From positions 1 through 37,535 of IMG/VR virus record IMGVR_UViG_3300037467_001783: 37,535 nucleotides of DNA; one strand, written 5' to 3'. The notes below the pieces were generated by a model. The model ran no database searches. It worked only from the letters and a program-made list of their open reading frames with translations, and had not been told where the DNA came from. The DNA is from a virus (taxonomy: Duplodnaviria; Caudoviricetes). How positions within the stretch are numbered: position 1 is the first letter of the stretch; each line of letters begins with the position of its first letter. Made by a program: the position numbers and the translations under genes. Positions 1-37,535 of this stretch are shown here, one piece after another.

Positions 1-53
1 TTTTACGAATAGACGAAGATAAAAAAGCTGCAAAAAAGTAAGGAGGGATAAAA

Positions 54-686
54 GTGGAAATTTGGTTAAGTAATGGTGTACATGATAAAGTTCAAATTCC
101 TGTTAATCCTGAAGAAATTGGCTATGAAGATTCTCGAAACTTTGAGGATATTGTATTAGCAAACGGTGATGAAAAAACTGTTATTGGTGGTAGGAACTTA
201 CGTTCATATTCAATTGAGTCTTTTTTCCCTAAGTATAGGCAACCTCTTGTAGTTTCGGTTAAACTATTGGCACCTATGGATTACGTAAAAAAGATAAAAA
301 GTTGGATGGATAATAGAACTGTTATTCAGTTACAAGTAACTACCACTATCATTAACGAACTCGTAACTATTCGATCCTTTACATGGAAAGAAGTTGGTGG
401 AGCTGTTGGTGATATTGAGTATACACTTGAATTAAAAGAATATGAACCTATTTCATTTTCTAAACCTGGCTCTAGTTCTGCAGGCGGTGGTTCAAGCTCT
501 AGACCTCCATCATCAAAGCCAAAAACTAGGACATATGTTGTTATAAAAAATGATAGTTTATGGAAGATATCTAAAAAGTTCTATGGTACAGGCTCAAAAT
601 GGAAGACAATCTATGATAAAAATAAAAAAGTTATTGGAAAGAGTCCAAACTTTCTTAAACCAGGACAGAGGTTGATTATTCCATGA
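54..686 (+). CDS. XkdP-like tail tube initiator with C-terminal LysM domain
   Basis: N-terminal QIPVNPEEI...GDIEYTLELKEY typical of XkdP/YqbP; Ser/Gly linker; LysM (YVVIKNDSLWKISKKFYG...LKPGQRLIIP); RBS aggagg before GTG. Confidence 0.85.
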   Translation: MEIWLSNGVHDKVQIPVNPEEIGYEDSRNFEDIVLANGDEKTVIGGRNLRSYSIESFFPKYRQPLVVSVKLLAPMDYVKKIKSWMDNRTVIQLQVTTTIINELVTIRSFTWKEVGGAVGDIEYTLELKEYEPISFSKPGSSSAGGGSSSRPPSSKPKTRTYVVIKNDSLWKISKKFYGTGSKWKTIYDKNKKVIGKSPNFLKPGQRLIIP

Positions 687-1681
687 TTAGTGTTTGGTAT
701 CTTGATTCTTCAACTAATAAATATAATATAACTTCTATGTTAAAGAATGTAGATTGGTCGGGAGACATTAATACTTATCCTAGAACTTTACAGGTTAATG
801 TCCAAAATGCTAATAACCTAACAAAGGGCAAACTAATAAGCTTCAAACCCGGTAGAACAGTAATTCTTTATATTGATGGAGTCGAAAAGTTTAGAGGTTA
901 TGTATTTAAAACAAGTATTAATGAGAAAGGCGAACAGTCTTTAACTTGTTATGATAACTTAATATACTTAACTAAAAACTCCGAAACTATGATTATTAAA
1001 AATCAATCGGCTTCTGATGTTATAAGTTCATTATGTAAAAAATTCGGAGTTCCTGTTGGAAGCATCGAAGCTACAGGTTATAAGATTAAAAAAATGGTTT
1101 GTCAAGGTAAGGCTCTATCTGATATTTTTAGTGATTCTTTAAAAGTAACTAAAACAGGCAATGGAAAATTATACTTACTTAGATCAGAAAAAGGTAAAGC
1201 ATATTTAAAATCACGAAAGAATGCTGCTCATATTACAGTCTCTGTTACTAATATTATTTCAGGTAATTATGAAGTTTCTATCGAAGAATTAAAAAACCAA
1301 GTAAAAGTTGAAAAAGGTCAAATTGATTCTAAAGAAAAAGATAGTAAATATTCATCAGTTACTGAAAAAGATAGTAGTTCCATTGATACTTATGGTATTA
1401 TGCAGCAAATAGAATCTGCTGATGATAAAGACACTATCTCTATGATGTCAAGTAAGGCAAAGAAACTTCTTAAACAACTTAAAGAACCTACCAAGACATA
1501 TTCAGTTGACTTTATTGGGCATCCTGATTGTATCACAGGTAATAAGATAAGTATTAAAAATGAAATATTAGGTTTTAGTGGTACTTATTATATTACTGCT
1601 GATTCTCATTCATTTGATGGTGGGGTTCATAAAATGAGTCTTCAATTATCTACAAATATAAATATAGATGATGAAAACTAA
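683..1681 (+). CDS. XkdQ-like baseplate hub protein
   Basis: Size and motifs (FRGYVF, CYDNLIYL, YGIMQ, YYITADSHSF); position after XkdP-like gene. Confidence 0.8.
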   Translation: MISVWYLDSSTNKYNITSMLKNVDWSGDINTYPRTLQVNVQNANNLTKGKLISFKPGRTVILYIDGVEKFRGYVFKTSINEKGEQSLTCYDNLIYLTKNSETMIIKNQSASDVISSLCKKFGVPVGSIEATGYKIKKMVCQGKALSDIFSDSLKVTKTGNGKLYLLRSEKGKAYLKSRKNAAHITVSVTNIISGNYEVSIEELKNQVKVEKGQIDSKEKDSKYSSVTEKDSSSIDTYGIMQQIESADDKDTISMMSSKAKKLLKQLKEPTKTYSVDFIGHPDCITGNKISIKNEILGFSGTYYITADSHSFDGGVHKMSLQLSTNINIDDEN

Positions 1682-1686
1682 GGTAG

Positions 1687-1947
1687 GTGACAGTTATGAA
1701 AGAAGGAAGTGCCTATACTAATTTTTTAAAATTAATACAAGAACAAGGTTACAACAAAGACATTAGTATAACTGTTGGACTTGTAACCTCAATATCTCCT
1801 TTTAAAGTTCAATTACCAAGCGGGTTATTGTTAGATGATGAAGATATAACAATAACTGATACTGCTAATAAAGCTATAGTTGGAGATAGAGTATTAATTT
1901 TAAATGATGGCAATAACTTTTATGCTATAGATAAGGTGGTGAACTAA
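1687..1947 (+). CDS. XkdR-like (DUF2577) small baseplate/spike protein
   Basis: GLVTSISPFKV...GDRVLIL...FYAIDKV pattern; synteny. Confidence 0.7.
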   Translation: MTVMKEGSAYTNFLKLIQEQGYNKDISITVGLVTSISPFKVQLPSGLLLDDEDITITDTANKAIVGDRVLILNDGNNFYAIDKVVN

Positions 1948-1949
1948 TA

Positions 1950-2372
1950 ATGATACCACTCCTTATTAGTGATGAAGATATTCAAGCTTTAGAAGAAACT
2001 GGCGGTACTATTCAATATGCGAGTAAGACATATAAGTTCGACTTTGAAACGGGCGAAATATATGCAGAGTTTGTTGATTTAGAAGACGCTATTAGACAGG
2101 GTGTAATTAAAGCTATCCTTACTGCTAGAGATAGATATATTATATATTCTTCTGATTACGGTTGTGAAATTTCATATTTGATGGGCAAGGCTTACTCACT
2201 TGACTATCTACAAATTGAAGTTCCTAGACTAATTCAAGAAGCTTTAATACCGGATGAACGAGTATCAGAAGCAAAAGATTTTACCATTTCTAAAGATGGA
2301 GATATTTTAGTTATAACATTTACAGTTATTACTGATTTACAATCAGAAGTTGACGTGGAGGTGAATATTTAG
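1950..2372 (+). CDS. XkdS-like (DUF2634) gp25-like baseplate wedge/sheath initiator
   Basis: TARDRYIIYSSDYGCE...IQEALIPDERV motif; synteny. Confidence 0.8.
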   Translation: MIPLLISDEDIQALEETGGTIQYASKTYKFDFETGEIYAEFVDLEDAIRQGVIKAILTARDRYIIYSSDYGCEISYLMGKAYSLDYLQIEVPRLIQEALIPDERVSEAKDFTISKDGDILVITFTVITDLQSEVDVEVNI

Positions 2373-3412
2373 TGTACGAAAACCAAACATTTGAAGCAAT
2401 TCTTGAAAGAATGCTTTCAAAAATATCTGATGAAATTGATAAGCGGGAAGGTTCTGTTGCTTATGATATGTTAGCACCTAAAGCTGCAGAATTAGCAGTT
2501 GCTTATATGGAATTAGATAACATTATTAATTTAGGCTTTGCAGGAACTACCTATGGTTCATATCTTGATTTAAAGGTATCTGAATATGGTATCGTTCGTT
2601 TAGAAGCTGTTAAGGCAACGGGTGTAATTACTTTTTCAAGCGCTATTAATGGTCTTGTTATTCCTCAAGGTACTGTAGTTTATACAGATGACAACATTAG
2701 ATTCTTAACTGATAATGTTGCAACTATCTCAAACGGTACAGCAACGGTTGCTATCACAGCTGAGACAGGTGGTATGAATGGTAATGTTCCTACAAATACA
2801 ATAATTAATACTGAAATGGCTGGAGCTACTTGTACTAATGCTACTACTACTTCTGGTGGAGCCGATATAGAAAGCGATGAAGATTTATTCGCGAGATATA
2901 CTGAAAAAATCAATGCTCCTGTAAATAGTGGTAACACAAACCATTATAGAGAATGGGCACAAGATATTGTAGGTATTGGAGATGCGAGAGTCACTCCTAT
3001 TTGGAATGGTTCGGGAACAGTTAAAGTAACTTTAATTAGTACTGACAAGCGTGCTGTTACTGCTGCTAAAGTTACAGAAGTAGCTAACTATATTGATACA
3101 GTAAGACCTGTTGGTGCTACTGTTGCAGTTGAATCTGCTATTGAAAAAGTAATTAATGTAACTGCCACTTTAACTTTGTCAGCTGGATTTACTCTAGCTC
3201 AAGTTACTCCTACTATTCAACAAGGTATTATTGATTATTTTAAAGAAGCTGCTTTCGTAGATCCTGATATAAAGTATACAAAAGTTGGCACTATTATCTT
3301 AGGAGTCAATGGTGTACTTGATTATACTAATCTTCAATTAAACAATGGTACAACTAATATTGTATTAGGAGTAAATGAAACTCCTGTGGTAGGAACGGTG
3401 ACTTTATCATGA
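2372..3412 (+). CDS. XkdT-like baseplate J protein
   Basis: DKREGSVAYD, GGADIESDEDL, SGNTNHYREWA, PIWNGSGTVKV, VRPVGATV motifs. Confidence 0.92.
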   Translation: MYENQTFEAILERMLSKISDEIDKREGSVAYDMLAPKAAELAVAYMELDNIINLGFAGTTYGSYLDLKVSEYGIVRLEAVKATGVITFSSAINGLVIPQGTVVYTDDNIRFLTDNVATISNGTATVAITAETGGMNGNVPTNTIINTEMAGATCTNATTTSGGADIESDEDLFARYTEKINAPVNSGNTNHYREWAQDIVGIGDARVTPIWNGSGTVKVTLISTDKRAVTAAKVTEVANYIDTVRPVGATVAVESAIEKVINVTATLTLSAGFTLAQVTPTIQQGIIDYFKEAAFVDPDIKYTKVGTIILGVNGVLDYTNLQLNNGTTNIVLGVNETPVVGTVTLS

Positions 3413-4425
3413 GGTTTATAGGTAATGATACAGAACGTCCTATCATTGAAGTTTTAGAATCATACACACCAAAGATATATGAAAACTCTAAAGTTGTTTC
3501 TGAAATAATGAGAGTTGATGCTGAAGAGTTGGAAGACTTATATGCAGCTGCTCAAGATGTACTTAATCAGTTTATGATTGATAATGCAACTTGGGGAATC
3601 CCATTGTGGGAAAAAAGTATGAGTATTATAAGTGATGATACTAAAACCGATGATGAGAGACGAGGAAATATCAAGTCTATGGTTCGTCGGTACGGTACAT
3701 CAACAATTGGAATGGTTAAAAACCTAGCTGAATCATATCTAAATGGTGAAGTTGAAATAATTGAGTATATGACAAACTTAATTGACTTAAGAAGTCATAC
3801 ATGGACTGCGGGGTATATATCTTCAACTGGTTCAATTACTACTTCATCAACAACTTGGGTTTCTGATGCTGATAAACTAACTTTAAATAACCAAACTTCA
3901 GGAAGTAATGGTGGGGTAATTTCTGATTATATTCCAATCGTACCATTTAAAAACTTGAGTCTCGGTGCTAATATTAGAGATATTACTGGTATAGTTGGTT
4001 ATGTAGCTTTATCATTCTATGATATTAATAAAGTATTTATTTCAAGGGTACTTTCAAGTCAATATAGCAAGGTTCTTCAAAATATTGCCCCTCCTGTTAA
4101 TGCTGCTTTTGTTAGAGCCAATGTTCGTGTAGATACGGTGGGTGCAGGAATTGAAATTAGTCCTCAAGTACAATATGGACCAATTGCAACTTCTTATGAA
4201 CCTCGGAAGGATTATACTTTGGGTGTAAAATTTATCGGCAAACGTGGTAACCCAAGTAACATGGATGATATTAAAAATGCTATTCGTCAAGTTACTCCTT
4301 CTCACTTAGATTTAATATTTACTTTAACATATTTGATCTGGCAAGAAATAGAAAAAGCTAATGTCACATGGAATACAGCTGATACTTATACATGGGATGC
4401 TTTTGAAACTGCATTCTTTTCATAA
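3409..4425 (+). CDS. XkdU/YmfQ-like (DUF2313) baseplate protein with an internal beta-rich insertion
   Basis: NQFMIDNATWGIPLWE and IRQVTPSHL motifs flank about 150 aa of extra sequence ending QYGPIATSYEP. Confidence 0.75.
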   Translation: MRFIGNDTERPIIEVLESYTPKIYENSKVVSEIMRVDAEELEDLYAAAQDVLNQFMIDNATWGIPLWEKSMSIISDDTKTDDERRGNIKSMVRRYGTSTIGMVKNLAESYLNGEVEIIEYMTNLIDLRSHTWTAGYISSTGSITTSSTTWVSDADKLTLNNQTSGSNGGVISDYIPIVPFKNLSLGANIRDITGIVGYVALSFYDINKVFISRVLSSQYSKVLQNIAPPVNAAFVRANVRVDTVGAGIEISPQVQYGPIATSYEPRKDYTLGVKFIGKRGNPSNMDDIKNAIRQVTPSHLDLIFTLTYLIWQEIEKANVTWNTADTYTWDAFETAFFS

Positions 4426-4449
4426 TAAATAAATAAGGAGGTCAATTAT

Positions 4450-7395
4450 TTGAGTACTAATAAAACAACCAACTATACAATGCACTCTTGGGTTGGTACT
4501 GACTTCGTTAAACGTCAAGAGCTAGTCGACAACTTTGTCACAATTGACACCCAAATGAAAGTAAACAAAGATTCTGCTGCAACTGCTCAGAGTACTATTG
4601 ATACTCATAAAGCTTTAACTGCAGTAATTGGTACTGGTACGGTTAAAGAAAAGCATATTAGTGACCAAGATTATAAAAACTGGGAAGACCATAGAGCTAA
4701 TACAAGTAACCCTCACAATGTTACTATTGCTCAAATTGGCGCTGCAGCGGCCTCGCACGTAGGCACTGGCGGAAGTTCCCATGCTGCAGTTACTACTACT
4801 ACTAATGGGTTTATGATCTCAACTGATAAATCAAAACTTGACGGTGTTTCAACAGGAGCAAACAAAACCGCAACTTCAACAGTTAATGGAAATATATTAG
4901 TTGATAATGTTGAGAAAGTAGTTTATACTCACCCTTCAACTCATCCTGCTACAATGATTACAGAGGATACTACTCATCGCTTTGTAACTGATACTGAAAA
5001 ATCAACTTGGAATGGAAAGGCTAACACTACAGTTGTTACTACATCTGCAAATGGTCTTATGAGTTCAGGTGATAAAACTAAATTAGATGGTATTGCGACA
5101 GGTGCTGAAGTTAATCAGAATGCTTTTTCAACAGTTGTTGCAGGCGGAACTTCGTTAGTTGCTGATGCTAAGTCAGATAGTTTAACAATGACAGCAGGAA
5201 CTGGTATTGTTGTATCAGGAAATGCTACTACTGACACCGTAACAATTACTGTTGATAGTACTATAGAAACTATAACAGGTGCTCAAACTAAAGCAGATCA
5301 AGCAGAAGTTAATGCTATCAACTTTGCAAAAAGTTTTGGATTAGGTGATGTTGCAAAAGATATTTCTTCAACTGATTTAAACAACTTGGATGCAACAGGG
5401 TTATATAGAGGTATAACCTTAACAAACGCACCAGGTGGGGTATCAAGTGCGTTTTTTATCTTGAACTTCAAAGCATCTGCAACAGTAAAAACACAATTCG
5501 CTATCCGCTATAACCAATCAACAACAGATGCTTATTATTGGTTTAGACATAATGTTAATGGTACATGGGGCTCGTGGATACAAGTGGCTACAACGGCAAT
5601 CGTTACAACAGCTGCTAATGGTCTAATGATTGCAACAGATAAAGTTAAACTTGATGGTATTGAGACAGGGGCACAAGTAAATGATGTAACTTCAGTTGCT
5701 GGAAAAGTAGGTGCCGTTACATTAGGGCCGACTGATGTTGGAGCTGCTCCAGTTTCACACAGTCACGTAGCCGCTGATTTACCATCTGCTACAACTGCTG
5801 CTAAAGGTATTGTTCAATTATCAGACTCAACAAGTACAACATCAAGCGTTCTTGCTGCCACTTCAACTGCCGTAAAAGCTGCATATGATTTAGCTGCTGG
5901 AAGAGCTACAACAGCTGTGGCAACTACATCTGCTAACGGTTTAATGTCAAGTACAGATAAATCTAAGTTAGATGGTGTTACCGCAGGAGCTCAACCAAAT
6001 CAGAACTCCTTTGCTAATGTAACTGCCGGTGGAGTAACAATTGCTGCTGATAATGTAACAGATACTCTTGCTTTTACTGCTGGTTCAGGTATTACAATTA
6101 CGGGTGATGCTACATCTGATACTGTTTCAGTTGGTATTGACTCTACTGTATCTCGTGTAGGTCATACTCATACTCTTGGAGGAACAGAAATAGCAGATGT
6201 CGTTATTACTTCAGTTGCAAATGATGAAGTATTAGCCTATGACTCTACTACAGCTAAGTGGATAAATCAAACACCTGCTGAAGCAAACCTAGCAATTGCT
6301 ACTCGTAACGTTCTTGCTGGTAGCGGATTAACTGGTGGTGGTAACTTAACTGCTGATAGAACGCTTACTGTAAACTTTGGTGGTACTGGTTCATTAACAA
6401 CGGTTTCACGTTCTGACCATTCTCATACTATTAATGGCTCTTCTATTACCGATGTTTCTGTTACAGGACTAGCGACCAATCATGTATTGAAGTGGAACGG
6501 TTCTCTTTGGGTAAACACTTTACCAACTCTAAACTTGCTTAATGACATTACAATTAGTAGCCCTGTTAGTGGTCACGTTATATACCATAACGGAACTAAT
6601 TTTGCAAATGTGACTCCTGCTACAGCAAACTTGGCTATTGCTACTCGTAATATCTCTACAGGTGAGGGATTACTTGGCGGAGGAAATTTAACTGCAGATA
6701 GAACATTGAGTTTAAGTTGGGGCGGATCTGGTGTAGCCACTACTGCTTCAAGAAGTGACCATAACCATGATACAACTTATGCAAAAATAGCTAATGCACA
6801 AATGACCAAGTTAACACTAGACACAGGATATGGCGCCTCTGTAAGTAATACAGACTTAAATGCGCTTATTACTACAGGTTTTTACTTTGGTAATAATCTA
6901 ACAAACCCTCCTATTAGTGGTGACGCTGGAACATACAGAATTATGGTTGAAGCAAGTAGTTCAGTAAACTGTGGACAATTGGCTACGAAACTATCAACAG
7001 GTCAGCGATTCAGTCGTATTATGACTGCTGCCAATACTTGGACTGAATGGATTGAATTTGTAACTGATAGAGCGCAATCGTGGACAGCTCCAACAATGGG
7101 ATCAGGAATTACTGCTTACTCTACAGGTTCAGAATTACAGTATACTAAAGTAGGAAACGTAGTGTATGTAAGAGGGGTCGTTAAGGGAATAGGTGCTTCT
7201 GTTACTGTTGCAACCTTGGGTGCTGGATACAGACCTATTACAATGTCTCACTCATTCACTTGTCCAACAAGTGGTAATAGACATTCAAGATTCACTATCT
7301 CATTAACTGGGGCACTTGTAATCGAAGCGAATAGTGATGGAACATGGAGCACAGCGGATTGGCACCCAATTAATACTAGCTTTATTGCAGATTAA
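4450..7395 (+). CDS. Long tail fibre / receptor-binding protein
   Basis: Thr/Ala/Gly-rich; four NGLMSSTDKxKLDG-type repeats; SATTAAKGIVQLS fibre repeat; two knob-like DLNxLxxTGxY...W..W domains; HxH motifs; RBS aaggagg. Confidence 0.9.
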   Translation: MSTNKTTNYTMHSWVGTDFVKRQELVDNFVTIDTQMKVNKDSAATAQSTIDTHKALTAVIGTGTVKEKHISDQDYKNWEDHRANTSNPHNVTIAQIGAAAASHVGTGGSSHAAVTTTTNGFMISTDKSKLDGVSTGANKTATSTVNGNILVDNVEKVVYTHPSTHPATMITEDTTHRFVTDTEKSTWNGKANTTVVTTSANGLMSSGDKTKLDGIATGAEVNQNAFSTVVAGGTSLVADAKSDSLTMTAGTGIVVSGNATTDTVTITVDSTIETITGAQTKADQAEVNAINFAKSFGLGDVAKDISSTDLNNLDATGLYRGITLTNAPGGVSSAFFILNFKASATVKTQFAIRYNQSTTDAYYWFRHNVNGTWGSWIQVATTAIVTTAANGLMIATDKVKLDGIETGAQVNDVTSVAGKVGAVTLGPTDVGAAPVSHSHVAADLPSATTAAKGIVQLSDSTSTTSSVLAATSTAVKAAYDLAAGRATTAVATTSANGLMSSTDKSKLDGVTAGAQPNQNSFANVTAGGVTIAADNVTDTLAFTAGSGITITGDATSDTVSVGIDSTVSRVGHTHTLGGTEIADVVITSVANDEVLAYDSTTAKWINQTPAEANLAIATRNVLAGSGLTGGGNLTADRTLTVNFGGTGSLTTVSRSDHSHTINGSSITDVSVTGLATNHVLKWNGSLWVNTLPTLNLLNDITISSPVSGHVIYHNGTNFANVTPATANLAIATRNISTGEGLLGGGNLTADRTLSLSWGGSGVATTASRSDHNHDTTYAKIANAQMTKLTLDTGYGASVSNTDLNALITTGFYFGNNLTNPPISGDAGTYRIMVEASSSVNCGQLATKLSTGQRFSRIMTAANTWTEWIEFVTDRAQSWTAPTMGSGITAYSTGSELQYTKVGNVVYVRGVVKGIGASVTVATLGAGYRPITMSHSFTCPTSGNRHSRFTISLTGALVIEANSDGTWSTADWHPINTSFIAD

Positions 7396-7412
7396 TTTAA
7401 TGTTAGATAACT

Positions 7413-7449
7413 TACTCTAGGTGATATATTTACCTAGAGTATTTGTTTT
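7413..7449 (+). terminator. Intrinsic terminator after tail fibre gene
   Basis: tactctaggtga-tatat-ttacctagagta hairpin followed by tttgtttt. Confidence 0.65.
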
Positions 7450-7454
7450 AATAG

Positions 7455-7483
7455 TTTACAGAATTGATTTTTCTATATATAAT
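7455..7483 (+). promoter_or_regulatory. SigA-like phage promoter
   Basis: TTTACA-N17-TATAAT followed by GTATATGTA, matching the minus-strand promoter family. Confidence 0.75.
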
Positions 7484-7531
7484 GTATATGTAAGTAAAAT
7501 ACTACAGATAAATTATATGGAGGAATTAATT

Positions 7532-7768
7532 ATGTCTCAAGTTACACAAATTTTACAACAATCTTCGCCGGAGATCTTAACTATTTTTCAAGAAGAAACT
7601 ATTTCTAAGCTGCAAACTGAGTTGCTTAAAGTAAAAACTCAATTAGAAGCATTGGCTCGGTATACTATTCAAATTGAAAATATAAACCAAGAACTCAATA
7701 AACAGGTTGAAGGTCTACAATCACAACTTGAACCAATTGAAGAAGTAGTAGAAGAAAGCGCTGAGTAA
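7532..7768 (+). CDS. Small coiled-coil hypothetical protein (start revised from 7421 to ATG 7532)
   Basis: ggagg RBS upstream of ATG 7532; Gln/Glu/Leu heptad pattern. Confidence 0.7.
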   Translation: MSQVTQILQQSSPEILTIFQEETISKLQTELLKVKTQLEALARYTIQIENINQELNKQVEGLQSQLEPIEEVVEESAE

Positions 7769-7780
7769 TCAGCGTTTTTT
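7755..7780 (+). terminator. Intrinsic terminator
   Basis: aaagcgctga-gtaa-tcagcgtttttt. Confidence 0.75.
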
Positions 7781-7857
7781 ATTGTGTATAAAATTCATGT
7801 TTTATTGTAATATTTGGGCTCCGGAGCTCAATCATACCAACGGGTTAGGAGGTCGAA

Positions 7858-8109
7858 GTGGTGGAACAATCAATTTTCGACTTGATTCTGAACAAAGACA
7901 CAATTTTTTTGGGCTTGTTCCTTTATTTGCTCTGGGTACAACAACAGGAAAAGAAAAGTCAAAATGACTTTATACTTAAGCAACAGGATATCCTTGGAAA
8001 CCTAACCGGCTCATTTGAAAAGCTTGCTGATAATCAAGAAAAGTTGACCGGGCGTATCGAAAGAATTGAGATTACGCTCGAGAAAAAATGGGAAGGTGAA
8101 GACGAATGA
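7858..8109 (+). CDS. BhlA/UviB-like holin-like peptide
   Basis: One TM segment (IFLGLFLYLLWV) then coiled coil; strong RBS; upstream of endolysin. Confidence 0.75.
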   Translation: MVEQSIFDLILNKDTIFLGLFLYLLWVQQQEKKSQNDFILKQQDILGNLTGSFEKLADNQEKLTGRIERIEITLEKKWEGEDE

Positions 8110-8291
8110 AAAAAGATTTTAAATCTATGGCTTTACCGTTTGTCGGTGTAGTTGCATTAGCAGTAGGTGCTTTCGCTGGATTTAACCCTGAACAGGTTGA
8201 TTCTTTAAAAGGCGCAATGGAAGCAGTTGTTAATGCAGTCGCTGTATTTGTAACACTTTATGGTGTTTATAAATCTCACGACAAAAACTAA
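8106..8291 (+). CDS. Putative holin (two TM segments)
   Basis: Two hydrophobic helices; basic N-terminus; directly precedes endolysin. Confidence 0.7.
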   Translation: MKKDFKSMALPFVGVVALAVGAFAGFNPEQVDSLKGAMEAVVNAVAVFVTLYGVYKSHDKN

Positions 8292-8341
8292 TTAAGAGGA
8301 GGGGATTCGTCCTCTCTGATTACCTAAAGGAGGAAATAATA

Positions 8342-9142
8342 ATGGCTCAATGGATTGAAAAGTTACTTATTAAAAATAAATACTCTCGCCCAGGCGAAAA
8401 GAACGACGGTATCAAAGGTATTGTAATGCACTGGACTGCTACTCCTGGAGCTTCTGATGAGAATGAAGTTAAGTTCTTTGACGGTACTGATGGTGGTGGT
8501 GGACGTTATGCTTCTGCTCATATTTTCGTTGACCGTGATTCTGCTACTCTTGATATTCCACTTAACGAAGTTGCCTATCATGCAAATGACCATGCTTGTC
8601 GTGTTTCAAAGTTAAAGCCTAATGCCAACTTTACTTCTATCGGTGTTGAAATGTGCGTAGAGAAAGATGGTACAATCAATGAAGAAACTGTTGTTCGTGC
8701 TGCTAAAGTAGTTGCTGAACTTGTTAAGTTATACAAACTTAACCCTGCTACTGACATCTTCCGTCACTATGATGTAACCGGTAAGAACTGTCCAGCTCCT
8801 TGGGTTGCCAAGCCTGCCCTATTTGAACAGTTTAAGAAGGATGTTGCTGCAATTGTAAATGTTAAACCTGCTACAAAACCTACTCCAAAGCCAGTAAAAC
8901 CAGTTGTTAAAAAGCCTCAACCTAAAGTTGAAGCAAAAGCAATCGTTCCTTACCCAGGTCGTGTAATTAAATATGGTATGACAGGTAAAGATGTTGAGCG
9001 TATCCAACGTGCTGTTGGTGCTACTCCTGTTGATGGTGTCTTTGGTCCAGGAACTGAAGCAAAAGTCAAAGCATATCAAAAACGGATGGGTCTGGTTGCT
9101 GATGGTTTAGTCGGTGAAAAGACTTGGAATGTAATGTTTTAA
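8342..9142 (+). CDS. Endolysin, N-acetylmuramoyl-L-alanine amidase (Amidase_2) plus PG_binding_1 domain
   Basis: IVMHWTA, SAHIFVD, EVAYHA, SIGVEMC, RHYDVTGKNCP; Pro/Lys linker; VDGVFGPGTE...ADGLVGEKTW. Confidence 0.93.
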   Translation: MAQWIEKLLIKNKYSRPGEKNDGIKGIVMHWTATPGASDENEVKFFDGTDGGGGRYASAHIFVDRDSATLDIPLNEVAYHANDHACRVSKLKPNANFTSIGVEMCVEKDGTINEETVVRAAKVVAELVKLYKLNPATDIFRHYDVTGKNCPAPWVAKPALFEQFKKDVAAIVNVKPATKPTPKPVKPVVKKPQPKVEAKAIVPYPGRVIKYGMTGKDVERIQRAVGATPVDGVFGPGTEAKVKAYQKRMGLVADGLVGEKTWNVMF

Positions 9143-9143
9143 T

Positions 9144-9169
9144 TGGGAACCCTTTGGGTTTCCTTTTTT
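9144..9169 (+). terminator. Intrinsic terminator after endolysin
   Basis: ggaaccc-ttt-gggtttcc followed by T-tract. Confidence 0.7.
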
Positions 9170-9188
9170 ATTTAAAGGAGAGATAATA

Positions 9189-10166
9189 ATGGCAAAAAGA
9201 TTAAGAATGTTTGATGAACAAACTTGGGAAAAAGTTCATGAAGATAATAAATCAATTCTTAATGACTATATTCTTGAATTAAAATCTAAGAAAAAATCTC
9301 AAGGTACGATCTATCAATATACTGCTGATATAAGAGCATTTTTTTGTTGGGTTCATGATAATTTAAAAAATAAACCTATTCTTGAATTAAAGAAAAGAGA
9401 TTTTCGTAAGTTTTTCTTATTCCTTGAAGAGAAATCACCTGCTCGTATCAACCGAGTTCAGTGCTCAATTCGTAATTTATTAGAGTTTTGTACTCAAGAC
9501 GATGATGAATATGAAGAGTATGAAATAAATATTATGAGAAACATTAAAGGTCTTGAGAAGGAAAAAGTTCGTGATATTTACTTCCTAACTAATGAACAGA
9601 TTGAAATGATTATAAATTACTTATTAGACAAGAAACAGTACCAAAAGGCTCTATATCTATCAATGTCTTATGAAAGTGCTGGTCGAAGAAATGAATTACA
9701 TCAAGTATTAAAAAATAATTTCCTTGAAGATAATAAGACAAATATTGTTCAAGGTAAACGTGGTAAAAAATTCCCTCTTTTATACTTTAGTAAATCTAAA
9801 GAAATTGCTAAGCTATACTTTGAACAGCGTGGGGAAGATAAAATTGATAATATGTGGATTGTTGGCAAAGGTGAAAACAAAAAACCTGCCTCCTATGAAA
9901 CTTTGTATAATTGGGTAATGGGTTTTAGAGATGTACTTGAAGCATTAACTGATGAAGATATTGAATTTAACCCTCACTCACTGCGACACTCAGCTCTTGA
10001 AAATTATGGTGAAGGTTCTCATTATGTATTAAAAGAATTAGGTATTGAGAAACTTGATATTAATATGTTAAAAGTTCTTGCTAATCACTCGGATATTTCA
10101 ACAACTGAGTCCTATTTAAAAGATAAAGGACAAGAAAAACTTTATCAAGCTCTAGGACTACAATAA
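9189..10166 (+). CDS. Tyrosine recombinase (XerC/D-like)
   Basis: SAM-like N-terminal domain; catalytic R (AGRRNE), K, HSLRH, ANHS and TTESY tyrosine. Confidence 0.9.
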   Translation: MAKRLRMFDEQTWEKVHEDNKSILNDYILELKSKKKSQGTIYQYTADIRAFFCWVHDNLKNKPILELKKRDFRKFFLFLEEKSPARINRVQCSIRNLLEFCTQDDDEYEEYEINIMRNIKGLEKEKVRDIYFLTNEQIEMIINYLLDKKQYQKALYLSMSYESAGRRNELHQVLKNNFLEDNKTNIVQGKRGKKFPLLYFSKSKEIAKLYFEQRGEDKIDNMWIVGKGENKKPASYETLYNWVMGFRDVLEALTDEDIEFNPHSLRHSALENYGEGSHYVLKELGIEKLDINMLKVLANHSDISTTESYLKDKGQEKLYQALGLQ

Positions 10167-10184
10167 AACAGGAGTGATTACAAC

Positions 10185-10511
10185 ATGAAAGACTATCGAG
10201 ATCTAGGTATTGAAACTTATGGTGACAAGTGTGAGATTTGTGGGCACTCAATGGTTGAGGTTCATCATATCTCTTATCAAGAACAATGGGCATTAGAAAT
10301 TGAACTTCGAAAAGCCGTAAAAGCCAAGAAAGATATTTCTAAACTTTTAGAAAAAGCACAAGCACAAGGATATCTTGAATGGGATGGCAATCAATTATCC
10401 AAAGACAATCGTTCAACTAATCTCGCTGTATTGTGTGGAAACTGTCACTCACTTATCCATAGAATAGACGTAGGAATGAAATTGTTATCTGCTTTAAATA
10501 GACGAAAATAA
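10185..10511 (+). CDS. HNH-family Zn-binding endonuclease-like protein
   Basis: CEICG...EVHH...NLAVLCGNCHSLIH. Confidence 0.75.
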   Translation: MKDYRDLGIETYGDKCEICGHSMVEVHHISYQEQWALEIELRKAVKAKKDISKLLEKAQAQGYLEWDGNQLSKDNRSTNLAVLCGNCHSLIHRIDVGMKLLSALNRRK

Positions 10512-10545
10512 GAGGGTTGCCATACCCTCTCATAATTAATCTCTC

Positions 10546-10710
10546 CTATTTTTTTAAAGAGGGGGTATAAGAATGCTCCCTCGATTTTTTACTTATTTGT
10601 TTTTGGACCTTTCTAACTTCATAAATAATAAAACCTGTTTGAATTAAAGTAGCAACCCAACCAAATATATGTGAAGTAATAAATCTCCTTAACCATTTAT
10701 CTGTTAGCAT
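10546..10710 (-). CDS. Small membrane peptide (54 aa; not in ORF track)
   Basis: Translated by hand: MLTDKWLRRFITSHIFGWVATLIQTGFIIYEVRKV...; ggagg RBS. Confidence 0.55.
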   Translation of the reverse strand: MLTDKWLRRFITSHIFGWVATLIQTGFIIYEVRKVQKQISKKSREHSYTPSLKK

Positions 10711-10768
10711 TTCTAATCCTCCTTATTAAAGGAGAGAGGAAAATTCCCCTCCCCATTCTCCATTAACC

Positions 10769-11101
10769 TTATTGTAACTGAACTTGTGCTGCATTTGCTG
10801 AAGGGTTAGCAGCACTCTGCAAATCTTGTACCATGTCTTGCTGATATTGATTTAAGTCCAAGTTTGAATCATTGAAACTTAAATTTGCCTCATTAGCAAG
10901 TGCCTGTTGACCTAATTCAATCAACCGTTTTGTCATAGTACCTCCGATTGCGCCATGTACACGAGCGGGTAAAGCGCCTTTATCAATTTGGTCATAGTTC
11001 GCAATTCCAAGTTCTTGTGCGATTTCAAGCTTCATTTGATTCAAAAGGTTTTCAGAACCAGGAACCACAAGCTTATTTCTATTACCGCCTCGATTTGCCA
11101 T
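10769..11101 (-). CDS. Alpha/beta-type small acid-soluble spore protein (SASP) with C-terminal extension
   Basis: NKLVVPG...LNQMKLEIAQELGI...ARVHGAIGGTMTKRLIE matches the alpha/beta SASP signature; RBS gaggag. Confidence 0.9.
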   Translation of the reverse strand: MANRGGNRNKLVVPGSENLLNQMKLEIAQELGIANYDQIDKGALPARVHGAIGGTMTKRLIELGQQALANEANLSFNDSNLDLNQYQQDMVQDLQSAANPSANAAQVQLQ

Positions 11102-11167
11102 TTACTGTCACGCTCCTCAGGTTTAATGGGTATCAATAAACAATTTTTCTGTTTGTTGATACATTAT

Positions 11168-11196
11168 TATTATTTGCATATTATCATTTAATATAC
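11168..11196 (-). promoter_or_regulatory. Putative forespore (SigG/SigF-type) promoter of the SASP gene
   Basis: GTATA-N17-AATAATA on minus strand; resembles SigG consensus GHATA-N17/18-MATAMTA. Confidence 0.45.
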
Positions 11197-11223
11197 ACGC
11201 TTCTAGAGATTTTAAAATAAACA

Positions 11224-11251
11224 AAAAAAACGACAATTAATGCCGTTTTTT
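11224..11251 (-). terminator. Intrinsic terminator separating the SASP unit from upstream genes
   Basis: Minus strand aaaacggc-attaatt-gtcgtttttttt. Confidence 0.7.
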
Positions 11252-11262
11252 CATTAAAACTT

Positions 11263-11424
11263 TTAATATTTAAAGACCTTAAGTACATTTTCTTGTGTTA
11301 AAAGATTCCCGTGTTTTACGATTACTACTTCTCTAACTGTAGGAAAATGGTAAAGATCAATCTTACCTATTCCAAGTTGGAAAAACATTTGTTGCTGAAT
11401 ATCTAAAAGTTGTTGGTCTGTCAT
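11263..11424 (-). CDS. Hypothetical protein (53 aa; not in ORF track)
   Basis: MTDQQLLDIQQQMFFQLG...; ATGA overlap with upstream gene and gagga RBS. Confidence 0.55.
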   Translation of the reverse strand: MTDQQLLDIQQQMFFQLGIGKIDLYHFPTVREVVIVKHGNLLTQENVLKVFKY

Positions 11425-11780
11425 TTCCCATCCTCCTCAAAATTTACAAATTCAATTTCTTTAACAAAATAGTTCTTTGTATATTTAAGATTTACATGAG
11501 TTCCTCTTTTCAAAACATCATAGGCATCTTCACCAAATAGTTGTAATTGAACTTGCTCATTATTCTTTTCAACAGTTACATACCACTTTTCAACACATCT
11601 TGCACAAGGTTTGTATTCTTTACTTATTACTTTAACGTTTTTAAATGTACCTACTACTTTTAACTCTTCTTTTTCTTCCTTGATTTGTTTATCAGTTTTA
11701 CTACAACCCGAAAGTAAACCAAAAGCAATTATTCCTAAGAAAATTAAACCAATTGTAAAGCCCAATTTATCAATAAACAT
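11421..11780 (-). CDS. Putative lipoprotein
   Basis: Hydrophobic signal and lipobox LLSGC; CxxC; OB-like beta pattern. Confidence 0.7.
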   Translation of the reverse strand: MFIDKLGFTIGLIFLGIIAFGLLSGCSKTDKQIKEEKEELKVVGTFKNVKVISKEYKPCARCVEKWYVTVEKNNEQVQLQLFGEDAYDVLKRGTHVNLKYTKNYFVKEIEFVNFEEDGK

Positions 11781-11789
11781 AAGATCCTC

Positions 11790-11942
11790 CTACTTTGATA
11801 TAATTGTTACTAATATTCTTCCATCATAAAGTTTTGTTTCAATTTTATTATTCCATGCTGACATAGTTTGAAGATATTCATTTACATCTTTATCTAATTT
11901 TTCTTTCGAAGTAAAATACTCACAAAATGACTTATATCTCAT
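11790..11942 (-). CDS. Hypothetical protein (50 aa; not in ORF track)
   Basis: MRYKSFCEYFTSKEKLDKD...; ggagg RBS. Confidence 0.6.
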   Translation of the reverse strand: MRYKSFCEYFTSKEKLDKDVNEYLQTMSAWNNKIETKLYDGRILVTIISK

Positions 11943-12033
11943 AATAATTCCTCCCAAAATAAAATCAACATTTCATTGTAAGTATAAATCAATATATGTA
12001 CAGTCTCACTAGGAGACCATACAATATATTGTG

Positions 12034-13221
12034 TTAGTTAGCCTTGAAGTTGTAAATTGGCTTAATTACTTCAGCAATCTCAACAGAATCAAGGATATTT
12101 ATAAGAATTTCATCAATTGGCTTATAAACTCCAGGTGCTTCATCAATCGTATTTTCATTTACTGATGAAGTCCATACACCTTTCATTTCACGCTTGAACT
12201 CATCAACTTTAATTACTTTTTTAGCAACACTTCGGCTCATAACTCGACCAGCACCATGAGGACCTGAAAAGTTCCAATCTGGGTTACCTTTACCGAAAGC
12301 AATAATTGAACCATCTTTCATATTGATAGGGATAATTACTCTTTCATCTTTTTGAGCCGAGATGGCACCTTTACGAAGGATCATATTCTCCATATCAATA
12401 TAGTTATGAATTGTAGTAAAGTGGTCGATAACTTCCCAACCCATTCTGTTAACTATTTCAGAAATCATTGCTTTACGGTTCCAAGCTGCGTACAGTTGAG
12501 CAATCTGCATATCATTCATATAATCTTTAAAACCTTGACCTTCCAACCAAGCAAGTTCCTTTTTAAATTTTGGCTTTTTAATACCTCTTAATGCTTCATG
12601 AATTTCTTTTTCACGACCTTGTTCTTTAAGTGTATCAATGATATGTTGCTGCTCATCTTTAACGCTCATAAGCTCATCATAAGCACGATTTTGGTAATGT
12701 TCTGCAACTGCTTTACCAAGATTCCGAGATCCTGAATGAATAACAATTATAACTTGACCATCTTTAGCTTCATTTAGTTCAATGAAGTGATTACCTCCAC
12801 CCAAAGTTCCGATTGATTTTTGAGCTCTATCCAAATTGAATGGACCTCTTACATTCTTAAAATCAATAAATCTTGCGTACTCATGAACAGATCCTCTGAT
12901 TGAAAACCCACTTGGAACAAACTTTCGAATAGTTTCATCAAGTTGGTCAAAGTTAATTTCACTTTTATTTTTATTGATAACTGCAACTTCCATTCCACAG
13001 CCTATATCGACTCCAACAAGATTAGGAACAATCTTATCCTGAATAGTCATAGTAGTTCCGATTGTACAACCCGCACCAGCATGAGTATCAGGCATAATCC
13101 GGATTTTTGAACCTTGAGTAAATTCTTGGTTACAGAGTTCAATAATCTGACCCATAGCAGTTTGTTCAACATTATCAGTAAAGATCTTTGCCTCATTATA
13201 CTTACCTTGTACTTGTATCAT
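12034..13221 (-). CDS. rtcB: RtcB RNA 3'-phosphate/5'-OH ligase (start revised to ATG 13221)
   Basis: MPDTHAG, VGVDIGCG, GTLGGGNHFIE, HSGSRNLG, HNY, RKGA, HGAGR, DEAPGVYK. Confidence 0.96.
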   Translation of the reverse strand: MIQVQGKYNEAKIFTDNVEQTAMGQIIELCNQEFTQGSKIRIMPDTHAGAGCTIGTTMTIQDKIVPNLVGVDIGCGMEVAVINKNKSEINFDQLDETIRKFVPSGFSIRGSVHEYARFIDFKNVRGPFNLDRAQKSIGTLGGGNHFIELNEAKDGQVIIVIHSGSRNLGKAVAEHYQNRAYDELMSVKDEQQHIIDTLKEQGREKEIHEALRGIKKPKFKKELAWLEGQGFKDYMNDMQIAQLYAAWNRKAMISEIVNRMGWEVIDHFTTIHNYIDMENMILRKGAISAQKDERVIIPINMKDGSIIAFGKGNPDWNFSGPHGAGRVMSRSVAKKVIKVDEFKREMKGVWTSSVNENTIDEAPGVYKPIDEILINILDSVEIAEVIKPIYNFKAN

Positions 13222-13222
13222 A

Positions 13223-13399
13223 TTATTTCCTCCCAAAAGTTTTTATTAGTTCTTCAAACCCTTTATTATATCTTTCCATTACAGCGTTGCCATTCAACTT
13301 GCCTTCTGATTGTAATTGTTCAGTTAATGCAACTAACATAGCACTGTTTGAAATTAATAGAGCTTCAAGTTTTTTATATTGTTTTTTACTAATCCGCAT
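13223..13399 (-). CDS. Hypothetical protein (58 aa; not in ORF track)
   Basis: MRISKKQYKKLEALLISN...; fills the gap between NTase and rtcB; ggagg RBS. Confidence 0.6.
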   Translation of the reverse strand: MRISKKQYKKLEALLISNSAMLVALTEQLQSEGKLNGNAVMERYNKGFEELIKTFGRK

Positions 13400-13400
13400 C

Positions 13401-14402
13401 TCATTTTGCCTCCCTAAAAAACTTCATCAATGGTACTTGTTCAACTGTCCATTCAGGTTTAGGAATAATACGACCTTCTTCAATATCTTTAACAAAATTC
13501 TTTACAAACTCTGGGTTGTACCACCAAATTGCAACTTGATAATTATCAATTGCGAAGTCCCTAAACCAGCCAGAACATAAAGTAGTACAGATCCTAAGTA
13601 ATGCACGTTTGTAACATTCAAAGAAGTCCTTACAATAATCACCATGTTGAGGGATTATGTATCGTTCAAGAGCAATTACATATGCTTCTTCTTGAACACA
13701 TTGAACTTGTTCTTTATAAGTTAAATTGAAGAACATATCTTTTGAGCACCAAGCCATTGAAGGATCAGGTTGCATTTTAGTATACATAGGAACATTATCG
13801 TGGGCCATTCTTTCGTGAATATGGTCATGAACAAAGTAACTTGTTGCTGCTAATTTAGAACTAAAGAAATCTTCTGTTGTAACATTTAACTTTGGAGTTC
13901 GCTGTTTGTTACGTTCTTTTGCTTCATTGAAACGAAGCTGATAATATTCTTGGATCTTACTACTGTCATTCCAATCATTGAGTCTTTCTTTTAACAATTG
14001 ATAATCTTTCATATTCTTCTCAAAATGGATCGGATATATTAAATGTGAGCGCTTTGTTGCCATCAAATATCTTGGTGTAAGAATAGATAACTCTTCTTCA
14101 AGCAAACCTTTCATTTGACCTTTACAAGCAATAGAAACATTATCAAGTAACCACTTTGATGAAGTACCTTCAAAACCAAGTTCAATTTCATATTGTACGA
14201 GCTTATTACCGAAAGCAGGTTTTACTTTTGCTTTATACTTGTTTGCGGATCTTGGAATTAATAACTGAATGAACAGCTTATTCTCAGTTTGCCACTTCAT
14301 AAATTCCTCCACCGACATGACTAAATCAAAATCGGTGGTAGGAGTAATACGGCCTCTCAAAGGCATATGATGATTTAATGCTCTTGAACCTATTACTATC
14401 AT
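13401..14402 (-). CDS. Predicted Pol-beta superfamily nucleotidyltransferase with conserved C-terminal helical domain
   Basis: N-terminal IGSRAL...DFDL (GS...DxD); C-terminal HDHIHE, EEAYVIALER, CTTLCSGWFRDFA seen in a widespread phage family. Confidence 0.65.
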   Translation of the reverse strand: MIVIGSRALNHHMPLRGRITPTTDFDLVMSVEEFMKWQTENKLFIQLLIPRSANKYKAKVKPAFGNKLVQYEIELGFEGTSSKWLLDNVSIACKGQMKGLLEEELSILTPRYLMATKRSHLIYPIHFEKNMKDYQLLKERLNDWNDSSKIQEYYQLRFNEAKERNKQRTPKLNVTTEDFFSSKLAATSYFVHDHIHERMAHDNVPMYTKMQPDPSMAWCSKDMFFNLTYKEQVQCVQEEAYVIALERYIIPQHGDYCKDFFECYKRALLRICTTLCSGWFRDFAIDNYQVAIWWYNPEFVKNFVKDIEEGRIIPKPEWTVEQVPLMKFFREAK

Positions 14403-14414
14403 TTTAATAGCCTC

Positions 14415-14735
14415 CTAATAGTTACTTTCTTCAGTATCCTCATCTTCTTCATCTTCATCTTCTTCATACTCAGAAGATTCTAGTTCTTCATAGTAGCTGC
14501 TTGATTCTTCTTCAGAATAACCGTCAGTAGAATCATAATTTTTATCAGTTATTTCCGTTGCACTTACAAGGAATGGGATTTCATTTTCTTTAGCAAATTT
14601 CTTAATTTCGAGGAGGCGACTGACAATATTATAATGGTAATCCTCGTACCAATAACAACTACGATTTTCTTTAGCCCACTCTTCAACTTTTTTAACTTCC
14701 TCAGCAACATAAGCTAACTTTTCTTCTAAGTTCAT
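14415..14735 (-). CDS. Highly acidic Ser/Tyr-rich small protein
   Basis: C-terminal GYSEEESSSYYEELESSEYEEDEDEEDED. Confidence 0.75.
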   Translation of the reverse strand: MNLEEKLAYVAEEVKKVEEWAKENRSCYWYEDYHYNIVSRLLEIKKFAKENEIPFLVSATEITDKNYDSTDGYSEEESSSYYEELESSEYEEDEDEEDEDTEESNY

Positions 14736-14861
14736 TTTAATTTCCTCCCAGTATTTTTTTCAGATGATTTTTTACGCTTTTCATAATTAGGTGGGGTCGC
14801 ATCTCTTTCAGTAAACCCCAAATTTAAAACTGAAGCATATTGAGTAAACTTACTTTTAAAC

Positions 14862-15077
14862 TTATCTTCCATGATGTTTATTCCTTTGTTTTGCGGCTGC
14901 AAATTGAAACTCTACAATACCGCTATCTTTTGTTCTTGCTATGCCCCTTACCTGAGTTTGAATATAAGGTCCATCCACCTCTTGATTCATTTCAACAATT
15001 TCATACTTTTCTTCTGAAATTGCTTCAATAAGATCGTTTTTAAATTGTTCTTCAAAAATAACTTTGTTTTTAATCAT
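14862..15077 (-). CDS. Hypothetical protein
   Basis: ORF with gaggag RBS in a tightly packed operon. Confidence 0.6.
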   Translation of the reverse strand: MIKNKVIFEEQFKNDLIEAISEEKYEIVEMNQEVDGPYIQTQVRGIARTKDSGIVEFQFAAAKQRNKHHGR

Positions 15078-15204
15078 TTAATACCCAACTCCTCATCAAG
15101 TTCAAAGAATAATTTTTCACGTTCTTCTTCTAAACTTTTAATTTGTTTATCAATTGCTTCAATTCGAAGCTTCAGAATTTCTACTGTTGTCATATTAATA
15201 CCTC

Positions 15205-15348
15205 CTACATATTATGAAGTTGAATTTGAGTGGGAATAACTACAACTGCAGTAATAACCACTGTAAAAATAAGTATACCATAGAACCAAAGAAAGTCAGA
15301 TAATGAAATTTGTTCTTCACCAAAAAAGAATTTGTTTAATTTTCTCAT
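15205..15348 (-). CDS. Small membrane protein (start revised to ATG 15348)
   Basis: ggagg RBS; single TM helix. Confidence 0.55.
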   Translation of the reverse strand: MRKLNKFFFGEEQISLSDFLWFYGILIFTVVITAVVVIPTQIQLHNM

Positions 15349-15376
15349 CTTAAAAACCCTCCATTTTCTATATTTT

Positions 15377-16237
15377 CTAGCATGCAACAAAACCTGTGCC
15401 TCTCATGATACCTGCTAAGCGTTCCTTAAATTTTCTAAAACGATTGTTAGCAGTAACTCTTGAAACTCCCCATTCAATTGCAAGATCAGCAACAGAGAAA
15501 TCTTTTTTGTTTAACATAGAAGTTAGGATCATAAGCTCATCATCTGAAAGGATTTTTTCTAAATATACAAGAAATTCACGGAACTCAAAGCTTAACATCT
15601 CACCGTCAAATTCTCCAATTTTTTCTGCAAGGCTCATATCTTGTCCATTTTTACCTTTCAGAGGTTCATCAAGTGAAGATATTCCATTGTTCTGGCGTTT
15701 TTTTGCATAATTGCCCATAGTATACTTATTAACCCCAAGCTGCAAACGATAATGAAGGTAAGTAGAAAAAGCGTGCTTTTCATCATATCTTTCATATGCT
15801 TCCCAACATTGTAAGTTTAATTCTTGAATTAAATCTTCACGTTCTGGCTTATTATAAAAGATTTTACCTAAAGTTTCATTAGCGGCACGGTTAATCATAT
15901 CTTTAAATTGATTAAGTACCTCTTCAAAATTCATAGCTTTTACTACTCCTCCTGCTAAAACAATATTCTTTCTTTGAGTGTGTTCGGCAGTCATCTTATC
16001 ATATTCGCACATAAGCTTATCATACTCTTGTTTTGGAACAAGCACCTCATAGTATCGTACTTCTAAAGCTTTTTCAGTTCTACCTAATTTTTTTGCCAAT
16101 TCTTTTAAAGCTTTATTTTTTGTTTTTCCCTCTTCTACAGATTTAGCAATATATTCAAGAACATACTCATCTTGCGTTACAGACCAACGCTCTTCGTAAT
16201 TTCCGATTTCTTTTTTAATTGTGCTCATTGTACTCAT
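15377..16237 (-). CDS. Sigma-70 family sigma factor fused to an N-terminal RsfA-like (Myb/SANT) domain
   Basis: Region 2 EDLIQE...WEAYERYD...FSTYL; region 3 SLDEPL; region 4 HTH SVADLAIEWGVSRVTANNR; N-terminal WSVTQDEYV...LGRTEKALEVRY. Confidence 0.8.
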   Translation of the reverse strand: MSTMSTIKKEIGNYEERWSVTQDEYVLEYIAKSVEEGKTKNKALKELAKKLGRTEKALEVRYYEVLVPKQEYDKLMCEYDKMTAEHTQRKNIVLAGGVVKAMNFEEVLNQFKDMINRAANETLGKIFYNKPEREDLIQELNLQCWEAYERYDEKHAFSTYLHYRLQLGVNKYTMGNYAKKRQNNGISSLDEPLKGKNGQDMSLAEKIGEFDGEMLSFEFREFLVYLEKILSDDELMILTSMLNKKDFSVADLAIEWGVSRVTANNRFRKFKERLAGIMRGTGFVAC

Positions 16238-16299
16238 AAGTATTAACCCCTCTCGATTTTAGTGTATAGGGTTACAAGAAGTAACCCTTATACAATTTT

Positions 16300-16935
16300 C
16301 TATAAAATTTTTATTTGAATTTTTCTAACGCCAAATTGCAAGCATGTATTATAATTGTTTAAGAACAAGTCAACTTCATGACCTTTAATTCCATTTCCTG
16401 TATCTTCAGCAGTATAAGTACCATTAAGGTAACTGAAGGGTTCAGGAAATTTAACTAACAATTTAGTACCTAATGGAATAAGATGTCTGTCAACTGCAAT
16501 AGTTCTTCCTTGAGTCGGAGTTGTCCCAGAAGCGGTTTTATTTCCCCATTTACCGCTTGTCCAAGGATCTCCATTATCATGAGTTGTATATGCACTTGCT
16601 TCGAATGTTACCCACGAGGGACTTTCGTCAATCTGTTTTTCTAACTGATGAATCTTCTCAGATTGACGCTTTATTTGTTCTAACTGTTTGTTAATTTTTG
16701 AAGCTTGCTTAGTATTAGTAGCTTTTAATTCTGAATTATACTTTATTAATTCATTATTTGCTTTACCAATACTCCTTACATTTTTCCTAAGACTTAAGTT
16801 TCTTTCCTGTTCTTTGTTAAGTTGCACCTCATATTTACTCTGCAACTGTTCAACTTGGCGCTCGTGTATTGAGTAAGCAGTAGTCGCTGTGGCAATACTT
16901 ACGGCAACCGCGGTTGTAACAATTAGCCTCTTCAT
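16300..16935 (-). CDS. Secreted coiled-coil 3D-domain (MltA-like) cell wall protein
   Basis: Signal peptide; coiled coil; ASAYT...TASG...IAVD...IPLGT...AEDTG...IKG..VDLF. Confidence 0.88.
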   Translation of the reverse strand: MKRLIVTTAVAVSIATATTAYSIHERQVEQLQSKYEVQLNKEQERNLSLRKNVRSIGKANNELIKYNSELKATNTKQASKINKQLEQIKRQSEKIHQLEKQIDESPSWVTFEASAYTTHDNGDPWTSGKWGNKTASGTTPTQGRTIAVDRHLIPLGTKLLVKFPEPFSYLNGTYTAEDTGNGIKGHEVDLFLNNYNTCLQFGVRKIQIKIL

Positions 16936-16945
16936 CCAATCACTC

Positions 16946-17041
16946 CTAAATAATCATTAACCAATATATGGCAAATAGTAACCCAATACTTGCAATAAAA
17001 ACAAGTATTGGTCCTATTGCAATTTTAAGAAAATCAATCAA
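16946..17041 (-). CDS. Possible 31-aa hydrophobic peptide
   Basis: TTG start; MIDFLKIAIGPILVFIASIGLLFAIYWLMII fills the gap exactly; weak RBS. Confidence 0.35.
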   Translation of the reverse strand: MIDFLKIAIGPILVFIASIGLLFAIYWLMII

Positions 17042-18365
17042 ATGACGGTTCATTTTTATCCCATCTTAAACCTACAAAATGTCCGTGACGAATCGACTTA
17101 CCACCATTCTGATTTGTTGACTCTTGGAAATATTTAACTTCAATAATCTTACCAACGAACTCATCTCGCTTAGGCCACCATTCAGCACGTTCATGTTTCT
17201 TGAAACCGCCGCCCACTCTGACTGTATTTCCATCTTTATATTCACAGATGAATCCGCCGAGATTACCAGGGTGCTTATATTCATAAGTGTCAAGCACTCT
17301 AAGATCAACTGTATAGAACTCTTTCACTTTTAAAAGTTGGTCAGTACGCTTTGTTTCATACTTGCCTTTAGCAGTATTAACCATGAGCCCCTCAAATTCT
17401 TTTGAAAGAACATCTTCAAGTAAAGGCCAAATTTCTTCTTTATCAGTACCTTCATATAAGCGTTCTACAGGTTGAATAAGTTCAGTTTCTTCAAACCTTG
17501 AAAGCACTTCACGAATTTGTTCTTGACGCTGTTCATAATTTAACTTCGATTTACCTGCCTTAAACTCAGATTTAGGAAGCATATCATAAACATAGAACAT
17601 AAGTTCGTATTTAGGACCTTGAGTTTTTAGTAACTTTCCTGTATGGCGGAAACGATCCTTTGCTTTCATATAAGCATGAGTTGAAATAAGTCCTCCATCA
17701 AAAACCATATCTTTTGGAAGTAGGCTGAAGATCTCCTCAATTTCAACTACATCTTCGAAAAGAAAACCGGATCGGGCTTTAAATTCCCATTTTTGAGTTT
17801 CTTCATTAAAGATTACTGTTGTACGGTAATCGTCCATTTTAAGGGTAACAAAGAACTTTTCGCCATCTTTAATTTTGTGTTCTTCTTTTTCCCAACGTTT
17901 GGCAAGCATAATTTCATGTACAGGGATATACTCATAACCAAGTGCTTCATTTAACGCTTTTTCTGAAGCTCCAATTTGAAGGTCGTTGGTAAAAACATTT
18001 TTAAGAAATTGATGAGTTTCTTCAGGTTGAAAAGCGATCCATGATTGTAGCTCTCTAATAATATCATCAGATCCTGTATTCTTTTCTTGGATCCAAGACA
18101 TCATTTTAGATAGCCCAACATGATAATCAAGATGAACTTTACCTAATTCCTTTTCAATCTTTTTCTTTGCAATTCCAGTTGTAATAAAAGGGTTAAAGAT
18201 AAAATTATAGGTTTCAAGAAATAATGGATTGATAGTTGTAAATTGTTTAATTAAAGGAATCTTCGTTTTCCCTTTTGCTTGTGCAACTGCTTCAAACTGA
18301 TTTTTAAGTTCAACAATTTCCACCATACTTATGCCTTTTCCTGTAAAAGCTACTCTTTGTTCCAT
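17034..18365 (-). CDS. ATP-dependent DNA ligase
   Basis: MLA, motif I KMDDYR, ARSG, FYVYD, EGLMV, YETKRT, LLKVK, VGGGF, IEVKY, RWDK. Confidence 0.88.
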   Translation of the reverse strand: MEQRVAFTGKGISMVEIVELKNQFEAVAQAKGKTKIPLIKQFTTINPLFLETYNFIFNPFITTGIAKKKIEKELGKVHLDYHVGLSKMMSWIQEKNTGSDDIIRELQSWIAFQPEETHQFLKNVFTNDLQIGASEKALNEALGYEYIPVHEIMLAKRWEKEEHKIKDGEKFFVTLKMDDYRTTVIFNEETQKWEFKARSGFLFEDVVEIEEIFSLLPKDMVFDGGLISTHAYMKAKDRFRHTGKLLKTQGPKYELMFYVYDMLPKSEFKAGKSKLNYEQRQEQIREVLSRFEETELIQPVERLYEGTDKEEIWPLLEDVLSKEFEGLMVNTAKGKYETKRTDQLLKVKEFYTVDLRVLDTYEYKHPGNLGGFICEYKDGNTVRVGGGFKKHERAEWWPKRDEFVGKIIEVKYFQESTNQNGGKSIRHGHFVGLRWDKNEPSFD

Positions 18366-18376
18366 TGTCTTGCCCC

Positions 18377-18547
18377 CTATTTGATTTTAGTATACTTTCC
18401 ATCTTTATAAGAAAGTATTTCAAGATTTTTAACTCCCAGCATACCAAAGTAAATACCGTAAGTTTCTTCAGCATGAGAAAGGCTTCCATACTCAAGTTCA
18501 TAATTTTCATTTACATCTTCATCAAAAAACTTAACTATGTATAACAC
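18377..18547 (-). CDS. Hypothetical protein (56 aa; different frame from the track ORF 18310..18510)
   Basis: GTG start with ggagg RBS; MLYIVKFFDEDVNENYELEYG... Confidence 0.55.
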   Translation of the reverse strand: MLYIVKFFDEDVNENYELEYGSLSHAEETYGIYFGMLGVKNLEILSYKDGKYTKIK

Positions 18548-18580
18548 TTTTCAACGCCTCCGTATTAATGATTATAATTA

Positions 18581-18609
18581 ATTATAACATTATTCCAGAA
18601 ATTTGTAAA
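18581..18609 (-). promoter_or_regulatory. SigA-like promoter with extended -10
   Basis: TTTACA-N17-TATAAT with TG at the extended -10 position. Confidence 0.75.
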
Positions 18610-18633
18610 CAATTATGTAGAAATTTTTAAAAT

Positions 18634-18729
18634 TTAATTTTGCTTTCCTTTACCACATCTTATACAAACATCTGTATAATAATCTCTTTTATGATAGCCT
18701 TTAAAGAAACAAATTAATTTACTAAACAT
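18634..18729 (-). CDS. 31-aa Cys/His (Zn-binding) peptide
   Basis: MFSKLICFFKGYH...CIRCGK; aggaggt RBS. Confidence 0.55.
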   Translation of the reverse strand: MFSKLICFFKGYHKRDYYTDVCIRCGKGKQN

Positions 18730-18785
18730 GACCTTACCTCCTTTCACCTTTTAAGGCAGAGTACATTAAGCACTCCGCCAAAGTT

Positions 18786-19058
18786 TCACTTCATTACAAA
18801 AGGAACTTCCTTCTCAACCCAATTAAGATTCTCATTAAAATTTTCTTCATCTTCAAATTTTTTAATCCACATTTGCTTCTCTTCATAAAGACCATCACCA
18901 GTATTACACTCATATTCATAACTTATCTGACTGTAATTAGATCGGATATCTTGTTCTGTTGTAGGCTTCGGCCAATGTAACCCAACTAAACCTGTATTAC
19001 TTGCTGCAAAGTGCTCACCAATTAAATTCAATTGTTCTTTTGTAAACATTAGTTCCAA
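18786..19058 (-). CDS. Hypothetical protein
   Basis: ORF with aggagg RBS; followed by a hairpin. Confidence 0.65.
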   Translation of the reverse strand: MELMFTKEQLNLIGEHFAASNTGLVGLHWPKPTTEQDIRSNYSQISYEYECNTGDGLYEEKQMWIKKFEDEENFNENLNWVEKEVPFVMK

Positions 19059-19252
19059 CCTCCTGACAATTCTGTAACCTTACCATATCTACCGTACCCA
19101 ACATTACTAAAGTATTCATCATCGTCGCCTTCTTCACCCCAAATAACATTTACATAATCACCTTTTAATTGGCTGCTTTTAATTTCAATATCTTTACCAT
19201 ATTGCACTTCCATAAATCTTAATGCTTGTTCAACTGTAATTTGTTTTTTCAT
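19049..19252 (-). CDS. Hypothetical protein
   Basis: ggagg RBS; downstream of promoter 19296-19324. Confidence 0.65.
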   Translation of the reverse strand: MKKQITVEQALRFMEVQYGKDIEIKSSQLKGDYVNVIWGEEGDDDEYFSNVGYGRYGKVTELSGGWN

Positions 19253-19295
19253 TGAACTTGACCTCCAAACAATTTGTAATATTTATCATATATTA

Positions 19296-19324
19296 AATAT
19301 AACACTTTTTTATAAAACTGTAAA
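19296..19324 (-). promoter_or_regulatory. SigA-like promoter
   Basis: TTTACA-N17-TATATT with TG extension. Confidence 0.65.
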
Positions 19325-19385
19325 TAGAATTTTTTCTATTTGTGGGAAAAAAATAATCGCCCTGTAGAGAGGGGCGATTTAAGTA

Positions 19386-19625
19386 TTATCTTTCGTTCAT
19401 ATCGGCAACGGCATCAAGCTCATTGCCGAAGTAGTGCCCAAGGTTAAAACCTCTATTGAAGATGTATGATACTGCTTCAAGTTTGTGATTAACTACCACA
19501 CACTTTACCATGTAATCATCTTGAGGGTGGTTAAAAGGTTTTACAGCAATCACCTTATAATTTAATTTGTACGCCTCAGTAAGCATTTCGTTAATAGTTT
19601 CAATCAATAAGTTTGTCATTTTCAT
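19386..19625 (-). CDS. Hypothetical protein (start revised to ATG 19625)
   Basis: gaggt RBS; own promoter and terminator (aatcgccc...gggcgatt). Confidence 0.65.
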   Translation of the reverse strand: MKMTNLLIETINEMLTEAYKLNYKVIAVKPFNHPQDDYMVKCVVVNHKLEAVSYIFNRGFNLGHYFGNELDAVADMNER

Positions 19626-19661
19626 TACCTCACTTTGTTTTATTATTATCTCCACATATAT

Positions 19662-19690
19662 ATAATAATCTATTTCTTAATTCTTGTATA
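19662..19690 (-). promoter_or_regulatory. SigA-like promoter
   Basis: TATACA-N17-TATTAT; shares an 18-bp identical downstream block with the promoter at 19999. Confidence 0.55.
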
Positions 19691-19749
19691 TAGTTTTCTG
19701 AAAGATTTAAAAAAAAATTTTAAGAGGGGTGGAACTTCCCTCTTATTAT

Positions 19750-19962
19750 TTACTTGTACATTTTAATCATTTTAAGCATATGTAAAGGTTCATCTGTTGA
19801 TTCTTCATAATCCCCTTCACTTGTTTCAGCATACATTTCATCAAACTTACTGTTAATTCGTAGCACCCACTTTCCGTCTTTACTTTTTCTTTTATATTCA
19901 TCTTCAATGTTATTATACTCAAAACCTATAATTTCAAGTAATCCTTCAACTAATTCTCTCAT
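19750..19962 (-). CDS. Hypothetical protein
   Basis: gaggtg RBS; own promoter and terminator. Confidence 0.65.
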   Translation of the reverse strand: MRELVEGLLEIIGFEYNNIEDEYKRKSKDGKWVLRINSKFDEMYAETSEGDYEESTDEPLHMLKMIKMYK

Positions 19963-19998
19963 ATTCTCACCTCATATTATAATTTGTTCCACATATAT

Positions 19999-20027
19999 AT
20001 AATAACACTTTCCACAGAAAAAGTAAA
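19999..20027 (-). promoter_or_regulatory. SigA-like promoter
   Basis: TTTACT-N17-TATTAT with TG extension. Confidence 0.6.
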
Positions 20028-20107
20028 TAGTTTTAAATAAAATATTTGTTTTATGTAAAAATAAAGGATCGAAGCTCAATACTGGTATGGCTTCAATCCT
20101 CACAATT

Positions 20108-20521
20108 TTATTTTTTATTCTTTTTCTCTTGTTTTCTTAATTGTTTGAGGTTTTTAACTTCAATCCAACCTCCGCCGAACTTTTTAGGCGCTCTAGTGAC
20201 TAATTTCAATTCTTGTGGAAATTTTCTCTCAAACATCTTGCTTTTAAGCTTAAAGGCAGCAGTTTCTGTACCCTTCACATCAATTATTATATTTTCACCG
20301 TTAAGAGTTATAATACCGAAGTCTGCGTTGTACTCAATCTTCCGGAATTTAATTCCACGCTTCTCAAATGCAGGGTGAATTTCAAATTTTGGTTGAAGGA
20401 CAAAGGCAAGAACCTCACCTTTATCCAACTGTTCTAATAGGTACAAGAAATAGTCTGCTTCCATTTGTGAATCAAATTTAATACCTTGAACGATTGTCTT
20501 CTTAGCATTATATTTTGTCAT
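20108..20521 (-). CDS. DUF1064-family PD-(D/E)xK endonuclease-like protein
   Basis: KYNAKKTIVQGIKFDSQMEADYF...LQPKF...YNADF...IDVKG. Confidence 0.85.
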   Translation of the reverse strand: MTKYNAKKTIVQGIKFDSQMEADYFLYLLEQLDKGEVLAFVLQPKFEIHPAFEKRGIKFRKIEYNADFGIITLNGENIIIDVKGTETAAFKLKSKMFERKFPQELKLVTRAPKKFGGGWIEVKNLKQLRKQEKKNKK

Positions 20522-21093
20522 AGAAGCCTTTCAACTGCCTTAATAATATCTTTATGAATTTCTTCTGGGTGACCTATTCCATCAATTGTAACATCTGAAT
20601 ACCAAAAGAAAAGCGCACGAACTTCATTTAATAATTTTAAATCAGATTCATAACGGTCATTTTCTCCATGCTTCCCTTTTCTTTTCATACTTTCCTCGGC
20701 AGGAATGTCAATAAAGATCTCCATATTAGGTTTCCTCATAAATCTTTGAAGCTGATGAACCCAATCATTAGGCATATCATTTGCAAGTGAATATACAAAC
20801 TGACTCTTTGTATATCTATCAAGTATAAGAAAATCTATACCTTGATCCTCTAATTCTTTAAACCATTTTTGTTGAGCTTGTTTGTCTGCTGCCATAACAA
20901 GTTCAATTGTTGTCTGGTCAACATCCCATTCTTTATACAGCCATTTTTTAATAAGTTGCCCAGTAGGCGTATCATATCTATGGAACTCAGACTTTTCAAC
21001 TTTATAACCTCTACTTCTTAAATAATCAACAAGCATATTTGATTGAGTGTGTTTCCCTGATTTGTCAAGGCCTTCAATTACAATTATTTTCAT
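20518..21093 (-). CDS. tmk: Thymidylate (dNMP) kinase
   Basis: IVIEGLDKSGKHTQ P-loop; ILDRY; KPNMEIFIDIP; RYE. Confidence 0.88.
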   Translation of the reverse strand: MKIIVIEGLDKSGKHTQSNMLVDYLRSRGYKVEKSEFHRYDTPTGQLIKKWLYKEWDVDQTTIELVMAADKQAQQKWFKELEDQGIDFLILDRYTKSQFVYSLANDMPNDWVHQLQRFMRKPNMEIFIDIPAEESMKRKGKHGENDRYESDLKLLNEVRALFFWYSDVTIDGIGHPEEIHKDIIKAVERLL

Positions 21094-21115
21094 AATTATC
21101 CTCCTAAGATGACAA

Positions 21116-21137
21116 TAAGGAACCCGAAGGTTCCTTA
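21116..21137 (-). terminator. Hairpin with cUUCGg tetraloop
   Basis: Minus strand taaggaacc-ttcg-ggttcctta. Confidence 0.7.
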
Positions 21138-21142
21138 GTTAT

Positions 21143-21727
21143 TTATTCTTTTGAATCGTTTACAACTCTACCATTTTTAGCAGCGAGTGAATTAACGTGA
21201 GCAGTTTTACCAAAAACCGTTTTTTCAGAATTATTAATTACTTTATAAACTTTCCCACTATATTCAATGAAATCTCCAACTTCTGCATTTTTTGGTTGAG
21301 GAGCATTTAAGAACTCCTCAGGAACTGGTTTTCCTAAAGCACGATATAGTGCAATTGCTTTACCAATATGAACATTAAAAGCATCAACTGTAGGATCACA
21401 CTTTGCAATACCTTTAGATCGAATAATTTTAGTTCTAAAACCTTTAAGTAAAACAACAACCGCGCCTTTGGCAATATTTACATGGAACTCTGCTTCACAT
21501 GCAGCAGATTTAGTGGCGATATAGAGCCCCTGTTCATTTTTTAGTTCAGTAATAGCTTGTTTTGCTTTATCAATTACTTTTTGACGCTCAGATCTTGAAT
21601 CAATAGGTGTTGGTGCAGCAAGTGGAAGTTTGCGACCGACTGTTAAGCGTACTTTTAATTCATTATTAATATCTTCCAAAAGATTAATAAGTTGAGAATC
21701 AGTTAAAGTTTGGACGTATTTAATCAT
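21143..21727 (-). CDS. Conserved phage hypothetical protein
   Basis: KGIAKC...FNVHIGKAIALYRALG motif recurrent in Bacillus phage proteins. Confidence 0.7.
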   Translation of the reverse strand: MIKYVQTLTDSQLINLLEDINNELKVRLTVGRKLPLAAPTPIDSRSERQKVIDKAKQAITELKNEQGLYIATKSAACEAEFHVNIAKGAVVVLLKGFRTKIIRSKGIAKCDPTVDAFNVHIGKAIALYRALGKPVPEEFLNAPQPKNAEVGDFIEYSGKVYKVINNSEKTVFGKTAHVNSLAAKNGRVVNDSKE

Positions 21728-21729
21728 TA

Positions 21730-22254
21730 TTATTTGCCCTCCGCAAGTTTAATTTGTTTTTCAATTTCAGCAGCAAGTTTTGGTTCTGGTGCTTCCCAAC
21801 CTTCAGGTTTCATAACTTTACCATCACCTTCACGTCGGATCGGTTTACCATCAGGACCTAGTTTTGACATATTCGCTTCTTGAACAATATCGAACAGCGG
21901 TTGTGGTTCTACACCCATCATTGAGAAAGTACCTTGTGTAAAATAGTTAATATCAGTGAAGGCATCTGCTAAAGCAACTAATTTATTTTTAGCATTAACA
22001 TCTTTGTTTTTAATTGATTTATTTTCAGCTTTGATAATTGCGTCAATTAAATCAGTAACTGCACTAAAGAATGTAGCATTATTAGTTGATACTGCCGCAA
22101 GTGCTTCAACTAATTCTTCACCAATATAATTTACACGCTTTTGAACATCTTCATCACTAAGTTCGATTGGGGTTTTAGAATAATCAAGACCAAATGCTTT
22201 TTGAAACTCATCAGTTTGTGCTTTTGCATAATTAAGACCTCTTAATTGCATCAT
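21730..22254 (-). CDS. All-alpha NTP pyrophosphohydrolase (MazG/PRA-PH-like); start revised to MMQLRG
   Basis: EFQKAFG, EELVE, DAFTDINY, VQEANMSK, REGDGKVMKPEGW. Confidence 0.85.
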   Translation of the reverse strand: MMQLRGLNYAKAQTDEFQKAFGLDYSKTPIELSDEDVQKRVNYIGEELVEALAAVSTNNATFFSAVTDLIDAIIKAENKSIKNKDVNAKNKLVALADAFTDINYFTQGTFSMMGVEPQPLFDIVQEANMSKLGPDGKPIRREGDGKVMKPEGWEAPEPKLAAEIEKQIKLAEGK

Positions 22255-22255
22255 T

Positions 22256-22660
22256 TTAAAGTACCTCCTGTAATTGTTTAAATTGTTCAAGTAATTCAGC
22301 CATGGCAGGATTTTGTTTTGCAAGAATTTCATAAATTTCTAGCTCCTGGGCTTTTTTACGTTCAATTTCCATCATAACTTTTATTTTTTCAATTTTAGCA
22401 GCAGCTTCAACTCGTTTTGTATGAGCTTCAAGATCAATCTTTTGAATTAACCAACGAGACGGAATTTTAACTCCTGTATTACCGAAACCTAAATCATCAT
22501 ATCTTACAAATTGGCAAATTCTTAAACCGTTTATTGTATCAACAACAACTATATTACCTTTCTCTAAACCTTCTACTTCAGTAACAAAATTGTATTCCTT
22601 ACCAAAAGAACTTGATAAACGGTCAGTATCAGGGAATGTAACAACAGCAACTTTTTTCAT
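22256..22660 (-). CDS. Hypothetical protein with N-terminal beta-barrel domain and coiled coil
   Basis: VAVVTF...YNFVTEVEGLEKGNIVVVDT; paralogous to the next ORF. Confidence 0.7.
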   Translation of the reverse strand: MKKVAVVTFPDTDRLSSSFGKEYNFVTEVEGLEKGNIVVVDTINGLRICQFVRYDDLGFGNTGVKIPSRWLIQKIDLEAHTKRVEAAAKIEKIKVMMEIERKKAQELEIYEILAKQNPAMAELLEQFKQLQEVL

Positions 22661-22690
22661 AATATAATCTCCTCCGAATTTTAATTTTTA

Positions 22691-23146
22691 TTAAAGCTTT
22701 GAAGTGTACCAACCTTTGTAAACCTGAACAATTTTAGGTTCCAAGGACATAGCATTCTTAATTAAATTTGAAGCACCATCAGTTTCCCAACCCATTTGTT
22801 CTGCAATATCTCTCATACTTAACATCATAGGATGTTGTTCTTGAAGAATACCACGAAGTTGTTTAGCATCTGCTTCTCTTTGTTGTTTAGTACGGACGTT
22901 ACGACTTCCAGTTTTAACTCCTGTAAAAGTTTTTGTTGTATTTACAACTGCTTTATGAAGTACCTTTTTATTAGGAACAAACCCAATTATATCACTTGGT
23001 ACATAACCAACAAACGTTACAGACTTATTTTTACCATCAGCATTAACAACAAGGTTATCTCCTTTTTCTAAACCTTCAATTTCACAAGCATAGAAATAAG
23101 ATTTTTCAGTACCTTCAAATTTTACAGCAGCAACAGTATTAGACAT
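22691..23146 (-). CDS. Hypothetical protein, same N-terminal domain plus C-terminal winged-HTH-like region
   Basis: VAAVKF...YFYACEIEGLEKGDNLVVNA; LSMRDIAEQMGW...GWY. Confidence 0.7.
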   Translation of the reverse strand: MSNTVAAVKFEGTEKSYFYACEIEGLEKGDNLVVNADGKNKSVTFVGYVPSDIIGFVPNKKVLHKAVVNTTKTFTGVKTGSRNVRTKQQREADAKQLRGILQEQHPMMLSMRDIAEQMGWETDGASNLIKNAMSLEPKIVQVYKGWYTSKL

Positions 23147-23196
23147 TTACATTACCTCCATTTTGTTTTATGTATTTTAGGGAAGTACCCGGGGAA

Positions 23197-23415
23197 TTAC
23201 TCCCCGAAGTACATTTCAAAAGCATCTTTTTCTACAACATGGTCAACTTCAACAGTTACCACCCAGTATTCCATGCCTTTTTTAACTTTTTTAGTGATTG
23301 AAGATTTCTTGATCTCATATTGAGACTTATAATCTTCCACGATACGCTTTGCAGCAGCTTCAGAACCTGCCATATGCTTGAATGATTGACCTAACAAAAT
23401 ATTTAATTCACTCAC
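23197..23415 (-). CDS. Hypothetical protein (likely GTG start at 23415)
   Basis: The track ATG overlaps the ggagg RBS; promoter 23451-23479 upstream. Confidence 0.6.
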   Translation of the reverse strand: MSELNILLGQSFKHMAGSEAAAKRIVEDYKSQYEIKKSSITKKVKKGMEYWVVTVEVDHVVEKDAFEMYFGE

Positions 23416-23450
23416 AATTTTTACCTCCATTATTTAATGATTACATAAAC

Positions 23451-23479
23451 ATTATATATAGAAAAAATTTGTTTGTTAA
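23451..23479 (-). promoter_or_regulatory. SigA-like promoter
   Basis: TTAACA-N17-TATAAT-GTTTATGTA. Confidence 0.7.
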
Positions 23480-23480
23480 C

Positions 23481-23654
23481 TTATTTTGAATTTTTTTTCC
23501 ATTTTTCATAATTTGTTTTTAAAAAGTTATCAATCTCAGAACTTATCTGGGATCTAACTTCAGGAGTATTAGAACGTCCTACAAAGATTTGTAGTTTGTC
23601 CTCTACACCTTTTCTTAAATTATCATCTTCAGGAAATGCTAATGTAGTTTTCAT
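23481..23654 (-). CDS. Hypothetical protein (57 aa; not in ORF track)
   Basis: ATGA overlap with the glycosyltransferase stop; MKTTLAFPEDDNLRKG... Confidence 0.5.
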   Translation of the reverse strand: MKTTLAFPEDDNLRKGVEDKLQIFVGRSNTPEVRSQISSEIDNFLKTNYEKWKKNSK

Positions 23655-24850
23655 AGTTTCTTCATATCCCTTACTGCCTGATTAATTAAATTAACAAACT
23701 TTGCACCATTTTTTGGAAAGTTACTTACTTGAGAAATTAGAATATTCTTTAAACGATAATAAGCCTTACTATTACCCTCAAGATAGTCAATCTTAGCTTT
23801 CATATCTACAGCATCTTCAACATATAACCATTCAGGTACCTTATGATATTTAACCAACAAGCGGTCTTTATCATATGATTTATGGAAGAAAGGAATAATT
23901 CCATTTGTTACTGCTTCAACCCATTTACCTGAAATATCTCCGTCAATGATTGGGTAAGTAAAAGTATATTTTACGGATGGTAGGATTGTTTGTAATTCAT
24001 CAAAGGTTACGGAGCCTTTATACTTTGGATTGTCAGGCATATCCCACTTTCCATAAACAACAATTTCATTTTCTCCAAAAGCATCAACCACTTCTTGAAT
24101 GGCTTTAATACGTTTTTTATTATCGTACTGATGGAAGAATAAAGCAACTTTCTGGGTCTTTTCCTCATTGTGACGGAAAGTATTCCATTTACTATCAAGA
24201 AGATATTGAAATTCCGCATAACCATATCTTAGATCAATTTTATGTTTAACCATAGTCTCTTGATCTTCATATGACTTCATACGTTCAATCTCGATTTTAC
24301 CTTCTCTAACTCCAAGACTAATTTTCTCAGGATTTAAAAGATCACGAGCAGGTAAAGGCATATAACGACCATCTGAAGTTATAGTAAGCCAATCTATACC
24401 TGATTCATTAAGATAATAAGTGATAGGACTAACGTAATTAACGAGAGACTGAATAGGCGAACGGAGTTTGCCAATGATGGGTTTGCCAGTCTTTCTGTCC
24501 AAGCAATAAATACGATTGGGTATAGAAAGAGAACACATACCTCCATGAATGATACCATAATCTATCTCAATTCCTTCCAACTGATTTACAACCCAAGTTG
24601 TTGGATCATGTTCTTTTGGTTTAAACTCTGTCCAAACATCAATTACATTTCCATGAGGAAACCAAAAATCATAAACTTCTTTTCCAACACGACTTAGGTC
24701 TGATTTTCCAATAAAATAATAAGTATTATTTGGATTAAGTTTCGCAATAGCGCTGATTAAAATAGGAAACTCATTATTACCCGCTGAATCTTTCCACTTA
24801 TTACGGTCAAAGAACGTCGAGCGTCCTAACTTTCCAGTTACTACGTTCAT
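23651..24850 (-). CDS. GT-B glycosyltransferase resembling T4 DNA beta-glucosyltransferase
   Basis: TITSDGRYMP resembles BGT LFTDxRLP; VYGKW...YKGSVTFDEL...ISGKWVEAV...FHKSYD...LYVED..DMKAKIDYL parallels the BGT C-terminal domain. Confidence 0.7.
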   Translation of the reverse strand: MNVVTGKLGRSTFFDRNKWKDSAGNNEFPILISAIAKLNPNNTYYFIGKSDLSRVGKEVYDFWFPHGNVIDVWTEFKPKEHDPTTWVVNQLEGIEIDYGIIHGGMCSLSIPNRIYCLDRKTGKPIIGKLRSPIQSLVNYVSPITYYLNESGIDWLTITSDGRYMPLPARDLLNPEKISLGVREGKIEIERMKSYEDQETMVKHKIDLRYGYAEFQYLLDSKWNTFRHNEEKTQKVALFFHQYDNKKRIKAIQEVVDAFGENEIVVYGKWDMPDNPKYKGSVTFDELQTILPSVKYTFTYPIIDGDISGKWVEAVTNGIIPFFHKSYDKDRLLVKYHKVPEWLYVEDAVDMKAKIDYLEGNSKAYYRLKNILISQVSNFPKNGAKFVNLINQAVRDMKKL

Positions 24851-25533
24851 TATGCTGCCATCTCCTTTTTATATTCTCTAATAATCTCTTGAACTTTTAA
24901 CATTCGACTTACAATTTCTGCAGTTTTTTTACAAAGTTCCTCATTATATTTAATGTCTATTGGTGACTTAACCATTTCCTCAAAGTCATAAACGGTTAAA
25001 GACATAAATTTTTCTACTACTTCTTTAGTAGTTTCTTTTGCTACACGATTAAGAAGCAATCGTCCATCTTGATAAACTCTTTGACCCCAAGGTTCAGCAA
25101 AACCATGGTCAATACAAAATAAATTATCATTAAGTACTCCATAGTTACTACCATGCCTATCATCATTGTATAAAATTTCATCAAAAAGTGCAAGTCTATC
25201 TTCTGCTCCACTATCAAGTTTACCGCCATAGTTGTTCGCTGTTATAAAATCTTCTTCCCAAGTATGAACAGAACATAAATCATAATCTAAACCAATAAGT
25301 AGTCCACAATCAATGAGCTTAACCTCATTTACTGCAATTCCAATTGCTTGTCCCAATTTGTATGCAAAGTACTCAGCTAAACAATCTCGACTATCATGAT
25401 GTGTACCTGCCTTAATTAAGACTTTCTTTCCATTTGAAGTACCAAGAACTTTTGGTGATACTCCACCAATTCTTCCCCAAGCTTCATCTTTGCCTTCAGT
25501 CATTGTGATACCGTATTTTTCAAGGCTGCTCAT
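24850..25533 (-). CDS. HipA-like / PI3-4-kinase-fold kinase
   Basis: GGVSPK Gly-loop, LIKA, AEYFAYKL, DEILYNDDRHGSNY, IDHG. Confidence 0.82.
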   Translation of the reverse strand: MSSLEKYGITMTEGKDEAWGRIGGVSPKVLGTSNGKKVLIKAGTHHDSRDCLAEYFAYKLGQAIGIAVNEVKLIDCGLLIGLDYDLCSVHTWEEDFITANNYGGKLDSGAEDRLALFDEILYNDDRHGSNYGVLNDNLFCIDHGFAEPWGQRVYQDGRLLLNRVAKETTKEVVEKFMSLTVYDFEEMVKSPIDIKYNEELCKKTAEIVSRMLKVQEIIREYKKEMAA

Positions 25534-25576
25534 TACCGTTCCTCCTCATAAAAAAAATATCATCCAATACATATAC

Positions 25577-25605
25577 ATTATATATACTGAATGATATTTG
25601 GTAAA
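25577..25605 (-). promoter_or_regulatory. SigA-like promoter of the kinase-glycosyltransferase operon
   Basis: TTTACC-N17-TATAAT-GTATATGTA. Confidence 0.7.
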
Positions 25606-25623
25606 CTTTATTTAATTATTTTT

Positions 25624-25848
25624 CTACATTTTTTGAATTAAAAATTTAGAGAAGGTTCCTTTAACCATACCTCTTACAACTTTATCTTCACGACCAACAA
25701 TATCTCTAGTTGGTACTAAGACTTCCATAAGATCTCCGTGATAATATTCAAAAATTTCACTTTTATCTTGTTGGCGTGAAGCTTCAATCACTTCTCCACG
25801 CTCATATTTTTCAATATCTTCCCAACGTACAATTAAAGTTACTCTCAT
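25624..25848 (-). CDS. Hypothetical protein
   Basis: ATGA overlap with the nucleotidyltransferase gene. Confidence 0.6.
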   Translation of the reverse strand: MRVTLIVRWEDIEKYERGEVIEASRQQDKSEIFEYYHGDLMEVLVPTRDIVGREDKVVRGMVKGTFSKFLIQKM

Positions 25849-26609
25849 TCTAATTCCCCCGCATTAGCTTTTAAAAAAGCATATTGTTGTGCTTCAAATA
25901 AAGCATCTTTATTTCCACAATCAAACCAAGTATCAGTTAAAGGACGGTGTGAAAACTCTCCCCATTTAATATACTGATTAATAACATGGGTAATCTCGTA
26001 TTCTCCTCTAGGTGATAATCGAAGATTATCAATAATATCCCAGACATTACTATCGTAAATTTGGATACCGCAGAAAGCAAATTCAGAAGGTGGATTGTGA
26101 GGCTTTTCAACCAACTCACAAGGATAATCTTCATTATCAAAGTCTAAGATAGCAAACCTTCTGAGGGTCTCAGTATTCTTAAATTGCTTTGTACTAATTA
26201 AACACCCTACACCTTCATTACCGTACTGATATTCTTTTAGGAATGGTTCTAACTTGTCATACATGATATTATCAGCACAAAGAACTACAATTTTACTATC
26301 CCCTGCCCAGTATTGAGCTTGTTGTAAAGCATTAGGAACTCCCATCGGTCGATCTTGATAAAAGTATGTAAATCTAACTCCATACTTATTACCTGACTTA
26401 AGGTAATCCATTGTTTCTCCTGCTGATTTAGTTCCAAGAATAATAGCAATATCTTTAATTCCTGCTTCAGCTAAAGTATAAACCGAATACTCAATCATTA
26501 ACTTGTCATAAACCGGCATTAAGAATTTATTTGTAATATCAGTTAGAGGGGACAATCGAGAACCTTGTCCACCTGCTAAAATAATCCCTTTAAAATTCAT
26601 CTTCTTCAC
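25845..26609 (-). CDS. Sugar-1-phosphate nucleotidyltransferase (short RmlA/SpsI-like)
   Basis: GIILAGGQGSRLSPLT..NKFLMPVYDK, EKP, SPRGEYEIT, WFDCGN. Confidence 0.9.
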   Translation of the reverse strand: MKKMNFKGIILAGGQGSRLSPLTDITNKFLMPVYDKLMIEYSVYTLAEAGIKDIAIILGTKSAGETMDYLKSGNKYGVRFTYFYQDRPMGVPNALQQAQYWAGDSKIVVLCADNIMYDKLEPFLKEYQYGNEGVGCLISTKQFKNTETLRRFAILDFDNEDYPCELVEKPHNPPSEFAFCGIQIYDSNVWDIIDNLRLSPRGEYEITHVINQYIKWGEFSHRPLTDTWFDCGNKDALFEAQQYAFLKANAGELE

Positions 26610-27214
26610 TCATCCTCATATTTGACTTCAACGATAGCTTCTATTCCTGCAGCTTCAGCAGCTTGAAAACCAATTTGATTATCTTCAAATACAATAACTT
26701 CTTCAGGTTTAACTTGTAGCATAAGCATAGTATAATTATAAGCTTCAGGAGATGGTTTTGCTTGTCCTAAAATATCTGAGGTTGTAAGATGGTGAACATA
26801 AAATGTTAATCCTAAAGCATCAAGAATTTGTTGAATACTTCTCTTACGTCCATTTGATACAACTCCAATTAAGTGTGTTTCATGTTTGTCCTTAATAAGT
26901 TGTACTAACGTTTCATTCGGCTCCATATATTTTTCTAAGGTGAACTGTAAAAGTCTTTGTTTATCTCTTATAATATCATCAACTTTTTCAGCATAACCTT
27001 TTTTAACAACAGTTTCTTCCATTAAGATTTTTCCACCATAAGGTGCCCATTTTTTATGTTCTTCCATATTAAATGGAACCTCATTAAGTGAAAATGCTAA
27101 TTCATAAGCTTTATTGTGTGATTCCATAGTCTGAGCAAGTGTTCCATCAACATCAAATAATAAAGCTTTCTTTTTATTGATATTATACTCTTGTAAAATT
27201 TGTGTTAGTTCCAT
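26606..27214 (-). CDS. HAD-superfamily phosphatase (beta-PGM/YqaB-like)
   Basis: FDVDGT, VSNG, KPSP, FEDNQIGFQAAEAAG. Confidence 0.9.
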   Translation of the reverse strand: MELTQILQEYNINKKKALLFDVDGTLAQTMESHNKAYELAFSLNEVPFNMEEHKKWAPYGGKILMEETVVKKGYAEKVDDIIRDKQRLLQFTLEKYMEPNETLVQLIKDKHETHLIGVVSNGRKRSIQQILDALGLTFYVHHLTTSDILGQAKPSPEAYNYTMLMLQVKPEEVIVFEDNQIGFQAAEAAGIEAIVEVKYEDE

Positions 27215-28211
27215 TCTTAATCGTCTCCCATTCTTCTAATACTTCGTTTAATATTTGAATCCCAATTGCATAACAGATGGCAGTAATGGTGCCATTCTCT
27301 TTTAACCTAAATGGAGTCATTGAGATAAAGTGACTTGCTTCAAAGAATTTTGTAATTAACTCCCAATGCTCATCATGAAGTTCATAATAATCAGGGATTA
27401 ATGTACGTAGTGCTTTAAACACACCGTTAAACTTTTCTACATTATTGTGAATCTTATAATTAATTGTATCAGTTCTTCCATCAGTCCAAGCTGTATAATT
27501 TCCTTCATAAAGTAAATCATATTTTCCATGGCAAGACTGATATAATTTTGAAATATCATAATAAATACTATCTGAGCCTTCGCCACGAGGATCAATCACT
27601 TTAACTTCAAACTCATCTGCAAGAATGTTTTGAAAAGTAAAATCGCCATGGGACCTAAACCAACATTTAGGTTTTAACAATTCCATTAATTCATTATCAT
27701 TTATAATTTCCTCAATAAGCTTATGAAGATTCTTATAAAGTTTTCCATTTATATAAATTTCATCAAGCTTATAAAAATCATATGGAGCAAGACCTTTACA
27801 TCTTTCAACCATTTTCTTTAGGTGCTTATCTTTAATATAAGTAGACTTTCCACCATCATAAGAACCAAGTATCGGAGTAGCAATTTTAGAACCTGCTATT
27901 AAAATATCATGAAGAATCATTCCATCAAGATCATCTTCTTTTATGATATAATCTCTGAAACTATCAAGCTCAATATATTCCATGTCATAATAGAGAAGAT
28001 CCTTTGTAATAACACAAAAGTCTACAGCAGGAAATAAGTCTTTCTCATCAAACTCAAATAACCAACGCCATTGACTCATTAATTTTTCTGCACCTAGACC
28101 ATCTTTCATAGATGCTACTTTCCTAACTACTCTGTCATTTTCTTTTTGAATAAGGAAAGTTCGTGCCATACTCCCACCTTTAAATTCCTTTGTTATTGTT
28201 GCTTTTGACAA
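27183..28211 (-). CDS. APH/choline-kinase-fold small-molecule (sugar) kinase (likely TTG start at 28211)
   Basis: KGGSMART, VRK, HGDFTFQNIL, IDPRG, YDISKLYQS; the track ATG overlaps RBS ggaggtg. Confidence 0.82.
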   Translation of the reverse strand: MSKATITKEFKGGSMARTFLIQKENDRVVRKVASMKDGLGAEKLMSQWRWLFEFDEKDLFPAVDFCVITKDLLYYDMEYIELDSFRDYIIKEDDLDGMILHDILIAGSKIATPILGSYDGGKSTYIKDKHLKKMVERCKGLAPYDFYKLDEIYINGKLYKNLHKLIEEIINDNELMELLKPKCWFRSHGDFTFQNILADEFEVKVIDPRGEGSDSIYYDISKLYQSCHGKYDLLYEGNYTAWTDGRTDTINYKIHNNVEKFNGVFKALRTLIPDYYELHDEHWELITKFFEASHFISMTPFRLKENGTITAICYAIGIQILNEVLEEWETIKNGTNTNFTRV

Positions 28212-28242
28212 AGCTGTCACCTCCATTTAATGATACATATAC

Positions 28243-28271
28243 ATTATATCTACTTTTTTAAATTTTGTAAA
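28243..28271 (-). promoter_or_regulatory. SigA-like promoter of the kinase-HAD-NTase operon
   Basis: TTTACA-N17-TATAAT-GTATATGTA. Confidence 0.78.
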
Positions 28272-28291
28272 CTCAAAATAAAAACCGCGAG

Positions 28292-28744
28292 TTATGCACT
28301 CACGGCTTCTTTTTTACCTTCTTCATTATCAGTTAATTGTTCAATTCTTTTGTTTTTATTTCTTACTTTCTTAGCGATATGAATAGCGTCTTCATCCATT
28401 ACTTTATTAATTAGTTTAAGCAAGAAGATTATTTGATCTTCATTATAAAATTTAATCTTATTTTGTACAAAGTTTCCAAGTAATCTTGATTGAATATCAG
28501 CTTGCATATTTTTATATTCTTCATTACCCCTAAGTATTTCAAACATATTATAATTTTCTTTAGTATCCAAGTATAATGAAGCAAATGAGTTTTTATTAAA
28601 TCTTACTGCACCAAATGTCTTGTTCCTATCCGCTGTTTTTAAAAGCAACCATTCATTTTTTTCAGCATATACAACCTTGACATTATTCTTACACTCTTCC
28701 TCAATAAATGTTTTTACAATGTTAATCTCTTCTCTCATAGTCAT
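28292..28744 (-). CDS. Hypothetical protein
   Basis: gaggag RBS; 150-aa ORF. Confidence 0.7.
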   Translation of the reverse strand: MTMREEINIVKTFIEEECKNNVKVVYAEKNEWLLLKTADRNKTFGAVRFNKNSFASLYLDTKENYNMFEILRGNEEYKNMQADIQSRLLGNFVQNKIKFYNEDQIIFLLKLINKVMDEDAIHIAKKVRNKNKRIEQLTDNEEGKKEAVSA

Positions 28745-28854
28745 CTTAAATCTCTCCTCAAATTTTTATTGTTTTTTATCGTATTATTATTATATGCAAA
28801 ATTCATGTTGTATAAACCACTTTTTAAAATGTTTGTAATATTTTGTATATATTA

Positions 28855-28883
28855 ATAATAACACTAAATTCCAAAACTGTAAA
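28855..28883 (-). promoter_or_regulatory. SigA-like promoter
   Basis: TTTACA-N17-TATTAT with TG extension. Confidence 0.6.
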
Positions 28884-28960
28884 CTATAAATACAATTTTC
28901 TACTTGACAATTTGTGACAAAATACAACAAAAGACACCCCATAAAGGAGTGCCTCAATTT

Positions 28961-29146
28961 TTAATTACCTATTCCATATTGCTTTGCTTGTTCTTTTGTT
29001 AGTTCAACCTTTGTACCATCATCTTTAATCAAATACGAAGGTCTTTCAACAACCGTTTCTTCACCGTTTGGTCCGAAGGTTGTTACAGTTGAACCAATCT
29101 CAATATTACCAGCCCTCAACGTATTGCCGCTAAGTATTAATCTCAT
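28961..29146 (-). CDS. Hypothetical protein
   Basis: ggagg RBS; ATGA overlap with upstream gene. Confidence 0.65.
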   Translation of the reverse strand: MRLILSGNTLRAGNIEIGSTVTTFGPNGEETVVERPSYLIKDDGTKVELTKEQAKQYGIGN

Positions 29147-29541
29147 TTTGTTACCTCCGCAACATATCCAAGCGAAGGATCCTCTTGACGTTTGTAATTA
29201 ATTCCAAGTTTTTCTAAATACATTTCTTTAATAAGTTCCTCATCCATATCGAGGAACACTGCAACATTTGCTAAGAAGATTAATACATCAATTAATTCTC
29301 CACGAGCTTTACCAAACTGTTCAATCATTTTTTCTGAATCCCAAGTTGAATAATCTTTCCATCTCTTATGGAACGGCAACTCACGAAGCATTTCAATTGT
29401 CTCTTCAATTATTTGAGCGGAGTGTTCATGTATAAGAGCAGCGATTTCTTGATCGCTGTTCTCTCCGGGCTTGTAACCCCATTTTTGTTGAAACTCCGCT
29501 TGCTTATCCAAAATCATTTGTAAAGTTGTTTTTTCAGTCAT
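29143..29541 (-). CDS. Dimeric all-alpha dUTPase/dCTPase-like pyrophosphatase (likely ATG 29541)
   Basis: Q..FQ, EETIEMLRELPFHKRWK, GELIDVLIF, YLEKLGINYKRQ. Confidence 0.82.
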   Translation of the reverse strand: MTEKTTLQMILDKQAEFQQKWGYKPGENSDQEIAALIHEHSAQIIEETIEMLRELPFHKRWKDYSTWDSEKMIEQFGKARGELIDVLIFLANVAVFLDMDEELIKEMYLEKLGINYKRQEDPSLGYVAEVTK

Positions 29542-29556
29542 AATATCCTCCAAGTT

Positions 29557-29799
29557 TTAAGCATTAATTAATTCTTTCCCTTCTGCTGAAACAGTGACTT
29601 CCTCAAGTGCTTCAAGTTCATCTTCTGTCATAGTAAGAATGTCATATGCAAAATCTTCAACATCCTCTAAATATTCAGGAGCCGTTTCCAGCTTGTATCC
29701 TGATTGTTCAAGGGCGGCTGCTAATTCCTGTGCAGCTTCGTTAAACTTTGCTAGTGCAAAAGCAATAGCTTTTTGTTGTTCAGCAGAAAGATTTTTCAT
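29557..29799 (-). CDS. Small acidic helical protein
   Basis: ORF downstream of promoter 29865; Glu/Asp-rich C-terminal half. Confidence 0.7.
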   Translation of the reverse strand: MKNLSAEQQKAIAFALAKFNEAAQELAAALEQSGYKLETAPEYLEDVEDFAYDILTMTEDELEALEEVTVSAEGKELINA

Positions 29800-29864
29800 A
29801 TTGTCATTGTTCCCCCTAAGAAATTATAATGTTATTAAAATAATGTTTTATCAACATATTATTT

Positions 29865-29893
29865 ATTATATATCTGAATTTTAATATTGTAAA
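29865..29893 (-). promoter_or_regulatory. SigA-like promoter
   Basis: TTTACA-N17-TATAAT. Confidence 0.7.
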
Positions 29894-29948
29894 TACAAAT
29901 ATATTAAAATATAACATTATTTTTACATAGAAGTTTAAAATATGACAA

Positions 29949-30179
29949 TTATTTTTTATTTATATTATTTATAAAATAGTTAACAAAAAAGAGTAATAAA
30001 TACCAAAGTACTAACATTCGCCATAGACTATCAAAGAAACTTTCTCCAATTTGATACCCAATACTAAAGTAAAGTCCTATAAATATAATTGAGCAAAAAA
30101 TTGCAGAGAAAAAGATTTCACAAAAAAGTTTCCATAACATTAATATTCCCGCAAGAAAAACTGCAGTTATTTTTTTCAT
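29949..30179 (-). CDS. Small membrane protein (start uncertain; ATG 30179 preferred)
   Basis: Two to three hydrophobic segments; the track start 30251 is too close to the -10 box. Confidence 0.5.
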   Translation of the reverse strand: MKKITAVFLAGILMLWKLFCEIFFSAIFCSIIFIGLYFSIGYQIGESFFDSLWRMLVLWYLLLFFVNYFINNINKK

Positions 30180-30255
30180 TTTTTCACTTCCTATTTTAGA
30201 AATAAGACGTTTAAAATCCTCTATATTAAACGATTGTTTTTCCATGTACAATTAC

Positions 30256-30284
30256 ATTATATATAGAAAATATCGGATTGTAAA
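30256..30284 (-). promoter_or_regulatory. SigA-like promoter
   Basis: TTTACA-N17-TATAAT-GT. Confidence 0.7.
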
Positions 30285-30298
30285 CGTCGTTTTTGTCG

Positions 30299-33200
30299 CT
30301 ATAAATGCACTTTTTCCAATTGTATTTGCACATCATTTTTATTATATGAGGAGATCTTCATTGTTGTATGATTGTAAGGAGTATCTTTATAAACCTTTGG
30401 AATAAACTCATCTCCACGTCTTCTTCCAACAATTACAAGTCTTGTACCTCGTGCAAACCAAGATGGATCTAATACTTCTTTGTCTTTACCATTGACTCTA
30501 ACAATCTTTTTATCATAGTGCAAGAATGAACCCTTTGAATACTTAACCGCCACTACTCCGTCTTGAGTTGAAATATAAACAAGGTGCTTATCCTTATTTT
30601 TATCAACAACTGTACCAGCAATAAGTGAAAGTTCAAAAATAGGAAAATTAGCCTTTCCCCACTTCCTATAACCTGTAATAACATCGGGTCTAATTTCACT
30701 GAATTTTGATATATTAAAATAATTATTAAGAGGAACATAATCAAGTTCGTGCTTATCAGAGTAGAATACAACAGTCTCCATTTCCCACTGTTCAATAGTT
30801 CCTGTACAATTATCTAACCAAAATTCTCGTTTCTTTTTCTTATTAAAAAGATCTGCAGCTTCAGATGAGATGACCCATAGACGAAGTGGTTCAATCATTT
30901 TCTTATAAACTTTATCAAATGACTTCTCATCAATAACTAATTTACCTTCATTAAAAGTATATTGTACTTTATCTGTAAAATGTTTGATAAAGTATGCTTC
31001 AATTTCTTTATTCATGGGCTTTTTATTTCTACCAAAAATTGAATTACGGAAGTAATAAAGTTCAACCTCTGTTTTCAATTCTTCAGGAGCATGTTGAATG
31101 ATATGAGGTAAATTAGTCATAGTTAATTTTTCCTTAGGTACTACAACTTTATTTACAAACTCAATCATCAATTGACGTCTATCTTGATATAACTTATCAA
31201 AACAGCCAGCTTTAATTAAAATAATTGCTTTTTTCTCAGTGATAGGACCGTTTAATACTGCTCTATCCATGAAGTCGTCGAATGAACTAAAAGGTCTCAA
31301 TTCCATAATCGCTGCAACAGCATCTTTACCTAATCCTGAGATCGGTTTCAATCCAAAGAGAATATGACCTTCATCTTCAAGTGGAGTAAATCCCAACTTT
31401 GAACGATTAATATCTGGGTTCAATACTACGCCTTTCATATCACCAACAGCTTTTGCAACGGCTCCATAGTTAGTACTTCCTTCTTTTTCACCGAACAAAC
31501 CAGAGTTTACAGACAAACAAGCAGTCTTCCAAAAAATAACTCCGTATTTAGTTGCAAGGTTTAGTTCTTGCATAAGAATCATAGTATACCCAGCAATATG
31601 CGGCAAGGAGAATGAATAACCAAACTGGGGTTTAAATAAGACATTCCATACATATTGTTTAAGATTTTCAGAACAGCCTGTTTCTAAACAACCTTTTTCA
31701 AACATAATCCAACATTCTTCTAATACTTCCTGACTTTTCTTTGCAACACCTTTTCGAAGTTTATTTGCTTCAGTCAGTCCGAAGTTTGAAATACGAGGAT
31801 CCATAGAAATAAGCATCATAGCTTCTTGAGTATCACATAGTCCATAGTTCTGAGCAAGATATGTTTTAATTAATTCTTGTTCTTCACCAGTAAGACCTGC
31901 TTTATCCATCTCTCGATACCATTCAGTAATATCCTTCTTGTGTCTTACATATTTATCAAGAGGCGATTCTCCACCTTCAGGTGAAAGTCTCATTAATGAG
32001 TTACCTGCTTCTAACTCGTAAAAGTTCTGTGGATAAATCTTTTGCACTGCTTGTGAACCTACCGCAGAATCAAACTGAAAAGCATCATTGATCTGACCTT
32101 CATATAATAACTTAAACATTTCAGGATCTTCCATCTCAAGCACGTCGGGGTGTAAATATTTCTCATAAGTAGCACGGAGAGATCCTTGCCACTCAATCTT
32201 ACCATACTCAAGTAATAATTCCATACATGAGCGCATCCGATCAAGTGCATTTATTGTAAGAAAGTCAAGTTTTAACCCGCCTTGATAATCTGAATCACCC
32301 ATATTAAATTGAGTAACATACTGACCGCCTGTTGTCTTCATCATAGCATTCTGTGCAAGATAACCATCTCTAAAAATATAAACACCTGAAGCATGAACAG
32401 ATCTACCTGAAGTTAATCCTTCAACAGTCTCAATTGCTTCTAATAAACCTGGGTATTGAGCAAATTCTTCAACTAATTCTTTAATAGGCTTTTTACCTTC
32501 TTCAGGGTTACCTTCTAAACATTCACGAAGAGTCCACATCCCAGTTTTGTCTGTAGGGACCAAATTCGCTATATTTTGTGCTATATCATTATCAATGCCC
32601 ATACCTCGACAGATTGTAAGAATAGCTGACTTTGTTTTTTCCTTTGTTAAAGTACTAATATTTAAAACATTCTCAAACCCAAATTTTTCTTTTGTAATTC
32701 TCATAATTGACTCACGCTGAGCTGCTTCAGAATCAATATCAATATCGGGCATCTCGGGTCTTTCATGAGTAAGATGTCGCCAATGAGGTAGACCGTACTT
32801 GATAGGGTTTAATTGAACAATACCCAATAAGTAGTTAGTGTAATAAGACGCAGCTGATCCACGACTAACCCCTACAAAAGAAACTGTCCACATTAAATCA
32901 ATAACCACTTGTGTTAATGTATAATAGGCAGATACCGCTTGTCCTATCTTTTCACTTGTTAACCATAATTCTTTGTATTCTTCATTGATACGACTTATAT
33001 TTTCTTCATTTAATTCTTGGCGATATTTAATAAAACCTTTTTCAACTTGATATAAGTGATACTGATCTTCTTTCCGCGGACTAATAGAATAGCGCCTTAC
33101 CCACTCATATTTATCATAGTAATCCTTAAATAAATGAAGTAATTCAAACTCAGGTACTTCAATAGGAGGTACGATAATTTCATGAGCAAGATCAAAATCT

Positions 33201-34141
33201 TCAATAGTACTCATAAGATCGAGTGTATTGTTAAAAATTTCATTCATCTTTTCTAAAGGAATATAATCTTTCATATACTCATAAACTTCTGTTGAAGACA
33301 TTACATAAGTAGAAGAATAGAACTCCGCAACTTCACGTTCGCCTTCATCTGCTTTAAGATAAATTTCATGAATCTTGGCTTGTTCCTTGTTTAAGTAATG
33401 AGCATCAGTTGCTACGATTGTTTTAATCTTATAGGCATCAGCAATAAACAAAGCATTCTTGTTAAAAAGAACCTGCTCTTCATTATACGAAGGTTGAATT
33501 TCAATATAAAAGTCATCCCCGAATAGTTTCTTATACCAAGTAATAAGTTTATGAATTGCAATTTTATTTTCTTGAGTCGGTTCTTTAGCATATCTTAATA
33601 CTGTTTGGTCAAACTCGGAACCTAAACAAGCTGTAGCAGCAAGAATATGTCCTTTGTATTTTTCCATAATTCTTTCAAGATCCTTCTTATAAGTAGGAAC
33701 CCTCTCCATACCTCTGTGCCAAAAACTGTTTTCCCATGCTAGTGAACTAATTTCTTTCAAACCTTGATAACCAAACTTATCTTTAGCAGTTAGTACAAAG
33801 TGATAATATTTAATCGGTTCATTGTTTAGTACTGCAGTGGCAACTACTTCATCATCAACTAAATAAATTTCATCACCTAAACCTAATTTAAAGTCTTGAG
33901 GAATCTTACCTTCTTTTTTATTTTTCTGAACATATTTAATTGCTTCAACATGAGCAGCAAGAGTCTCATGATCTGTAATAGCAATACCTGCTAAACCTAT
34001 TTTAACTGCATAATCAATTAAAGTGCCTACTTTATTTATGCAATCTTTTAAACGAAAATTAGATCTGTCAGAGTGATTATGGTTACCGAAATAACTTTCA
34101 AGTAATCCATCACTTAATACATTATGAGGCATATTATTCAC
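30299..34141 (-). CDS. dnaE: DNA polymerase III alpha subunit (family C, DnaE-type)
   Basis: PHP motifs HNHS, TDHE, ACL, TDAHY; RGSAA, MPDIDID, HASG, KLDFL, FQF, YSFSLPH, PDINRS, OB fold. Confidence 0.95.
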   Translation of the reverse strand: MNNMPHNVLSDGLLESYFGNHNHSDRSNFRLKDCINKVGTLIDYAVKIGLAGIAITDHETLAAHVEAIKYVQKNKKEGKIPQDFKLGLGDEIYLVDDEVVATAVLNNEPIKYYHFVLTAKDKFGYQGLKEISSLAWENSFWHRGMERVPTYKKDLERIMEKYKGHILAATACLGSEFDQTVLRYAKEPTQENKIAIHKLITWYKKLFGDDFYIEIQPSYNEEQVLFNKNALFIADAYKIKTIVATDAHYLNKEQAKIHEIYLKADEGEREVAEFYSSTYVMSSTEVYEYMKDYIPLEKMNEIFNNTLDLMSTIEDFDLAHEIIVPPIEVPEFELLHLFKDYYDKYEWVRRYSISPRKEDQYHLYQVEKGFIKYRQELNEENISRINEEYKELWLTSEKIGQAVSAYYTLTQVVIDLMWTVSFVGVSRGSAASYYTNYLLGIVQLNPIKYGLPHWRHLTHERPEMPDIDIDSEAAQRESIMRITKEKFGFENVLNISTLTKEKTKSAILTICRGMGIDNDIAQNIANLVPTDKTGMWTLRECLEGNPEEGKKPIKELVEEFAQYPGLLEAIETVEGLTSGRSVHASGVYIFRDGYLAQNAMMKTTGGQYVTQFNMGDSDYQGGLKLDFLTINALDRMRSCMELLLEYGKIEWQGSLRATYEKYLHPDVLEMEDPEMFKLLYEGQINDAFQFDSAVGSQAVQKIYPQNFYELEAGNSLMRLSPEGGESPLDKYVRHKKDITEWYREMDKAGLTGEEQELIKTYLAQNYGLCDTQEAMMLISMDPRISNFGLTEANKLRKGVAKKSQEVLEECWIMFEKGCLETGCSENLKQYVWNVLFKPQFGYSFSLPHIAGYTMILMQELNLATKYGVIFWKTACLSVNSGLFGEKEGSTNYGAVAKAVGDMKGVVLNPDINRSKLGFTPLEDEGHILFGLKPISGLGKDAVAAIMELRPFSSFDDFMDRAVLNGPITEKKAIILIKAGCFDKLYQDRRQLMIEFVNKVVVPKEKLTMTNLPHIIQHAPEELKTEVELYYFRNSIFGRNKKPMNKEIEAYFIKHFTDKVQYTFNEGKLVIDEKSFDKVYKKMIEPLRLWVISSEAADLFNKKKKREFWLDNCTGTIEQWEMETVVFYSDKHELDYVPLNNYFNISKFSEIRPDVITGYRKWGKANFPIFELSLIAGTVVDKNKDKHLVYISTQDGVVAVKYSKGSFLHYDKKIVRVNGKDKEVLDPSWFARGTRLVIVGRRRGDEFIPKVYKDTPYNHTTMKISSYNKNDVQIQLEKVHL

Positions 34142-34349
34142 TCACTTTCACAATTATACACTTTAATACTTTCTCAATATAATTTCTTGCATTTTCCGGA
34201 TTAGCTGTCTCAAAGTTTGTCATAAGATTATTACTTGTTAAGTTAACTAACCTAAACATATTATGGATCTTATCCTCTATAATAAGATAAGTAATACCCC
34301 TACCCGACTGAATATGTTTTACTGTAATAACGGATCCTTTTTTAAGCAT
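34134..34349 (-). CDS. Hypothetical protein (likely ATG 34349)
   Basis: ggagg RBS; overlaps dnaE start. Confidence 0.6.
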   Translation of the reverse strand: MLKKGSVITVKHIQSGRGITYLIIEDKIHNMFRLVNLTSNNLMTNFETANPENARNYIEKVLKCIIVKVSE

Positions 34350-34388
34350 TTTAAAATCCTCCATTTCATGTTTAAAATCTACATAAAC

Positions 34389-34417
34389 ATTATATATGAA
34401 AAAACATTTAATGTAAA
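34389..34417 (-). promoter_or_regulatory. SigA-like promoter of the dnaE operon
   Basis: TTTACA-N17-TATAAT-GTTTATGTA. Confidence 0.78.
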
Positions 34418-34427
34418 CTACAAATGA

Positions 34428-34454
34428 AAATACGGCCGCTACGGACCGTATTTT
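34428..34454 (-). terminator. Intrinsic terminator after gyrA
   Basis: aaaatacggtc-cgtagc-ggccgtatttt on the minus strand. Confidence 0.7.
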
Positions 34455-34487
34455 TCAATATAAAATATTCATTTTAAATAAATATAA

Positions 34488-36494
34488 TTACACTTTTCTT
34501 ATAGAGATCGGTTTACCTTTCCTTGCTGCAAATACACCTTGAGTCCAACGTTCTTTTAATTCAAAGCCTGAAGTCATTAATTCAATCTCACCATTTGCAG
34601 ACTTAATAATAAATTTACCTTCTTCTTTAAATGTCAAGATACCGACAACTCCTGCATTTTTTGCTAATGAATTTGCAAGTTTCTTACGATTACCTTCAAA
34701 TGAGTCAAGCTTAATTTTTGCTACCTTATTGTTATCATAACTAATAATAATAAACTCATGGAGAGTATCAATAATAGAAGTACCGACAATGCTGCCGCTA
34801 AGATCACAAAGTGATTTAATAAAGGTACCAAGCGCCCTATTACTACTTTCCTCAATATCTGAGATCTTGACTTTATAACAGCATTTATCATCACCAAAAA
34901 TAAGGAACTCAGCACGATTAAAAGTACTGTATTCATTGACAATTTCATCACCCGGCTTAACGTATTGGTCGGAAGCTTCACCATAACCAAGTTTCATCTT
35001 TTTAACATATCCTTCTCTTGTTACAAAAAGTTTAACTGGGTAATCAGGGATTTCTTCCATTTGCTTTTTAACTGCTTTAATTTTTTCAGTGTTGACTTCA
35101 ATAACTTTACTTTGACGGTCAACTCCATATTTATCACGAGCTTCTTCGAGATCTTTAATAATAACTTGATTTAAACGCTCATCATTTTGTACAAGATCTT
35201 TTAAATCATCAATCTTGTCTCCAAGTTTTTGAATATCTTTGATCCGATTAATGATATAATCTTCATTAATATTACGAAGTTTCATATCAGCAACTGCTTT
35301 TGCTTGAACTTCATCAATACCAAAGTAAGACATTAGTACTTCTTCAATTTGATGTGAAGGTGACTTCCTAATTATTTCAATTGTTTTATCAATATCAAGA
35401 AGTACTTTCTCTAATCCTCGTAAGAAATGAAGTTCCTTCTCTAATTTAGCAATATCAAAATTAAGTCCCCGTTGAATTGTCATCTTACGCCATTTCAACC
35501 ACTCTGTAATAACTCCCCAAACGCCCATAACTCTTGGAGAACCATTAATCAAGACGTTTAAGTTTGTACTGTAAGAAGATTGTAAAGATGTAAGTTGATA
35601 TAATTTTTCAAGAGCAATTTTCATATCAGTTCCTCGTTTAAACCTTACACGAACTGACATACCTTTTAATCCTGTTAAGTCTTTAACTTCAGCAACCTCT
35701 TTTAACTTATCTTTTGACAACTCAACGATCTTATCAATAATTGCTTCTCGAGTTGTTGAATAAGGTATTTCAGTTATTAAGACACTGTATCCATCAACTT
35801 CAGCTTTGCCTCGAACTTGAACTGATCCAGAACCTTCAAGATTAATCTTCTTAAATACTTCTTGATTGTTTACAATATATCCCTTGGTTGAAAAATCTGG
35901 GATTAAAAGAATCTTTTTACCTTCATTAATAAACTTAATCATAGCATTAGTCAATTCTTTTAAATTGAAAGAAGGAATTGAAGAAGCCATACCATAAGCA
36001 ACACCACTTGAAGCTTGTGTAAGAATCCAAGGAAAGCTTACAGGAAGTACTTCAGGTATCATTATTGATCCGTCATAAGAAGGTACCCAGTTTACTAAAT
36101 TTTTATTTAGTTGAGATAGAGCTTCTACTGAAACATCTGATAATTTAACTTCAGTATAACGAGCAGCTGCTGGTGCTAGATCTCTTGATGTTGCTTGACC
36201 AAAGTTACCTTTACCAACAATAAACTGTAAAGATTGTCGATCCTTCTGGGCCATATTTACCATGGTAGAATAAGTTGAGCCGTGTGGGTGGATTTTCATC
36301 ACTGACCCTTCGATATTTGCAGACTTTGTGAGTTTTGTAGCTTTCTCCAAGTGCATTGTATATAAGATACGTCTATGGACTGGCTTAAGACCATCTCTAA
36401 TATCGGGTATTGCTCTTTGTAATATCACATATGCACCAAAGTCTAACATATTTTCAGTTATTATATCTTTTGCAGTTATATCAATGACGGCCAT
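34488..36494 (-). CDS. gyrA: Type II topoisomerase subunit A (GyrA/ParC-like)
   Basis: RAIPDIRDGLKPVHRRILY, KSA, HPHG, GNFG, AAARYTE, GVAYGMA, TEIPY. Confidence 0.93.
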   Translation of the reverse strand: MAVIDITAKDIITENMLDFGAYVILQRAIPDIRDGLKPVHRRILYTMHLEKATKLTKSANIEGSVMKIHPHGSTYSTMVNMAQKDRQSLQFIVGKGNFGQATSRDLAPAAARYTEVKLSDVSVEALSQLNKNLVNWVPSYDGSIMIPEVLPVSFPWILTQASSGVAYGMASSIPSFNLKELTNAMIKFINEGKKILLIPDFSTKGYIVNNQEVFKKINLEGSGSVQVRGKAEVDGYSVLITEIPYSTTREAIIDKIVELSKDKLKEVAEVKDLTGLKGMSVRVRFKRGTDMKIALEKLYQLTSLQSSYSTNLNVLINGSPRVMGVWGVITEWLKWRKMTIQRGLNFDIAKLEKELHFLRGLEKVLLDIDKTIEIIRKSPSHQIEEVLMSYFGIDEVQAKAVADMKLRNINEDYIINRIKDIQKLGDKIDDLKDLVQNDERLNQVIIKDLEEARDKYGVDRQSKVIEVNTEKIKAVKKQMEEIPDYPVKLFVTREGYVKKMKLGYGEASDQYVKPGDEIVNEYSTFNRAEFLIFGDDKCCYKVKISDIEESSNRALGTFIKSLCDLSGSIVGTSIIDTLHEFIIISYDNNKVAKIKLDSFEGNRKKLANSLAKNAGVVGILTFKEEGKFIIKSANGEIELMTSGFELKERWTQGVFAARKGKPISIRKV

Positions 36495-37116
36495 ACTTTT
36501 CTTCCTCCTTGACTATTTGATACCTACCAATAATAAGTTTCTTATATCTTTTGGCATTGTCATAGTCGTGTCTTTTTATTTTAAGATTTTCAACAACTTC
36601 TTTAATTGAGTTAAACTCAAAAATTTCATTTGTTAAGGTATCAAGTATAAGTTGTTTCTTACCTAACTTTTGTTTATGACTTTCAGATATTTCCTTACCT
36701 TTTTGGTTTTGTGGTTGCTTTGCAATAGCTTCAGTAGACCTCTTACGACCTTTTAGAGCTTTACTTACTTGTTGCTTTTGATAATCTGTTTGAGATTTAC
36801 CAAAGAAAGGATTGTTTTCTTTATTCCTATCTTCATAGATTATCCCACCTCTTCCACCTTTAACTTGATTGTAAAATATTGGATTCTTTACTGCGTTTAA
36901 CTTATCAATAAAAAATTCTTCCATTTTATCAAGTTCTTCTTTTGAACGACAGTAACAAATAATTTCATTTTTAAATGACTCTCGTCCGTATTTTTTAACG
37001 GCATTTATTATAGCAAGACCAGTACCAAGGTAACTTCGATTAAAGTTACCTTTGTGTTGACCTACATATAACTTACCATTTTTTAAATTAGTTGTAAGGT
37101 ATATGTATCCGTACAT
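36481..37116 (-). CDS. Free-standing GIY-YIG homing endonuclease with NUMOD3-type repeats
   Basis: GYIYLTTNLKNGKLYVGQH, YLGTG, KYGRESF, E, YN..GG; NPFFGKS, SESHKQKL. Confidence 0.9.
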   Translation of the reverse strand: MYGYIYLTTNLKNGKLYVGQHKGNFNRSYLGTGLAIINAVKKYGRESFKNEIICYCRSKEELDKMEEFFIDKLNAVKNPIFYNQVKGGRGGIIYEDRNKENNPFFGKSQTDYQKQQVSKALKGRKRSTEAIAKQPQNQKGKEISESHKQKLGKKQLILDTLTNEIFEFNSIKEVVENLKIKRHDYDNAKRYKKLIIGRYQIVKEEEKYGRH

Positions 37117-37220
37117 AACATTTGCTCCTCGTTCATTTTTTCACAGTACTCCATTTCACACTTAATTTCACAGAAGTACCCATGATTCATTTTTCTTCCA
37201 CAGTTCAAACATTGTTTCAT
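37083..37220 (-). CDS. 45-aa Zn-ribbon peptide (not in ORF track)
   Basis: MKQCLNCGRKMNHGYFCEIKC; gggagg RBS; overlaps the GIY-YIG start. Confidence 0.55.
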   Translation of the reverse strand: MKQCLNCGRKMNHGYFCEIKCEMEYCEKMNEEQMLCTDTYTLQLI

Positions 37221-37264
37221 GAAGTATCCCTCCCAAAAAATAATTAATTTATGTTTCTAAATTA

Positions 37265-37294
37265 ATTATAATCTAAATGACTACTTTATGTAAA
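37265..37294 (-). promoter_or_regulatory. SigA-like promoter upstream of the Zn-ribbon/GIY-YIG/gyrA unit
   Basis: TTTACA-N18-TATAAT. Confidence 0.55.
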
Positions 37295-37338
37295 CAAAAA
37301 TATTTCTACAAAACTAAATAAATTTTGACTACACCGCA

Positions 37339-37535
37339 TTAAGCAGTATAGTCAATGTATTTATGAAGGTTCTCTTCAATATACTCCTTACGATCTTTCA
37401 CTTCTGTCCCCATAAACATTTCAACTGCTTTTGCCATCTCTTCAGCATCACCAACTGTAATACGCTTTAAATAGCGAGTTGTTGGGTCCATAGCAGTGTA
37501 AGCCATCGTTTCAGGTTCAAGTTCACCAAGCCCCT
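37339..37535 (-). CDS. gyrB: Type II topoisomerase subunit B, C-terminal fragment (runs off window)
   Basis: Translated by hand: GLGELEPETMAYTAMDPTTRYLKRI...FMGTEVKDRKEYIEEN. Confidence 0.9.
   Translation of the reverse strand, partial: GLGELEPETMAYTAMDPTTRYLKRITVGDAEEMAKAVEMFMGTEVKDRKEYIEENLHKYIDYTA

Follow-up and report, generated by a model that had tools for sequence, protein, structure and literature searches.

A predicted BGT-fold glycosyltransferase and an adjacent putative sugar-nucleotide supply operon point to probable glycosylation of 5-hydroxymethylcytosine DNA in a tailed phage

The DNA analysed here, from here on the window, is a stretch of 37,535 nucleotides from a virus of the Caudoviricetes (IMG/VR record IMGVR_UViG_3300037467_001783). 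It is a fragment of the genome of a soil phage, with Bacillus-type bacteria as its likely hosts. The following features were assigned:

23651..24850, minus strand: predicted BGT-fold DNA glycosyltransferase, GT1, 399 aa (AlphaFold, Foldseek, VIA, profile comparison)
24850..25533, minus strand: HipA-like kinase, 227 aa (Pfam E 2e-5, below cut-off; Atlas TM 0.75 to HipA_2)
25577..25605, minus strand: Sigma-A-type promoter of the HipA-like/GT1 operon (motif)
25624..25848, minus strand: 74-aa ORF that closes the kinase/HAD/nucleotidyltransferase operon
25845..26609, minus strand: predicted RmlA-derived sugar-1-phosphate nucleotidyltransferase (PF00483, E 1.7e-40)
26606..27214, minus strand: predicted HAD phosphatase of the beta-PGM/YqaB subfamily (Pfam HAD_2, E 1.8e-24)
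27183..28226, minus strand: predicted APH-fold sugar-phosphate kinase (fold, profile against AfhE)
28243..28271, minus strand: Sigma-A-type promoter of the kinase/HAD/nucleotidyltransferase operon (motif)
28280..28310, minus strand: intrinsic terminator-like hairpin that closes the upstream operon
29143..29553, minus strand: all-alpha dNTP pyrophosphatase, candidate dCTPase (weak Pfam dUTPase_2; T4 gp56)
37339..37535, minus strand: C-terminal part of topoisomerase subunit B, truncated by the end of the contig

The kinase, HAD, nucleotidyltransferase, HipA-like kinase and GT1 genes are all intact and share the minus strand, confirming the five-gene cluster described in the initial annotation. 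The twin promoters noted there are indeed similar (83% identity across 41 nt). Special co-regulation of the two operons did not stand: the motif occurs at 8 places within the window, including upstream of DNA polymerase, and is thus phage-wide rather than special to the sugar genes. The probable start codon of the kinase is TTG 28211 rather than ATG 28226, because the latter overlaps the Shine-Dalgarno sequence of the gene. The HipA-like kinase had been counted as a pathway member. Among 121 loci compared it is confined to the window and its close relatives, and no match was found among cultured phages; because of this restriction to the close clade, it is probably outside the sugar pathway although co-transcribed with GT1. 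In the close relative G001, the slot of the 74-aa ORF is taken by a second BGT-like glycosyltransferase (GT2, about 485 aa). GT2 is absent from the window, where tblastn gave only a weak match to GT1, and could be located in the part of the genome beyond it.

The AlphaFold model of GT1 reached a pLDDT of 94. Compared with 48,161 chains in VIA, T4 BGT was the top fold match (Z 22.7, rmsd 3.6, 306 aligned), followed by PglH-type (Z 19.6), T4 AGT (16.3) and HY126 GT (16.1) structures, with BshA and PimA enzymes also among the next matches. Foldseek likewise placed T4 BGT at rank 1, with a thin lead over unrelated GT-B enzymes (E 3.2e-8 vs 4.3e-8). The GT1 family profile matched T4 BGT at a probability of 95-97%, compared with 0.4% for T4 AGT. 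At the sequence level, GT1 and BGT share about 11% identity, and searches of Pfam (E 0.01), PHROG, NCBIfam and the PDB gave no match. The earlier suggestion of a BGT-like enzyme held up by fold, as did that of a protein lacking a TM segment, since the highest 19-residue hydropathy is only 0.82.

In the profile alignment, R247, E213, K309 and E312 of GT1 pair with R195, E163, R269 and E272 of BGT. D160 is kept in 145/145 aligned GT1-family sequences; BGT D100 falls near GT1 residue 148 in these alignments and is not paired with D160. Based on its invariance, the common D-x-R motif and the strand order, D160 is predicted to be the catalytic base and the counterpart of D100. As modelled, the GT1 family, which comprises 747 clusters at 50% identity, is a sister of the Pfam BGT family (GT63 / PF09198) and BGT-like in its predicted working.

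The kinase has an APH/choline-kinase fold (AlphaFold pLDDT 91.6). Its top VIA rows, MtnK, FN3K and APH, are tied at Z 17.5-18.4, so that the fold gives no pointer to the substrate. Residues K36, H193, D195, N200 and D212 are invariant in 48/48 aligned sequences. The kinase profile matches the kinase domain of Bas46 AfhE (E 1.5e-15) and also the HAD-kinase fusion of locus L062 (E 3e-8). For the nucleotidyltransferase, the best solved relative is a short RmlA (E 6e-48), and it scores 161-172 bits on the RmlA equivalog models, whose cut-offs are 320-361. It differs from RmlA by a G-to-A and a Y-to-Q replacement, both kept in the window, L093, L003, L006 and phage G. These positions are presumably glucose-pocket residues of RmlA, and by this comparison the sugar pocket of the window's enzyme appears changed.

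MupP/AmgK/MurU, a recycling shortcut, comprises the same three enzyme classes as the window, and its order of reactions had been proposed for the phage. The HAD scores 33 bits against the MupP model (cut-off 359) and the nucleotidyltransferase 71.5 bits against the MurU model (cut-off 250), the latter enzyme being far nearer to RmlA; the nearer phage homologs work kinase-first. Since the kinase is an AfhE relative, a kinase-then-phosphatase order is likelier than that of MupP/AmgK.

The acceptor base is indicated by genes beyond the window. In relatives, MTase-like, dCMP hydroxymethylase-type and dNMP kinase genes lie a few kb past topoisomerase subunit B. The close relatives G001-G003 all (3/3) carry a thymidylate synthase (TS) homolog there, past the point corresponding to the window's end; in G002 and G003, ThyX is encoded separately. 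The best solved relative of this TS homolog is the CMP hydroxymethylase MilA (E 4.5e-26), with thymidylate synthases at 1e-17 or weaker. The signature of D143, the catalytic Cys, D169 and D177 was found in G001-G003 and in 69-71 of 71 homologs: D at ThyA position 169 in 71/71, compared with the N of the hydroxylase, D at 177 in 70/71 and DxxCT in 69/71. D143, D169 and D177 are shared with T4 gp42, unlike SPO1 gp29 and Bas46. The genome of the window continues on a 22,960-letter contig of matching depth, and in 4/4 runs, possibly the window's own source, short pieces of both the TS gene and the MTase-like gene were matched by contigs at the phage's depth. In a homolog search with the TS of a relative, a 61,103-base contig showed no protein tying it to the window's phage. 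The hydroxymethylase-type gene of the relatives and the matching-depth contigs thus supply a candidate for the base-activating enzyme that the initial annotation had proposed to seek elsewhere in the genome. Inside the window, the candidate dCTPase matches T4 gp56 pairwise (E 6e-7), and its gene is kept in close relatives.

The co-occurrence check proposed at the outset came out in favour: kinase or nucleotidyltransferase genes adjoin GT1 in 39 of 40 groups. These donor genes come in three swappable forms, and that of the window corresponds to gp311-309 of phage G. A HAD-kinase plus cytidylyltransferase layout (B-type) was seen in 14/40 groups, and in the close relative L005 an AfhE/AfhF-type module is paired with a 68%-identical GT1. 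A D169/D177 TS lies in the flank of 29 of the 35 groups having at least 6 kb upstream. GT1 was also found in the phages 9183 and Planchet. In Enterococcus phage 9183, a HAD, a fusion and GT1 occupy the exact slot of the true BGT of VPE25, whose locus has no donor module. The DNA of VPE25 is cytosine-glycosylated (PMC4999554), so the glycosyl-cytosine strategy works in a Gram-positive host. T4 (gp42, gp1, gp56, BGT) and VPE25 share the BGT fold, the hydroxymethylase signature and a dCTPase-like gene with the window's phage or its relatives. Their BGTs are 42% identical and use a host donor, whereas GT1 is nearly always accompanied by donor genes.

Phage G (Bacillus/Lysinibacillus) keeps the gene order of the trio in gp311-gp310-gp309, at identities of 48% for the kinase (gp311), 52% for the HAD (gp310) and 56% for the nucleotidyltransferase (gp309), and its system further comprises gp319, gp301, gp313 and gp306. 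It is also the cultured phage with the TS (42%) and MTase-like protein (45%) closest to those of G001. Phage G has two AGT-type glycosyltransferases and lacks GT1; hence the trio is not GT1-specific. Its DNA has been reported to be derivatised.

Two published systems are close in logic. The contig 53 set of HAD-APH, cytidylyltransferase and BGT-like enzyme yielded heptosyl-5hmC in E. coli (bioRxiv 10.1101/2023.12.21.572611). This subclass III cluster has its four activities (HAD, APH kinase, nucleotidyltransferase and a BGT-like GT-B enzyme, here GT53) in common with the window. It differs by its HAD-APH fusion and cytidylyltransferase, in place of three separate enzymes with an RmlA-type transferase and a beta-PGM-type HAD, and by making 5hmC with a methylase and TET, where the window's phage likely employs a dCMP hydroxymethylase. 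For GT94 of the same paper, the catalytic D152 lies near the invariant Asp of the GT1 family (median position 160). The second is the arabinosyl-5-hydroxycytosine system of RB69, DLP3, HY126 and Bas46 (AfhE/AfhF), in which the AfhE kinase was reported to act ahead of the phosphatase (PMC13326640). There, too, a phage-made NDP-sugar is obtained by kinase, HAD and nucleotidyltransferase. The window's HAD and nucleotidyltransferase belong to other subfamilies than their Afh counterparts, and the 5-hydroxy-dCMP synthase has N169 (Bas46) where the window clade's TS has D169 in all 71 sequences. The GT1 profile did not match the Bas46 proteins tested. An arabinose-5-phosphate isomerase was found in none of five records, some of them incomplete (PF01380 0/5, PF13580 0/5), nor by tblastn in the window, which covers part of its genome, or in the other loci. 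With such a supply of phage DNA sugars already published, the pathway, put forward at the outset as a candidate new one, cannot count as new in kind; the system is a new version of a strategy shown in other phages.

Glycosylation of the phage DNA is strongly favoured by the BGT fold, the off-window hydroxymethylase-type gene, the co-occurrence of donor genes and the 9183/VPE25 slot swap. We assign a probability of roughly 0.85 to the reading that cytosine is replaced by 5hmC through the off-window hydroxymethylase-type enzyme, that GT1 adds a sugar and that the trio builds its NDP-sugar donor. The proposed pairing of a DNA glycosyltransferase and a phage-encoded route to its NDP-sugar is supported in this respect, as far as the modelled fold and the adjacent genes indicate.

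On sequence grounds, the TS homolog would convert dCMP to 5-hmdCMP, helped by the dNMP kinase and the dCTPase-like enzyme, which would clear unmodified dCTP. By homology to AfhE, the kinase would act on a host sugar phosphate and phosphorylate its anomeric hydroxyl, giving a bisphosphate from which the HAD would take off the terminal phosphate; the HAD may act as a mutase instead. The RmlA-like enzyme would then make the NDP-sugar, probably from dTTP or UTP. GT1 would flip hmC and transfer the sugar with D160 as base, probably once, because the module is without GT2.

The donor is probably other than plain UDP-glucose, since the true BGT of VPE25 does without a donor module and the transferase shows conserved changes relative to RmlA. 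In a rival reading, the trio serves as a bypass that turns glucose 6-phosphate into dTDP- or UDP-glucose and leads to T4-like glucosyl-hmC; this would agree with a transferase nearest to glucose-1-phosphate thymidylyltransferases, with a HAD of the beta-phosphoglucomutase subfamily and with the finding of sugar isomerases and epimerases in 0/5 records each, some of them incomplete. It is nevertheless improbable given the two points above (the pocket changes extend to L093, L003, L006 and phage G), the kinship of the kinase to AfhE and the heptose yielded by a B-type module in the published test (bioRxiv 10.1101/2023.12.21.572611). A heptose is our lead guess for the attached sugar, tentatively and at less than even odds; a pentose is possible, if a little less so, another hexose or amino-hexose is doubtful, and glucose itself is unlikely.

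The 5hmC reading also has to be weighed against other acceptors, namely 5-methyl- or 5-hydroxycytosine, hmU or the product of the C5-methylase-like enzyme. D177 alone fits dCMP methylases too (5/7 tested made 5mdCMP), the TS is 35% identical to the SPO1 dUMP hydroxymethylase, and the MTase-like gene, a degenerate C5-methylase-like one, accompanies 32/40 GT1 groups. Such acceptors are nonetheless quite improbable: the D143/D169/D177 combination is that of T4 gp42 and MilA, the TS in T4-like GT1 loci is clearly orthologous to gp42 (L041, E 9e-84), TET/JBP was found in 0/5 records searched (some incomplete), and the GT1 genes of 9183 and its kin lack a flanking MTase-like gene. A target other than DNA (protein, teichoic acid or small molecule), serving receptor masking or superinfection exclusion and perhaps involving the HipA-like kinase, would suit the PglH-type, BshA and PimA fold matches and the operon shared with a protein-kinase-like gene, and is very improbable in view of the missing TM segment, the lead of BGT by 3 Z units, the constant linkage of GT1 to dCMP hydroxymethylases in unrelated phages, the slot-for-slot exchange of GT1 and BGT and the lack of the HipA-like gene in all distant loci.

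For glycosylated hmC in the window's phage, protection against host nucleases is, by analogy, the most likely purpose. The O/E ratio of C-containing 6-base palindromes is 0.80 in the window (five sites absent), compared with 0.90 in T4 and 0.95 in SPbeta. This stronger avoidance hints at incomplete protection, though the 4-base values match those of T4.

These results point to a sugar on the DNA of phages that infect Gram-positive bacteria, and it is measurable in cultured phages: phage G, which has the donor trio in common, and 9183 and Planchet, which have the glycosyltransferase in common, with 9183 and VPE25 as a natural BGT-swap control. They outline a BGT-sister family with interchangeable donor cassettes, whose exchange bears on phage escape from sugar-specific defences (modification-dependent nucleases, glycosylases), and the GT1 family is a possible source of new 5hmC-labelling enzymes. 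More speculatively, and rather doubtfully as a whole, Bacillota phages including phage G and 9183 might coat hmC with a sugar new to DNA, drawn from central metabolism without an isomerase (e.g. dTDP-activated sedoheptulose or ribose); kinase/phosphatase/nucleotidyltransferase cassettes would have been swapped at least 9 times across the BGT-sister family, and the degenerate C5-methylase-like enzyme would add a further step on the modified base.

When GTDB was scanned with the alignment of the GT, only 2 distant loci came up, and hence no integrated prophage of the window's clade. A tyrosine recombinase is kept in 4/5 records. Integrase-family genes are, however, also present in 9183 and VPE25, which are reported to be non-lysogenising, and a temperate lifestyle combined with modified DNA was therefore dropped as a reading.

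The cluster at 23651-28271 on the minus strand is real, and its genes and a modelled enzyme fold make it very likely that it encodes a glycosyl-hmC pathway with its own sugar donor. The initial annotation had proposed a new pathway of DNA glycosylation; the part concerning the donor stands at that strength, but the kind of pathway is already published (AfhE/F and contig 53, see below). All five genes named for the cluster are intact and arranged as described:

23651-24850, minus strand, glycosyltransferase GT1 (399 aa, BGT fold)
24850-25533, minus strand, HipA-like kinase
25845-26609, minus strand, RmlA-like nucleotidyltransferase
26606-27214, minus strand, HAD phosphatase
27183-28226, minus strand, APH-fold kinase, probably starting with the TTG at 28211

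The two promoters, previously called near-identical, agree at 83% over 41 nt; the window, however, contains this motif at eight places. The HipA-like kinase had been counted as a pathway member; it is confined to the window and its close relatives and is therefore probably a passenger. In the close clade this stand-alone kinase always lies upstream of GT1, and in the homologous loci L003 and L005 homing-endonuclease-like genes are inserted between the two.

Searches of Pfam, PHROG, NCBIfam and PDB sequences gave no family that names GT1. With an AlphaFold model built from 53 sequences (pLDDT 94), T4 beta-glucosyltransferase (BGT) ranked first in both fold searches: narrowly in Foldseek, and in VIA-align with Z 22.7 against 19.6 for the runner-up (T4 AGT 16.3, HY126 GT 16.1). 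Fold comparison bears out the suggested likeness to T4 BGT. The profile of the GT1 family (145 members) matched T4 BGT with P 95% and T4 AGT with 0.4%, and its alignment set GT1 R247, E213, K309 and E312 opposite BGT R195, E163, R269 and E272, residues with nucleotide-binding roles. D160, present in every one of the 145 members, follows a beta-strand within a D-x-R motif, as does BGT D100; because profile alignments do not pair the two residues, D160 is a putative counterpart of D100. The family is large, with 747 representatives at E 0.001.

The window contig ends inside the topoisomerase B gene. Past that point, at a distance of a few kb, the close-relative phage genomes G001, G002 and G003 carry genes for a dNMP kinase, a thymidylate synthase (TS) homolog and a C5-methylase-like protein. 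The TS homolog is a candidate for the hydroxymethylase that the initial annotation asked for elsewhere in the genome. The closest solved relative of the TS homolog is the CMP hydroxymethylase MilA. Among 71 TS homologs, D stands at ThyA position 169 in 71 and at 177 in 70, and DxxCT is found in 69. T4 gp42 has the same pattern, whereas SPO1 gp29 has N at the 177 equivalent and Bas46 has N at 169. PMC13326640 names N177 as the residue that sets specificity, links L143 with hydroxymethylation by correlation and treats D169N as the sign of a hydroxylase.

Sequencing run X1 contains a contig of 22,960 letters that extends the window; its depth is 29.7, against 29.3 for the one spanning the cluster, and at 80% likeness it matches topoisomerase B of the G001 upstream region. 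One X1 contig of depth 29.7 matches two TS-gene pieces and one methylase-like piece of G001; because the depths are equal, the two contigs were taken as one. Contigs at the phage's depth in X2, X3 and X6 give the same matches, the comparison covering these four of 11 runs. A 136-aa ORF at 29143-29553 resembles T4 gp56, and a separate ThyX occurs in G002 and G003 (2 of 5 records). Weighing against the pathway, six-base palindromes containing C are avoided more in the window than in T4. TET was not found in any of five records. The C5-methylase-like protein, which lies outside the window in the window's phage, has a non-canonical motif I and intact PC, EN and QxRxR motifs:

L090:8905-10122, in G001
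L002:17526-18806, gp301 of phage G

It is kept although hmC DNA would have C5 blocked.

The donor kinase is of the APH fold, its top structural matches being tied. A profile of this kinase picks up the Bas46 AfhE kinase domain (E 1.5e-15), the fusions found in L005 and in Enterococcus phage 9183, and the HAD-kinase fusion from L062. The HAD belongs to the beta-PGM/YqaB subfamily. The transferase is RmlA-derived, yet scores under the RmlA cut-offs, and G-to-A and Y-to-Q changes are common to four relatives including phage G. The trio has its counterparts, arranged alike, in gp311, gp310 and gp309 of phage G; there, however, it sits between two AGT-type genes and is paired with GTs other than GT1. 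Phage G DNA has been termed derivatised (10.1101/2024.12.16.628780), and its two AGT homologs have been noted (PMC6024577, PMC13216743); literature searches whose coverage takes in few subscription journals found neither an account of the gp311-309 module nor one of a sugar on the DNA of phage G or 9183. Phage G gp315 (L002:6187-7182), inside the modification cluster, joins a nucleotide kinase to a domain of the uracil-DNA-glycosylase family.

No sugar isomerase or epimerase was found in five records each, and the substrate is therefore likely a sugar phosphate already made by the host. According to the work on contig 53, mono- and di-heptosyl-5hmC were made in E. coli, and the HAD-APH enzyme, the cytidylyltransferase and the BGT-like GT were all required (bioRxiv 10.1101/2023.12.21.572611); its GT53 is a candidate member of the GT1 family. 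Heptose is the leading candidate sugar only by analogy to contig 53. For phage-made UDP-arabinose, PMC13326640 describes synthesis by AfhF and AfhE, with the kinase acting first.

The best 80 of 293 matches of a viral scan (79 loci), together with 9183 and the window, formed 40 groups at 90% GT identity. Sorted by rule, 21 of these 40 groups (best 80 of 293 matches, 9183 and the window) carry an AfhE-type transferase-kinase fusion, in 19 cases together with a small HAD of AfhF type; 14 carry a HAD-kinase fusion alongside a cytidylyltransferase-like enzyme, and three show the window's three-gene form. Of the remaining two, L021 proved on inspection to encode HAD, kinase and transferase separately, and L048 is truncated at the GT start. 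The C5-methylase-like gene goes with GT1 in 32/40 groups of the same set. A D169/D177 TS flanks GT1 in 29 of the 35 groups from these best matches, 9183 and the window that have at least 6 kb upstream, and three of the six others are G001-G003, whose TS sits farther away. The expected co-occurrence in related phages was observed, with kinase or nucleotidyltransferase genes next to the GT in 39 of the 40 groups. Mapped onto a GT tree with 40 rows, which omits L048 and adds L093, the module type switches at least 9 times (minimum possible 4; shuffled mean 16.9), and L005 combines a GT1 68% identical to the window's with the AfhE/F form.

In L021, a radical-SAM-like ORF (8243-9145; CxxxCxxC, by eye) between kinase and nucleotidyltransferase suggests a further-modified sugar. 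A second BGT-like enzyme, GT2 (~485 aa; L003:7020-8471, L005:5060-6523, L006:7772-9229; P 94% to the GT1 profile), occurs in close relatives as well as in five distant loci, with none in the window or L093, and may add a second sugar. L008:4604-5006 is a true-BGT fragment (44% to VPE25 BGT) sharing a contig with a GT1 module.

In Enterococcus phage VPE25 the gene order is dNMP kinase, TS, dUTPase, BGT (42% to T4) and RNase H. These neighbours recur in phage 9183 at 47-87% identity, with HAD, fusion and GT1 filling the BGT slot. PMC4999554 reports that VPE25 DNA withstands bisulfite as well as EcoRI and MspI, and that PvuRts1I cuts it. A second GT (L001:16817-17788, L104:7001-7963) is common to 9183, VPE25 and Lactobacillus phages and is retained whichever first GT is present. 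The main value of the system lies in the sugar identity to be found, in donor cassettes that can be exchanged, and in having cultured phages with which to test the pathway.

The 37,535-base window is a single virus record. Its genes include those for a contractile tail and baseplate, an amidase endolysin, a sigma factor, a DnaE-type polymerase and topoisomerases, as well as:

9189-10166, Xer-like tyrosine recombinase, kept across the clade (59-84%)
10769-11101, SASP gene

Since the endolysin matches mostly Bacillus phages (26/38 records), we infer a Bacillaceae host. The close relatives have genomes of 94-102 kb, and therefore most of the genome of the window's phage is missing. The window DNA occurs in 11 soil or rhizosphere runs, any of them possibly its source, and the four runs that showed the window's phage also contain, at low depth, a phage almost identical to G001 (L090:5000-16400). 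At 12034-14402 a DUF7277/DUF7275 protein adjoins an RtcB ligase, a possible RNA-repair pair.
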